Shown here piece after piece: positions 1 to 64,000 of a DNA stretch of 64,000 bases. The notes below the pieces were generated by a model. It did not search any database. It was not told the origin of the DNA and saw only the letters and a list, made by a program, of their open reading frames with translations. A program made the position numbers and the translations under genes. Every line of letters begins with the position of its first letter. The stretch's first letter is position 1. Source of the stretch: Nitrospirota bacterium (GTDB lineage Bacteria; Nitrospirota; UBA9217); assembly GCA_963737155.1 (NCBI GenBank), contig CAVTRN010000002.1, positions 2,304,001-2,368,000 of the forward strand. Direction: 5' to 3'.

Positions 1-392
1 TTACCTCTGTTCACCACTTTCGTATCCCCTGCTACAACCTTGACGCCCGCTTTTTCAGCTGCAGAGCACATTGAAGAGATGATCTTTTTCAAATCAGCGA
101 GAAGGAATCCTTCTTCTATTATGAAGCCTGCGGAGAGATACAGAGGATTAGCACCCGAAACAGCGAGATCGTTCACCGTCCCGTTTATGGCAAGTTCCCC
201 GATATTACCACCCGGGAAAAAGAGCGGCGTAACTACATAGGAATCAGTAGTATAGGCCAAGCGGCGAGATGGCACGTTCACTATGGCTGAATCACCCGAT
301 CCCTCGATGCCGAAAGCAGAACTGAATTGGGTTTTGATTAGGTCATGCATAAGTCTGCCGCCGCTGCCGTGTCCGAGGAGAATTTTATCCAC
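1..392 (-). CDS. hypE: Hydrogenase maturation protein HypE (5' part; runs off the left edge)
   Basis: Manual translation from GTG at 392 after RBS AAGGAG: VDKILLGHGSGGRLMHDLI...GVKVVAGDTKVVNRG; follows hypD. Absent from the ORF track because it has no stop in the window. Confidence 0.93.
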   Translation of the reverse strand, partial: MDKILLGHGSGGRLMHDLIKTQFSSAFGIEGSGDSAIVNVPSRRLAYTTDSYVVTPLFFPGGNIGELAINGTVNDLAVSGANPLYLSAGFIIEEGFLLADLKKIISSMCSAAEKAGVKVVAGDTKVVNRG

Positions 393-455
393 GCTATGCT
401 CCTTAAAGAAATGATGGTCTCGATAAAGTTGCGCTTTATATTTTTGGCAAATTCA

Positions 456-1517
456 TCACGAATGATTTCCATATTTATAATATGCCGCGCAGCTTCCCTC
501 GGTGCTGACCATGCAGGGGCCAACCGGGTTTTCAGGCGTGCAGCCTGTTCCGAAGAGCGAACACTCCGTCGGGATCTTTACACCTCGGAGAATATCGCCG
601 CAAGAACACAGTTCCGGCTCATTTGCATCCGAAGCGGGAGGATTGAACTTCCTGTTTGCGTCGAACGCGGCATACTGTTCTCGTAGCTTTAGGCCGCTTG
701 CAGTTATCACGCCAATCCCGCGCCAGTATGCGTCGGCAGGTTCAAAATATCGATCGAGAAGCGCGATTGCGCGCGTATTTCCTTCCGGACGTACAACCGT
801 GCGATACTGAATTTCCACGGCCGAACGCTTCTCGGCTATCTGACGTACGATCATCAGTATACCTTCAATTATTTCTTTTGCTTCGAAGCCGGTTATAACC
901 GACGGTTTTTTATACTGCATAGCGACAAATTCGTAAGGCTTCTGTCCAATAATGGTGCTCACATGTCCCGGGAGCAGGAACCCGTCCATTTTGACATCAG
1001 ACGAATCGAGCAATGCTTTTAGCGCAGGCGGCACAAGTTTGAATGCGGCATACACTGAAACATTCCGGATTCCTAACTTTTCAGCTTGCGCAATGCTGGC
1101 GGCGATAAGCGGTGAGGTGGTTTCAAAACCTGTTCCGAAAAAAACAAATTGGCGATGAGGCTCTACCTTCGCAAGCTTCAGCGTATCGAGTGGCGAATAG
1201 AGAACTCGCACATCAGCGCCTTCCGCTCTCGCTTCCAAAAGCGATTCTGTTCCGCCGGGCACACGCATCATGTCGCCGAAGGTCGTCATGGTAACTCCAG
1301 GTATTTTTGCAATAGCGATGGCGGCATCAATATCCCGAACAGATGTTACGCACACCGGGCATCCCGGCCCGCTGAGCAGTGTTATACTCCTCGGGATCAC
1401 GTCACGGATGCCGTGTCTGAAGATTTCAACGGTATGAGTTCCGCAGACTTCCATCAGTTTCAGAGGTCTGTTGATTTCCTTTGTCAGGACCTGCAATTCG
1501 TCCAGCATCTGTTTCAT
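456..1517 (-). CDS. hypD: Hydrogenase maturation protein HypD
   Basis: Motifs MEVCGTHT, GPGCPVC, GFETT, PGHVS and GPCMVSTEGSC. Confidence 0.97.
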   Translation of the reverse strand: MKQMLDELQVLTKEINRPLKLMEVCGTHTVEIFRHGIRDVIPRSITLLSGPGCPVCVTSVRDIDAAIAIAKIPGVTMTTFGDMMRVPGGTESLLEARAEGADVRVLYSPLDTLKLAKVEPHRQFVFFGTGFETTSPLIAASIAQAEKLGIRNVSVYAAFKLVPPALKALLDSSDVKMDGFLLPGHVSTIIGQKPYEFVAMQYKKPSVITGFEAKEIIEGILMIVRQIAEKRSAVEIQYRTVVRPEGNTRAIALLDRYFEPADAYWRGIGVITASGLKLREQYAAFDANRKFNPPASDANEPELCSCGDILRGVKIPTECSLFGTGCTPENPVGPCMVSTEGSCAAYYKYGNHS

Positions 1518-3979
1518 ATCCCGCGCTCCCTATACTCCACTCGAGCTTGCTTCAGTCGTTCTCGCACAAGGTAGGCCTGTCCCAGTGAAATGCACGCATC
1601 ATTACAGGGTACTTTGCTGTTCATATACACATTCAATCCCTCGCCGGAAAGAGCGGTCGTAACTCCATTCAGGAGATACCTGTTCTGGAACGTTCCACCG
1701 CTCAGGGCGATATCTCCGATACCGAAGTGCCCAGCTATCTGTTTTGCCATCGTCACAATCGCCGCGACGACGGTATTGTGAAACTTTGCAGCAATAGTTT
1801 CCCTCGGAATTCGGTGCAGTTCGCGAGCAATGGCCAGTATCGCCGGTGAAAAATCCAAGATAGTATACCCATTTTCCTGCGTGAACTCAATGGGATACTC
1901 TTCGGAAACCCCCTCTTGAGCGCAGGCTTCCAAGGCCATGGCGGCCTCACCTTCGAAGGTGTTCTGATCGCAAATACCGATCAAAGCGGATACGGCATCG
2001 AACAATCTGCCTGCTCCGGACGAGAGCGGTGAGAATTCGCGGGATCGGGCAATAATCCCGACATTTACGATGTTATTTTTGCCATACTTTTCGACAAATC
2101 CACATGTCTCGAGAAGATTCCAGGCGTCAGTACGGGCAGAGTTCATAATGAAGCTGACTGCTGTCTTCCAAGGTTCACGTATGGCAGTCTCTCCGCCGGG
2201 AAGCGGAATATAGCCCAGATGTCCCACCCGTTGAAAACCGTTGATATCTGCAATGATAAATTCCCCACCCCACAGATGTCCATCAGTGCCGTAACCCGTT
2301 CCGTCGAAGGCAACACCGATAATCCTGTGCTTCAATCCATGTTCGGCCATAACCGATCCAATGTGCGCATAGTGATGCTGGAGGCCAACGGTCGTCAATT
2401 CCTTTCCCAGCCCCTGCCCTCCTGCCCTTGTCCCATATTCCTTCGCCCATCGCGTCGACAGATACTCCGGATGCAGATCGTGAACGATTGCCTGCGGCTC
2501 AGCCCGATAAACCTTCTTGAGATTCGTAAGGATTGTTTCGAAGAATTTCATGGTTTCATAATTTTCCATATCGCCGATATGCTGGCTGGGAATAGCAAAC
2601 CTGCCTTTTGTCAGGGTAAAGGTATTCTTGAGATCGGCACCGCATCCGAGCACTTCTGGGCCTTCATCGTGCAGCATGATCGGATCAGGAGCGTATCCTC
2701 GCGAACGGCGGATAAATATCAGATCGGAGTTCACAGTTCTTGGTTCAGAATTGTAACTATTTCTCTGTTCCTTATATGAACAATCGTCCTTGTGCGCACT
2801 CCGAACTCTTAACTCTGAACTTTTTACTTTTATGACCGAGTCATCTACACGCATAAAAATATCGCGATTATGTAAGAGGAAACCATCCGCAATGTCCGCA
2901 AGTTTCACAAGAGCCTCTTCGTTGTCATGGATGATCGGCTCTTCCGAGATGTTTCCGCTCGTCATGACCAGTGCATCGAAATGAGCATCCACAACCGACG
3001 TTTTCTCATCCAGGGGGTGATGGAACAGGAGATAATGAAGCGGAGTATAGGGCAACAGAAAGCCAACATCCCTGTTGTTCGGAGACACCGCACTCGGCAG
3101 TGAGCATTTGTCCAGCTTTTGCAGCAGCACAATCGGGCGCCTGCTCGACGCCACCGCATCACGTTCAGCTCTGGAAACGATGCAAAATTTCTCTATCCTT
3201 TCGACATCGGGGGACATTACGGCAAAGGGTTTGTTGCTCTTCCTTTTTTTTTCACGCAATCTTCCGACTGCGACGTCATTCAAAGCATCGCAGGCAATGT
3301 GGAATCCCCCGACCCCCTTGACCGCGACGATCCCGCCCTGCCGGAGGACATGAATAGCTTTCTGAATAGCATGTGCGTTCTCATTTACTCTGAATTTTTT
3401 ATTCTGTTCTTTGTACTCGACACAAGGCCCGCAGGTTGCGCACGCATTCGGCTGTGCGTGAAACCGGCGATTCCTCGGTTCTTCATATTCCTTTCGGCAT
3501 GATCCACACATGATGAAACCAGCCATGGTCGTGTTCGGCCTGTCGTAAGGGATTGACCGCGTGATGGAATATCGTGGCCCGCAGTTCGTACAGTTGATGA
3601 AAGGATAGAGATACCTTCGGTTGGCGGGATCGAGCATTTCTTGAAGGCAATCAGGGCAGATCGAGACATCAGGTGACACCAGGGTAAAGGGCAAACCCTG
3701 TGCATGATCAAGACTCTGACGTATGACGAATTCACGGTAACCGTGGAAGGGGAAAGATGTTACTGTGAACTCGGTGATTTGCGAAAGCGGCGGAGCTTCT
3801 CTTCTCAGCCGTTCGATAAACTCGGGCAGACGCGTTCCCTCTACGTCGATAAACACTCCTTCGCACGTATTGGTCACATACCCCTTCAAGTCCAAAGATT
3901 CGGCAAGGTTGAAGATGTAAGGACGAAAACCAACGCCCTGGACAATGCCCTTGACTATGATTTGAGCCCGCGTAACCAT
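1514..3979 (-). CDS. hypF: Carbamoyltransferase HypF
   Basis: Acylphosphatase GIVQGVGFRP, two CxxC zinc fingers, YrdC and Kae1-like domains (QHHYAH, DGTGYG); ATG at 3979 chosen as start. Confidence 0.97.
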   Translation of the reverse strand: MVTRAQIIVKGIVQGVGFRPYIFNLAESLDLKGYVTNTCEGVFIDVEGTRLPEFIERLRREAPPLSQITEFTVTSFPFHGYREFVIRQSLDHAQGLPFTLVSPDVSICPDCLQEMLDPANRRYLYPFINCTNCGPRYSITRSIPYDRPNTTMAGFIMCGSCRKEYEEPRNRRFHAQPNACATCGPCVEYKEQNKKFRVNENAHAIQKAIHVLRQGGIVAVKGVGGFHIACDALNDVAVGRLREKKRKSNKPFAVMSPDVERIEKFCIVSRAERDAVASSRRPIVLLQKLDKCSLPSAVSPNNRDVGFLLPYTPLHYLLFHHPLDEKTSVVDAHFDALVMTSGNISEEPIIHDNEEALVKLADIADGFLLHNRDIFMRVDDSVIKVKSSELRVRSAHKDDCSYKEQRNSYNSEPRTVNSDLIFIRRSRGYAPDPIMLHDEGPEVLGCGADLKNTFTLTKGRFAIPSQHIGDMENYETMKFFETILTNLKKVYRAEPQAIVHDLHPEYLSTRWAKEYGTRAGGQGLGKELTTVGLQHHYAHIGSVMAEHGLKHRIIGVAFDGTGYGTDGHLWGGEFIIADINGFQRVGHLGYIPLPGGETAIREPWKTAVSFIMNSARTDAWNLLETCGFVEKYGKNNIVNVGIIARSREFSPLSSGAGRLFDAVSALIGICDQNTFEGEAAMALEACAQEGVSEEYPIEFTQENGYTILDFSPAILAIARELHRIPRETIAAKFHNTVVAAIVTMAKQIAGHFGIGDIALSGGTFQNRYLLNGVTTALSGEGLNVYMNSKVPCNDACISLGQAYLVRERLKQARVEYRERGI
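2725..2824. repeat. Inverted heptamer tandem-repeat element inserted in-frame in hypF
   Basis: CGGAGTT CACAGTT CTTGGTT CAGAATT (2725-2752) facing CACTCCG AACTCTT AACTCTG AACTTTT (2797-2824). Confidence 0.75.
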
Positions 3980-4599
3980 TGAGCCCACGCGTCGATCCCC
4001 AAGCCTGTGGCGCAGGAGACTTCGAATATCTTTAGATTAGGATTGAGGGCAAGCGAATCATTCCGGACCTTGTTCATGTCCGTGTTCATGTAGGGTAGAA
4101 GATCTATCTTGTTCAACACCAGGGCTGAGGACTCGCGGAACATGAGGGGGTATTTTAGTGGTTTGTCGTGCCCTTCTGCGATGGAGAGCACCATCATTTT
4201 CATATCCTCTCCGACCTTGAACTCGGCCGGGCAGACCAAATTCCCGACATTTTCGATAATCAGCATGTCTAGGTCCCTGAGCGGCAGTTCATCGAGCACT
4301 TCATTTATCATGTTCGCGTCCAGATGGCAGGCTCCGCCGGTGTTTATCTGAACCACTGGCACTTCAAGCGCTCCAATCCGTTCTGCGTCATCGAATTCGA
4401 CGATATCACCTTCAATCACCCCGATTTTCAGATAAGGTTTGATCGCCTGAATCGTCCGTTCGAGAAGAGTCGTCTTCCCCGCTCCCGGAGCACCCATGAG
4501 ATTGACCACATAGACGCCGGCATTGTGGAATCTCCTGCGGTTTTCTTCCGCGATCCTATCGTTAGCTTCTAGTATACGGGTGACGACCTTTACCTTCAT
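3955..4599 (-). CDS. hypB: Hydrogenase nickel-insertion GTPase HypB
   Basis: P-loop GAPGAGKT, GACHLDA, ENVGNLVCPA, NKID. Confidence 0.97.
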   Translation of the reverse strand: MKVKVVTRILEANDRIAEENRRRFHNAGVYVVNLMGAPGAGKTTLLERTIQAIKPYLKIGVIEGDIVEFDDAERIGALEVPVVQINTGGACHLDANMINEVLDELPLRDLDMLIIENVGNLVCPAEFKVGEDMKMMVLSIAEGHDKPLKYPLMFRESSALVLNKIDLLPYMNTDMNKVRNDSLALNPNLKIFEVSCATGLGIDAWAQWLRGLKS

Positions 4600-5138
4600 T
4601 CATTTATCTCCATATCGACGATTTCCATTTCCCGTCCACTTTTCATTTCAATAAATTGGGATCCACAAAGCGGGCAGGAAAAAAAGAACCCGGCATTATC
4701 CACGGTAAAATTTTTTTTGCACTCGGAGCACACGCCGCTTATAGGAACTGGTTCTATGACCAGTTGGGCATTTTCAGCCACCGTATTTGTCTTCGATGCA
4801 TCGAATGCAAACTTGAGCGCCTCGGGCATGACACCGGCCGCTTTTCCGATACGCAGCCTCACAGAATCGACCCGATGACCACCTGCCTCGCGGCATTTTT
4901 CCACGACAATATCGAGAATACCCAGAGCAAGAGCTGTTTCATGCATGGCATTTCCTGATTCAACGATGTCCTTTTCGATCTTTTGTATTGCAAATCCGGC
5001 ATGGACAAGGACATAGTCCCCCACCCGTGGTTCTTCAGGCATGAGCATGAGGTTTACTTCTTTCCTCGCTCCGAATACGTCTATTATTGCAGACAAATTA
5101 TCTATGCTGATGATTCTCGAGGGGATTGCGAGACACAT
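4596..5138 (-). CDS. hypC-hypA: HypC-HypA fusion protein
   Basis: N-terminal MCLAIP...VGDYVLVHAGFAI (HypC) reads in-frame into MHE...CSEC...CPLC (HypA, Met at 4946). Confidence 0.9.
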   Translation of the reverse strand: MCLAIPSRIISIDNLSAIIDVFGARKEVNLMLMPEEPRVGDYVLVHAGFAIQKIEKDIVESGNAMHETALALGILDIVVEKCREAGGHRVDSVRLRIGKAAGVMPEALKFAFDASKTNTVAENAQLVIEPVPISGVCSECKKNFTVDNAGFFFSCPLCGSQFIEMKSGREMEIVDMEINE

Positions 5139-5277
5139 AGAAAAATCCGATCACTACAAGAGAATTGACTGCCGATGTTACTGACACCATTTATCGCACA
5201 TCTCGTCTGTCCTGTCAAGCGCCTGCAGGACATCGTCCGGGCGGCTGCCGTGACAAGCCAAGCATAACTGACCACCG

Positions 5278-5784
5278 TCAGATAGCCTTCAGCTTTTTCA
5301 ATTCCTCGAAAATCAGATCTTTCACCTTCGGGATAACCGCTTTCAATTCATCGCTCAATTCGAGTGACCATGAGGTGACATCCTTTGGTTGAACGCCTAT
5401 GATGACCGTTTTCGGCTTCCTCCCGGTCAATTCGGCCATTTGAAGAACGTCGATGATACTAATCTGATGAAGGGAAACCTGCTGCTCTACAGCGAACTTC
5501 ATGTCGTCGGGTGAGAAACGAAACAGAGAACCAGGAGTGTCATTAGCCTCAACAACATCAATAATGATAAGGTTATCGACCTCATGGAGCAACGGGATCA
5601 ATTGATGACTGACCGTGCCCGCTTCCATCACTTTTACGTTTTCTGGAAAAGCTGTATCTTGAAGGGCGTTTATCAGATGGACGCCGAAACCATCGTCCTT
5701 GAGCAGGAGATTACCGACACCGAGTATGAGAACTTCCTGGGGAGGCGCCGAAACGCCTCCCCGGATCTGATCATCTAATATCAT
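5278..5784 (-). CDS. [NiFe]-hydrogenase maturation endopeptidase (HyaD/HybD family)
   Basis: LGVGNLLLKDDGFG, IIIDV and SLHQ motifs; lies within the hydrogenase operon. Confidence 0.93.
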   Translation of the reverse strand: MILDDQIRGGVSAPPQEVLILGVGNLLLKDDGFGVHLINALQDTAFPENVKVMEAGTVSHQLIPLLHEVDNLIIIDVVEANDTPGSLFRFSPDDMKFAVEQQVSLHQISIIDVLQMAELTGRKPKTVIIGVQPKDVTSWSLELSDELKAVIPKVKDLIFEELKKLKAI

Positions 5785-5785
5785 C

Positions 5786-6427
5786 TTAATGTTTTTTGAG
5801 TTTGTATCCCGTAAAGATGGACGTAAGTGAATGATCCTTGTTAATCATGGTGATCATGATGCTCATGTACACGTGGATCAGCACGAAGATGACGAAGAAC
5901 CACATGACGAGGATATGCCAGATCCTGGTATAGGATTCTCCCCCGAGCATATTACTCACCCACAGGAAACTGTTCGGCGTCTTGATGAACCCGAAGAGAT
6001 GGCCGTGGTATAACGCTGCCCCGGTCAGTGCCTCGAAGATGATTGCGAGGCCAACCACGATGTAGGCTAAAGCTTGGAGCGGGTTATATTTTCGGTAATC
6101 CTTATGCGAGCCTTTCATGAAGAGATAATAGCCAAGGATATCTGGGACATTCTTCAGGTTCTCAATGACCGAGAAGTCCTTCCAGTCGGCATCAAAAGTC
6201 GATCGGAAAGCCATATAAATCCTCACAATGAGCCCCAAGATGAGCGCATAAGCCGCCACAAAATGGGCAAAACGCACCGATGCCATGATCATACTACCCG
6301 GCCCGCCGGATATGAACGGCCAGTGGATATAGATGCCGGTGAAGACGAGCACTGCGATCGCAATGACCCTGATCCAGTGGTCCAGAATGTAGCCGAAGCT
6401 CCACTCCTTTATCATTTCATTTCCCAT
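5786..6427 (-). CDS. Ni/Fe-hydrogenase b-type cytochrome subunit
   Basis: Four hydrophobic segments with His ligands (DHW, AHF, WHI, IHVY) and YNPLQ. Confidence 0.92.
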   Translation of the reverse strand: MGNEMIKEWSFGYILDHWIRVIAIAVLVFTGIYIHWPFISGGPGSMIMASVRFAHFVAAYALILGLIVRIYMAFRSTFDADWKDFSVIENLKNVPDILGYYLFMKGSHKDYRKYNPLQALAYIVVGLAIIFEALTGAALYHGHLFGFIKTPNSFLWVSNMLGGESYTRIWHILVMWFFVIFVLIHVYMSIMITMINKDHSLTSIFTGYKLKKH

Positions 6428-6437
6428 AGTGTCCTCC

Positions 6438-8030
6438 CTATACGACCTTGAAGTCCATGATACGGTTCGACTCTGGATGAATCACATGCACCGTACAGGC
6501 AAGGCACGGATCAAAGGAATGGACTACGCGCAGAACCTCAAGCGGTTTCTCGGCGTTCTCCACCGCCGTACCAATAAGAGCATCCTCGATCGGTCCGCGC
6601 ACCCCGTTGTCATCTCTCGGGCTGACATTCCAAGTTGTTGGCACAACACACTGATAGTTCTTGATCCTTTTCCCCTCTACTTCTATCCAGTGGCCTAGAG
6701 CACCGCGCGGGGCCTCCCACAATCCTATTCCCTGTGCCGTATCAGGGATTTCGTAATCAGCGTACACTGCAGTATTCCCGCTCTTGATGTTCTCGATGAG
6801 GGTGAGTCCCCACTGTTGCATGGCATCCGCCACCATCTTGCATTCCAAGGTGCGCCCGGCAATTCTGCCGATTATACCAAAGAGCACTTCCGGATGCCCC
6901 GCGTGTCCGATTTTTGCAAGGGTATCGTCAATGAGTTTTGTGGCCGTGGGCTGCCCGGAGGCATAGGCTACGACCATCCTGGCAAGGGCGCCCACTTCCA
7001 TTGGTTTGCCCTGAAGCCGTGGCGCTTTCCCCCAGCTGTATTTCTTGTCGGAATCGTAACCAGTGAACACAGGAGCCGTCTCACCCATAGCGGGATTAAG
7101 CGGTTTTGAATCCTTATACCAGCTGTGCGCCGTAGACTCCGTGACGTCTTCCGGCTTCGCATCATGGACTTTGGGGAAATCGTCAGCGAAGATCGCTCCC
7201 CTAGGCAGCATCCGCTTTTTGGGGTCGAAGGACGCATCCTCGAACACGCCCCATGAAAGGAAATTGGCATATCCTTTGCCCACACCTGCAGCACCTAGAT
7301 AGTATGGCGCAATGGCAAGCAAGTCAGTGATAAATACATTGTCGATCCAGTCCTGAAGCTCTTTCACCCTAAAGAGATAGTTCTTAAGGTCATCGACCGA
7401 CGGGACATGCGTCACACCGCCAGGAGGGCTTGTCATAGTCATCGGCATTCTGCCGCCGAAAAGGGCGCTCACTGAGGCAGCCTTTGCCTGCATCTCAAGA
7501 GCTTCCAGGTAATGAGCCACTGCCAATAGGTTCACATCCGGCGGAAGTTTGTACGCCGGGTGCCCCCAATATCCATTTGCAAATGGTCCAAGCTGTCCAG
7601 ACTCGACAAACGCTTTCAATTTCCCTTGCACCTTCTTAAGAGATGGCTCCTTCGGCTGGGCCTTGAGCGCCGACACCACATCAACATAGTCAAGGGCATT
7701 CAAATGATAGAACCAGAGGATGTGGGAGTGAACAAACTGGGCACCTTCAATTATATTTCTGATGATACGACCATTGTCTGGCGGTCTTACCTTGAATGCA
7801 TCGTCCATGCTCATGGAAGAGGTATGACCGTGTGATGTAGGACATACGCCACAGATGCGCTGGGTAATATGCCACGCGTCACGCGGGTCCCGTCCCTGCA
7901 GGATGATTTCAAAACCGCGGAACAGAGTGCCCGTTGTCCAAGCGTCTTTAACCTTGCCGCCCTCGATCTCCACATCAATTCTAAGGTGGCCCTCAATTCT
8001 CGTCATTGGATCAATGGTTATCCTGGCCAT
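6438..8030 (-). CDS. Group 1 [NiFe]-hydrogenase large subunit
   Basis: RIEGH, L1 QRICGVCPTSH, EAPRGALGHW, L2 SFDPCLACTVH followed by a cleavable C-terminal tail. Confidence 0.97.
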   Translation of the reverse strand: MARITIDPMTRIEGHLRIDVEIEGGKVKDAWTTGTLFRGFEIILQGRDPRDAWHITQRICGVCPTSHGHTSSMSMDDAFKVRPPDNGRIIRNIIEGAQFVHSHILWFYHLNALDYVDVVSALKAQPKEPSLKKVQGKLKAFVESGQLGPFANGYWGHPAYKLPPDVNLLAVAHYLEALEMQAKAASVSALFGGRMPMTMTSPPGGVTHVPSVDDLKNYLFRVKELQDWIDNVFITDLLAIAPYYLGAAGVGKGYANFLSWGVFEDASFDPKKRMLPRGAIFADDFPKVHDAKPEDVTESTAHSWYKDSKPLNPAMGETAPVFTGYDSDKKYSWGKAPRLQGKPMEVGALARMVVAYASGQPTATKLIDDTLAKIGHAGHPEVLFGIIGRIAGRTLECKMVADAMQQWGLTLIENIKSGNTAVYADYEIPDTAQGIGLWEAPRGALGHWIEVEGKRIKNYQCVVPTTWNVSPRDDNGVRGPIEDALIGTAVENAEKPLEVLRVVHSFDPCLACTVHVIHPESNRIMDFKVV

Positions 8031-9136
8031 TATTTTTTTCCTCCGTCGTCTTTAGTTCTGCCGGAAGCAGCTGTTGCCGCAGCATGAATCGCGATACCGG
8101 CCACCGTGGCTACCGCAGCTACTGCGCCGATCTTGTCAGCGCCGGCCTCCACCCCGCCGAGACCCGGAATTTTCACGCCAGGCAGCGGTTCATAGAATCC
8201 TGCAAACTTGTCCGTCCATTCCCTTTCGGCGCAGCCTATACACGGTCCGCCAGCTTTAATACACCAGCTGGTCCGGTCATTGTATTGAATCTTGGGGCAT
8301 GCCGAATAGGTCATCGGTCCTTTGCAGCCCATCTTATATAAGCAATATCCCAAGGCCTCTTCGTTTGAACCGAATCTCTCAACATATCTGCCTGCGTCAA
8401 AATGGGCCCTGCGTTCGCAATTATCATGGATGGTTTGACCGTAGAACATTTTCGGTCTGCCTAAACCGTCGAGTTCAGGCAATTTCCCGAGAAGCAGGTA
8501 GTTGACCACAACCCCGACGAGGTATTGTGGGTTCACTGGACAAAGATCGAGATTGACCAGTGGCTTACTGATACCAACCCTCTGCATGGCCTCTTGCGTG
8601 CCGATAATCTGGGCAGGATTCGGTTTCGCGGCAGGCACCCCTCCGTAGGTGGCGCAGCTTCCGATGGCAAGAATGGCTACGCAGGGACCGGCCATTTCCT
8701 TAAACACATCGAGCATTTCCTTGTTGCCGATCATGCCAAAGCCTTTGTTCGTCGGGATGCCGCCCTCCACTATAAGGATATAACCGCCGGTTTTTGCGGA
8801 ATTGGCAAGTATTTCTTCCGCTTGTTTACCGGCTGCGGCCATGATCGTTTCATTGTAATCGACACTGAGAATATCAAGTATAACTTGTGCGGGGTCCGGA
8901 TAAGTGGCTTTAATGAAAGCTTCGGTACAACCGGAATCTGATGCGAAGTTGAGCCAGACGACAGGTGTTCGTTTTGTGGCTTTTTCCAAGGCGGCAGCGA
9001 TTTTGGGACCGAATGATTCAGAGAGACCAAGAAGAACAGCAGTTGCACCACAGTACTTTAAAAAATCTCTTCGTTTTATTCCACGAAATTCCAGCGAATC
9101 TAGAAACTGCTTACTTACTTCTTCTTTCTTACTCAT
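8030..9136 (-). CDS. Group 1 [NiFe]-hydrogenase small subunit (Tat-exported, C-terminal membrane anchor)
   Basis: Tat motif KRRDFLK; Fe-S motifs GSCA, CP, IHDNC, CLYKMGCKGP, CIGC; ATG at 9136 after RBS AAGGAGG. Confidence 0.96.
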   Translation of the reverse strand: MSKKEEVSKQFLDSLEFRGIKRRDFLKYCGATAVLLGLSESFGPKIAAALEKATKRTPVVWLNFASDSGCTEAFIKATYPDPAQVILDILSVDYNETIMAAAGKQAEEILANSAKTGGYILIVEGGIPTNKGFGMIGNKEMLDVFKEMAGPCVAILAIGSCATYGGVPAAKPNPAQIIGTQEAMQRVGISKPLVNLDLCPVNPQYLVGVVVNYLLLGKLPELDGLGRPKMFYGQTIHDNCERRAHFDAGRYVERFGSNEEALGYCLYKMGCKGPMTYSACPKIQYNDRTSWCIKAGGPCIGCAEREWTDKFAGFYEPLPGVKIPGLGGVEAGADKIGAVAAVATVAGIAIHAAATAASGRTKDDGGKK

Positions 9137-9259
9137 AAGCGTCCTCCTTAGAATTTGGTTCAAAAAAATATAACTATTTTTTTGTGGATTAGCCGGAGTG
9201 GACAGAAGAAAAAAGTGAACCCGCTCTCAAATTGTTACCGGTAGTTATAACTTAAAGGA

Positions 9260-9288
9260 AGGTTAGCATAGCCCATTCTATTTGTCAA
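9260..9288 (-). promoter_or_regulatory. Putative sigma70 promoter of the hydrogenase operon
   Basis: Minus strand TTGACA-17 nt-TAACCT with extended -10 TG. Confidence 0.55.
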
Positions 9289-10159
9289 ATTTATATAAAT
9301 ATAAAATAATATTTCTGCCTCAAGGAAATACAGCGTGGCGCCAAATTATTTATGATTGTAAATCGATTTTTTATAAGCTTCCGTTGAATGGCGCAACGAC
9401 ATATTAGCCTTTATTTTTCAATGACTTACAAAGTTCACTTCATTTCGCTAGCAATGACCGCACAAAAAAAGTTATAGAGCTCGTCACAGATAGTTCCGTG
9501 GCAAGAACCATGTTTTTTTTAAAATACTTCATGAACTATATGAAATTATGTTGGAACGGATCGCGACTGGGCAATTACGGTCGCATCAATCCTGGGGGGT
9601 GGCGCAGCGAAGGTAAGATCGCAGCATTCGGATGCGCTCATGTTACTTATCATGGCAGATGGTGGTGGTAGCATTGTCTCTTCGGTTGCAGCTTTGCAAA
9701 TTGGGGTTGATTAAGTTTGCGGATGAAATAGGCTCGTCTATTTCCGTAAGTCATTTTCGCCTGGCACCAGTAAATGGAACAAAATTGAAGCTCACTAATT
9801 ATCGTTCATCTCCTCGAATGGGCGCTACGCGGAGCCGCTTCGGATTACGATACTATTGTTAATATGATTTCTCGCACAGCGACTTTTATATCCACAATGG
9901 TCGTGAGGGAATTTAGGGACAACAGAGAAGGCAATGATTGCGAAAACTGCCGGAACCAATAGCTCCGTCCACGGCCGTTCAGCCGCATCGTCAAGATGAT
10001 CACGTACAAGACTCAAAAGCATGCACATTATGAAAATAGCGGATAAAACAAGAGACATACTTGTTGCATGTGCACAATAAGACAAAACCCAGTCGTGCAC
10101 ATACTGGCTCTAAAGTTTGCAAACAATGCGGCGAAGAAATCATTTCCTACGTGAACAGC

Positions 10160-10383
10160 GCAATCAACATTCTCAAGATGTCTCTCCCAAGCGAATAAGT
10201 GTCTACTGAAGCCGTAACTGCTTGGCGCAGCCTACGAGCAACCGGTTTGTCTTTAGAAAAAACACGCCTGGAATGTCAGCAATAAACCGTGGACTTGGGA
10301 AATATCTCTGCCGCATCTGCAACTAGTATCAACAGTAGCTCTCTGGCTAACTAGACACTTATTCGGGGATACTCGGCTTCTGA
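10160..10383 (-). pseudogene. Eroded sequence, copy 1 of a degenerate duplication (paralogous to 20783-21005)
   Basis: Four collinear similarity blocks shared with 20783-21005; stop codons interrupt the frames. Confidence 0.5.
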
Positions 10384-10394
10384 ACGGCAAAATG

Positions 10395-10727
10395 TCATTT
10401 GAAGTTCTTAAGAATGTACTCTGCTATTTTGTGAGCATCGTGGTCCGACAGGGTCTTCTCGTCAAATTTGGTCATGCCTGGACCGGGGTTTCTCACAATG
10501 TGCATAATGTCGGCAGCGGTCATAACATGGTTCGCCTCGCGATCTTTTTTATGAAGCGTTTTCGCCGGGTTTATAATATTACCGCCATCAGGATGGCAAA
10601 CTTTGCAGTTTGCGGCGAATAACGCTGCACCTGACTGTGCAGCCGCGTTCTCAGCTACAGCATATGCAGCGCTCAAACAGATGACCACCAACGCAACAAA
10701 CCCGAGCAACACATTTTTCTTAACCAT
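10395..10727 (-). CDS. Class I monoheme cytochrome c (c6/c553-like)
   Basis: Signal peptide, CKVCH heme motif, GGNII and distal Met in GPGMTKF. Confidence 0.9.
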   Translation of the reverse strand: MVKKNVLLGFVALVVICLSAAYAVAENAAAQSGAALFAANCKVCHPDGGNIINPAKTLHKKDREANHVMTAADIMHIVRNPGPGMTKFDEKTLSDHDAHKIAEYILKNFK

Positions 10728-10772
10728 AGATTCTCCTTTTTAATGTAATTTTTTTTTGAAATACTCTCTGCT

Positions 10773-11114
10773 CTACTTTCCCGTTCCGTATTCCGCACTC
10801 AAGTACTCAGTGATAATTTTTGCGTCTTCTTCATTGATCGGCGCACCCATCACCTTGATCATTTTATTCACTTCCGCTGACCACGTAGCCCTCGGCAATG
10901 CCGGCTGCATGGTAATATATTCGAGGCTGTGGCAAATATTGCATAGTGAACTTACCTTGTCCAAGCCAGGTCCAGCCTTCAACTTCATTTCAAAGACCGG
11001 AAGCGTAATGGAGCGAACACTGCTCTTATCCTGATCGATCACACTCTGCCCTTGGGCATTACCCAAGAGCGATGTCAACACGACGATAATGGCTATTAAT
11101 AAGAGATTTTTCAT
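10773..11114 (-). CDS. sorB: SorB-like cytochrome c subunit of sulfite dehydrogenase
   Basis: CNICHSLEYITMQP and W..EV.KM....GAPI pattern; immediately downstream of the Mo subunit. Confidence 0.8.
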   Translation of the reverse strand: MKNLLLIAIIVVLTSLLGNAQGQSVIDQDKSSVRSITLPVFEMKLKAGPGLDKVSSLCNICHSLEYITMQPALPRATWSAEVNKMIKVMGAPINEEDAKIITEYLSAEYGTGK

Positions 11115-11124
11115 TTTCTGTCTC

Positions 11125-12330
11125 CTATCGCACGTTCACAGTGACTTTTTCGACAACGTTCCTCATGAACCCTGCGGGATTCCAGCGAGCCTCGAATCGC
11201 TGCGATTCGCCATTATTATCCGTAGCTCGAGCCATGAGTGTATACTTCCCCTTTTTCCGGGGATGCCACGGATAACTCCACTGGATCCAGGAATACTTGC
11301 CCATGTCTTTCCCCAGTTTCGTCTCATACCATGTCTTGCCGCTGTCAAATGATAGGAGCACATCCCTGATACCGTATCCTCCGGAAAAAGCGATTCCCTT
11401 CAAATCCACCATAGTGTTCACTTTGAGGGACGCACCCTCTTCCGGCTCGACGATGAACGACCTCGTATCCATACGGTTGATAGGCACTGATTTCGCTACG
11501 TTCCCTCCCGGCACAACGCAGGCGCAGGGGTTGTCAGGAATCCGATATGCCGTCTTAACCCAGAATCCCTCAAATGGCTCGGAAAGGACTGTTATATCGC
11601 TCAGGGCTTTTACCCAATAGGTAGCATACCAGCCAGGCACGATAAGACGGGCAGGGAAGCCGTTCAGCATAAGCAGAGACTCGCCGTTCATTTCGTAGGC
11701 GACCAGGATTTCCGCGTTAAGAGCTTTGTCAATAGAAATGCTTTTTATGAAATCTGGGACGGTAGGCAGGGGCGGTTTATCAAGTCCATTGAAGGACACA
11801 TCAACTGCGCCGGCTTTGATTCCGGCTGCGGCCAGAATGTCTTTGAGCCTGACCCCCGCCCAGGTCACATTTCCCATGGCTCCGTTCTGCCACTGACCAC
11901 CGGCCACAGGCGGTTCGAAATAGCTTCTGCTGTTCCCGGAACATTGAATAACTGCAGTTATCGTTACTTTTTCATATTTTGTTTTAAGATCATCCATAGA
12001 AAGCCGCAGCTCTTTATCCGTATGACCGCCCACCTTAAGTCTCCACTCTTCTAAATCCACAGACATGGGAATATCAGAAATATGCCACCTCACAAAGAGG
12101 GCATCGTTCGGCGTTATCAGCTTCCGGAAATACTGCATCGGTGTTTCCAATTGCGGAGGGCGAGATGTCAGAAGAATCATTTCCGTTTTCTCGGGAAACC
12201 GCACAAGGTTTTTTCTGTCCACGGCGGCCAGAAGTTCACCGGGAATTTCACCAAGCGACGTCATGCCGGCTACAATGCCGGCAGTCTTGAGAAAATCCCT
12301 TCGTGTGAATTTTACTTTTGGGTCTTCCAT
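11125..12330 (-). CDS. sorA: Sulfite oxidase-family molybdopterin enzyme (SorA-like), Tat-exported
   Basis: TRRDFLK Tat motif, FVRWH, Mo-ligand QCSGNSR, NGFPARLIVPGWYATYWVK, C-terminal dimerisation domain. Confidence 0.88.
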   Translation of the reverse strand: MEDPKVKFTRRDFLKTAGIVAGMTSLGEIPGELLAAVDRKNLVRFPEKTEMILLTSRPPQLETPMQYFRKLITPNDALFVRWHISDIPMSVDLEEWRLKVGGHTDKELRLSMDDLKTKYEKVTITAVIQCSGNSRSYFEPPVAGGQWQNGAMGNVTWAGVRLKDILAAAGIKAGAVDVSFNGLDKPPLPTVPDFIKSISIDKALNAEILVAYEMNGESLLMLNGFPARLIVPGWYATYWVKALSDITVLSEPFEGFWVKTAYRIPDNPCACVVPGGNVAKSVPINRMDTRSFIVEPEEGASLKVNTMVDLKGIAFSGGYGIRDVLLSFDSGKTWYETKLGKDMGKYSWIQWSYPWHPRKKGKYTLMARATDNNGESQRFEARWNPAGFMRNVVEKVTVNVR

Positions 12331-12519
12331 GGTGATATCCTCCTTGAAAAAAGATGGAGTGTCTACTTGATGCTAAACGCAAGATCCTCTTAAAGCAGAC
12401 ATTTATACCGCCCGGCGCGCATATCATATCAAGAAGAACCCGGAGAGTAACTCTCAGGGCGGTATGGGAGCAAATAAGGACCCGGAAGAGTGGAAACCGC
12501 ATGCAATTACTTATGATTG

Positions 12520-12547
12520 ATTATAGCTTAAATTTCTAAGATTTCAA
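12520..12547 (-). promoter_or_regulatory. Putative sigma70 promoter upstream of sorA
   Basis: Minus strand TTGAAA-16 nt-TATAAT, giving a leader of about 180 nt. Confidence 0.5.
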
Positions 12548-12672
12548 GATATCGTCAGATATTGCGACCTTAGAAACATCCCTGCTTATCGGCAAGGCAA
12601 CCCGACGTCAACAACAATAAAAACCGATTAAAAACAACAGAGCCATCAACCGAATAATGTTTACGAAAGAAC

Positions 12673-13539
12673 TCAACGATCATTTTCATCTATGCTCTTT
12701 GACTGGACGACAAGGTAGCCGGAAAAAAGAATCAGCACGCCGCCGGCTAGGGCAGTCAACGCCGGTTTTTCTGAGAGGAGCAGATAGGCCATTGGGATCG
12801 CCGACAGCGGTTCCATGTACCCCAGAATAGCGGCGCGCTGCGCCATCACCTTCCTTAGAGCATTGTAGTAGAGAAGCGGTGCAAGTGTGGAGTGCAACAA
12901 TCCCGTAATCGTCAGGAGGGCCAAGATGCGAAGGTTCAAGTGATACTCAATTAAAAACGCCGCTGGTGCAAGCACAACCGTCGTTAGCCAGGGGAGAACA
13001 ACAACCGCCTTGTGATGCATCAACATCCGGCTTAATTTTCTTGAAAAGAGGATGATGAAGGCGTAAGCCACTCCGGAGGCCGTGCCAGCAATAATACCGG
13101 ACCGATGAGGCCCGCCGGTACTCAGGCCCCCATTGGCAACAACAATCATAATCATCCCGAGCAGTGCGATGGGCAGTGAAAGGATGGTTACTTTTAACAG
13201 ACGTTCGGATATAACAAAGGGAGCGAGCAAAGCTACGAATAGGGGCGCTGTATAGTGAGTGAAAACAGCATTTGCCACTGTGGTATGACCTAATGCGTAA
13301 AAATAGGTGAGGTTATTCGTAATGGAAGAAAGCGCAAGTAAACCCAAGACCCATCGGACTTTTGAAACGCCTTCGAGACTCATTTCTCCCCGAATGGTGA
13401 GATACGCTGGCACTGATAAGCTGGCAATCAGGGACGTGTAAAATAAAACGATAACGGGAGGCAGGGCCAGCCAGCGGATCATCGGGCCCCATGTGCTCCA
13501 GATCAGCATTGCGGCAATGATTTTCAGGTAGTTGTTCAT
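12673..13539 (-). CDS. DMT/EamA family transporter
   Basis: About ten hydrophobic segments, duplicated EamA pattern (IWST, YTAPLFV, YMEPL). Confidence 0.9.
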   Translation of the reverse strand: MNNYLKIIAAMLIWSTWGPMIRWLALPPVIVLFYTSLIASLSVPAYLTIRGEMSLEGVSKVRWVLGLLALSSITNNLTYFYALGHTTVANAVFTHYTAPLFVALLAPFVISERLLKVTILSLPIALLGMIMIVVANGGLSTGGPHRSGIIAGTASGVAYAFIILFSRKLSRMLMHHKAVVVLPWLTTVVLAPAAFLIEYHLNLRILALLTITGLLHSTLAPLLYYNALRKVMAQRAAILGYMEPLSAIPMAYLLLSEKPALTALAGGVLILFSGYLVVQSKSIDENDR

Positions 13540-13671
13540 AAAAAAAGGGGCAAAGGTCATAGGTCATGGCCTAAAAACAAGACACTGGTCCGTGTCCCGC
13601 TTTACGCTTTCTTGACCCCAGCCCCTTAACCCCTGATCTTGCTGTTTATTCCAGTCCTCGTTCTTTCGCTT

Positions 13672-14937
<1,266 letters not shown>

Positions 14938-14962
14938 TTAGGTTGGCATTCGGTCTTCCGTC

Positions 14963-16120
14963 TTAAAGTCCAGCATCCTTCTTGAGGGTAGCAGCCTTGT
15001 CAGTCCGCTCCCAGGTGAACTCAGGCTCGGTTCTACCGAAGTGACCATAAGCCGCAGTTTTCTTGTAAATGGGTCTCCTCAGATCAAGCGTTGACATGAT
15101 CCCCTTGGGCGTCATGTCGAAGTTCTTTCTAATTATCTGGACAAGTTTTTCATAGGAAACCTTGCCGGTCCCGAAATCATCCACATGGATTGATACCGGT
15201 TCGGCGACGCCGATGGCGTAAGCGAGTTGGACTTCACATTCGCCAGCTATGCCTGCCGCCACAATATTCTTGGCAACATAGCGGGCCATATAAGATGCCG
15301 AACGATCAACTTTGGTCGGGTCCTTGCCTGAAAAACAACCGCCGCCGTGGCTTCCTACGCCGCCGTAAGTATCCACAATGATCTTGCGGCCGGTGAGGCC
15401 GGTGTCTCCCATGGGACCACCTGTCACGAACCTGCCTGTAGGATTGATGTGGTAGACGATCGTCTTTTCGTCGAGAAGATTTTTCGGGACCACCGGAAGG
15501 ATCACTTTCTCGACAATATCCCTGCGCAGATCCTTGAGGTCGATTTCGGGGCTGTGCTGGCTGGACACTACGATCGTATGGAGCTTGTAAGGTTTTCCGT
15601 CACGATATTCGATGGTCACCTGGGATTTTCCGTCAGGCCTAAGATAGGGTAAGATCTCTTCCTTTCTCACCTCCGAAAGCCGTCGCGTAATCTTGTGAGC
15701 AAGCATGATGGTCATGGGCATAAGTTCGGGAGTCTCATCACAAGCATACCCGAACATCAAACCCTGGTCCCCGGCGCCACCGGTGTCCACGCCCATGGCA
15801 ATGTCAGGAGACTGCGAGTGGACGGATGTGATAACCGCGCAGGTTTCCGCATCAAAACCATACTTGGCCCGAACGTATCCGATTTCCTTGATAGTCTGGC
15901 GGACGATATCCGGGATTTCGACATACCCCTTGGTTGTGATCTCACCTGCAACCATGGCAAGTCCGGTGGTGAGAAGCGTCTCGCAGGCAACGCGACTCAT
16001 AGGATCCACAGTCAATATCGCGTCAAGAACAGCGTCGGAAATCTGATCGGCTATTTTGTCTGGATGTCCCTCGGTAACCGATTCCGAGGTAAAAAGATAG
16101 TTCTTGGTGCAACTGCTCAT
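14963..16120 (-). CDS. metK: Methionine adenosyltransferase
   Basis: [43 protein letters not shown]. Confidence 0.98.
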
Positions 16121-16160
16121 CTGGTTTCCTCCTCGTTTTTAAGACCGTAAAAATTTGTTT

Positions 16161-16188
16161 TTTATAGCATAGATGCCGATTTTGTCAA
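16161..16188 (-). promoter_or_regulatory. Putative sigma70 promoter of metK-ahcY
   Basis: Minus strand TTGACA-16 nt-TATAAA. Confidence 0.55.
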
Positions 16189-16564
16189 GAGGAAAATATC
16201 ATTTTTACAAGAGATTCTGCGATACTGCATCGAAGCCGTAAGAGCCACAAGCAAGGTTGAAGAATACATTAACCGGGTTAACATTTCAACATGTTTTTTT
16301 GTATGCCGATACCAGTGTACCGATTTAAAGTTTACAGTTCACTGCCCATGAAGTTAATGACGCAGCCAGGACAATAAGGAAAATTGCCCCCGTTTTGATC
16401 GTATGGAGAGTCTGCAAATTGACGGAAATTCAATTTAAAATTTCTCGGTCATCCACCCAGGGATTTTAGAAGTGTAAAACTGATATGGTTGACAGTTGTC
16501 AATAGGGAAAATAGTCTCCTGCCCCTTTTTTTCAAAGGGTTCGTTGTTTCAATATGTTCCAAGG

Positions 16565-16735
16565 CGTAAGGAGGGACGGGGCCGACTTGTGCGACGTTTG
16601 ATCACTCTGATATTCGCGGGTTTGACCGCAAGACCTTTCTTCGCCGCGGAGCTGCCTCGCTCTATTAACGGAAGTTCGGCATTGCCTTATTCCATAGTTT
16701 GGACGAGGATTCTCCGTAAACGTGGCCGCGTCCCC
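16565..16735 (-). ncRNA. Putative bridge RNA/seekRNA of the IS1111-type element (boundaries approximate)
   Basis: Located downstream of the transposase inside the element; contains segments matching the reconstructed target (AATAG, AAACTAT) and donor junction (ATATCAGA, GTCT). Confidence 0.75.
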
Positions 16736-17009
16736 GCTTATGCCTTGGAGGTTGTTTATTGTTTGCTTGCGTCCTCCTTTGTTTTGCCTCAGTCGTTTGA
16801 GTCGCCATTGTTACCGGGTGACTTCAAGTTTTTGATCCTGTTCTTTGGAAAGCTCGATGCTTCCGCCTATGTTGACGATTTGAGCGGTTTTTACCTTTGA
16901 GGGTTGATTTTTTCTTTCATAAATGCCCCAGGATTGATTTTCCAGAGACAGTCCATGCCAAGATACCCCCTCAAGTTTTGTGTGACGCCTTGTTCTTGGG
17001 TTAATCTTC

Positions 17010-18122
17010 TTATGCGCTCTGGAGATTCACTTCCCGGGCAATTGCCCATATGAAGCCGCATAGTTCCCTGGCAATGGCGGTTACCACCTTGTTCCTGGGC
17101 TTCCCTTTGGCCGTGAGTTTACGGAACCGTCCGCAGAGACGCACCTGGGCTTTCCAGGAGATATCACAGATATTTTTCGGCAGCCCCTCCTGCCGCTTGA
17201 GGATTACCCGGCTCACTCGGGCCGGCAGACTGTAGGCTTGGGCCGCTTCAATCAATGCGCGCCTGACGTGGGTGTTTCCGGTTTTGGTGATAGCACCCCG
17301 TCTGGTGCTGTCGCCGCTGGAGTATTCGGAAGGGACCAATCCAAGGTATCCCATGAGCTGCTTGGGATTTTCAAAACGTCCCAAGTCTCCGATCTCGGCC
17401 ATGGTGGTCGCGGCAGTTACATCCGCGATGCCGCGTAACGATTGGATTGCGAGTGCAACAGGGGCCGTTCGGCATGTGGGCATAAGCGTTTGAATCTGCT
17501 CCGTAAGCCGGGCCACACGCTCTGCGCATTCCTTCACCGTGTTGATGTACTCTTGCAGCGTGATCTGCTGTGCAGGGTGTGGCATCTTGATATCAGACAA
17601 CCAGCGCATGTGGGCTTGGGTCCATGCGGTTTCTCCAGAGTAACGGTGTCCATGCCGCAGGAGCATCGCGCCTAACCTCTGCCGGGCAGTGCGATGGGCC
17701 TTGACTGCGTCTTCGCGGCATCGGGTCAGGTCTCTCATGGCTTCCTCATCCTCTTGGGGCACGTAAACAGGAGTCAGTTCTCCGGCCCGATACAGCCTGG
17801 CTAGACTTTGCGCGTCACGACGATCGGTCTTGACGCGATCTCCGCTTTTCTTGGGAATCAGCGATGGTGCCACAACCGTGCATTTGTAACCTCTCTTGGT
17901 TAGATGGCGGTATATTTCGTAACCACACGGCCCGGCTTCATAGACGAAGTGCAGTTCTGAGCCTTTGCTTTCAAGCTTTCTGACCATTTTGTCCAATGAC
18001 GCCATGTCGCCGCCGATTTTGCCGTAGTAGCGAACCTCTTGGCTGCCGCCAATTTCGGCCGTTGCTACAGCTATGGAGTTTTTTGCTGAATCGAGTCCTA
18101 CGATTGTGATAGAATCTTTCAT
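17010..18122 (-). CDS. IS110 family DEDD transposase/recombinase
   Basis: VGLD, YEAGPCG, KTDRRDA, catalytic-Ser region GLVPSEYSSG, ARELCGFIWA; ATG at 18122 after RBS AAGGAGG. Confidence 0.95.
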   Translation of the reverse strand: MKDSITIVGLDSAKNSIAVATAEIGGSQEVRYYGKIGGDMASLDKMVRKLESKGSELHFVYEAGPCGYEIYRHLTKRGYKCTVVAPSLIPKKSGDRVKTDRRDAQSLARLYRAGELTPVYVPQEDEEAMRDLTRCREDAVKAHRTARQRLGAMLLRHGHRYSGETAWTQAHMRWLSDIKMPHPAQQITLQEYINTVKECAERVARLTEQIQTLMPTCRTAPVALAIQSLRGIADVTAATTMAEIGDLGRFENPKQLMGYLGLVPSEYSSGDSTRRGAITKTGNTHVRRALIEAAQAYSLPARVSRVILKRQEGLPKNICDISWKAQVRLCGRFRKLTAKGKPRNKVVTAIARELCGFIWAIAREVNLQSA

Positions 18123-18378
18123 GACCTGCCTCCTTGTTTGTGGCTCTGTATTTGGACACCCATTGCATCCAAGTATAACCCACGGTGACAAGGGGCAGGT
18201 CACTTTTTCAACTGTCAACCATTATGTCTATTGCGGATCTCCAATATAAAAATCAACGAGGAAGGCGTAAATTATTATAGGGCTTTTGAGAACATGATTT
18301 TTTCTCGTTCTTCTTCAGGGGTGGAATACTGTTAATATTTATATTGTATAATATAATTTTATATGATATTACGTATTT

Positions 18379-18945
18379 ATGAAGCTAAGCGTATGGGCAA
18401 AGCAACAAGGTATAACCTATCAAGCGGCATGGAAATGGTGGAAGGCTGGCAAGCTGCCGGTTGAGGCTGAGCAGATGCCTACCGGAACCATCATTATAAA
18501 AGAGCAGAAAACTGCCCAAGGTTCTGTTGCTATTTATGCCCGGGTATCCAGTCATGACCAAAAGAAAGACCTGGACGGGCAGCTCGGGCGGCTTTCCGTA
18601 TATGCCGCTTCCAAAGGGTTGTCAGTTTCAAAAGCGGTGTCTGAGGTTGGATCTGGTCTTAATGGGCACAGGCCAAAACTCATGAAGCTGCTTGCCGACT
18701 CCAACGTCAGTATTATTGTCGCCTTGCATCGTGACCGGCTTATGCGGTTTGGATCTGAGTATGTAGAATCGGCACTTCGAGCTCAAGGTCGTCAACTTAT
18801 TATTGTAGACCAGACCGAGCTAAAGGACGATCTGGTGCAGGACATGATTGAAGTATTGACATCGTTTTGCGCAAGGCTCTACGGACGCCGGTCAGCGGCC
18901 AATAAAGCAAAAAAAGCTCTGGAGGCCATGGAGAATGGCAAGTAA
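18379..18945 (+). CDS. tnpA: IS607 serine recombinase TnpA
   Basis: N-terminal HTH MKLSVWAKQQGITY, catalytic YARVSS, RDRL, FCARLYGRR. Confidence 0.93.
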   Translation: MKLSVWAKQQGITYQAAWKWWKAGKLPVEAEQMPTGTIIIKEQKTAQGSVAIYARVSSHDQKKDLDGQLGRLSVYAASKGLSVSKAVSEVGSGLNGHRPKLMKLLADSNVSIIVALHRDRLMRFGSEYVESALRAQGRQLIIVDQTELKDDLVQDMIEVLTSFCARLYGRRSAANKAKKALEAMENGK

Positions 18946-20398
18946 TAAGGATAAAATGGGCAAGAGCGGCAAAAGTGAAGCACTTTCTTTTACCGCTCAA
19001 ACTTTGCTGATTGACATGTCTTACCTGGACACAAAGAAGTCTCTTTATCATGTTCTTGACGATATCGGCGACTCATACGGGCACATCAAACGCTCTCTCT
19101 TTAAAGACAGCGTTCGTTCCGGCAACAAACCCATTTCATTCAAAAATGAGTATCTTGTCAGGTATGGTATCACCGCCCGGCAGTTTAACGCTATCCGCTA
19201 CGATCTTGACGGCAATATCAGCTCCGCGGTTGAGGTATTAAAACTACGGATTGAAAAGCTCGAGCACAAAATAAAATCTGCGAGAAAATGGATTAGAACC
19301 AAAGAGAACAGTATCATTGACATACGCAAAGACACGGAATTGTCCGGACATGAGAAAACGACCAGCGTGAAGTCTCTCCGGTTTGCGGTCCACAACAAAA
19401 AACGGAAGCTCCATTCATCGGTGCAGAAACTGGAAAAGCTGAAGTACGATTTGGACAAAGGCCGAATCAGGATTTGCTTTGGGACAAAGAAACTTTTCCA
19501 CAAGCAGTTTAACCTTTCTGAAAACGATTATAAATCCCACAATAACTGGCTGTCTGCCTGGAAGGCTGCCCGAAGCTCTTCATCGTTTTGTCTGGGATCG
19601 AAGGATGAAACGGCCGGCAACCAGACCTGCACGCTTGGCGTCGACGGGTCGCTCAGGATACGGGTCCCAAACTATCTTGCCAAAAAATACGGTAAACACA
19701 TCATGGTGCCTACCGTAACATATCCTTACGGGCAGGAATATATTGAGCAGGCACTCCTGCGCGGCCAGGCAATCACCCACCGGTTTGTCCGTGGCGAGAA
19801 GGGTTGGTATCTGTATTCTTCATTTGATATCCCCCAAAGAGAAACAGTAACCGGGAAACCGCAAGAAATCGGATGTATTGGCGTAGATGCAAACGAAAAA
19901 GAGATTGCTGTTTCCGAGACTGACCGGTTCGGCAATCTTGTCTGGCACACAACGTATCCTGCATGTATAAAAGACAGAACCACGGAACAGACCAAGGCAA
20001 CTTACGGTGATATCTGCGTCGGCATTATCGACCGGTCAATTAAAACCGGGAAACCCGTCGCTCATGAAACTCTTGACTTCGAAAAGAAGAAAGCATCTCT
20101 TAAGGAACAGGGAGTAACGTATGCGCGGATGCTGTCCGGGTTCGCCTATTCCACCTTTTTAAACATGCTTGACCGCAGAGCATTTAAGGCAGGCGTCGGT
20201 GTGCTCTCCGTGAATCCTGCTTACACATCCGTTATCGGCAGAAACAATTATATGTCTCATTATGGCATTTCGCTGCATGAAGCAGCGGCGCTTGCTATTG
20301 CGAGAAGAGTTCAAGGATATTCCGAGTCTCCCATACCAGGCAGAACCGCCTCCCCTCTACCTGTAAGGAATCGAGAGGAGCACATCTGGAAGTTTTAG
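18935..20398 (+). CDS. tnpB: TnpB-related RuvC protein (possibly truncated by a TAG stop)
   Basis: RuvC-I IGVDAN, RuvC-II HETLDF, VNPAYTS, HEAAALAIARR; the frame stays open to 20623 after the TAG. Confidence 0.8.
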   Translation: MASNKDKMGKSGKSEALSFTAQTLLIDMSYLDTKKSLYHVLDDIGDSYGHIKRSLFKDSVRSGNKPISFKNEYLVRYGITARQFNAIRYDLDGNISSAVEVLKLRIEKLEHKIKSARKWIRTKENSIIDIRKDTELSGHEKTTSVKSLRFAVHNKKRKLHSSVQKLEKLKYDLDKGRIRICFGTKKLFHKQFNLSENDYKSHNNWLSAWKAARSSSSFCLGSKDETAGNQTCTLGVDGSLRIRVPNYLAKKYGKHIMVPTVTYPYGQEYIEQALLRGQAITHRFVRGEKGWYLYSSFDIPQRETVTGKPQEIGCIGVDANEKEIAVSETDRFGNLVWHTTYPACIKDRTTEQTKATYGDICVGIIDRSIKTGKPVAHETLDFEKKKASLKEQGVTYARMLSGFAYSTFLNMLDRRAFKAGVGVLSVNPAYTSVIGRNNYMSHYGISLHEAAALAIARRVQGYSESPIPGRTASPLPVRNREEHIWKF

Positions 20399-20399
20399 A

Positions 20400-20712
20400 G
20401 CAGGATGAAGACTCGGGGAGGTTGTGGAAATCATCACAGTCTCTATCAACGACGGTCCTTACAGGACTCCCCAGGCTGCGCTGAATTGCAGAAGAAGCCA
20501 TCACCCCGTCGACAGCGCAATTCTCCGGGCCACCTGCCAGCAGCAGTCTTGCTGAAAAGGCGCCAGAAGCAATCCCGATCAGCAAACAACGGGACTTGGG
20601 CGAATCAGGGCGGGAATCCCTGACGTTAACCGGCAGCAGCACTGTTCGGCTGCCGTCATAGTTATGAGAAATAAAATACTATGTTTTTAGGAACGGTGGG
20701 CAATATCTTGAC
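20400..20712 (+). ncRNA. Putative omegaRNA scaffold at the IS607 right end plus flanking guide (boundaries approximate)
   Basis: Hairpins TCAGGG-7-CCCTGA (20605-20623) and CGGCAGC-11-GCTGCCG (20631-20655) just before the right end; expected position for TnpB guide RNAs. Confidence 0.5.
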
Positions 20713-20782
20713 AAAAAAATAGCAAAGATCACCAAGAGCAACACCAGATAAACATCCGGGCTTAAATGCTGACGAAATCGGA

Positions 20783-21005
20783 GCAATCAGCATCCTGAAA
20801 AGGTCTCGCCCGGGGCAAATAAATATCTCCCGGAGCGGTGGCCGCTTGGCACAGCCTGCAGTTAACCGGTTTGCCTGGAGGAATACCTGGCCAGCTACAT
20901 AGACCATAAGCGGGAACGCGTCAAACATCTCTGCCACATCTACGAACAGAATCTGCAGCGGCTCCCAGCAGTTGCAAAGCCTGATTCCGGAATCCTCGGC
21001 ATTCA
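20783..21005 (-). pseudogene. Eroded sequence, copy 2 of the degenerate duplication; interrupted downstream by IS607
   Basis: Collinear similarity with 10160-10383. Confidence 0.5.
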
Positions 21006-21018
21006 GGCTGGGGGGATT

Positions 21019-22749
21019 TCATTTGGTCTGGTCTTCTATCTCTTTGGACAAACGCGCAGGATCAAAGGGCTGCAGTGTGGCATTAAAGCTTGCGATACCG
21101 GCAGGCGGCTGAAGGTAACGAATCTCGAATGGAACCTTATCCTCTGGAGGGATGACCGTCCCCTGCCCCTGAAGAACATTTGCTTTCATTTGTTGGACAA
21201 GTGCTCCACGTTTAGCGAGAATGGCGTAATCACTCCTCGAATAAAGCTGTTTTCCGTCCAACAGTTTTATTTTGTTTATCACCATCCCCCTTGCATCGTA
21301 GACGTCTACGACAACCAACCATGCCGACCGTGGCTTGTTTGTTGAATTTTCAACAACCCCTGATATAAGCAGGTCGCCATTCGGCTCCAGAGACCCTGCA
21401 GCATTCGTAATCCGCAGGCCTCCCGTCGAGATCATATGCGCCGCGGCATCGTTAGATGACTGCTCCGGTGACTGCAGGAACACATATGCACCGAAGCCGC
21501 CCAATACCAAAATAATGGCAGCGGCTACCATGACCATTACCCTTTTGCCAGACCGGTGTGATTTGGTCGGTGACGCACCTATTACAGGAGAGAAAGCTGG
21601 TGACGGGTGATGGGAAGATTCTTTTTTTAACGCCTGTGAAGCGGGACCCCCGGCCGGTTTGGACCGATGCACCGCTTGTGGCCCGGTCTGGAAGCGAGGA
21701 ATCTTTTGAACAGATTGTTGCCCGACATTGGAAATTGCAGATGGTTTCGGCTCCGGCCGGGTCTCCGGTGGAGATATTGACGCCGGCATTACTGCAGACC
21801 CTATTTCAGGTTCTGGATTTTGTTTATGATGGGCCGTTCCGGAAGTTTCGCTTGGCGATGCAATGTCCGATTGCAGTTCAGGCACTGCAGTTGGATCTTC
21901 AGACATTTCTGTTTTCAGTTCCTGTTGAGGTTCCTGCGGTTCTTCGGGTTCCGTCTGAGATACCTCTGTTTTTTCGCCCGTAATTGTCACAATAGGTTCC
22001 GGTTCAGCTGCAGTAATCGAATCCTTAACTGTTGTCTCTGTATCCGGTTTCAGCTGAGGTTCAGACTTTTGCTCAGGCGGAGTTTGAACCGCCTCAAGGG
22101 CCTCGCTGACCGCTGCAATCCCCGCTTCTGGCGCAACCATCATTTGCAAAGTTTCTGTTTGCGGTTCCGTTTGAAGTTCAAGCTGCTGCTCAAAAGCAGG
22201 ATGAACATTCTCTCCGACAGCTGAGGCCGGCGTCATGTCCGATTCCGATTCAGATATTTTCCCCTCTTCAGATTGGGCAATATCAGACTTCTGGCTCTCC
22301 GGTTCTATCTGAGGAGGGAATTCAGTCTCACGCTCCGGAATCGGCTTAACCCGAGAAACAGCCTCCTCTAAGGGGGAACGATCTGGCAGGGATGTATCTT
22401 CGTTTTCAAGGCGGAAATAAGACATCGGAGACTTTAAAAAATCATTTACCGTTGTCCCCATGGTTGGTTCAGTGGCCGTTTTCCCCGAGATCGTACTTAT
22501 TGGTGTTGTTGCAGCCTCAGCAGTTTGTGCCACTGTCAGTCCAATTTCAGATGTTGCCTGACGTGGTTTATTTTCGAACAGGTCTAGCGGGGAAACAGCG
22601 GATTTAGATAGAGTATAGGTCGAAAAATCCTCTATAGTGATTCTTACATATACCCCACATCGTGTACAAACAAACTTGACGCCCTTGCCACTGATCTTAT
22701 CATCGGAGACACGAAATAACTTATGACAATTCCCACACCGGACTTCCAT
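21019..22749 (-). CDS. Zinc-ribbon (MJ0042-type) membrane protein with acidic Pro/Glu linker and DUF3426-like C-terminal domain
   Basis: CGNC...CTRC N-terminus, low-complexity linker, one TM segment, LLISGVVENS. Confidence 0.75.
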   Translation of the reverse strand: MEVRCGNCHKLFRVSDDKISGKGVKFVCTRCGVYVRITIEDFSTYTLSKSAVSPLDLFENKPRQATSEIGLTVAQTAEAATTPISTISGKTATEPTMGTTVNDFLKSPMSYFRLENEDTSLPDRSPLEEAVSRVKPIPERETEFPPQIEPESQKSDIAQSEEGKISESESDMTPASAVGENVHPAFEQQLELQTEPQTETLQMMVAPEAGIAAVSEALEAVQTPPEQKSEPQLKPDTETTVKDSITAAEPEPIVTITGEKTEVSQTEPEEPQEPQQELKTEMSEDPTAVPELQSDIASPSETSGTAHHKQNPEPEIGSAVMPASISPPETRPEPKPSAISNVGQQSVQKIPRFQTGPQAVHRSKPAGGPASQALKKESSHHPSPAFSPVIGASPTKSHRSGKRVMVMVAAAIILVLGGFGAYVFLQSPEQSSNDAAAHMISTGGLRITNAAGSLEPNGDLLISGVVENSTNKPRSAWLVVVDVYDARGMVINKIKLLDGKQLYSRSDYAILAKRGALVQQMKANVLQGQGTVIPPEDKVPFEIRYLQPPAGIASFNATLQPFDPARLSKEIEDQTK

Positions 22750-22900
22750 CCTGCGCTGCCTCCTTAAAAATTAACTTTATCGAATTTACGATATTAAGTC
22801 CTGCATCGATCCATAGACGCTTATTGCATAACACCATATCCCGCATCGGATAATGTTTTCTCCCTCGTTGTGCTATTGTAATATATTTTTAAAAAATTAT

Positions 22901-23098
22901 CTACTTCTCTGAAGTGTTTTTTTCATCCTCACTCCCGGTGGGGGAATCCTTCTTCTCCCCTGGAATGCGATATTCGTCGGAAGCCCATTTCCCCAAATCC
23001 ATGAGTTTACAGCGTTCTGAACAGAAAGGACGGAATGGATTATTTTCCCAAGCTACTTTTTCCCCACATAATGGGCAGTTTGTATGTTTTTTTTTCAT
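22901..23098 (-). CDS. yacG: DNA gyrase inhibitor YacG
   Basis: CPLCG...[17 protein letters not shown]. Confidence 0.93.
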
Positions 23099-23136
23099 AT
23101 ATTTTGCCTGTCCTCTTGTCTTCGCATTGTCCACTT

Positions 23137-23581
23137 ATTTAAGTACCTAAGCGATTGGGATTTTAACCTTTTCATCAACAAAGACAACGGCACGGCCTGA
23201 CACACTGTCTGCATAAAACGTTGTCCAATGATGCCCTCCGGAAGTTCATTAAGCCGCGTGCTTATGTGCAGCAATTGAAAGCGGTTGCAAGTTCCTTCGG
23301 AATACCATCTGTGATCATGTCAACGATATTAGACTTGAACGATAATTCCGCATCCAGTGATGAATTGGACATCTCCCCATCTTATGCTTCTTTTCACCTT
23401 CTCAGGATAGTCGCAGAACGTCGTCACCCAAAGATTTTTTCCTCGAGCCCCAGCACACACATGATATCAATCATATTGGGCGCGAGTGAGACTATCTTCA
23501 TAGGCGGAGTTGCAGAATCGGCAGCAGAAAGCGAATAATACATGCTTAAGATAGTCAACACTATGATGATATTTATTTCAT
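23137..23581 (-). pseudogene. btuF: BtuF-like cobalamin-binding periplasmic protein pseudogene
   Basis: Manual translation across frameshifts: KIVSLAPNMIDIMCVLGLEEKIFG / TTFCDYPEK / GEMSNSSLDAELSFKSNIVDMITDG; stops and an internal deletion. Confidence 0.75.
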
Positions 23582-23697
23582 GGGCAGCGTAACAGTTTGT
23601 GATTCCCTAGAGCATCCATCGGAGAAAGTTTTTATACTACTCGATTCCAGAGCCAACACCCAGGACTGATCAAATTTCATATTCCAACCTGTTGACC

Positions 23698-23734
23698 AAA
23701 AAAATCCCCAGTCTTCTGAAGAAAGCTGGGGATT
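23698..23734 (-). terminator. Intrinsic terminator (riboswitch expression platform)
   Basis: Minus strand AATCCCCAG...CTGGGGATT followed by a T run. Confidence 0.75.
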
Positions 23735-23784
23735 AATAGATACTATTAACCCACACAGTATCTCAGCGCCGAAGACTGTGCGAG

Positions 23785-23945
23785 AGCATCTAAGCAAGTT
23801 TCTGGTTCTTCTACTCTGCCTTCCCGACCCTTTCGGGCATCTGAGACAGAGTAATCGACCTCGTTTTTCGCAAGGCCGGGATTACAGCGACGGGTCCGCG
23901 CCCGATTCACACGGGATTCCTTTTGCATGGAGTATCACTATTCAA
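23785..23945 (-). promoter_or_regulatory. Cobalamin riboswitch (eroded)
   Basis: Minus strand AAAAGGAATCCCGTGTGAATCGGG...CCCGTCGCTGTAA...GGGAAGGC...AGAACCAGAAACTTGCT follows the order of cobalamin riboswitch elements; upstream of btuF and a terminator. Confidence 0.8.
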
Positions 23946-24000
23946 ATAATGAATTTTATAGCACATGGAAATTGTAAAGTCAAAATGTATTCCTTTCTCT

Positions 24001-24029
24001 TTGATTGTTGCATGCGATTATGGTATAAT
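24001..24029 (+). promoter_or_regulatory. Putative sigma70 promoter of prfB
   Basis: TTGATT-17 nt-TATAAT. Confidence 0.6.
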
Positions 24030-24063
24030 CTGCGGCACTTTCATTAATGTATAGGAGACAGAA

Positions 24064-25171
24064 ATGCTTTTAGAAGATATCAAGCAGCAACTCAACAACA
24101 TCAAAGGCAGGCTGGAAACCCTGCGGAGGCATCTTTGACACTCCCACCAAAGAATCACGCCTGGAAGAACTCACACGCCTTTCGGAAACCGCGGGTTTCT
24201 GGGATAGCAAAGACAAGGCAAATACCATATTAAAAGAAAAGGGGTCCCTCGAACGTTCACTCAGGAATTGGAAAGCACTTGCGACTCGGTTGAGCGACCT
24301 GGAAGCCATGGCGGAGCTTGCCGGGGAGGAAGGCGGGGATTCCCTGCGGGCTGAACTGGAGCAGGAAATCTCGATCATCGATAAAGACATCGCATCCGCA
24401 GAGGTTGCAGCGCTGCTTTCCGGCGAACGTGACGCGTCAAATGCTATCGTATCGATCCACCCGGGTGCGGGGGGGACTGAAGCCCAGGACTGGGCCGAGA
24501 TGCTCATGCGCATGTATCTGCGCTGGGCCGAGAATCGCGGGTACAGCACCGAAATCCTTGACTACCAGGCTGGCGAAGAAGCAGGAGCGAAATCTGTCAC
24601 GTTCACCGTTTCCGGCGATTATGCCTACGGTAGGTTGAAAGCCGAAGCGGGTGTGCACCGCCTCGTGCGTATCTCGCCTTTCGACGCGAACAAGCGCAGG
24701 CATACCTCGTTCGCCTCTGTCTATGTTTACCCCGAAGTCGAAGACGACATCGACATCGTGATTGATGACAAGGAACTTCGTATCGATACCTATCGCTCTT
24801 CGAGCGCAGGTGGACAGCACGTGAATAAAACCGATTCGGCCGTGCGGATCACCCATCTGCCGACCGGCATTGTGGTCCAATGCCAAAATGAGCGATCTCA
24901 GCTCAAAAACAAGAATGTCGCAATGAAGGTTCTGAGGTCGCGACTCTATGAAGTTAGGAAGAAGGAACAAGAAGAAAAACTGGGAAAACTCATGAGTGAG
25001 AAAAAAGACATTGCTTGGGGAAGCCAGATCAGATCATATGTATTCCAGCCTTACCAGTTAGTGAAGGATCACCGAACCGGCGTTGAGGTGGGGCATGTTG
25101 CGTCCGTGATGGATGGAGATCTGGACCAATTCATCGACGCATACTTAATAGCAGGAACCGGCATACGGTAG
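24064..25171 (+). CDS. prfB: Peptide chain release factor 2 with programmed +1 frameshift
   Basis: ATG 24064, internal SD GGAGG then CTT TGA C at 24133-24139; the +1 frame carries SPF and GGQ motifs. Confidence 0.97.
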
Positions 25172-25248
25172 GCGTCACAGTAGGGAAAATCGGCTTCTCT
25201 TCCTCCTGATCTATCGTTTTTCTTCCTGCTTGCTATCTCCTGCTTCAT

Positions 25249-27099
25249 TCACATTCCTGCCATCCGCGGACTCCGTGATTCAATATATTTCTTTACCCCC
25301 TGATACAATGCTTCTGCAATTGCCTGCCGGTAGGAATCTGTCTTGAGCAATTTTTCCTCATCAGGGTTGCTTATAAACCCTACTTCAGCAAGAATACTGG
25401 GAATGTTAGTATTCATTAAAACATAGAAAAAAGCGCTTTTAACCCCATGGTTTACAACGCTGGTTTGTATCGGTCTTACGGAATCAACGAGTGAAGCCTG
25501 CACAACGCCGGCAAGCTGTATTGACTCCTCAATTTTGTTGTCAATCTTCAAATCCTTCAGCATCTTGTCAACATCGGAATCAAGTTCGCCCAAGTTCCTG
25601 GTCGACATTTCATTTTCACGCGCCGCTGTCGCCATGGCTTCCCGATCGGACGCCTTGAGCCCCTGCACATAAGTTTCGATACCCCGTGTATTTCGCTTTC
25701 TGCTTGCATTGGCATGAATGGACACGAATAAATCGGCATTGTGCGACTTGGCGATAAACGGACGCTGGTCCAAGGGGATAAATACATCGTGATCCCGCGT
25801 CATCACCACATTGCATCCAAGGCGATCTCTTACTAGGGCAGCCAACCTCTTCGCAATGTCTAATGTTACATTTTTCTCCTTCAATCCTCTCTTGCCGATA
25901 GCGCCTGGGTCTTTGCCTCCGTGGCCCGCATCAATACAAATCGTCTTCACTTTAAGACCCATCTGCCTTGACAGCGTAAGCCGGTCACCATCAGTGTTTG
26001 CTTCGGCTGGTTCGGGAATCACAGGCGTAATATTCGGAATCTCGGTTTTTCCCGCCGCTTTGGGCTCCTCCTCCGCACTTGGCTTCTGATCGGTTTCGTG
26101 ATTTTCAGCGGTCAGCACCGTCTGCTGCGTATCTGTACCCGAGCTCTCGATGCGACTCTCAGTCTCCTTTTCACCTTCGCCAGTCACATCAACGACAAGA
26201 CGATTGGGATCGCGGAGAGGAAATGCCACATAACTTTTGATGCTGGCGAGGTCCAGCACCACCCGGACGATATCAGGAGCGTACTGGCTTGCGCGCACTT
26301 GTTTGAGAATACCGTCGTTCACCGGCAACGGCTCTTTATTGACTGACTGGTCAAGCCGTGTGTTTAAAAGATCGAATACCAGGCGGTCCGGATGTTTCAA
26401 CTCCTTCGCTTGAAACTGAACTGAGTTGTTCTGTTCAATAACGATACGGGTATAGTCGCCACCAGACCAGTATCGGATGTTTTGCACAACATTGCCCGGA
26501 TTTGTCTTGTCGGGAGCCGCAATCACCGGCACAGGCTCTTTCCGGGGTTCCATCTCCCGTTTGCGTTTCACGCTTTTGCTCATTGGCGGAGAAACGCGAT
26601 CCTTTGCCCTGTTTGTCCAAGAACTATTGGGATAGGCTTTCGACAGCCTACCCAAGGCGTCAGCGGCGCCCGCGCTATCTTTCCGGTAATTGAGCGCTAT
26701 TTCAAAAACATGGTACAACGCCTCGGGAGCTTTGGCATTTTTAGGAAAGGCTGACTGGCACGAGAGAAAAGTTTCAGACGCCTCATCCAAGTCTTTTGAT
26801 CGTTTATTATAACGGTAGAGTGCCTCGTATGCAGCAGCGCGGTCAAAGCACGCTTCGGGGGCGCTTGGGCTCTTAGGATATTTTTTTTCAACCAATTTTA
26901 GCGTCCGGATGCAATCCATCCAGTAGGAACGATACTTTTTCTTTTTTGATTTTTTCAGTTCGGCCAGACGCTGGGCAGCAACATTATACTTGTGCCCAGC
27001 TTCGGTGTTATAAGACGGGTAGGCAGGCGCAGAAAAAGCCAGCAGGAGAGTGCAAGTCATTAAAGCCGCGATAAAGGAACGGCCACGTGTCATCATCAT
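25249..27099 (-). CDS. N-acetylmuramoyl-L-alanine amidase (TPR-like, AMIN and Amidase_3 domains)
   Basis: Signal peptide, AMIN PDRLVFDL and VRVVLDL, catalytic DAGHGG/EK/SIHAN/LAEVGF. Confidence 0.92.
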   Translation of the reverse strand: MMMTRGRSFIAALMTCTLLLAFSAPAYPSYNTEAGHKYNVAAQRLAELKKSKKKKYRSYWMDCIRTLKLVEKKYPKSPSAPEACFDRAAAYEALYRYNKRSKDLDEASETFLSCQSAFPKNAKAPEALYHVFEIALNYRKDSAGAADALGRLSKAYPNSSWTNRAKDRVSPPMSKSVKRKREMEPRKEPVPVIAAPDKTNPGNVVQNIRYWSGGDYTRIVIEQNNSVQFQAKELKHPDRLVFDLLNTRLDQSVNKEPLPVNDGILKQVRASQYAPDIVRVVLDLASIKSYVAFPLRDPNRLVVDVTGEGEKETESRIESSGTDTQQTVLTAENHETDQKPSAEEEPKAAGKTEIPNITPVIPEPAEANTDGDRLTLSRQMGLKVKTICIDAGHGGKDPGAIGKRGLKEKNVTLDIAKRLAALVRDRLGCNVVMTRDHDVFIPLDQRPFIAKSHNADLFVSIHANASRKRNTRGIETYVQGLKASDREAMATAARENEMSTRNLGELDSDVDKMLKDLKIDNKIEESIQLAGVVQASLVDSVRPIQTSVVNHGVKSAFFYVLMNTNIPSILAEVGFISNPDEEKLLKTDSYRQAIAEALYQGVKKYIESRSPRMAGM

Positions 27100-27140
27100 T
27101 TTCTGTTGATTTTTAACCGAATTTGCGAGCATTGTCAACA

Positions 27141-27165
27141 AAAAAAAGCCCCGGAAACCGGGGCC
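27141..27165 (-). terminator. Intrinsic terminator after rplT
   Basis: Minus strand GCCCCGG-TTT-CCGGGGC followed by a T run. Confidence 0.8.
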
Positions 27166-27248
27166 TCCACATTTTTTTTGAATCAATTGAATAGGCAATG
27201 CAGTGAAAGCGGTGTTACCGCCTTACCTTTCATAATCGGGATCGTGGA

Positions 27249-27602
27249 TTACGACGCAGCCTTAGCCGTCTCGACCAGTTTGGTGAAACTGGCCGGGTCG
27301 GTTACGGCGAGTTCCGCAAGGATCTTCCGGTCTATCGCCACTCCAGTTTTCGTGAGACCAGCCATAAACCTGCTATAGGTAACTCCATTCAACCGTGCGG
27401 CAGCATTAATGCGTGCGATCCAGAGTCTACGGAAATCCCGCTTGCGTGCCTTCCGGTCCCGGTAGGCATATTTGAGCGCACGGTCAACCGCCTCAGTAGC
27501 TGATCGGAATAATTTTGATTTTGCTCCCCAGTATCCCTCAGCAAGGTTGAGCACCCGCTTTCGTCTGGCCCTCGTCTTGGGGCCGCCTTTAGCTCTCGGC
27601 AT
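27249..27602 (-). CDS. rplT: 50S ribosomal protein L20
   Basis: MPRAK..., [24 protein letters not shown]. Confidence 0.98.
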
Positions 27603-27680
27603 TGTTAAAACCTCCTCTGTTCATACATTCCGGTTCACAGTCTACACACTCTGAACTCTTAATGTTATTTTCTGCGTTCA

Positions 27681-27920
27681 TTATCCTATTCCATACGGCA
27701 ACATCTGCTGGAAATTTTCCCGTTCACTCTTGTCGATCTCAAAATCACCGGTGAGTCGTCTTTTACGGGTAGCATTCTTGCCAGACAACAAATGGCGCTT
27801 CCAGCCTTTGCGCCGCATGATCTTTCCCGACCCACTCACCTTGAGCCGTTTGGCGGCACTACGGTTCGTTTTCAGTTTTATCTTTGTCTTTGTCTTTGCC
27901 TTTGTCTTTGTCTTTGCCAT
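27681..27920 (-). CDS. rpmI: 50S ribosomal protein L35 with repetitive N-terminal extension
   Basis: KLKTNRSAAKRLKVSGSGK...HLL; lies between infC and rplT. Confidence 0.95.
   Translation of the reverse strand: MAKTKTKAKTKTKIKLKTNRSAAKRLKVSGSGKIMRRKGWKRHLLSGKNATRKRRLTGDFEIDKSERENFQQMLPYGIG
27882..27917. repeat. Six 6-bp tandem units, (CTTTGT CTTTGT CTTTGC)x2, in the 5' end of rpmI
   Basis: Read directly; encodes AKTKTKAKTKTK. Confidence 0.85.
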
Positions 27921-28029
27921 GATTTCTTCCCTTTCCGAAATCTCTTTTTAAGTCCTCTGTATAGCTATCAGGGAGGCATACCACCTCTTCGGAATTACTC
28001 CGGTAAGCATCGTTGATCGTAAGATCGGG

Positions 28030-28551
28030 TTATGCAGTTTTTGCTTTGGCACCGAGCAGCAGCGTCATGTTCCTGCCTTCCATGCGCGGTGGCTGTTCCA
28101 CGACAGCCTCATTCTGAAGTTCGGTAACGACCTTCTCAAGAAGAGCTCTTCCATGTTCGGTGTGAGCCATTTCGCGTCCGCGGAACATGATAGTCACTTT
28201 GACTTTGTTGCCTTCTTCGAGGAACCTCTTCATGTTGTTCATTTTAAAATTTACATCGTGCTCGTCAGTTCGCGGCCGAAGTTTTATTTCTTTTACAACG
28301 ATGACAGTCTGATGCTTTCTGGATTCTGCAGCTTTTTTGGCAATTTCGTACTTGTATTTCCCGAAATCCATGATCCGGCATACTGGCGGCTTTGCCGTAG
28401 GCGCCACTTCGACCAGGTCCAATCCCGCCTCCTCGGCTTTTTTGATTGCCTCCCGAGTATCGAGTATGCCGAGCTGCCCACCATCCGCATCAATGACCCT
28501 GATTTCCCTAACCTTAATGCCGTAATTGATTCTTGTCGTAATTTTACTGAT
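28030..28551 (-). CDS. infC: Translation initiation factor IF-3 (probable non-canonical ATC start)
   Basis: LDLVEVAP..KPPVCRIMDFGK, KEIKLRP, MFRGRE; no in-frame ATG, ATC about 7 nt after SD GGGGGTG. Confidence 0.95.
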   Translation of the reverse strand: MSKITTRINYGIKVREIRVIDADGGQLGILDTREAIKKAEEAGLDLVEVAPTAKPPVCRIMDFGKYKYEIAKKAAESRKHQTVIVVKEIKLRPRTDEHDVNFKMNNMKRFLEEGNKVKVTIMFRGREMAHTEHGRALLEKVVTELQNEAVVEQPPRMEGRNMTLLLGAKAKTA

Positions 28552-28557
28552 AAACAA

Positions 28558-30498
28558 TCACCCCCTTATTAATTCTGTGGAAATTACTTTACCTTTGATT
28601 TTTTTCCCGACGGCATCGATGAATTCTGTAAGTTTCATGACCCCGTGATCCTTCCCGCCTCGCTCGCGGACAGCCACGGCATCCTGTTGCATTTCCTTAT
28701 CCCCGATAACAAGGATATAAGGCACTTTCTCCATCGCTGCCTCGCGAATTTTGAACCCAATCTTTTCCGACCGGCCGTCGAGATCTGTCCTGATCCCCGC
28801 CGCAAGGAGCTGATCCCGAACACTCTTGGCGTAATCCAACTGCTTGTCCGTGATGCAAATCACCTTTACTTGTAGCGGTGCGAGCCAGACTGGGAACGCC
28901 CCTGCAAAGTGCTCGATCAACATCCCGAAAAAACGTTCGATCGAGCCGAGCAATGCCCGATGAATCATGTATGGGCGGTGCGCCTGATTGTCGACGCCGA
29001 TAAAGGTCATGCCAAACCGCTCCGGCTCGTTGAAGTCAAACTGAACCGTTGAGCACTGCCAGAGACGCCCTAGAGCATCCTTGATCTTGATATCGATCTT
29101 GGGACCGTAGAAGGCGCCGCCGCCTTCATCCATTTCATAACCCAGACTGGCCTTGTCAGCGGCGATTTTAAGAGCCTGCGTAGCCTGCTCCCACATCAAG
29201 TTATCACCCACAGACTTCTCCGGCCGCGTGGCGATGTATGCTTTAAAATCACTGAACCCGAAGGTCCTGAGCATCTTTAAGACGAATTCAAGAACCCGGA
29301 TGACCTCTGTTTCCATATCTTCGGGCGCCACGAAGATATGTGCATCGTCCTGCGTAAAACCACGAACGCGCAACAGTCCGTGCAGCACGCCGGAGCGTTC
29401 GAAGCGGTACACCGTGCCCAACTCCGCATACCGAAGCGGCAATTCACGGTACGAACGAAGCTTGTTCTTATAAATCATGATATGAAACGGGCAATTCATC
29501 GGTTTAACATAATACTCCTGCCCTTCCACATCCATGGAAGAATACATGTTCTCCCTATAGAATCCTAAATGACCCGACGTCTCCCACAGTGTACCCCGAC
29601 CCACATGAGGCGAGTACACGAAATCGTAGCCATTCGTTTGATGCTCGTCACGCCAGAAATCCTCGATGGTCTTGCGGATAATCGCGCCCCGTGGATGCCA
29701 CAGAACCAGACCGCCGCCGATATCATCGGATAGCGAGAAGAGATCGAGATCCTTGCCTAGTTTTCTATGATCGCGGCGCTTGATCTCTTCGAGTCTATCG
29801 ACGTAAGCTTCCAACGCATCCTTGTTCGGGAACGAGATTCCGTAAATACGCTGGAGCATCTTATTCTTCTCACTGCCGCGCCAGTAAGCACCCGCAATCG
29901 AGAGAAGTTTGAAAGCCTTTATCTTCGATGTCCACGATACATGGGGCCCGCGGCAGAGATCCATAAAATCGCCCTGTTTGTAAATCGAGATTGTGCCATC
30001 GGGGAGCTCTCCTATTAGTTCGACTTTGTATATCTCGCCCAGTTTTTCAAACAACGTCAAGGCTTCCGCCTTCGGAAGTACTTTTCTCGTGATCGGCAAC
30101 GCAGCCTTGACAAGTTCCACCATCTTGTTTTCGATCTTAACCAAGTCTTCCGGAGTCAAAGGACGTTCAAGGTCAAAATCGTAATAGAATCCCTCTTCAA
30201 TGGCTGGTCCGATTGCAAGTTTCGCTTTTGGGAATAGCTGTTTCACCGCCTGGGCCATGAGGTGCGAAGTGCTGTGCCAATACACTTCGCGGCCCTCCAA
30301 GGCGTCAAAAGTCACTATCTCAATCGCGGCGTTGCGATCAACGGGGACATTGAGATCCTGAAGATGACCGTCTAACTTTATGGCAAGCGCGTCTTTAGCG
30401 AGGCGAGAGCCGATTTTCTCGGCAACTTCCTGACCGGTGATGCCAGATGGCATACTTTTGTCCCGACCGTCAGGCAGCCTGAGTTGTATTTCACTCAT
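28558..30498 (-). CDS. thrS: Threonine--tRNA ligase
   Basis: TGS domain, HSTSH, DLCRGPH, RDHRKLG, KPMNCP, AFYGPKID. Confidence 0.98.
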   Translation of the reverse strand: MSEIQLRLPDGRDKSMPSGITGQEVAEKIGSRLAKDALAIKLDGHLQDLNVPVDRNAAIEIVTFDALEGREVYWHSTSHLMAQAVKQLFPKAKLAIGPAIEEGFYYDFDLERPLTPEDLVKIENKMVELVKAALPITRKVLPKAEALTLFEKLGEIYKVELIGELPDGTISIYKQGDFMDLCRGPHVSWTSKIKAFKLLSIAGAYWRGSEKNKMLQRIYGISFPNKDALEAYVDRLEEIKRRDHRKLGKDLDLFSLSDDIGGGLVLWHPRGAIIRKTIEDFWRDEHQTNGYDFVYSPHVGRGTLWETSGHLGFYRENMYSSMDVEGQEYYVKPMNCPFHIMIYKNKLRSYRELPLRYAELGTVYRFERSGVLHGLLRVRGFTQDDAHIFVAPEDMETEVIRVLEFVLKMLRTFGFSDFKAYIATRPEKSVGDNLMWEQATQALKIAADKASLGYEMDEGGGAFYGPKIDIKIKDALGRLWQCSTVQFDFNEPERFGMTFIGVDNQAHRPYMIHRALLGSIERFFGMLIEHFAGAFPVWLAPLQVKVICITDKQLDYAKSVRDQLLAAGIRTDLDGRSEKIGFKIREAAMEKVPYILVIGDKEMQQDAVAVRERGGKDHGVMKLTEFIDAVGKKIKGKVISTELIRG

Positions 30499-30528
30499 AA
30501 GATAGATAACATAGGATGTATTAAATCA

Positions 30529-30603
30529 TGGTAGGCCCGGGCGGTATCGAACCGCCGACCTCTACCGTGTCAAGGTAGCGCTCTCCCCCTGAGCTACGAG
30601 CCT
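30529..30603 (-). tRNA. tRNA-Val(GAC)
   Basis: AGGCTCGTAGCTCAG...CTACC-TTGACAC-GGTAG...GGTTCGATACC...GGGCCTACCA cloverleaf. Confidence 0.96.
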
Positions 30604-30630
30604 ATATGTGCTATTTCGTAACAAGAGCGA

Positions 30631-30659
30631 ATTTTATTAAATTCCAGAGGGTTTGTCAA
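30631..30659 (-). promoter_or_regulatory. Putative sigma70 promoter of the tRNA-Val-thrS operon
   Basis: Minus strand TTGACA-17 nt-TAAAAT. Confidence 0.65.
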
Positions 30660-31673
30660 GAATAAAAACATCCCTTATATCCCGTCAAATACGCGATAAG
30701 GTTAAAAATCTCAATCAGGGCAGGATAATACACTACGATTCCGCTTACAGCATATTCGGAAATGTTGTGGAGCGGCTTTGCCGATTCTTTCTCATATCAA
30801 ATGGGTAAGCTCCACCTTGTTGTAGTCAAGCCTACTTATGAGCATGCAGATGGGAGCTACAAAGTTGTTGAATTTACAGTATTTTCATGCTTTCCATTTT
30901 TCAACCTAAAACCGCAAACTTTACCCACTTTATAAGAGACTAACAAGTTATACTGCACTTAATCCCATCTGCCAAAGATGGAGAACCGAAGCTCTACGTC
31001 AGAAAAACATGCAAAATAAGGCGAACGAATATGTTATGGGGCGCCTTAAAATAGGTGACCCAGAGGGTCCGTTTTTGGCGGCGTAAAGAAAACCAAGCCC
31101 TCTTTTCAAACTGTTTTAGGAGGTCGTGGTAAACTATGTCCTTCAGCAAACCGTTGGACCGAATCCATCTAGCTGTCCGCATATTTCCCGGGATATGAAG
31201 TGCCAGCCCTTTCCTGGATTTGAGTCTGTGCCTTCTCTGATTTGATTAGTTTCGCGCGGTAACCGCCTGTCCCGATAACTTATAGCAGCGTCTATGTGGT
31301 ATGCTTACCGTATCGGAATGCAAATAGTATGAACTTTTTTGGCCCTCCATACCTGAATCATTACCGCAAAATTTATTCTATATCTTGACAGGTGCAATAT
31401 GGTATGTTATACAATGAAAAATTCGGCATTTGCGTTCGGAATGCGAAGATTTTTGATGAACGAGAACATAGGGTATGCTGACGCTTAATCCGGAGCCAGT
31501 CTCAGGCTTGAGGTTTATGCTGAATCCGCATTTGCAGCCAGTCCAGCAGAGCTACTTCTGGTTTTTCTGCAAAATCTACTGTAATACTATCCTTATAAAA
31601 AATCCCCAGACGGAAGGACGTTGTCGTGCCTTCTCCACCTTGTACCGTCAGAATTGAGGAGGTAAGAAAAATA

Positions 31674-32597
31674 ATGGGATTTATGCAAAAACTCATATCA
31701 ATTGTTTTGCTATTGTTGTCTTGTGGCTGTGCCACTCTCCCAACAGGACCGAGCGTCACTGTCCTACCCACACAAGGAAAGCCTTTTGACACCTTCCGAG
31801 CCGAAGACGCAACCTGCAGACAGTGGGCGCAACAAAATATCGGGACGTCAGGTCAACAGACCTACGATAATAACGTTGCCATGGGAGCAGTTGCGGGTAC
31901 AGCCATAGGAGCCGGCCTGGGTGCGGCCGTAGGTTCAGCTTCCGGCCACGCTGGGGCAGGTGCCCTTATTGGTGGCGCATATGGGCTTCTAGTCGGATCA
32001 GTAGAAGGTTCAAACGCTGGGCAGATCTCTGGCAGGGAAACCCAGCACAGATATGACAACGCCTATGTCCAGTGTATGTATTCCTATGGGAATCAGGTGC
32101 CTGGATACCGCCCTCGTGTAGCAGCGCCTCCTCAACCCATTGTCGTCGCACCTCCGCCACCCGCAATGCCTGAAGCTGATGTGCAATCTCTTGATGCACC
32201 CCCACAAACCCCTGAGGTGGAGCAAGAGCCAGGACAATTTGCACCTCCGCCCGAGATTTATGTTGACGAACCACCTCAGTTTGTCTTCTCGCCTGCACTC
32301 AATTTGTATGTTGCAGTCGGAATCCCTTATGACCTTGTTTATACGGGGAGTGATTACTTTTACTTTTACAGTGGACGTTGGTATCGGGGGCTCTATTACA
32401 ACGGCCCGTGGTTGTTTGCTACCAGGAGATATTTCCCGCCTGTATTACTCAGGTACCAAATTGACCAAATCCGCCATTACCGTGACGTAGAGTTCAGACG
32501 CTATGAGCATGATAGAGCGCACTATGATGGAAAGGTCCACCGTCCCGCATCTCATGATAAAAAACGGCAAATAACAAGTAAGGAAGAAAAGAAGTGA
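31674..32597 (+). CDS. Glycine-zipper lipoprotein with Pro-rich linker and aromatic-rich C-terminal domain
   Basis: Lipobox-like LSCGC, GAVAGTAIGAGLGAAVG zipper, YVQCMY; RBS GAGGAGG upstream. Confidence 0.8.
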   Translation: MGFMQKLISIVLLLLSCGCATLPTGPSVTVLPTQGKPFDTFRAEDATCRQWAQQNIGTSGQQTYDNNVAMGAVAGTAIGAGLGAAVGSASGHAGAGALIGGAYGLLVGSVEGSNAGQISGRETQHRYDNAYVQCMYSYGNQVPGYRPRVAAPPQPIVVAPPPPAMPEADVQSLDAPPQTPEVEQEPGQFAPPPEIYVDEPPQFVFSPALNLYVAVGIPYDLVYTGSDYFYFYSGRWYRGLYYNGPWLFATRRYFPPVLLRYQIDQIRHYRDVEFRRYEHDRAHYDGKVHRPASHDKKRQITSKEEKK

Positions 32598-32712
32598 TGC
32601 AGCCGATTCGATAAGAACACTAAACGCAGAAACAGTTTAGACTGTCCCCGTTTTTTTTAAGTTTTCCAACTAAGATTCAGTTCCTGCCACAGACTTTATT
32701 TTATAATTCTTC

Positions 32713-32874
32713 AGCTTGAGCAGACAGCAGACGTGCGGAAGGCAACATATGAGGTGGCCGCATCAGCGCGAACACCGGGGCTTGAACATCAGCGCCAATT
32801 AATTTGCTGACTGTCCTGTAGTGAGCTTCACTACATAAATCAGGCAGGCGGATGAAACCCCGCCTGTTTTTTTT
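32713..32874 (+). ncRNA. Candidate orphan small RNA
   Basis: TATAAT at 32702-32707, hairpin TGTAGTGA/TCACTACA, terminal terminator, no long ORF. Confidence 0.45.
32845..32874 (+). terminator. Intrinsic terminator
   Basis: CAGGCGG-8-CCGCCTG followed by T8. Confidence 0.8.
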
Positions 32875-33681
32875 ATCTGTACAGAAGAAGCGTAAAGCTT
32901 ACGAGAGCATTGAGCAGGTACGGATTATTTAATGTCTGTATTTAATTATTTAACTTACTGATTCCACAAGAAATAAGTGTAGTGGTGCAACAAAATAAGC
33001 AAGGGGGAAAACGATGGATCTTCTGAACGGATAGACGCTCGTCCTTGAGAATCCACACTAGGCGGTCAACGCGGAATTCTCGGGAATCTACACAATCTGC
33101 AGGTGCATCCAGGGAATTTACGAACTTGTCAAAATTGCCTTAGGGATATCACGGAAATAGTCTTGGCAGAAAAGACACCGCAACAATCTAGCAAATTCTA
33201 CGCGGTTCTCTGTATAGGGATATGAAACCGCTAACCCGCTGGGAGTTGGATACGCTCAGCTCGATTCCCGTCTCTGCGCGCTGTTTCTCAAGCTTGATGG
33301 AGTATCTCCGATAGTGTTCTCGGTCTGGCAGAAGTTCCTCTCCATGATCAAGGCGAAAACACATCAAAAGGCGATGATCACAATCAACGAGATTGCTCAG
33401 GTAGAAAGTCTTAACAATTTCAGCAAGGCGCGAACCGATTCCTCAGCAATCCAGAAAGACGTCCATTATCCGACGAACAATTCGCTGACGTGGAACTGCA
33501 TCAAAATCTTTGGTCGTATACTCCTGGATTTAGCTGAAGAGACCGATAGAGTGATTGCGACGCGGCGGCACAAGAAGCAAGACAAAAAACATTTCGCCAA
33601 AATAATTTGCTAACATTTACCTTTTAAACGACAAGTCAACATCATCTACAATTCAATGACTCAATCTATATTGCACTAATT

Positions 33682-33717
33682 AAAAAAGAGGCCTTCCGTT
33701 TCCAGAAGGCCTCTTTT
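33682..33717. terminator. Probable bidirectional terminator
   Basis: AAAAAAGAGGCCTTC...GAAGGCCTCTTTT. Confidence 0.75.
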
Positions 33718-33733
33718 CAACAGAAAAGATGTA

Positions 33734-35398
33734 CTACCAGAGGGGGAAGAACAAGGGGAACATTTCCAGATTTGCTGTTCCGTCCCCGGTGCGCAGGTCA
33801 GCGATTTCAGGTATTGCAATCGCTGTGTAATTGGGTACCATAAACTCTTCAACCAACGTTGTTGACGTTGATGACCAGAGTACTGCATCAACACCATAGA
33901 TTGCTTTTGGTAGCGGATTTCCCGTCGAACCTCCCGGGAGATTCGAAATGGTATAAGAGCCGCCAGTGCTGACATCAGAGAGCGGCAAATCTCCTATCTT
34001 TGTGCTGATTGCATCTACAATCAGGCCTCGATGCACGGCAAATACGACACCGCTATTAAACTTGTTGTCCATAGCAGTTGGACTGGACATCGAAATCACG
34101 CCGTAAATATTATTTCCCGACCAGGGCGATATCACCGAAAGAGGAGTCCCGAAAGCAATAGATGGTATCGAATCTGTAATATTTGCTGTCCCAGGGAATG
34201 CGCTCGAACTATACAGTGACTGATCGGCGCCTGCGACGGCCTGGAAACCGCCAACGCCTTCAGCGGGATTTACGGCAGTAAGAGTAACCGTGCTGCTGCT
34301 GTACAGCCCCCATTGCAGTTGACCGTCAGAAAGCATAAACCCGCTGAATGCTCCGGTAAGAGGATTGAAATGCCTGAACCGGACCTCGTAAGGAACCTCG
34401 GTTGTACCGGTATCCGCTGATTGAAGGGTCTGATAGAAGTCTACCCAAGCCCCCGTAGGAGAGGTTATTGTTGCACTCGAGGCATAATCCGTGTCGGTCG
34501 TCATGGTAATGGTCGGTATGGATGTAGGGCTTGATCTAGGAGTTTTACCCTGGGTTACAGGCACACCTTTTACGATCGTCGTCTCGTATCCGATCCCTCT
34601 GACCAAAATGTCATACGTTGTGGTTGACGTCGCCGCAGAAACCGGAAATAAAATGAACTTTCCTGTGGAATCAGGTGTTGTAGAACGGCTGACTACATGA
34701 TATGTACCATCCGCGTTCAGAGTCTCGGCCTTGATTTCAAAGTGGGCAGCAGTTGAGAATGTGGCGCCGGTGCTGATTTGGCCGACGATTGCGCCAACAT
34801 GGTCAAGGTCGAAACAGGACAATCTCGGCTCCAAAATATATTCCGACCCGTTAAAATCCACGACGTCGTCACCCGCATCAATATCAATGGTAAGTTTTTG
34901 TGTCGCCCCGCTGGTTACCGCGAATGTACCGATAAGTGCGATCCCATCGTCTGGATCCGGAATCCTGAGCGAGTACGTGTTGCCACCGAGAGATACCTCA
35001 TTGAAATGGGAATGGCCTGCCGGAGAATTTGCCGCATCGGTCGAGACCAGGAACAGCCTGATTTGCTGATAGGTGCCGGCAGGAAGTTGAATGCCGCTCC
35101 ATAAATTTGAGGATACGTTCCCGTTACTCAGCGTAGTCAGATCAATGGTCATGGGAGAGTTCAGCGGAAATTTTAGCCATCCTGAATCGGTCGTGCTGGC
35201 ATTTGGGTCTGTATGGAACCAGACGTCTTTCACGGTTACCCAAACATGGTCGTAATCACCGGGAGCATCGACAAGTGATAGATTCATGGCCCCATTCGAA
35301 GAAGATGATGAGGGTGAACTGCTGCTTCCGCCACACGCCTGCAAGGTGATAATTACCGTTAGTAAAACTATTAACTGGATCACGCGCCTTAGAGTCAT
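33734..35398 (-). CDS. DUF4382-domain lipoprotein, Ser/Thr-rich
   Basis: Lipobox LQAC followed by poly-Ser, LVDAPGDYDHVWVTV, LPAGTYQQIRL. Confidence 0.8.
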   Translation of the reverse strand: MTLRRVIQLIVLLTVIITLQACGGSSSSPSSSSSNGAMNLSLVDAPGDYDHVWVTVKDVWFHTDPNASTTDSGWLKFPLNSPMTIDLTTLSNGNVSSNLWSGIQLPAGTYQQIRLFLVSTDAANSPAGHSHFNEVSLGGNTYSLRIPDPDDGIALIGTFAVTSGATQKLTIDIDAGDDVVDFNGSEYILEPRLSCFDLDHVGAIVGQISTGATFSTAAHFEIKAETLNADGTYHVVSRSTTPDSTGKFILFPVSAATSTTTYDILVRGIGYETTIVKGVPVTQGKTPRSSPTSIPTITMTTDTDYASSATITSPTGAWVDFYQTLQSADTGTTEVPYEVRFRHFNPLTGAFSGFMLSDGQLQWGLYSSSTVTLTAVNPAEGVGGFQAVAGADQSLYSSSAFPGTANITDSIPSIAFGTPLSVISPWSGNNIYGVISMSSPTAMDNKFNSGVVFAVHRGLIVDAISTKIGDLPLSDVSTGGSYTISNLPGGSTGNPLPKAIYGVDAVLWSSTSTTLVEEFMVPNYTAIAIPEIADLRTGDGTANLEMFPLFFPLW

Positions 35399-35985
35399 TT
35401 CTTTCTACCTCCTTATTTTATTAATTATGAAATTCTGTATCAATATACCCTTATGTTGTATGACACGGCAATTAGTAAAATGTTAAATCGAAGCAATTTA
35501 TGACAAATATTTAATGCTTATACGATATAGACTTGCAATTGCAGGGCCCTAGTTTGCCTACATCAAAAGTTATGTGATTGTAAAACGAGCATATCACAAT
35601 GGCATTATGTAATTTGTGATTAACGTCACAAGGCGAATACTTTCTCTGTCTCCAATGAAAATCGGCTCCTCAGCAGGATCTGTGCCAAATTTTCGGATCC
35701 GATTCATTATCTCAAACACCGCGACCCTAAGTTCCCTTCGATGATCATGTATTCGTTTCGTTGCAAAGAAGGCGGCTGTCTATTTTTGATGTTAAGGCTG
35801 CGGTCGACAAAATCGGCCGTCGACGAGGGCCGGCGATACCTCGACCTACACCTCACTCATTGCGACATATCTTCGCCGCGAGAGCCCCTTCTCTGAAAGG
35901 ATTTGGTTTTATCTGAATTATTTATATCTAATCACGGATGGGAGTAGTTGTCAATTTTTAGAAGTTACAATCGTTCACTTTGTAA

Positions 35986-37847
35986 CGGATGTTCCCCCTA
36001 ATAAAAGGCGCGTTTGAACATTTCATCATTTTGTAAAAACAGTCTATTTTCTTCTTGAAGGCAACTTCTTCTTAGTGGTTACTTTTACTCCTGTGCTGGG
36101 AAATATCTCCGGCAATCGTACTCCGGCTGCGTTCAACAATTTTCCGATCGATTCCCGCGGTTCCGGTATGCGATTATAGCGGACCGATCCATTCACACTA
36201 ACCTCCACGGCGCATAAGGTTGAAAGCTCATCGAGTCCTTCTTGCACCGTTGTGTCCAACTGCCTCCATCGCCTGGACAGCTCCTTCACAACCCGATACG
36301 CCATCATGACCACGAATACATGGCCACGCGTCCGTGTCGCGAGCCGCACATGAATGGGCCGGACCTCCAATTCCGCTGTCTTACTGGTACGGAAAGCGGA
36401 TTCTACCAAGGTTAGATCCTTATACCGATCATGAATCGTTTCTTTGCTTGCGGATTCCACCGGAAGGTCGGTCTTCAGCACATAGCAACCGTCAAACTTT
36501 TCCGCTTCCCCGAGCGCATCGGCGTTTACGGTTATCGACAGTACCCTGTCTGTTGCCGAAGCCTTCGCCCAATCGGATATCTTGAGCCGTTCCATTCGTT
36601 CACTTATTGCGCGAAGCGCAATTGCGACCTTCGCTTTGGGATGTTCCTCAAGATAGCGGTTCCGCTCGTCAACCATCTTACGGGCTGATGCGAGCTTATC
36701 CTCCCGGGATGCCTTCATTTCCTCAGCTCTCACGGGATTGCGTCTCAGTATATATCGCGTCCCCTCATCTGTCGTGACCTCCGCAAGCGCTTGATCGAAC
36801 AGGTTCATCTGAATGATATTACGCGCAAGAAGATTTTCGATCTGCGGCTTGGTAATAGCCGTGATGTAATGAAACCCGTAGGGTTCCGCATGCAGCGCTT
36901 CAATTTGACCGCTCTTGATCATCCCTCGATCGCCCACAAACGTCACATCCTTCGCCCCGAACCGCTCCGCGACCTTCTTAATCTGCGGTCCAACAGTCTT
37001 GGGATCCTGGGTATTGCCGGTAAACACCTCCACAGACAGCGGTGTACCTTCGTTATCGCATAACAACCCAATCACGATCTGCAGCTTGCCCTTCTTGCCG
37101 TCCCGGTTGTAGCCGAAAGCCGACAACTCGTTCTCCGTCCCTTCCAAATACGAACTGGTCACATCGTACAAAAACAGCCCCGGTTTCCCGTCTCCATGCA
37201 GTTTTCGAAAAAGACGATCTTCGATCGTTGCCTGACGTTCGGCAAGCCAGTCGAGATTGTCGTATAAATCGTTCTCATCGAACTTCTCCACGCTCAAAAT
37301 ATCGCACGCCGCGTGAGCCCCGGCCAATCGCACCGCTGACAGCCGCGATCCCTGATCGATGACTCTCGCAATCACCTGCCACAGCGCCAGTTTGCCTTCC
37401 CTGGTTGTTCCCATGGCCTCTACGATCCCCAATTCGCGAGCAATCGAATAAACAAGCCATACCGCGCCGAACGAAAGCCCTTGCTTTTGAGTCACAGTCA
37501 TCTTGTCGGAAAGGAGAGAGGCAAGTTGTTCTTTATGGCGCAAGGCGAGCTTGATTGCGGCAACCTCTGCATCGGAGCAGGAACTCAGATTTGCAATCGT
37601 GCGGTGCTTGACCTTGCCGTTTTCTCGATAGCACTCCCGGAGAAGATAGCGGGTGTAGGATTTGTTTCCCTGCTTCACGGTAGAGGAGTCGACGTACATA
37701 GTGGTTACTTAAATATCATAATTAAAGCAATTTGTCAATATAATTATAATTAATAAGAATATTTTAGTGGCTACATATTTAGGACAAAAAAAGGCCTAAC
37801 CTGCTGCAAGATAAATGATTTTCTGAATATCGAGGGCGGAACATCCG
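35986..37847 (-). mobile_element. IS1634 family insertion sequence (complete)
   Basis: Terminal inverted repeats CGGATGTTCC/GGAACATCCG and 6-bp target duplication TTGTAA (35980-85 and 37848-53). Confidence 0.9.
36044..37699 (-). CDS. IS1634 family DDE transposase
   Basis: RENGKVKHRTIANL, YDVTSSY, FGYNRDGK, VGDRGM, VESAFR. Confidence 0.93.
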   Translation of the reverse strand: MYVDSSTVKQGNKSYTRYLLRECYRENGKVKHRTIANLSSCSDAEVAAIKLALRHKEQLASLLSDKMTVTQKQGLSFGAVWLVYSIARELGIVEAMGTTREGKLALWQVIARVIDQGSRLSAVRLAGAHAACDILSVEKFDENDLYDNLDWLAERQATIEDRLFRKLHGDGKPGLFLYDVTSSYLEGTENELSAFGYNRDGKKGKLQIVIGLLCDNEGTPLSVEVFTGNTQDPKTVGPQIKKVAERFGAKDVTFVGDRGMIKSGQIEALHAEPYGFHYITAITKPQIENLLARNIIQMNLFDQALAEVTTDEGTRYILRRNPVRAEEMKASREDKLASARKMVDERNRYLEEHPKAKVAIALRAISERMERLKISDWAKASATDRVLSITVNADALGEAEKFDGCYVLKTDLPVESASKETIHDRYKDLTLVESAFRTSKTAELEVRPIHVRLATRTRGHVFVVMMAYRVVKELSRRWRQLDTTVQEGLDELSTLCAVEVSVNGSVRYNRIPEPRESIGKLLNAAGVRLPEIFPSTGVKVTTKKKLPSRRK

Positions 37848-37849
37848 TT

Positions 37850-38075
37850 GTAAAAAAGCGCAGAAAACCACAGCCGTAAGCCGTGGATGAAAGCGTACCA
37901 GCAATAGACTGGAGCTGTTTTTAATGATACAATGGTAGCATGGAAGTTAATTTAAGACAGAATATTTACCATTACGCAATAATCGCGCACTTTCCTGCGA
38001 GATGAGGTAAAAAACTTATACCAATCCTGCATCAGTGGCTTGGACGTGGTCGCTGGTTTCCCCGCCGACGATTTT
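37850..38075 (+). mobile_element. IS200/IS605-like remnant (internally deleted)
   Basis: AAGCGCAGAAAACCACAGCCGTAAGCCGTGGATGAAAGCG resembles an IS200/605 sub-terminal hairpin end; a degenerate second end lies near 38025-38070. Confidence 0.5.
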
Positions 38076-38411
38076 TGCTGACCAGGAGATATACATGATT
38101 ATACGAATGTTTTATAATAAAGAACCTGGCTTGCTTTATCCGTCTATGTGCTCGTTGCTGTAGTTCGGAAACAATTCAGATCAATCGCAGTCTCTATGCA
38201 ATTTTACAAATTCTCATTGTGATATTGTTTGAAATAAAACCGATTTATCAGGCCCTTTCTTCCAATGGTTACGATGACAAAAAGAGCGCTAATGATAACC
38301 AATTGTTTTATTTCAACGGGCATGCACACCACCAGCTTACTCATGAAGCAAATCGTCAGAATCTTCGCTTGAGCACGGAAACTATAAACTTTTTAGAAGA
38401 GGAATTTGTCC

Positions 38412-39503
38412 ATGACTGAACAGAGTGATCCACACGGCGGAACACGCATACTCATCATTTTAGCAGCGCTCGCAATCATCACTGGGGGTATTTATCAGGC
38501 ACAATCGGTTATGGCATGGTTTCTCGTCGTTGTCTTCCTGGCCGCCATCGGCACGCCGTCGGTCCGCTGGCTTGAGCAGAAACGCATTCCTCATGTAGTC
38601 GCGGTGTTGCTTGTGATGGCGTGTATGGCTACTATTCTCGTGATTATCGGAGGACTCGTCGTCACGTCACTTAAAAATTTTTACGCGGACCTCCCGTATT
38701 ATCAGACGCGCTTACAGATGCATCTTTCTTCACTCCAGACGTTTTTAGCAAGTAAGGGTATCCCGTTCCGGGACTCATTGTTGTTCGACCAGATCAAACC
38801 AGATGCGATTAAGAGCCTGACCGCCAGTCTGCTCAAGGGTCTGGGTTCGGCGCTGTTCGAAATCGTCTTGATTCTGCTCGCCGTAACTTTTATACTTCTT
38901 GAATCCTCTAGCTTCCCAGTCAAAATCCGCGCTATTCTTGGTGATCCTCAGCACGATTTTCACCGGTTTATGAGGTTCGTCTATGATATCAACCGCTATA
39001 TGGCCATTAAAACGGCGATTAGTCTGACAACTGGTGTTCTGATCGGGATATGGTTGTCATTCCTCGGCGTAGATTTCCCCATTCTCTGGGGTTTCCTGGC
39101 ATTTTTGCTCCACTATGTACCTAATGTCGGCGCCCTTATCGCCGCAGGTCCCGCAGTTTTTCTCGCCTTTATCCAGTTCGGGATAGGCCGTGCCTCGCTC
39201 GCGGCTATCGGATATCTGGCAGTGGATTTCATTTTCGGCAACGTGGTCGAGCCGATGCTCATGGGTCGGAGGCTTGGCCTATCCACGCTGGTTGTATTTC
39301 TCTCTCTGATTTTTTGGGGAGGCCTGCTCGGTATTATCGGTGTGGTTCTGAGCATACCTTTGACCATGACTCTGAAGTATGTGTGCGAGAATCACAAAAG
39401 TACACGGTGGATCGCGACATTGCTCGGACCTGAGATGACCCCTGCAAAAGTTCCACCGACACCGAAAAAGGGAGCCGATTCTGTAACTGAAATAAATCCA
39501 TGA
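38412..39503 (+). CDS. AI-2E family transporter (PerM/YhhT-like)
   Basis: Multiple TM segments, LAFLLHYVPNVG, GNVVEPMLMGRRLGLS, FWGGLLG. Confidence 0.92.
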   Translation: MTEQSDPHGGTRILIILAALAIITGGIYQAQSVMAWFLVVVFLAAIGTPSVRWLEQKRIPHVVAVLLVMACMATILVIIGGLVVTSLKNFYADLPYYQTRLQMHLSSLQTFLASKGIPFRDSLLFDQIKPDAIKSLTASLLKGLGSALFEIVLILLAVTFILLESSSFPVKIRAILGDPQHDFHRFMRFVYDINRYMAIKTAISLTTGVLIGIWLSFLGVDFPILWGFLAFLLHYVPNVGALIAAGPAVFLAFIQFGIGRASLAAIGYLAVDFIFGNVVEPMLMGRRLGLSTLVVFLSLIFWGGLLGIIGVVLSIPLTMTLKYVCENHKSTRWIATLLGPEMTPAKVPPTPKKGADSVTEINP

Positions 39504-39560
39504 ATATTCGTACCAGGAACTTGCACCTTCATATATTTCGGCTCAAGACATAGTATGTGC

Positions 39561-39680
39561 GTAGAGTGAAGCCCTGGCGTAGTGGATATAGGTTTGGCCT
39601 ATCTGTTGCTGTCCCTTTCGGTTGACAGTACCTCACTAACCAACCTATACCCTATCTCCAGGACCCCCTCATCAAGTTGT
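39561..39680 (-). mobile_element. Group II intron 3' remnant (3' strand of DV plus extended DVI)
   Basis: Minus strand TTGATGAGGGGGTCCTGGA...TACTGTCAACCGAAAGGGACAGCAACAGATAGG...ACCTA...GCCAGGGCTTCACTCTAC. Confidence 0.6.
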
Positions 39681-40330
39681 AGGCTCAGGTGATTCACTCA
39701 CATTATGTACTTGAGAGAACGGGTTTGTCCCCTTTTGACCATCTAAGCCGCCTTTCCCAAGGGATTGCCCCACGTGGCGATTTATTGTTAAGGACAGAAA
39801 GCGGCCTTCGGCCTTCTAACCGGGAATGTGATACGTAAAAGATTTTAACAAGTTTTGGATCAACATGAGAAATGATTTAATGCATGATGGAAAACTATCT
39901 GGCACCAGATTCCCAAACAAAGATTTACATACGTGTATCTCTGTGTGTTCGGATGTTTTAAATTGGATAGTTAGTATATTTTTGCGATATTTCAAATGGG
40001 AACCATTAATAAGAAGCGGTTCTCTAACGAATTGAGTATAAATTCTTATGCTATTATTAATTGATAATAAAGCAGACAGCAGCTCAGTGAGGACTATCTT
40101 GATAACGGCCGCTGCTCATCCTCGGCGTTCATGTGTATCAATTTACAACTGGCAATCTGCATCTCCTATTTAATGATTGCTGTGAAGGCTAGGTGAATAC
40201 TAGATAGACATAATTTAAAAAGATGTGTAGAATCGCCGTTGTATCATGCGGCGCATCCTTCAACCTGATTTATGTCCGCTTACGGTAGTAAACAATATCT
40301 TATCACAGACATTTAAGAGGAGGACACATT

Positions 40331-40636
40331 ATGAAGAACAGAGAGGAATATATCGATAAGTTAGCAGCACAGCTCAAGGAGTGGTCCGTCAAGATCGATG
40401 AGTTTGAGTCTAAGGCTCGTGCGGCCAAGGCTGATGTGAAAACCGGGTATGAAAATCAGATCAGGCAACTCAAGGATAAACGGGACACCGCTACGCAGAA
40501 ACTTCAAGAGCTTAAGGGTGCAAGCACCGATGCATGGGAGACTCTGAAGGCGGGCACGGAAACAGTATGGGCAGACCTTAAGAACGCCGTCACTGCAGCG
40601 AAAGAGAGGTTTAAAAAGCCAACCGGCCCGAGCTAA
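40331..40636 (+). CDS. Small coiled-coil protein (sll1863-like stress protein family, tentative)
   Basis: RBS AGAGGAGG; YIDKLAAQLKEW...AWETLKAG pattern. Confidence 0.75.
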   Translation: MKNREEYIDKLAAQLKEWSVKIDEFESKARAAKADVKTGYENQIRQLKDKRDTATQKLQELKGASTDAWETLKAGTETVWADLKNAVTAAKERFKKPTGPS

Positions 40637-40833
40637 CGGTGAAACTGACGCAGAGGCTGAAAGAACCTAATAGGGATCGAAGCAAGAGGCGGGAAGGCGT
40701 AGATGCCACCATTCCCTGTCGTTCCACACCGATCGCTTCACCACGTGTGAACTCGTCGATCACATGCGCTTTTCACGTTGTATCCTGCATTGATTTATAG
40801 TCAACATACTATAACGCCTGTGCAAGCTCGTAG

Positions 40834-40920
40834 GTGAAGTCGAATTTCATATAATATTAGCGAAAGTGCAGAATTCCTTTTGTATCATTGCATTTTGTGA
40901 TAAAGCTTTCAGTCAGCACT
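40834..40920 (+). repeat. Degenerate direct repeat of about 90 bp, copy A
   Basis: GTGAAGTCGAATTTCAT..ATAATATTAG..GAATTC..ATTGCATTT.GTGAT aligns with 44405-44495. Confidence 0.7.
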
Positions 40921-41708
40921 CCTTTCTTAATACGTTCGAGAATATTCACAGGATCCAGTGATAAGTCCTCCTTTCCAATGCAATGGTTCATGAAGCGACT
41001 ATAGAATAGCGTTACATTGAGCAGTGAACTAAGGGTATTTTTAGGTTATGTGCCTACTTAGTTCTTGTTTCACGGTCTTTCCCCTGCCGGACAGTGTTTG
41101 AATAATGTTGTCCTTCTAAACTAGTCCAGTTTTGACTGGCTCTATAATTCAGCAGTCTCTAAAGTTTTTTCTTTAAATTCCGATAAATAAATCATGAGTT
41201 CCATCTCCCGGCCAATTGAGAAATAGGATATTAAATGTCTATAAAACATCATCAACGGTATTTCAGATCCTGTCGCTGTCATCGACAGGGATTTGTGGTA
41301 AGCTTCATGAACAAGTCGGCGCAGGATATTTACGTTAAGAAATCCGACAGTTGTGATCAAACACATTGTTATCGGATCTTGCGCGAACGGCCCCCCGCTA
41401 CGACAACCAAGAACATTCTTGTGCCGTTCAGGAAGTTTTTCGTACAGGCAGGGCCGTTCAGCTGTTCCACCATCGCGTCGGCAAGAAGCCTCACCTTGAT
41501 ATCGTCGAGGTCAGCGCTTCCTCTCTTTCAACAAGCGTGGAGAGGTCGTCGAAATCGTCGAAGTACTTCATCCACCCCAAACGAATAAAATTGCCAAGCA
41601 GCTCATAGCTTCGGAGGAGCGTCTTCGCAGTCACATAGCGCTAAGTTCCCCTTGCTATAGTAATAATAAAATGTACTCGCGTAACAATATTATTGAGATT
41701 TAGGTTTG

Positions 41709-44321
41709 GTGAAATACTTGAATCCGAACGATTATATTGCTAATGTCTATGCGCTCCCCATGTTCATTGTCGGAGTGGCAATTACTTTCCTTGGACTTTT
41801 CATAATCGTCCGGGAGCATGGGTCACACATTGGATCCTCTTTCCTATTCATATGTCTCAGTGTTGGCCTTTATTTGGTTGCCACCGGTGCCAATTATCTC
41901 AGTCGCGATGAGAGTCTGTCACTGTTCTGGATCAGGATCTCTGACTTGGGCGTTGTCTTCATCCCCTCGACTATTCTGCTTTTTACAGCGAATTATCTCA
42001 GCCTGATCCGCAGATATCGTTTTACCATTGCATTCAGCATCGTTCTATCAACACTATTTGCGCTCGGAGTTTTATTTACGGATTTACACATCAAGGGTAC
42101 TGCTCAATTTTTCTGGGGGAGGTTCGCACAGTATGGCCCCTTGGGATTCGTGTTTATAGGGTTTTTTGTTTGTATCATGGTTTTTATCCTCCGCCTCTAC
42201 TGGTTAGCATACCGACAAAATTCGACTGAGCGGCAGAAGAAAAGACTGCGAGGGCTGTTTATAGCCTTCAGCATCGGCTACTTAGGCTCGGTTGATTTTC
42301 TGCCAACTTTTGGCCTTACCGTCTATCCATTCGGATATTTGCCCATATGCATCTTCATTGTCGTAAATGCATATATCATTATACGATATGAATTTACGGA
42401 CATCACGCCTGAGCTGGCCGCAGAGCGGATTTTGGAGACAATCCAGGGTGCGGTGATAGTCATTGACCTCAAGGGTAAGATCCGGGTGACGAGCAGCGTA
42501 GCTGGTGAGATGCTTGGTTATCAAAAATCGGAACTCATCGGCAGGGATATACGGACAATTCTTCCCTCACTGGCTGAATTCAACAGCACAACCCTCAAGA
42601 GCGAAAAATCTTCTTCTCAAGAGATGACTTGGCAAAGCAGGAACGGACAGCGATTTGAAGTCATAGTCTCAACGTCCACCATCACAAATCAATTGAGCAA
42701 TTCACCAGTCGGAATCGTTTATGCGGCATATGACATCACCGAACGCAAGAATGCGGAGGAGCTGCTGATAAGGCAGAACGAAATTTTTATCAAAGGCATT
42801 CTTGAATGCGTGGATGAGGGGTTTGTCGTGGTAGGCAGGGACTACCGGATCATTTTGGCGAACAAGGCTTTTTGCGACACGGCCGGGATGACCATTGAAA
42901 ACGTAATCGGCAGACACTGTTATGAAGTGTCCCACCACAACGCGACCCCCTGTTTTGAAGCCGGGGAGCAGTGCTCCGTGAAGCACACCTTCGAAACAGG
43001 AGAGCACGTCTCATTTTTGCACACGCATTTCGATGAACACGGACAACCCCTGTATGTTGATACAAAGTCATATGCTATGCGGGACACAGCGGGCGATGTG
43101 ACATCCGTGATTGAGATATGCGTTGACGTAACTGAGAAGAAAAAACTGGAGGATCAATACCGCCAGGCGCAGAAAATGGAGGCGATAGGCCAGCTAGCCG
43201 GCGGCGTGGCCCACGATTTCAACAATATCCTGTCCGCGATCATCGGATACGGCAACCTTTCCCTGACAAAACTGCCGGAGGATGTTCCGGTGAAGCACTA
43301 TATAGACCAGATTCTGAAGTCTTCGGAGCGCGCAGCAGCATTGACGCGGGGTCTACTCGCATTCAGCAGAAAGCAGCCCATGGAAATAGAGCTTTACGAT
43401 TTGAACGTCGTGACCGAGAATTTTGATAGATTCCTTCAACGCCTGCTGCGCGAAGACATCGAAATGACGATCAGGTACTCGTCCGAGCCACCCATGATCA
43501 TGGCAGACCGAGGACAGGTTGAACAGGTGATTATGAATCTCGTTACAAACGCGCGTGATGCCATGCCGGACAAGGGGAAACTGACCGTCGCTACCAACGT
43601 CTGTACTATGGACGAGTCGTTCATACGATCTCATGGTTATGGTAAGGCTGGAGACTATGCGGTGCTGACGGTATCGGACACCGGCATTGGAATGAACGAA
43701 AATACCCAAAAGAAAATTTTCGAGCCGTTTTTCACAACCAAAGAAATGGGAAAAGGGACCGGTCTCGGACTGGCCACGGTGTATGGAATCGTAAAAGCGC
43801 ACGATGGTTTCATCAACGTATATTCCGAACCGGGGAAAGGGAGCGTCTTTCACGTTTATTTCCCCTTGGCCCGTACGACGAAGGTAGTGCCTGAACCTGC
43901 GGGGCAAAATCAGGTACTACTCGTGGGCGGCAGCGAAACAATCCTGCTGGCTGAAGACGACTCGAGTCTCCGCAATATGACATCAATCATTCTCCGGGAC
44001 ATGGGTTATACGGTGATCGAGGCGGAGGACGGGAACATGGCGGTTATCCTGTTTAACGAGAACCGCGCTGCGATCAAACTCGTTATTCTTGACGGCATTA
44101 TGCCAAAAATGAACGGTTTGGAAGCGTATCGGAAAATTAGTACCCTCAGTCCGACGATCCGCTGCATTTTCATGAGTGGCTATTCCGGAGAAGTATTCGC
44201 TCAGGACGGCCTGCCGACGAGTACGACGTTCCTGCCGAAGCCGATAAAACCCTCGGAGCTATTGAGCAAGGTCAGGGAAACGCTTGACCGAGAATTGAAG
44301 CATGTAAAGAGTGAGAAATAA
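41709..44321 (+). CDS. Hybrid sensor histidine kinase (7TM sensor, two PAS, HisKA, HATPase, REC)
   Basis: Hydrophobic N-terminus, H-box [43 protein letters not shown]. Confidence 0.94.
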
Positions 44322-44404
44322 GCGTCCGCGACTTAACTCAATAGTCACATGCAATTTACAAACTGAATTTATTGATTGTTTCAATGAGAACTACACAATT
44401 GTAC

Positions 44405-44495
44405 GTGAAAGTCGAGTTTCATAGATAATATTAGAAAAGATGAAGAATTCATATTATATTATTGCATTTAGTGATGAAGTTTTCTCCCAGCAACT
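44405..44495 (+). repeat. Degenerate direct repeat of about 90 bp, copy B
   Basis: Aligns with 40834-40920. Confidence 0.7.
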
Positions 44496-44699
44496 CTTCT
44501 GCTTATCCCCCGTCTCCCGTTTGCTCTACCAGCTACCCACCTTGACAATTTCCAAAGAGAGAATTAGATTTAATTAGGCGTGAAATAAGAATTCTGCAAA
44601 ACTATCTGCAAAAATGGGTACCTTAATCATAATTAGCTAGTGCTATTTAAGTAGCATCAGGATCCTAGCGCTCATGCCGTACTACGGAAAGAGGGCGTT

Positions 44700-45344
44700 A
44701 TGTTTGAAAATCGTTGTGACGCAGGGAGGCGTCTTTCGACACGGCTTCAGCAGTACAAAGGGAGACGTGAGGTGATTGTGCTGGCCCTTCCCAGAGGCGG
44801 CGTAGTCATTGGTGATGAGATCGCACAGGCGCTCAATGTTCCTCTCGATGTGATAATCGTGAGAAAAATCGGATTTCCCGGACAACCCGAACTCGCCGTA
44901 GGCGCGGTCGCTGAATCAGGAAATGTTGTTTTCAACGAGGACCTCATGGCGGAGGGGCGGTTGTCCAGGGACCTCTTAAAGCGCGCGATCGACCATCAAA
45001 AGAATGAAATCGCAAGGCGAGTAGTCCTCTATCGGTCAGGGAAAGGGCTTCCCGACCTCAATGATACAACGGTCATCCTCGTGGACGACGGTGTAGCGAC
45101 CGGAGCAACGATAATGGCAGCAATCTCTGCACTCAAAGACGAGAAAGTTGCAAAACTGATCGTAGCGCTTCCCGTAGGACCTCCGGAAACCGTGGGAGTT
45201 CTGCGTCGGATGGCCAATAAGCTCGTTTGTCTTGAAACACCATTTGTGTTCAGGGCGGTAAGCACGTACTATTACGATTTTACCCAAGTATCGGATGATC
45301 AAGTCGTAAGCATCCTCAGGAAATCTTCCGCCAAGGTGGCTTGA
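44700..45344 (+). CDS. Phosphoribosyltransferase family protein
   Basis: LALPRGG and PRPP-binding VILVDDGVATGAT. Confidence 0.92.
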   Translation: MFENRCDAGRRLSTRLQQYKGRREVIVLALPRGGVVIGDEIAQALNVPLDVIIVRKIGFPGQPELAVGAVAESGNVVFNEDLMAEGRLSRDLLKRAIDHQKNEIARRVVLYRSGKGLPDLNDTTVILVDDGVATGATIMAAISALKDEKVAKLIVALPVGPPETVGVLRRMANKLVCLETPFVFRAVSTYYYDFTQVSDDQVVSILRKSSAKVA

Positions 45345-45617
<273 letters not shown>

Positions 45618-45980
45618 AAAATAACTATCATGCTTGATTCATATCACATTTTTCACATCCATCTCAAGCATAAAACACTGGTACAGAGCGGGTTCTATGA
45701 GTCTTACACCTCATTATTACCACTCGCTAGGGAGTTGCTCCACAAAAACTTGCATGGAGTAAGCCGACAGTAGAACTGGTTAAGAATTTTGGAGTATCGG
45801 ATTCATTGATTAGCAGGAAGTGTAGACAGATGGGAATTCCAAAACCACAGCCTGGATTCTGGACCAGGGTTGCTAACGGGGTCTTACCCCATCCTCACGG
45901 TAAACCACAAAAAAAGAGTAGCAAAAGAGTAGCAGACAAAAAAGACCGATCAAAAAGATCGGCCTAAGTACGTGATTTTT

Positions 45981-46057
45981 TGGTGCCCCTGGCGTGATTC
46001 GAACACGCGGCACGCGGTTTAGGAAACCGCTGCTCTATCCACCTGAGCTACAGGGGC
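45981..46057 (-). tRNA. tRNA-Arg(CCT)
   Basis: GCCCCTGTAGCTCAG...GCGGT-TTCCTAA-ACCGC...GTTCGAATC...AGGGGCACCA. Confidence 0.96.
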
Positions 46058-46105
46058 GGTTCTGATTAGATTATGAATCGAAAAATAAACCGCAGCCGCT
46101 CTTTC

Positions 46106-47068
46106 TTACAGCATCCCTTCGAAATCAATTTTTTTCCGCTTTGTGATAGACCGGAGTTTGTTGAGCGCCTGTGTCTCAATCTGCCGGACGCGTTCACGAG
46201 TAATCCCGAATTCTTTTCCGATACTATCCAGCGTCTTGGGTTCGCCGTCGATCAAACCAAACCGGAGTTCGATGACCTTCCGCTCGCTTACCGACAGCTG
46301 TTGAAGCCATTCATCGATATGCTCGCGTCTCCGGATATCATCGGAAACACTAGCCGGCGACAGAGCGTTGCTGTCCTGAAGGATGTCTTTAAGGGTATCT
46401 TCCTCCTGATCGCCGATTAGCATGTCTAGCGAGTATGTTTCGCGCACCACCTGCGAAATGCTCCTCACTTTTTCAGCGGTAACCTTCATTTTCTTGGCGA
46501 TCTCCTCAATTGACGGATCTCGCCCTAGGGATTGAGTAAGTTGGCGAATTGCACGCATGTAGGAATTTACTATTTCAGCGATATGAACAGGAAGGCGAAT
46601 TGTTCTCGTCTGGTTAACAATGGCTCGCTCGATGGCTTGTTTGATCCACCACGAGGCGTAAGTGCTGAATTTGAAGCCGCGCTGGTACTGAAATTTTTCA
46701 ACAGCTCTGATCAGACCCAAGTTGCCTTCTTCGATAATGTCTGAGAACTGCAGGCCTCGGTTAATATATTTTTTGCCGATAGCAACAACAAGGCGCAGAT
46801 TCGCCTCGATCATTTTTGCGCGAGCATCCAGATCGCCTGCTTCTATCCGCTTCGCGAGTTCTTGTTCTTGTTCAAAGGAAAGAAGGGGTGTTTTCCGTAT
46901 TTCCTTGAGGTAATACTTGATGGCATCTAGACCCTTCTGCCCATCACCGACAGTTGCGGCATCAGAAGAATTTCCGGCAGTATTTGCCCTTTCTTCCTTT
47001 TCCTCACTTTCTTCACCATAGGGCTCGGCGCCCATCAAATCATCAACAGACCGCTCCCTTTCACTCAT
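46106..47068 (-). CDS. RNA polymerase sigma factor, group 2 (RpoS-like)
   Basis: No region 1.1; [41 protein letters not shown]; ATG after RBS GAGG. Confidence 0.9.
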
Positions 47069-47268
47069 GAACACCTCATGGGACAAAAAAATAGCGGCCG
47101 CACCGAAGCCCCCTTGTCTTTAATCAAACGTAATGCATCAGTCCCCGGTCTTCGATGCTGCTTATCCGATTTATAGCCTTAAAATTCCACCCTCCCGCCA
47201 CTTTCTGAAGTTTGCATTTTTGAATGATCATGAAAGTTTACGCAATTATTTCAAGCGGAGGAGGGAAA

Positions 47269-47346
<78 letters not shown>

Positions 47347-47382
47347 CGAATTTTTACACTATACTAGAACTGAAATCGTATG

Positions 47383-48463
47383 TCAACGAACATTCTTTCT
47401 TTTTGCAACACCGATAAAATTATCAAAGGCCTCCTGATAGTAGCCTTTCTTCGCTCTCAACGCCGCGGGAATCCTCGTTTCATAGAACTCACGGCCTTCA
47501 TTCACATCATTTTTCAGCAACTCAAGTAAGGTCCCATTCCTGATACCTCCAATCACTGCTTCTTGATTGTAAAGAGCACTATCGGAGATGATAATCCTGG
47601 CTAAACGACGCGCTTTCTTAATAGCATCGGGATCTTCCTCGTCGACATGGGGGATGTCGCACTCCTCTTTTTGAAATATTGATACATCAAGGCTGAGCGA
47701 TTCCGGCATGACCACCGTCATTTCGGAACTATTTTCTCGGGCAACCGAGCATTCCGACACATGCTGCGGCGTCGGATAGAGAACATCACGGTCAACGTGG
47801 TGTGCGACCTCGTGGTTCAGCAGCGACAACTCAAATTTCCGCGTCGCTGTTCGTGACATATCCGGAAGTTTGCGGTGAAATGGCTCAGACGCTTTGAAAG
47901 CGCAATCGGCTGGGTCCTGCGACGAAATAAGTCTATACAACTTGTCTGCCAAAAGATCGGAGATGTGGTGTTTCTCAATATAGTCGTCAGCGCCGTAGAT
48001 GTTCTCGGTGTGCGTTTGCAACGCCTCCGATCATATACTGATGAAAGAAGAACGATTTTTATGTCCTCGGTTTTTGGATTGTTTTTCAACCGTTCGCACA
48101 ATTCAAATGCATAGATGCCCGGAAGGCCAACATCAAGCACTATTCCCTGGGGTCTTAGTTCAATCGCTTTTTTCAGCGCATCGACACCATTTGGAACCAA
48201 CTCAACGCGGAAACCGGCTTCGATCAGAATACCGGAAACCATGGATCTGACCACCTCGCTGTCATGGGCAATCAGCACAAAAATGTCGCTCAAGGATGCA
48301 TGGGACCGTTCCGGTTTTTCTCAAAGGGGGCAGGCACAGCCGGCGCCAGCTGATTTAAGGGAAGCACATCGCCACAGCGCGGACATCGTATCTTCGAGCG
48401 TCTACCAGCGATCTTGGTCTCATCAATTTTCAGCTTTGCGCCACAATTGCACAAAACAATCAT
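47383..48463 (-). pseudogene. Zinc-ribbon/receiver-domain protein split by two frameshifts
   Basis: Overlapping ORFs encode a Zn ribbon (CNCG..CPRC), REC (IVLDVGLP) and a C-terminal ARRLARIIISD domain; joins near 48295 and 48008 (KRTP/ENIYGADDYIEK). Confidence 0.75.
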
Positions 48464-49441
48464 GGATATTAAGCCCTCCTTCGCCAAAACGGGATGTCTT
48501 TCCGTTTGAAGACTCCGCACCCGCTTCGAAACCGGCTACATAAGCATATCTAACCAAGCACGACCGTGGCAGATATTTCCATGGTCCTGATGTGAAACCG
48601 AAAAATACGAATGTTACAACCCATGCCCGGCAAAAAGCAGAGGTGCTCCCAGCACTCCGGAATTAGACCCGCTCGCGTCAGGCATGAGAATCATTGAATT
48701 CCTGTTCGCCAACTCATGGTGAACGTGGCGATAACACCACAGAGCGGGTAAAATAACTTACCGGGTTTTCCCATCGCATCTCCCACACTGTTACCGAAAA
48801 CCTAGAGGTAGCAATATTTTCTGCAAAGTGGAGAAGACAGCCATGAAATAATTTAGAATAGAACGGAGTTGTGACTGCCGGGATTGTCCAAGATGTTTCC
48901 GGAACCGAAGCTAGCAGTTTCGCAGGCATCAGCGCAAAAGTATTCACTAACTCTTCGCTGGCAACACTTCCCAGAGTGAACTCAGAAATATATACAGTGA
49001 CATTCAGTTTGATCAGAACGACGGTAACAACTGCGAAGCGCTCTGTGCGGTCGATATCTCGTAAAGGAGTCAATCCTGCACTCCGTTCATCCGTAACTCA
49101 TGGCCTCATCCGACGCCGACTTGAACTATCCGGCACGGGTTCTTTTCATCGTTTGATGCATGTCAAAAACTCGACCCTAAAATACAAAAAAACGTATGAA
49201 TTAAATTACGTGCAGACCATAAAATACGGTTGTGACGTGAATTCGTTGCGACCATGATGGCATACTCTATATGTTAGTCACTGTCGTGTTGTTACCCAAA
49301 TGTATTGCAGTTTAGTATCTACTGCCTGTCTCGAAGAAATGGATTCGTCTTAGGAAAAAGTGATCTCACGTCGAGCGAAACATAAACCATCATTATCTTC
49401 AATCCCATCCAGTTTGAAGACTACTTCTCATAATTGACAGC

Positions 49442-51397
49442 CTACAGATAGAGGTTTACCATGAGCGACGCCTCCGACCGATTGTAATCGAAGGTCCTCT
49501 CTTGGGACAGTGAAAAGGTAATGCCGGTATTCGTGGTAATCTTGTAATTCTGCGCCAGAGACGCCTTCATGCTACGATGTTCGTCACCAAGTTCATAGGA
49601 CGTCCATGCGGCAGAGAGGTTGATTTTCCACCAGTCCGTGATGTTCTTTAGACAGCCGGCTGACGTACCGATACCAGCGGCAAACTTATCATGCAATTTG
49701 TCGTTCATGATGAGGTCCGTTTCGAGAAAAACGTAAAATATCCCCAGATATCCTGTCTTGTACGCAAAACCGCCTCCGGGGTTCAAGCGGTAGACGAGTT
49801 GCTCCTGGCCGTCGTACATGATCTCTCGATCTAAGCCCGTGTTTACTTTCCATGAGACGGGCTTGAAAAATGCATCGCGAGGCGATATCGAGATAATATC
49901 AATGAACCGCAGCCTCTGCAGGATCAAGGCGTCCTCTCTAAAATAGTACCGGCCACGAATGTCCATGAAATTTATCTGTGCGCCCTCGATATAGCCGTCG
50001 TCCTGATCGAGCAGGTCGTGATAGGCTGGACGCCAACTAAGCTCCGTGAAAAAGGAATCTGTACGATATCCGCCCCCGATGCCGACTTTCCCGGGGAGAT
50101 GACCTGCGTCAGGAGAAACCGGCACAGCAACAACGCTATCGTCCCCATCCTGCGGCCCGAGCGTACTCCTGGCCTGCAGGGTCGGAAGAAACCTGTGCAC
50201 ATATTCGTCCTTCTCGAGTTGTTTTCGCGCGAATTGATACTGGAGCAGTTCCGCCGCAAGGTCAAGGATTCTCACTTTTTCTTTTGGATCAATGTCCATT
50301 TCCGTTATAGAACGGGGAGATATTTTTTGATCAACGATATCCTGTGCCAAATCCCGATGTGTGCTCTCCATGCGCGACGCAATGGCATGAATACGCTTGG
50401 ATTGGGACTGCCGATATTTGACTGAGCTGACCAGCCCCTGTTCCCTGATAATCCGGACGGTATCAGAAGGGATAACCCAAAATTTAGCTTTCCCCCAGAA
50501 TGCATCAGTGAGGTGCACAGAAGGTCGTGCGGCTTCGAGCAGAAAGAGAAGATCGAAGGAGCAATTTTCGTCGAAGAAGTAGTAGTTAGAATAGATGTCC
50601 TTAAGTTCCCATATATGCATGACCATCCTTCGCACTTCTTCTTTCGAGAGGTTGAGCTCATACTCCCAAATGTCGCGATGTTCGATTTCGTTATATTCGC
50701 CAACCTTCTGATAATAGGGCAGGACAGAGTAATATCCTCGGTAATAGCCAAAAATCCCCTTATAGGCATAGATAAACCCGTTCCGGTCGGTCGTTACTGC
50801 TGCGTAATTCACCGCGTAAGAAAGCAGATCGTTCCGGCTATTCCCGTCGATCCTGATGAGAGTATGTCCGAACATGGAAGCGGGACCGTTGCCGTGAGCA
50901 GCGGGAAAGATAAGAACGGCAGATTGAGGATTGATAAGCGAGAGTGTTTCCTCGAATTTTGTGCATACCGCAGCTGGTAGTTTTGATTCGTCTATGGAGA
51001 GCCGCTCCTTGAGCCATGCGTAGCGAGCGGGGAATCTGCAGCACGTAGGCTCGACGCCTTCATGCTCTTGCTTGAAAAAACTCATAAGCGTCGCCTCCAA
51101 CTCGGCTTGGGGATCGGTTTTCCCGTCAACGGCAAGAAAAAACTTCGGGTCGTCGACGAGACTCACCCTACCGGAGCCGTGCGGCTTGTAATGGAGGATA
51201 ATATTCCAGTAGCGGTCTTCAGAAAGGTGTTTCTCTTGTGCGGTTTTCAATAGCGTGTCGAGATAGCCGTTCCGATTGGAGGCTAATGCCCCGGATGTCC
51301 ATGAAACAGTGCAGAAAGCAAAAGCCGTAAAAAAAAGGCATACAGAACAACACGTTCCGTATACCTTTTCATCTAATAAAATTCGCAGTCGGTACAT
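49442..51397 (-). CDS. DUF4105 (Lnb N-terminal-like) domain outer-membrane protein
   Basis: SMFGHTLIR, EHRDIWEY, YYFFDENCS, beta-barrel-like C-terminus; start position uncertain. Confidence 0.8.
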   Translation of the reverse strand: MYRLRILLDEKVYGTCCSVCLFFTAFAFCTVSWTSGALASNRNGYLDTLLKTAQEKHLSEDRYWNIILHYKPHGSGRVSLVDDPKFFLAVDGKTDPQAELEATLMSFFKQEHEGVEPTCCRFPARYAWLKERLSIDESKLPAAVCTKFEETLSLINPQSAVLIFPAAHGNGPASMFGHTLIRIDGNSRNDLLSYAVNYAAVTTDRNGFIYAYKGIFGYYRGYYSVLPYYQKVGEYNEIEHRDIWEYELNLSKEEVRRMVMHIWELKDIYSNYYFFDENCSFDLLFLLEAARPSVHLTDAFWGKAKFWVIPSDTVRIIREQGLVSSVKYRQSQSKRIHAIASRMESTHRDLAQDIVDQKISPRSITEMDIDPKEKVRILDLAAELLQYQFARKQLEKDEYVHRFLPTLQARSTLGPQDGDDSVVAVPVSPDAGHLPGKVGIGGGYRTDSFFTELSWRPAYHDLLDQDDGYIEGAQINFMDIRGRYYFREDALILQRLRFIDIISISPRDAFFKPVSWKVNTGLDREIMYDGQEQLVYRLNPGGGFAYKTGYLGIFYVFLETDLIMNDKLHDKFAAGIGTSAGCLKNITDWWKINLSAAWTSYELGDEHRSMKASLAQNYKITTNTGITFSLSQERTFDYNRSEASLMVNLYL

Positions 51398-51888
51398 TAA
51401 TGCGATGACACCGTTACCACGTTGTCCACTACCTTGGCAAACTGCACATTTTCGGAGGTAAATATTTTTGCGAAGTTTGCCTGCAATTTCTGATAAAACG
51501 CCGGCCGCTCGTTTGCCGGAACCTGAAGAAGCTCAGCAAATGCCTCAAGCGTTTCACCTTTTCCCATGGCTATTTCCTTTGCCAGGTTGTCCATATTGGC
51601 GACCACAAATTCATTCATCCGGTCGTTCTTGGCGAACTGGGTCGGCTGGTCACACTCCGACGTCCCTGAGGTGATGCCAAAGGTCTGGGTGCCGAACGTA
51701 CCGTTAGTCGTGGCCTGTAAAGACTGGAGGATGGTTGAATTATCGGCGTTATTTTGGAAAAGCATTGTGCCGAGACCGCAACCTGTGTTCTTGTGCGCCT
51801 CCCCGACAGAAGAATCCGCCGCAAAAGCCGTACCTACGACAACAACAAGCAACAACAACACTACCGCTACTAAATTAGCTATTTTCAT
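51397..51888 (-). CDS. DUF3015 family secreted protein
   Basis: Signal peptide, GCGLG, TTNGTFGTQTFGITSGTSEC, EIAMGKGETL. Confidence 0.85.
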   Translation of the reverse strand: MKIANLVAVVLLLLVVVVGTAFAADSSVGEAHKNTGCGLGTMLFQNNADNSTILQSLQATTNGTFGTQTFGITSGTSECDQPTQFAKNDRMNEFVVANMDNLAKEIAMGKGETLEAFAELLQVPANERPAFYQKLQANFAKIFTSENVQFAKVVDNVVTVSSH

Positions 51889-51997
51889 GCGCGTCCTCCT
51901 TGTTGAGTTTTTTGAAATGTTTACTTATATTTATTTAAGCCTACTTTTTAGTATTTGTCAAGTAATGAGGGGCTGAAGATAACAGCAAACAGACCCG

Positions 51998-52849
51998 TCA
52001 TGGCTTGGTCAGATGCTCAGATAGATAGCGGACAAATTTTCTCCTGACTCTTGCATCTGCAAAGGCCATGATGTGTCCCGGTGTGGATGTTTCCCAAAAA
52101 TCCTTTGGCATGAGTGCAGCCTCATAGAGCATAAAGCCGTGATGTATAGGAACCACCGGATCATTTACGCCGTGCATGATCAAAACTGGCACGGGTGCGA
52201 CCATTTCTATCCACTTTAGCGGACTGTAATCTTCACTAAAGAGTAGTGATAGCGGATACTGGAAAGGCCAAGTTAGAAAAAAATGTCCAAGTTTTTCGCG
52301 AGCAATGAGACGGTAGCTTGAAAACGCGCTGTCGACGACAAGTGCGGCAATCCGATCTTTCTTCGAAGAATTTGCTACGGTATAAACGGCGATTGACCCG
52401 CCGATGCTTTGGCCGAGAATGACTATCCTTCTGCCTTTTGATTGCGGCAGGTTCAAAGCAGTTTTTAACGCCTCCTCTGCATCAACGTGAACGCCCTTGA
52501 GACTGGGCTTTCCCCCGGACCGCCCATATCCGCGGTAATCAAATATGAATATGTTAAACCCTTCCCGCACCAGCCACAAAACTCCATTCACGTGCGTGCT
52601 CATGTTTTCAGCGTTGCCGTGAAGGACGAGTATAGTTCCTAAGGCCTGTGGATTTGCCTTGAATAGCCAGCCGTGCAAGGTTATCCCGTCGGGGGTTTTG
52701 AAGTAGATATCATTGGGAGAAAACAGCCGGGCCAGAGGATTATCTGTCTCCTGTTTCTGGGGATAAAAAAAAAGAGAACCGCATCCCACGGAGAAAAGAA
52801 GAACCAGGAAAGACAAAAAAAAGAGAACTCTTTTTACTGATAATACCAT
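51998..52849 (-). CDS. Alpha/beta hydrolase lipoprotein
   Basis: HGNAEN, DYRGYG, nucleophile elbow GQSIGG, HGVND, GH. Confidence 0.88.
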   Translation of the reverse strand: MVLSVKRVLFFLSFLVLLFSVGCGSLFFYPQKQETDNPLARLFSPNDIYFKTPDGITLHGWLFKANPQALGTILVLHGNAENMSTHVNGVLWLVREGFNIFIFDYRGYGRSGGKPSLKGVHVDAEEALKTALNLPQSKGRRIVILGQSIGGSIAVYTVANSSKKDRIAALVVDSAFSSYRLIAREKLGHFFLTWPFQYPLSLLFSEDYSPLKWIEMVAPVPVLIMHGVNDPVVPIHHGFMLYEAALMPKDFWETSTPGHIMAFADARVRRKFVRYLSEHLTKP

Positions 52850-53387
52850 ATGCGTACACCAGTCTAGGATATGGCAGGCAGATCTAAGGACACATACTGC
52901 CGAGCATCTTCTGCAAGTCACATGGCAGCGGATATGACTTTTTTCTCATCAGAAAAGCATGATACGAGAGCCCTGCTTCGACGAAGCGGTTGGCGGGTGC
53001 GGCGAGAAAAAAGTAGCTGTTGATCGCTGTAGCGAATTCCATTGTCGGACGCCGCCTGCATGATTCCGTGCGAGAAGAATTACCTCACCTTATGTATGTG
53101 CTATTACAACACATAATATGAAGTATGTAACGGCCGCACAATGTTGCATAAGAAGAGTAAGCCGATGATTTTGAGCTAAACCAGCACGTCATCTACCGCT
53201 TTAAGAATTAATCTTTAATTAATCATGAAGAAATAATTGCTAGCAATAGATAGATTCTTTTATGATAATTTTCACTTCTCAAGGTGTCTGTCTGGCACAA
53301 TCTTTCAGTGTATCAGCAAAACTCCCTGTCCTTGCTACGATGCAGGGAGTTTTGCATAGCAAAGCTATACAGGAATCTCTTGAAAAC

Positions 53388-55085
53388 TTATCGCCGACCT
53401 ATCAGGCGAAGCAAGCGGTCCAGAGTGATTTCGAATGCCGCGCAAGGCATGGCAATCTGCACACGTTCAAGCACATTGGGGCGAATCTCACCAATGAAAC
53501 CGACAGCCATGCCGCTTGAAAGGATAGCCCCACATCGTCCATGGGTGAATAACGGTTGATCCGCTGGAGCTAGCGAGTAGTCCAAACCGAGGTAATAGAA
53601 AAGAATATCGAGGGTGGAATGCATTTCCGAGAAGTTAGCACTGGGATGAGATATGAGGGCGCCTAGGTTCAACTCCGTTCGGGACCCGTTATTTTCGTTT
53701 TTATCGAAAACTGCAACTTCTCCGATTTCGAAGATGTTGTGGGGATAAAACGCTTTGGCACTGGCTTTCTCCACAGTTAATAGCGATGGGATGATACGGT
53801 TCCTGAGTAGGGAGTAGGCCAAAGACATGATGTTGTCCACTTCGACGATCATCTCCCCTTCCGGCATAGCATAGTCTAGCTCTTCGCGCGAGCAGAGAAT
53901 ATTAGACATGATCTCTTGGAAACCCGCCCCGACCATAGTTCCTCGGGCCGAGTCTGAAAGCATCTCAAGCGCGGTAAGCGAGCCAACTGTGGATTGCCGC
54001 GGCATTACAGGCTCGAAGGAATCGTATCCCCTGCTAATGGCATAATCCTCGACAAGGTCCATGGGATGCATAATATCGTCGCGGTACGGCGGCACTTCAA
54101 CCGTGAGCATACCACGGGACGACACTACGGAATGGCCGTAAGAAGCGAGGTGTTTCTTCACATCGGCCAAAACAACGTCTTCACCCAGCCCTGAGGAGAA
54201 CTTCGACAAAGGGATCTTGAACTTTCCCGATGTGTTTACCGGAAAGACCACGCGCTTTCCGAATGCCGTTTCGTAGGGATAGATTATGAGTATTGGCTCG
54301 ATTTCCGCACCTCGGTCGTAGAAGTTTGTCGCCAGAATGTTGAGCGTAAGCGTTGTCATTCGTAGATCTGTGCCCGTTACTTCGATAAGCACGTTCCTCG
54401 TCTGGGATTTAACCTCTCCGATTTCTCTGCTGTTGATGACCGGCGGGAACGAAAGCACTCGTTCCATATTGTCCATGAGAACAGGATACTGTGAAAAAGG
54501 CTTAACGATATTACCGTAAGCAATACCTTTCGGATGGCGTTCGAGAATTTCAGCAAGTGTCAGTCGTTCTTCCAAGCCAAGTGGTGTGAAAGATATTGAA
54601 GATGGATCCGCAAGCCGGTAATCCACGGGAAATACGATGCGGTCGAGCTCATAGATCCCGATTGAGATCGTCGTCCGTTGCCTGCCGTATATTTCGGCAA
54701 GTTTGTCCTGGCTCTGGATCATCTGCGCCAGCACATCGTCGCTCATGCGTACGCCACTGGCCGTGCAAGCGGCGATAAAGGGTCGAACGGCTTTCATTGC
54801 CCTGGCAACCCGAATCTCCCGTGTTGCTTTCCTGCCGTGATTAAAGAAAGAATAGGTCTCGGGCTTGCCGGAAAGAGCAATCTTGATCTGTCGGGCGATG
54901 CCCTCTGCAGACCAGAGGTCTGGCCGGTTGCTATCTGAGAGTTCCACCTTGAGATCATCGGTCGCGGCATTATATTCTTTCAGCTCCGCTTTTGCGAGCA
55001 TAAGATACTTTTCAAGCGCGCTGAGGGCAAGTTTCTGTCCGATGAGGGAGTCGAGATCGTTTTTTTTGATGTCAATTGTCGGCAT
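53388..55085 (-). CDS. pheT: Phenylalanine--tRNA ligase beta subunit, archaeal/eukaryotic-type
   Basis: 565 aa; MPTI start, NRPDLWSAEG, SFPPVINS, YRDDIMHPMDLVEDYAI; no bacterial B2 or B8 domain visible. Confidence 0.92.
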   Translation of the reverse strand: MPTIDIKKNDLDSLIGQKLALSALEKYLMLAKAELKEYNAATDDLKVELSDSNRPDLWSAEGIARQIKIALSGKPETYSFFNHGRKATREIRVARAMKAVRPFIAACTASGVRMSDDVLAQMIQSQDKLAEIYGRQRTTISIGIYELDRIVFPVDYRLADPSSISFTPLGLEERLTLAEILERHPKGIAYGNIVKPFSQYPVLMDNMERVLSFPPVINSREIGEVKSQTRNVLIEVTGTDLRMTTLTLNILATNFYDRGAEIEPILIIYPYETAFGKRVVFPVNTSGKFKIPLSKFSSGLGEDVVLADVKKHLASYGHSVVSSRGMLTVEVPPYRDDIMHPMDLVEDYAISRGYDSFEPVMPRQSTVGSLTALEMLSDSARGTMVGAGFQEIMSNILCSREELDYAMPEGEMIVEVDNIMSLAYSLLRNRIIPSLLTVEKASAKAFYPHNIFEIGEVAVFDKNENNGSRTELNLGALISHPSANFSEMHSTLDILFYYLGLDYSLAPADQPLFTHGRCGAILSSGMAVGFIGEIRPNVLERVQIAMPCAAFEITLDRLLRLIGRR

Positions 55086-55184
55086 ATATGAAATACACGT
55101 TCAAAGTTGTAAGTACAGAGTAAAGCCTCACGACTAAACACATGATGGAGTTGCATTGTTTCGATACAATGCCCAGGGGAATAG

Positions 55185-56753
55185 TTAATTACTCAGCGGT
55201 ATTTTCCTGGTTCTGATGAAATCCAGATCTCGCGAGAACAGGTCGCGGATATCCTGAATACCGAGCGCCACCATGGCCATGCGGTCGAGGCCCAAACCCC
55301 AAGCGATTACCGGGACATTTACGCCCAGCGGTACAGTCACTTCAGGCCGGAAAATGCCGGCCCCGCCTAGTTCCATCCATCCCAGTTCCGGATGCTTTAC
55401 ATGCAGTTCTACGGATGGTTCCGTGAACGGGAAGTAGGCTGGCCGAAACTGGAACTCTCCTGCTTTAGCGATTTCCTTTCCGAACAGCTTCAGGAGACCA
55501 AGCAACTGTTTGAAATTGATGTCCTCACCGAGTACGATGCCCTCGACCTGGTAAAAATCGGGGGCATGGGTGGCATCCACAGAATCATAACGAAAACAGC
55601 GGGCTATGGAAAAGTATTTTCCGGGGATTTTGGGTCCTGAGGCTAGGGCCCTGGCCGACACAGCCGTTCCTTGGCTGCGTAAGATCAGTCGTTTCGCCCG
55701 TTCCAGGTCAAAGGCGTAGCGCCAACCCGTGGACCCCGTCTTTCCGCCGTCCTTGTGCGCTGCAGCGACCTGCTTAGCGAAAGGTTGTTCGATCAGCTTG
55801 CTCGTTGTGGGATCTTTGATAAAATACACGTCATGGATATTTCGCGCTGGGTGGAATTGAGGCATGTACAGCGCGTCCATATCCCAAAATTCGTTTTCCA
55901 CAAGTGGTCCCCGCATTTCTTCGAATCCCATGCCAATGAACTTGTACTTCACGAAGTCGAGAAATTCCTTATAAGGATGCTTCTTGCCAATACTGCGGCG
56001 CGGCGGGCTGAGGGCGATGTTGTATGCGCGGAACTTTTTGTTCTTCCATGTCCCCTGCTTCAGCATCTCCGGAGTAAGAACGGAAATTTCTTCGAGCGCC
56101 CCTCCCCGTTCCTTGAGCAAAACAAGCAGTTCCTGACCTGGGGCCGTCAAAGCGTAAGAACGGTTCTTTCGCTCAACGATGCGAAAGATCCCCTTCGACT
56201 TCCCCCGCTTGTGGAAGTTTAAATGAATCGCGGTTTGTTGTTCGGGGGTGAAGGCCGACAAGTCGGTTCGATCATCTCTTGCCGCTGTTTTGATGAGTGC
56301 GTTAAGGGACTCATGCTCCAAGATATAGGCTCCAGCTAACAGTTCAAGGATTCCACCTTGAGCAATGCGTATAATGCCCGTTTCCTTGAGTGTCCCTACG
56401 GCCGAACTGACTTCGGCTGGCTCCATACCCCAAGACTGAATGATATCCTTGACGGCGATCTTATCCCCTTCTCGGAGAGCACCAATGATCCGCATCTCGG
56501 GGGTGCCTTTCTCAGAATATTCCCTACCGGTTTCCGTGAGAGATACGAACGAAGTGACGGACTCGTCCTTGACATCTAGCAATCCTTTTGTCTGTAGCCA
56601 GCCCGAGGCCATATCCAGTCTGGGTTCATCAAGGCCGGATACGCTCAGTATCTCCGATGCTAATATGGTAGTCTTTATTGCAAAACAGAGAAGCAGCTTG
56701 CTTTCTAAAGGGTGAAGACTTTCAAGGAGTTTGATATGTTCCGGAGCGGTCAT
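55185..56753 (-). CDS. pheS: Phenylalanine--tRNA ligase alpha subunit, archaeal/eukaryotic-type
   Basis: 522 aa with long N-terminal extension; FWDMDALYMPQFHPAR, YFPFTEPS, GAGIFRPE, AWGLGLDR. Confidence 0.93.
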   Translation of the reverse strand: MTAPEHIKLLESLHPLESKLLLCFAIKTTILASEILSVSGLDEPRLDMASGWLQTKGLLDVKDESVTSFVSLTETGREYSEKGTPEMRIIGALREGDKIAVKDIIQSWGMEPAEVSSAVGTLKETGIIRIAQGGILELLAGAYILEHESLNALIKTAARDDRTDLSAFTPEQQTAIHLNFHKRGKSKGIFRIVERKNRSYALTAPGQELLVLLKERGGALEEISVLTPEMLKQGTWKNKKFRAYNIALSPPRRSIGKKHPYKEFLDFVKYKFIGMGFEEMRGPLVENEFWDMDALYMPQFHPARNIHDVYFIKDPTTSKLIEQPFAKQVAAAHKDGGKTGSTGWRYAFDLERAKRLILRSQGTAVSARALASGPKIPGKYFSIARCFRYDSVDATHAPDFYQVEGIVLGEDINFKQLLGLLKLFGKEIAKAGEFQFRPAYFPFTEPSVELHVKHPELGWMELGGAGIFRPEVTVPLGVNVPVIAWGLGLDRMAMVALGIQDIRDLFSRDLDFIRTRKIPLSN

Positions 56754-56841
56754 AAGATGCGGTCAAGATTACGTTGAATGAATATTTTTGTCAAGAAAAA
56801 ACAGATTGACGGAGGTTTAAAAGGTATGTTATGCTGCAATT

Positions 56842-57252
56842 ATGGCAAACATTAAGGTTCGGCCGAAATTGAGTTTTACCCTCATCTGCGACGATGTGCG
56901 ACAGGAAATGGGCGGCAAATTCAGTCTTATGGGGCTCTTTGAAAGCATCTTTTCCCATACTTTCCCAGCGATGCACCACCGCTTTGCGATCGTGAACGAA
57001 TGGATCGGTGGTCGGGGAGATTTTATCGTGAAAATCAGACTCCTCGCTCCGGACCGTGAGCAAGTACTCTCAGAATCGCAAACAAATCTGAGCCTCTATA
57101 AAGAAACGCAGCGCCATCGCGATATCTCGATACGCTATAACACAACCTTCAAGGTTCCGGGCACCTATTGGGTCGAAACTCTTCTCGACGATGAGCAGGT
57201 CGGCATGGTTCCCCTCGTAGTCCAGATGGTGTCGGAGCAAACGGTGCATTGA
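56842..57252 (+). CDS. Conserved hypothetical protein (DUF6941-like)
   Basis: LICDDVRQE.GGK.SLMGLF and PGTYWV pattern. Confidence 0.65.
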   Translation: MANIKVRPKLSFTLICDDVRQEMGGKFSLMGLFESIFSHTFPAMHHRFAIVNEWIGGRGDFIVKIRLLAPDREQVLSESQTNLSLYKETQRHRDISIRYNTTFKVPGTYWVETLLDDEQVGMVPLVVQMVSEQTVH

Positions 57253-57295
57253 AGCATTTCTCGCACTGAGCCCCCCTTCTCGCTGATCCGCGTCC

Positions 57296-58000
57296 TCACT
57301 CCAGGACGACAATCGGTGTCATGCCCACCTTCTCATGAATTTCCTTCTCAAGCTTTTCCGCAGCATCTCTGTTTCTAAAGCTCCCGATTCGAACGCGATA
57401 CCACGTTCTCTTGCCATGCAATTCCGACAGAACGATGAAAGCCGCAAATCCGCTCTGCTTCATTCGTTTGACATCATACTCCGCGGCCTGCTTTTCTGGA
57501 TGCGAAGATACCTGGATCGTATAACGCAACTTTTCGGACATAACCTGCTTGCGCGGCGCTGCCTTTTTGTTCGCTTCGGGAGACGGTTTAATCACTTTTT
57601 TTTTCGTTGCTTCGACTAAAATGGTTTGTTTCTCAGGTCTGGACTCCGCTCCTCGCTCTTTCGTAGTTTTTTGATCTACAGCCTTGGGAGCATCAACGCT
57701 CTCTTTCTTTTCAGAGTCGCTGAAAGTGTTCTCGCTTTTGGACTTGAGATCAATGGAAACTGTCCGGTTTTCCTTCTCGGTCAATGTCTTATAAAAGGTG
57801 AATTCCTCCGGCTTGGGTTGATTTTTGGAAACGACAGCGGGAAGCGGCTGTATGTTATCGCCCGATGAAGCTGTTTTTCTCTCATATCTCCCGACGTAAT
57901 AACCAAGGAAAAAGAAACCCAGCATAAGGACCACTCCTGCCGGAATAATGAATAGCTTGGATATGACTCCGCCACGTTGGTTATTAATCATGCGACTCAT
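57296..58000 (-). CDS. SPOR domain membrane protein (FtsN/DedD-like)
   Basis: N-terminal TM, FTFYKTL, YTIQVSS...WYRVRIGSF. Confidence 0.88.
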   Translation of the reverse strand: MSRMINNQRGGVISKLFIIPAGVVLMLGFFFLGYYVGRYERKTASSGDNIQPLPAVVSKNQPKPEEFTFYKTLTEKENRTVSIDLKSKSENTFSDSEKKESVDAPKAVDQKTTKERGAESRPEKQTILVEATKKKVIKPSPEANKKAAPRKQVMSEKLRYTIQVSSHPEKQAAEYDVKRMKQSGFAAFIVLSELHGKRTWYRVRIGSFRNRDAAEKLEKEIHEKVGMTPIVVLE

Positions 58001-58065
58001 CCCTTTCCCATATATTTATAAACCATAGACAGCCAAGTACAGTGAACTGCCATTCCGTCACCCTC

Positions 58066-59109
58066 TTATGCAATCAACATCGCGTCCCCGTAACTGTAAA
58101 ACCGATATTTTTCCGCTACCGCAGTCCGATAGGCCGATAAGATCCGTTCCCTGCCAGCAAAGGCAGATATCAGCATAAGAAGCGTTGACTTTGGTAAATG
58201 GAAATTCGTAATGATCCCGTCGGTTACTTTGAATTTATACCCCGGATAAATGAAAAGCTCCGACGCCCCCTCACCGGCAATGACCAAACCGTTGCTACGA
58301 CAGGCGGTTTCAATCGTACGCACGCTCGTGGTTCCTACGGCAATCACCCGTCTGTCTTCGGCTCTTGCCTTGTTGATCTCGCTCGCCGCAACAAGTGATA
58401 TCGAGTAGTGTTCCGGAAGCATCCGGTGTTCGACGATCCTGTCAGAACGCACAGGCTGAAAAGTGCCGGGGCCTACATGAAGCGTAACCGTAACGATTTT
58501 AACCCCCTTGGCCGCGAGCTTTGCGAGTAGATCCCTGCTGAAGTGCAGGCCTGCCGTGGGCGCTGCTACGGCTCCTTCCCGCGATGCGTAAACGGTTTGA
58601 TAACGCTCGCGATCCTGCTCTGAAGGATCGCGTCTGATATAGGGTGGCAACGGAATCCTGCCTATTTCATTCAGGATGCCACGAATATCAACCAAACTGT
58701 GGAAACGGATCGTCCTGGTCCCATCGACATGCTCTTCAATGATCTCCGCCTCCACTCCCAGGGAAATAATCAGCCTTTTCCCTGCGCCGCCTCCGCCTTT
58801 TACGAGCGTCACCCACAAATTGCGCTCGATCTCCGACAGGAGGAATATCTCAGATCTGCCTCCGCCCTGCTTTGTCGCTGGCAACCTGCAGGGAAAAACC
58901 CTCGTGTCGTTCAAGACCAGCAGGTCTCCCGGCGAGAGAAATTCCTGAAGATTGGCAAACGTCCTGTGTTCAATGACACGCGATGAGCGGTTGAGAACCA
59001 TTAGACGTGATTGATCGCGATCCAATTGCGGCTCCTGTGCAATAAGCGTCTCTGGAAGCACATAGTCGAAATCAGAGAGTCTCAGCTGTTCTACCGCGTG
59101 ACTATTCAT
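58066..59109 (-). CDS. queA: S-adenosylmethionine:tRNA ribosyltransferase-isomerase
   Basis: DFDY.LP, PLPPYI, AAPTAGLHF, TNFHLPKS, YSYGDAM. Confidence 0.97.
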   Translation of the reverse strand: MNSHAVEQLRLSDFDYVLPETLIAQEPQLDRDQSRLMVLNRSSRVIEHRTFANLQEFLSPGDLLVLNDTRVFPCRLPATKQGGGRSEIFLLSEIERNLWVTLVKGGGGAGKRLIISLGVEAEIIEEHVDGTRTIRFHSLVDIRGILNEIGRIPLPPYIRRDPSEQDRERYQTVYASREGAVAAPTAGLHFSRDLLAKLAAKGVKIVTVTLHVGPGTFQPVRSDRIVEHRMLPEHYSISLVAASEINKARAEDRRVIAVGTTSVRTIETACRSNGLVIAGEGASELFIYPGYKFKVTDGIITNFHLPKSTLLMLISAFAGRERILSAYRTAVAEKYRFYSYGDAMLIA

Positions 59110-59237
59110 GGCGGGATAATACCATATTGGGATAACGGGATAAAGATAAAATGCAGATTATTAAGGCGGACAGATCATGACACCTGAGTGTTGGTCTTGA
59201 CAGGAAGAATGCCTTTTCTTAAAGCGTCAGCTTTATT

Positions 59238-59570
59238 TCAGGACCGCATCCAGCCACGCTCGAATTCTTCATAGGATATCGAGAAACTATTAGCGATTTC
59301 CTTGGGCTTGTCGGCGTCCACTGCGATGTCATCGGGCACGGCCTTAGCCCGATATAAACTGAAGGAATCGATCATGTGAGGGACCGAGAAAAGGCTGACC
59401 AAGTAGGTGTGGGCTGGAATTCAGCCACGGAAAAGGTCTTTCCAGGTGTGACAACGACGGCGGTCTGCCGGTCTTTGTGAGTTTGCCAAACGCGGTGGCC
59501 TGGCGTCCATTGTTATCACGGTTTTGACGCTTTACGCCAGGCGTGGAGCGATGATCCCGCTCCCTCTACT
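59238..59570 (-). pseudogene. Eroded C-terminal remnant, possibly of a peptidase MA-like protein
   Basis: Manual translation LSHLERPF / AHTYLVSLFSVPHMIDSFSLY...ISYEEFERGWMRS*; no start codon, frameshifted. Confidence 0.35.
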
Positions 59571-59581
59571 ACCTTCCGTTT

Positions 59582-59980
59582 TCAGTCTTTCATCACTTTT
59601 ACCATGACTCTTCGGTCGCGGGGACCATCAAATTCGCAAAAAAACAAAGCCTGCCAGGTACCAAGTGTAAGACGTCCATCCTCAACAAGCACCGGTTTTG
59701 AAACACCTATCATGCTTGATTTAATATGCGCCGCGGAATTTCCTTCGCTATGCCCATAATTATCGTCAAAGGGGATGACCTTATTCATTTCTTTCAGGAG
59801 GTCACGTCCCACGTTGGGGTCCGAATTTTCGTTAATCATTACTGCCGCGGTCGTATGTGGCACGTAGACGTAACATACTCCTGAGCGAATTCCGCTTTCA
59901 GTCACAAGGCGCTGCACCCCCTGTGTGATGTCCACAAGTTCCGTCCTGGCATTCGTTTTCACCCTAAGCTGCCTGATCAT
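59582..59980 (-). CDS. yjbQ: YjbQ/UPF0047 family protein
   Basis: HTTAA..INE, HSEGNSAAHIKS, LGTWQ, EFDGPR. Confidence 0.92.
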   Translation of the reverse strand: MIRQLRVKTNARTELVDITQGVQRLVTESGIRSGVCYVYVPHTTAAVMINENSDPNVGRDLLKEMNKVIPFDDNYGHSEGNSAAHIKSSMIGVSKPVLVEDGRLTLGTWQALFFCEFDGPRDRRVMVKVMKD

Positions 59981-60253
59981 TTGCAACCTCCCGGGAATAG
60001 AGTAAGTAAAATATAATTTTTCTCAGCACGGGCAGAAATTTCCGCCGTCCAACAGACTGAGAGAGGATGATAACGCCTGTTAATAAATCTCAGCTACTAT
60101 TTGCTGCACTTCTCTCTAAGCTTTTTTTGGCCTTAGTGATAATATTTCCCCGGGTTTGGGCCTAATCATGCCCAGGATTTACGGGCATGTACAACGCACT
60201 TCTGTGACTTGGTATCCTTCCGCACCTCAGGCTTGTAGATGCACCGGATTTCC

Positions 60254-61891
60254 TTACCGGTCAATCCCCATGTCTTCACGACCTTTTGCGCGTTTTTCTT
60301 CTGCGATCGGATAAATAATGTGAGTGATGAGCGAATTGATCCGTGCAAGATTGCCGATGAGGTCGAGATGCACGTGACTAGTCTCAATGGATTCCCGCAA
60401 TCCTTTCCGCAACCGGTCAAGATGGGCCTGCACCAGCTCACGTTCCATGATACCGATCTCCTCCTTGTTTCTGAGCACGCTGTTGGCGAGATCACGATCA
60501 TTTCCTGCGAAAGACGATATCGCCATATCGTAGTCGTCGACAATCTTCTTATGGAACATGGTGATCTCTTCGAGCCCCTCCCGCGAAAAAGTCATGCCTT
60601 TGATGATCCGCTTCATGGCAAGCGGCATAATGTTACGGTCGATGATATCGCCAATACTCTCCAGGTTTCTCGACGCTTCAAGGACCGTCATGGCGCGCCG
60701 CGTTTGTGATTCCGTGAGATGGGACGACGACAATCGGGCGATGTAAAGCCTAATATGCCGGTCGAGGAGGTCGACCAGGTTGTCCTGGTTTTTGATGCCG
60801 GCGATGACTTCGGTGTCGTCAGTCTCGAAGGATTTGATCGAATCGACAAGCATTCCCCGCACGATATCCGAAGCCCTCAGTGCCTCCCGCGTTGCCTGGC
60901 CCAAGGCGAGCGATGGTGTGCTGAGCACATGATCATCGAGGTACAACGGCCCGAATTTCTTTTCTCCCTCCTTCTCTGGAATGACCTTCACGATGAGTTG
61001 TGCGAACAGCCCAGTGAAAGGGAGAAAACAGACAGCCATGATGCCATTGAATAGTGTATTGGCATTCGCGATCTGGCGAGGTAGGTCGGTCGTCGAAGCT
61101 GCGATCAACTCTTGAAAAGGGGTAACGAAGGGCAGAAAGAGCAGAACGCCGAACAGCTTAAATAATATGTGTGCCCAGGCTACCCGGCGCGCCTCCACCG
61201 GTGAGCGCATGCTTGCAATGAGCGCCGTGGCGCAGGTCCCAATATTGGCTCCGAAAATAATGTACAACGCGGTTTTAAGCGGTATCAGGCCGCTCTTAGT
61301 CAGTACCAGGGCGATGCCCATGGTCGCTGCGCTACTGTGGATAAGTCCGGTCAAGAGGGCTGAGAGCGCAATACCGAGAGCGGGCGTGTCCGTGAGGGCC
61401 ACAAACACCTGACGGAAGAGTTCATTTTCCTGGAGTGGTGTCATCGCATCGGTCATGATTTTGAGGGACAGAAATACGAAGCCGAAGCCGAGGATCCCCG
61501 TTCCTGTGTTTCGCGCAATAATATTTTTTGGAAAAAGCACGAACGCTAGGCCGATCCCGATGATGAGAACCGCATAGTCATAAATATGGAAGGCGATAAG
61601 CTGAACTGTGAGGGTTGCACCAATGTCAGCGCCGAGTATCACTGCGAGGGATTGGCGGAAGGTCATGAGCCCAGCACTCACGAATCCCACGAGCATGACG
61701 GACGTGGCGCTGCTTGACTGGATCAGGCCGGTAATGAAGGCGCCGCCTCCCACTGCGGCCAGGCGGTTGCTCGTAAGGGAACGGAGCAGGGATCTGATCT
61801 TCGAGCCCGCAGCATTCTGGAGCCCGTCATTCAGGAGCTTTATTCCGTAAAGAAGCAGCAATACCCCGCCGAAGAGGCTGATCAGGAGCAT
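60254..61891 (-). CDS. Na+/Pi cotransporter family protein with PhoU-like domains
   Basis: QSSSAT and HSSAAT repeats, GADIG and GANIGT, helical C-terminal domain. Confidence 0.92.
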   Translation of the reverse strand: MLLISLFGGVLLLLYGIKLLNDGLQNAAGSKIRSLLRSLTSNRLAAVGGGAFITGLIQSSSATSVMLVGFVSAGLMTFRQSLAVILGADIGATLTVQLIAFHIYDYAVLIIGIGLAFVLFPKNIIARNTGTGILGFGFVFLSLKIMTDAMTPLQENELFRQVFVALTDTPALGIALSALLTGLIHSSAATMGIALVLTKSGLIPLKTALYIIFGANIGTCATALIASMRSPVEARRVAWAHILFKLFGVLLFLPFVTPFQELIAASTTDLPRQIANANTLFNGIMAVCFLPFTGLFAQLIVKVIPEKEGEKKFGPLYLDDHVLSTPSLALGQATREALRASDIVRGMLVDSIKSFETDDTEVIAGIKNQDNLVDLLDRHIRLYIARLSSSHLTESQTRRAMTVLEASRNLESIGDIIDRNIMPLAMKRIIKGMTFSREGLEEITMFHKKIVDDYDMAISSFAGNDRDLANSVLRNKEEIGIMERELVQAHLDRLRKGLRESIETSHVHLDLIGNLARINSLITHIIYPIAEEKRAKGREDMGIDR

Positions 61892-61963
61892 GGAAATACT
61901 ATGCCTAATTTTTCGGAGTTCGTCAAGGCAATCTTGAGATTCGCAGCATTTTCACCGGGTATG

Positions 61964-64000
61964 TTATCCGGCAATGCTCTTCTTTTTCACAAAATCCATT
62001 TCTTCTTCATGACTTCTGACCTGCCCGTCGAGCTTCGCATCGAGAAGCTCCACAAATATTTTACGGTAACTCGGCCCGGGAGGGATCCCCATTTGTTTGA
62101 GATCATTGCCGGTAAGGGTGACTTTGATGTTGCGGAGATGGGTAAGGTAGAGAGAAATGTATTTCTTGGCCAGCTCTTGTTTCGATTTTGCCATCATTAG
62201 GAGAAGGGCCTCAATGTCGAGAGGCGACAGCAAATCATGTATGCGACTTCGGGAAATCTGCGGCTCCCTGTAAAACAGAAACAGCACCTCCCGGGACCGG
62301 GTCCGCGCCATTTGCATGCGCTCCCGAAAGCGGATCGGGACGGCAAGACGCTCAAGTGCTTCTGCGGCCGTCGTATCCTTCACCCGGTCAAAAAGACCAA
62401 GAAAATAGATAAACCACTTTTCCACTGGAATGTCCAAGTAAAGAAGCCTGAACCAGGCTAATGTCTCACCGATATTCGTAAACACCCGTTCAAGTTCGGC
62501 AGATCCCTTCAGCCCTGGGTGAATAAATTTCAGCAAGTCCAGCTCCCGCATCCTCTTCAGGACTTTTAACGGATCGGATTCCGAAAACATCAAAACGAGC
62601 TCCGTAAAGATCCGTTCACCTGACAGCCTATCAAAGAGCTTCATGTTTACGGCGGTCTTTATGAGGTTCTGAGTATGCTTGCTCAAATGGAAGTTAAATC
62701 GCTGCTCAAAACGTACGGCTCGGAGCACGCGGGTGGGGTCCTCGACAAAGGAAAGGCTATGCAGGACGCGGATAGTTTTGTCTTTGATATCGCGGAGACC
62801 GCCAAAAAAGTCGATGAGCTCACCGTATCGTTTCCGGTTCAGGCGCACCGCGAGCGTATTGATCGTAAAATCTCGTCTGTATAGATCTTTCTTTATTGAT
62901 GACAGTTCCACCGTGGGTAGCGCGGCCGGCGATTCGTAGTACTCCAGGCGGGCTGTGGCAATGTCGAGTTTGAGCCCACTGGGGAGTATGATAACGGCCG
63001 TGCCGAACTTCTGATGCGTCTTCATGCGTCCGCTTATTCTCTTCACTAGCATTCCCGCGAACGTTATACCGTCCCCTTCGACAACGATATCGACGTCGAG
63101 ATTCGACACCCGCAAAAAGAGGTCGCGCACAATGCCGCCAACGAGATAGACCGGGAAACCGCTTTCGTCAGCCACTTCGCCTACGACTACCAAGGTGTCG
63201 CGGACCTCTGGTGTTAACCATTCTTCCATTAGTCCCCTGACGCTGCGAAGGGAGCCGGGCGACAGCTCTTCCGAATCGGGAATCTCCTGCAGCCGTTCTT
63301 CATGAAGCGAGCGTAGAAGGTCGGTCCGGGTGATAGCACCAACAAGCATGCCGTCATGTCCGATCACCGGGATAAAACGTTGGTGTTCTTCGATCATTAT
63401 TCGCTCCACCTGGCTCATGGGCATGTCCGGTAAGGCAACAGGGCCGCCGATGGTCATGAATTCATCGACTATCCGCTTGCCGAGACCGTGGAAGAGAGCC
63501 TTTTGCACAATCTCACGGGTGATGAGCCCCTGATAGGAGTCTCCCTCCATGACCGGAAGTACATTGACGCTGAAGCGCGTCATAGCCTCGCCCGCGTCTT
63601 CAATAAATCTGCCGGATGAGACGGTCTTTACCGGTGATGTCATAATTTCATGAACCAGCGGCCCCGGCTTGATGTGCTTTTTCAACAAATCGATCAGCCG
63701 TTCCCGGCTTTGAAGATAGGTCATATCCTTGATCGCGGCCGATGCCGCGGTTGCATGTCCGCCGCCGCCTAACTGCTGAAGTACCTGGCCGACATTGACT
63801 GCCGGTATCCTGCAGCGTCCTATAACGTGTGTTTTATCTCCCATCTGCACGACAAGGAACAGCACGTCTAGGCTCTCCATCTCCCTGATCTTGTGAGCCA
63901 GATTTGCCAGGTCGGGAATAAAATGAGAAACAGCCATGGAAGAAATAACCACGGCGACCCCGTTGATGTCGAATTTTTTTGCGTTCTCAATAAGGTTGTT
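61964..64000 (-). CDS. cca: Multidomain tRNA nucleotidyltransferase (DHHA1, CBS, CCA/A-adding); 5' end outside the window
   Basis: GGGGH, CBS pair, VGGIVRD..DVD, RRDFTIN, EDPTR; frame open to the window edge. Confidence 0.88.
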   Translation of the reverse strand, partial: NNLIENAKKFDINGVAVVISSMAVSHFIPDLANLAHKIREMESLDVLFLVVQMGDKTHVIGRCRIPAVNVGQVLQQLGGGGHATAASAAIKDMTYLQSRERLIDLLKKHIKPGPLVHEIMTSPVKTVSSGRFIEDAGEAMTRFSVNVLPVMEGDSYQGLITREIVQKALFHGLGKRIVDEFMTIGGPVALPDMPMSQVERIMIEEHQRFIPVIGHDGMLVGAITRTDLLRSLHEERLQEIPDSEELSPGSLRSVRGLMEEWLTPEVRDTLVVVGEVADESGFPVYLVGGIVRDLFLRVSNLDVDIVVEGDGITFAGMLVKRISGRMKTHQKFGTAVIILPSGLKLDIATARLEYYESPAALPTVELSSIKKDLYRRDFTINTLAVRLNRKRYGELIDFFGGLRDIKDKTIRVLHSLSFVEDPTRVLRAVRFEQRFNFHLSKHTQNLIKTAVNMKLFDRLSGERIFTELVLMFSESDPLKVLKRMRELDLLKFIHPGLKGSAELERVFTNIGETLAWFRLLYLDIPVEKWFIYFLGLFDRVKDTTAAEALERLAVPIRFRERMQMARTRSREVLFLFYREPQISRSRIHDLLSPLDIEALLLMMAKSKQELAKKYISLYLTHLRNIKVTLTGNDLKQMGIPPGPSYRKIFVELLDAKLDGQVRSHEEEMDFVKKKSIAG

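Follow-up and report, generated by a model that had tools for sequence, protein, structure and literature searches.

A candidate two-loop guide RNA in an intact, recently mobile IS1111 element of an uncultivated Nitrospirota bacterium

Does the non-coding RNA of an IS1111-type element specify both the site that the element enters and the junction formed when its own ends are joined, and can both guides be read in the DNA? This question was raised by an element within a 64,000-nt stretch of the genome of an uncultivated Nitrospirota bacterium (hereafter the window, whose numbering is used throughout). Reports from 2024 established that IS1111 and IS110 elements choose their targets by means of RNA and described the bridge RNA with its two loops; according to the sections drawn on here, a bridge RNA was also predicted for 93% of the IS1111 elements in the catalogue (PMC11187229, PMC11208160). 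The initial annotation of the window had read the element as an intact RNA-guided recombinase with an AG core and readable guides, and all the computational checks it proposed gave favourable results, with the donor side the weaker. Based on the analyses below, we put the probability that this is an intact, recently mobile IS1111 element with a two-loop guide RNA for both its target and its donor junction at about 0.88. The element is, with very strong support, an additional member of the known bridge/seek-RNA-guided recombinases and represents nothing new in principle. Its value lies in the clean natural data set it provides: the element is active, its uncultivated Nitrospirota genome contains one site in both filled and vacant form as well as a sister element with different guides, and in 38 distinct relatives the guides follow the flanks.

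Ends, core and genomic copies

The element spans 1750 bp on the minus strand (16480-18229), counting both copies of an AG core dinucleotide, the left at 18228-18229 and the right at 16480-16481, which were assigned from the copy flanks, a string check and empty sites. Inside these are 14-bp sub-terminal inverted repeats with 100% complementarity, located on the minus strand at 18209-18222 and 16485-16498, set in from the left and right ends by 7 and 5 nt, respectively. Both the repeats and the two AG dinucleotides had been described in the initial annotation and were exact.

Six full-length copies of the element were identified in the genome, with 0-5 substitutions and identical ends, and the flanks of all six read xAT/AG...AG/TTT, so that the five copies other than that first described were all at the AT-AG-TTT motif. 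In addition, 11 paralogous empty sites read GAT-AG-TTTGG with a single AG, the form predicted for an empty target, and the single AG at these sites fixes the ends of the element as well as its core. One of these unoccupied target sites is in the window, on the plus strand at 19663-19681 inside a neighbouring IS607-family element, and its counterpart elsewhere in the genome is occupied by another copy of the IS1111-type element. Insertion, as determined from the six copies and 11 empty sites, was site-specific and in one orientation, the core dinucleotide recurring at each junction as the only duplicated sequence. Assignment of AT and TTT to the element, instead of to the target, was rejected by the empty sites and also by the sister element, which has the same ends and other flanks.

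The element is intact and has recently been mobile. The transposase frame was intact in each of the six near-identical copies, one of which interrupts another element whose own copies are 97-98% identical to each other. Contigs from other metagenome samples placed the element in other flanks, departing from those seen in the window at most 3 nt from both element ends, with agreement limited to TTT and AAT. Older, decayed relatives are found alongside and look quite unlike the intact copies. These observations all argue against the element being a fixed relic that is no longer mobile, an explanation that we consider very improbable even though it would accommodate the low copy number relative to the hundreds of candidate sites, and the fact that no circle junction was seen in public metagenome contigs (Logan contigs, with no joints reported). 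Likewise, no contig bridging an empty site at this locus was seen among the Logan contigs. The genome contains 588 occurrences of ATAGTTT and 192 of AATAGTTT compared with just six copies of the element, which indicated that the target motif is permissive and not sufficient.

The transposase gene (17010-18122, minus strand) encodes 370 residues followed by a stop codon, with a DEDD/RuvC-like domain and then a Tnp domain. The protein matched Pfam PF01548 (E 6.8e-17, 62.1 bits, cut-off 29), Pfam PF02371 (E 1.1e-23, 83.8 bits, cut-off 21.3) and the NCBIfam model NF033542, "IS110 family RNA-guided transposase" (273.9 bits, cut-off 140). Its sequence matches in the PDB were the transposases of ISCro4 and IS621, the latter through chain 8wt6_A at E 6.5e-11, and its TDxxD and SG stretches aligned with those of the ISCro4 transposase. 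A motif search identified the putative catalytic residues D11, E62, D100, D103 and S269-G270, and the GLxPxxxxSG motif is present as GLVPSEYSSG at residues 261-270. Judged by these features, the protein is an IS110 family transposase of the DEDD/serine recombinase type. Placement in the IS1111 group is based on the sub-terminal repeats (7-17 bp class), the GL-P----S(t)G motif and the long non-coding region downstream of the gene, which is 530 nt (16480-17009) compared with 107 nt upstream (18123-18229). The best plasmid matches had ~57% identity and the plasmid collection contained no close named relative; ISSfr2, at 56.6% identity over 99% of the query, is a Sinorhizobium plasmid protein named by the annotation of its record alone ("IS110-like element ISSfr2 family transposase").

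The predicted RNA and its target loop

Downstream of the transposase gene we predicted a bridge RNA or long seekRNA of 192 nt (16558-16749, minus strand), consisting of a closing stem of ~25 bp, a target arm and a donor arm, each arm having one internal loop in the minimum-energy fold. The same fold was obtained with 191 nt and with 530 nt of sequence context (z = -3.96 and -4.63). Of the 79 loci considered for relatives, three cut by contig ends (L074, L075 and L079) were left out, and those whose BLAST match to the RNA spanned less than 120 nt were removed before alignment. In the 38 aligned relatives, 85.8% of cells were paired, compared with no more than 44.4% in slid-partner controls. Compensatory changes were found at 24 to 30 pairs, and the 30 pairs changed on both sides were reached in 0 of 500 shuffles. 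Four segments had been proposed as guides in the initial annotation, AAACTAT (16700-16694), AATAG (16666-16662), GTCT (16634-16631) and ATATCAGA (16613-16606), and besides their minus-strand positions and letters being exact, all were located within the two internal loops, outside the stems. The exception in the minimum-energy fold was the terminal AU of AAACUAU, whose two letters were paired there, a pairing that relatives do not preserve (8 and 25 of 38 rows).

The 5' strand of the target loop, CCAAACUAU (16694-16702, minus strand), is the predicted right target guide; its sequence complements the target's top strand (AT-AG-TTTGG), and it matched flank positions +1 to +3 in all six copies. 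The 3' strand, UUAAUAG (16662-16668, minus strand), is the predicted left target guide. It corresponds to the top strand of the left flank and core and would pair with the bottom strand, with matches at -1 and -2 in all six copies and at -3 in four. We propose that the element encodes a DEDD/serine recombinase together with the downstream two-loop RNA, and that the target loop would read both strands of one short site, its 5' strand pairing with the core AG and right flank TTT(GG) of the top strand and its 3' strand, as (UU)AAUAG, pairing with the left flank (A)AT and core of the bottom strand. Insertion would then take place in one orientation at xAT-AG-TTTx and leave AG on both sides.

Taken alone, the short guide strings are weak evidence. 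Within the 530-nt region GTCT occurred twice (~2 expected) and AATAG once (0.5 expected), and there were single occurrences of AAACTAT (0.03 expected) and ATATCAGA (0.008 expected). They amount to more than chance because of the flank motif shared by the six copies, the 11 empty sites, the position of the strings in the loops of a fold supported by covariation, and the covariation of guides with flanks. The last of these, a check that the initial annotation had also proposed, was seen both in the divergent sister element and in the insertions of relatives. The sister element occupies the same genome and has the same ends with a transposase that is 71% identical, and its loops, ACCUACUAU and CUACUAG, are accompanied by the flanks CTATT/AG..AG/TAGGT. 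For the relatives, target-loop guides were read from alignment columns, flanks were counted where the ends fit two end motifs with at most three mismatches, and insertions with identical flanks received one count each. Matches of the right flank to the 5' loop strand at positions +1 to +5 were found in 46, 48, 47, 39 and 28 of 49 insertions (208/245 in total), and those of the left flank to the 3' loop strand at -1 to -5 in 45, 39, 29, 17 and 13 of 45 insertions, a drop to chance level past -3. The observed guide-flank score was reached in 0 of 20000 permutations for the right and left sides alike. Some relatives fitted poorly (L052 at 2/5 positions and L070 at 3/5), and in L090 the match appeared only after a one-letter shift. 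In the nearest relative, the RNA differed at 5 of 11 guide columns compared with 3 of 181 other columns (p = 1e-5).

Together, these data supported the target guides tracking insertion flanks across relatives. They also mean that effective recognition can be as short as ~2-3 nt plus the 2-nt core plus 3-5 nt, and that the retargeting of close relatives involves few substitutions, all of them located in the loops. Based on this natural reprogramming and on published work on other IS1111 members, the RNA may be described as probably programmable.

The same data bear on the possibility that the guide matches are due to chance and that what folds is a terminator or some generic structure of the 3' untranslated region. 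Chance could account for strings as short as GTCT and AATAG, and a scan of positions 15000-21000 against Rfam 15 at E up to 1 gave no match, albeit Rfam may itself have no IS1111 bridge RNA family. However, the permutations, the covariation behind the fold and the concentration of close relatives' differences in guide columns refuted this explanation as far as computation can go, and the sole terminator-like match is on the plus strand, outside the RNA. We therefore consider its probability to be negligible.

No conserved promoter was found directly 5' of the RNA, where the columns preceding the closing stem were variable, and in the sister element ~60 nt separate the stop codon from the RNA. 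We assume that the RNA would be produced by read-through or processing, as proposed for ISEc11. By analogy with published work on ISEc11, ISKpn4, ISPa11 and IS621, it would be bound by the transposase and would direct strand exchange. The lone RNA run (contigs, X20, share 0.05) gave two pieces, both from relatives, a 40-nt one with 3 differences across the conserved donor-loop region and a 221-nt one with 10 differences from the transposase gene.

The joined ends and the donor loop

Joining of the element ends is predicted to bring TTGACA (16497-16502, minus strand), a candidate -35 half that was kept in relatives, to a distance of 18 nt from CATAAT (18221-18226, minus strand), the candidate -10 half. 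Transcription from the resulting TTGACA-18-CATAAT promoter would cover the transposase gene and extend by read-through into the RNA. Among 26 distinct end pairs from relatives, 23 retain this junction promoter.

The 5' strand of the donor loop, GUCU (16631-16634, minus strand), is complementary to AG-AC of the circle junction, which covers the core and the two left-end nucleotides that follow it. The 3' strand, AUAUCAGA (16606-16613, minus strand), is identical to the circle junction over 8 nt, taking in the final 5 nt of the right end, then the core and one adjoining nucleotide of the left end. The donor loop would accordingly recognise the joined ends of the circle, with AUAUCAG(A) corresponding to the right end and core, and GUCU to the core and left end. 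AUAUCAG was invariant in all 38 aligned relatives, including those with 51-57% protein identity, and their right ends retained ATATC; since neither ever varied, a covariation test of the long donor guide was impossible. The counterpart of GUCU was only GUC or GU in most relatives, with GUCA or GUAA common, so that this strand pairs over 2-4 nt and its core-facing letters mostly do not match AG. In one case (L098) a changed dinucleotide at the left end was matched by a compensatory change in the RNA dinucleotide opposite it, and in another (L092) there was an uncompensated change, leaving a mismatch in the short donor guide. Of the two donor guides in the initial annotation, then, the 8-nt and 4-nt junction matches stood, and the GUCU guide was weak in relatives, with its one compensatory case set against one uncompensated case. 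Pairing of the donor loop with the joined ends is consistent with these sequences and weakly testable.

A different explanation for the donor arm is that the target arm is the sole guide, equivalent to a short seekRNA, that the AUAUCAG arm is a scaffold for protein binding or processing, and that the transposase finds the ends by means of the 14-bp repeats rather than by RNA pairing. In the account of ISEc11 in PMC11187229, as far as it is used here, an 82-nt seekRNA with the target matches alone was enough for transposition and no role was settled for the long form. Conservation of AUAUCAG and the adjacent GUGAUCAA also goes well past the needs of pairing, and the limited pairing of the 5' donor strand, whose core-facing letters vary without matching AG, fits a scaffold as well. 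In contrast, the 8-nt identity with the circle junction, extending one letter beyond the core into the left end, has an expectation of 0.008 in 530 nt, and there is the compensatory change in L098. Moreover, the layout of a long guide with a second guide of core plus 2 mirrors the donor loop of IS621, for which the pairing was structurally solved in the portion of PMC11208158 considered here. Based on these points a scaffold is unlikely, and we favour the reading of both loops as guides.

Known systems and mismatched cores in relatives

Comparison with the seekRNA IS1111 elements ISEc11, ISKpn4, ISPst6 and ISPa11 was made by published features, as presented in the relevant sections of Siddiquee et al. 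2024 (PMC11187229). With this group the element shares sub-terminal inverted repeats, a long non-coding region 3' of the transposase gene, the GLxPxxxxSG motif, two short target matches, the top-strand one lying 5' of the bottom-strand one, whose overlap falls at the insertion point, guide changes that naturally redirect close relatives, and a promoter formed by joining of the ends. It differs in its transposase of 370 residues, compared with the 330-350 quoted for the family in the same sections (PMC11187229), in its short target match, and in its host, an uncultivated bacterium in which the element is known from sequence alone.

With IS621, based on the corresponding sections of Durrant et al. 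2024 (PMC11208160) and Hiraizumi et al. 2024 (PMC11208158), the element shares internal loops for the target and the donor junction, a core dinucleotide in each guide, and one long donor guide with the other consisting of the core plus 2. The RNA of IS621 reportedly lies in the left end, whereas here it is in the right end, and the guide order within each loop is reversed here. The match to 8wt6_A suggests a shared DEDD-plus-serine recombinase type, and the AG core read on the opposite strand would be CT, the IS621 core. Unlike IS621, the element has long sub-terminal repeats, and its closing stem encloses both arms. In the IS621 bridge RNA the arms reportedly come after a 5' stem-loop.

Natural mismatches between donor and target cores, which bear on the mechanism of strand exchange, were found in relatives. 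In 11 of their insertions the left junction had the donor-type AG and the right junction a target-type GG or AA, this GG or AA being the dinucleotide read by the 5' strand of the target loop; the reverse arrangement was found in no insertion of relatives. We tentatively speculate, while considering it doubtful, that where the two cores differ they are inherited asymmetrically, as a trace of the exchange of the first-cleaved strand alone, provided that RNA and protein are arranged as in IS621 viewed on the opposite strand. Such inheritance would apply to the relatives and, by extension, to the clade. If correct, it would provide natural-history evidence that the exchange of one strand fixes the product in IS1111 elements, and the window element, as a permissive (7-8 bp) and fully self-consistent member, would be convenient for testing single-strand exchange. 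Preprints from 2025-2026 are said to propose copy-out/paste-in and single-strand models for IS110-type elements, with which the asymmetric core pattern agrees. One further insertion, L061, is at a contig end and had GG on both sides. The unoccupied targets of the GG group were REP-like hairpins reading CT-GG-ATTCC.

Anatomy, copies and empty sites of the element

The IS1111-type element is a 1750-bp unit on the minus strand (18229-16480). Its left end has AG, five nucleotides and a 14-bp repeat (18222-18209, minus strand), after which follow a ribosome-binding site with a 370-residue open frame, the transposase (18122-17010, minus strand), and a 530-nt 3' region on the same strand without a convincing gene. 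The right end has the inverted copy of the repeat (16498-16485, minus strand), then ATC, then AG. The 14-bp repeats described in the initial annotation are 100% complementary, and its four short guide strings each lie exactly where it had placed them. The transposase has both Pfam domains of IS110-family transposases, passed the NCBIfam equivalog "IS110 family RNA-guided transposase" (273.9 bits, cut-off 140) and has the motifs D11, E62, D100 and D103 together with GLxPxxxxSG. By sequence it matched only the ISCro4 and IS621 transposases among solved structures, and its best match among plasmid records was a protein approximately 57% identical, with one match annotated "ISSfr2 family". We assign the element to the IS110 family, IS1111 group, with a bridge/seek RNA, in agreement with its original designation as IS1111-type: all the defining features of family and group that were tested, those dependent on experiment aside, were found, the assignment being made by features rather than by direct comparison with IS1111 itself.

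The sister element and most relatives are approximately 1545 bp long. In the window element and its closest relative (1721 bp), the RNA is separated from the stop codon by approximately 200 nucleotides more than in these (window 16750-17009, minus strand); the stretch folds, and a 56-codon frame (16891-17061) lies partly within it. One copy of the closest relative (L048, 4292-5740) was 3454 bp instead of 1721 bp, with an IS66-family transposase gene (PF03050, E 1.4e-43) between the RNA and the right end. We take this for a nested insertion and reject the interpretation as cargo.

The genome (two contigs, 4.84 Mb) has six full-length copies of the element. The other five differ from the window copy by 0, 2, 5, 5 and 5 substitutions, none inside the structured RNA, and each of the six retains an intact transposase frame. 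The copies share their target, all being flanked as AT-AG-element-AG-TTT; counting outward from the core, position -3 is A in four of the six, and +4 and +5 are each G in two. One copy (contig 2, 232331-234080) interrupts a 2.18-kb IS607-family element inside its TnpB-like gene (region 231504-235434), and at least ten other copies of the interrupted element are present in the genome at 97-98% identity. The uninterrupted site was found in 11 IS607-family copies, one of them in the window (19663-19681), and reads GAT-AG-TTTGG. Because these empty paralogous sites hold a single AG, they are direct evidence for the element boundaries and for a 2-nt core common to target and element and, with the six copies, they bear out the AG core first noted at both ends. 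Independent soil-metagenome contigs also carry the element and depart from the window flanks at 16477 and 18232, keeping only TTT and AAT of the motif. The target motif is permissive, since ATAGTTT and AATAGTTT occur at 588 and 192 sites in the genome, near expectation. Five of the six insertions are at sites not crossed by any frame of at least 80 codons.

An IS607-family element (18319-20500, plus strand) lies 89 bp from the left end and encodes, also on the plus strand, a serine-recombinase TnpA (18379-18945; NF033518, 197.8 bits) and a 487-residue TnpB-related protein (18935-20398), for which there was no Pfam match and only sub-threshold matches to NCBIfam TnpB models. As this element adjoins the IS1111 element, two different RNA-guided mobile systems stand side by side. 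Decayed relatives of the IS1111-type element were also seen in this genome, on contig 1 (1293503-1294242 and 252857-253039) and contig 2 (819629-819804, 337106-337223 and 266569-266712). One is a copy with an internal deletion and stops; of the others, two are left ends standing alone and two are isolated pieces of donor arm plus right end. The element family is an old resident of this lineage.

The predicted RNA and its target loop

The minus-strand segment 16749-16558 was predicted to fold into a closing stem of approximately 25 bp around two arms with one internal loop each, with the same result for contexts of 191 nt (z = -3.96) and 530 nt (z = -4.63). The first, or target, loop has CCAAACU, plus AU, as its 5' strand and UAAUAGA as its 3' strand; the 5' and 3' strands of the second, or donor, loop contain GGUCU and AUAUCAGA, respectively. 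The four guide strings are therefore in two internal loops of the predicted fold, where a guide RNA of this kind should have them. The AU of AAACUAU is best read as loop because just 8 and 25 of the 38 rows of alignment A1 retain the two pairs that would bind it; A1 comprises 38 distinct RNA versions from this genome and 79 related loci found with the transposase. RNAalifold returned 43 pairs for this alignment, 24 with compensatory changes. Across the 38 rows, 85.8% of cells in the full structure were paired, compared to at most 44.4% when partners were slid by 1-3 columns, and 30 pairs had changed on both sides, a number matched by none of 500 shuffles.

Reverse-complemented, the 5' strand of the target loop gives AT-AG-TTTGG, the core plus right flank; its 3' strand, (TT)AAT-AG, is the left flank plus core. 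The genome also has a sister element (contig 1, 1719226-1720770) with a 71% identical transposase and the same ends; this element carries ACCUACUAU and CUACUAG in its loops and is inserted at CTATT-AG...AG-TAGGT. Among distinct insertions of relatives, right-flank positions +1 to +5 matched the 5' loop strand in 46, 48, 47, 39 and 28 of 49, and left-flank positions -1 to -5 matched the 3' loop strand in 45, 39, 29, 17 and 13 of 45. These totals (right 208 versus a shuffle mean of 87; left 143 versus 93) were equalled on neither side in 20000 shuffles of flanks among element types, and the result holds with one flank per distinct guide (right 80/100 versus a mean of 31; left 60/95 versus 37). 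The covariation of guide with flank proposed as a check in the initial annotation was thus found in both the sister element and the relatives. In addition, between the window RNA and that of the nearest relative, whose transposase is 91% identical, differences fall at 5 of the 11 guide columns, compared to 3 of the 181 columns elsewhere (p = 1e-5). Together, these data indicate, with a probability we place above 0.9, that the first loop guides target choice. The match counts across relatives put effective recognition at approximately 2-3 nt, the 2-nt core and 3-5 nt. Guides fitted flanks poorly in three relatives (L052, L070 and L090); in L090, a 13-nt duplication (A1 columns 61-73) directly precedes the 5' strand of the target loop, and the right flank fits the guide only with a one-letter shift.

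In placing the top-strand match first, the target loop follows the order published for IS1111 seekRNAs, which is opposite to that of the IS110 type (PMC11187229). Because the AG core reads CT, the IS621 core, on the opposite strand and the guide order is reversed, comparison suggests that the IS1111 layout may be the IS621 layout viewed from the opposite strand. Durrant et al. reported bridge RNAs predicted in 93% of catalogued IS1111 elements (PMC11208160) and Siddiquee et al. function for four (PMC11187229); with RNA guidance of IS1111 elements already published, the window element is thoroughly verified and unsurprising.

The probable donor loop and the joined ends

Support is weaker for the donor side than for the target side. 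AUAUCAGA spans the core of the joined ends, with the five right-end letters before it and the one left-end letter after it, and GUCU complements the core and the two left-end letters that follow. The donor loop of IS621 likewise has a long guide on one strand and the core plus two letters on the other (PMC11208160). AUAUCAG does not vary among the 38 rows or in relatives further away, and right ends keep ATATC, so that the long donor guide offers no covariation. Only two to three letters of the short donor strand pair in most relatives, as it reads GUCA or GUAA; against the left end, L098 has a compensatory double change and L092 an uncompensated change. A short ISEc11 seekRNA without a donor arm was reported as sufficient (PMC11187229). 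Because of the invariant guide, the poorly matched short strand and the ISEc11 precedent, we hold the second loop to pair only probably with the joined ends, less firmly than we hold the first to guide target choice.

Joining the ends places TTGACA (16502-16497) 18 nt from CATAAT (18226-18221), and 23 of the 26 distinct end pairs from relatives keep this arrangement, with a spacer of 17-18 nt. A junction promoter in the family was reportedly the subject of work by Prosseda et al. in 2006, to judge by its title. The RNA may be transcribed by read-through from such a promoter. Formation of a promoter at joined ends is treated as a known feature of the family in the Discussion of PMC11187229.

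Mismatched cores in relatives

In one group of relatives (L057-L063, L066-L068, L084 and L096), the 5' loop strand, GGAAUCC-A, reads a GG core, compared to AG or G for the remaining three guide strands. When unoccupied, the target of this GG group forms the 5' foot of a REP-like hairpin repeat (ATTCCGGC...GCCGGAAT; L127-L156, in genomes G064-G067); GG is its core in 16 of 19 G066 sites and in nearly all of those listed for G064. The pattern CTRGATTCCSGC had 131, 38, 19 and 17 occurrences in four GG-group genomes, versus 0-1 for the reversed control. The junctions of the group read ...CT-AG-left end and right end-GG-ATTCC, and all eight insertions with both junctions readable had AG at the left junction and GG at the right. 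Three further relatives (L094, L098 and L111) had AG on the left and AA on the right, with a 5' loop strand reading UU. Overall, 11 insertions had the donor core on the left and the target core on the right, the right-hand dinucleotide being the one that the 5' target-loop strand reads, and none had the opposite arrangement.

Cleavage of the first strand in IS621 is reported to fall just after the core (PMC11208158). If this scheme is mapped onto the reversed IS1111 layout, the pattern is what the first strand exchange alone would leave; that it arose in this way we offer tentatively and consider less likely than not. Single-strand integration has been argued for IS110-type elements in preprints from 2025-2026 (10.64898/2026.08.31.748434; 10.1101/2025.10.25.684509). 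We met no description of natural core asymmetry in the portions of the IS110-type literature cited here, which was assembled without a dedicated search. One GG-group insertion at a contig end, L061, with three flank letters, had GG on both sides.
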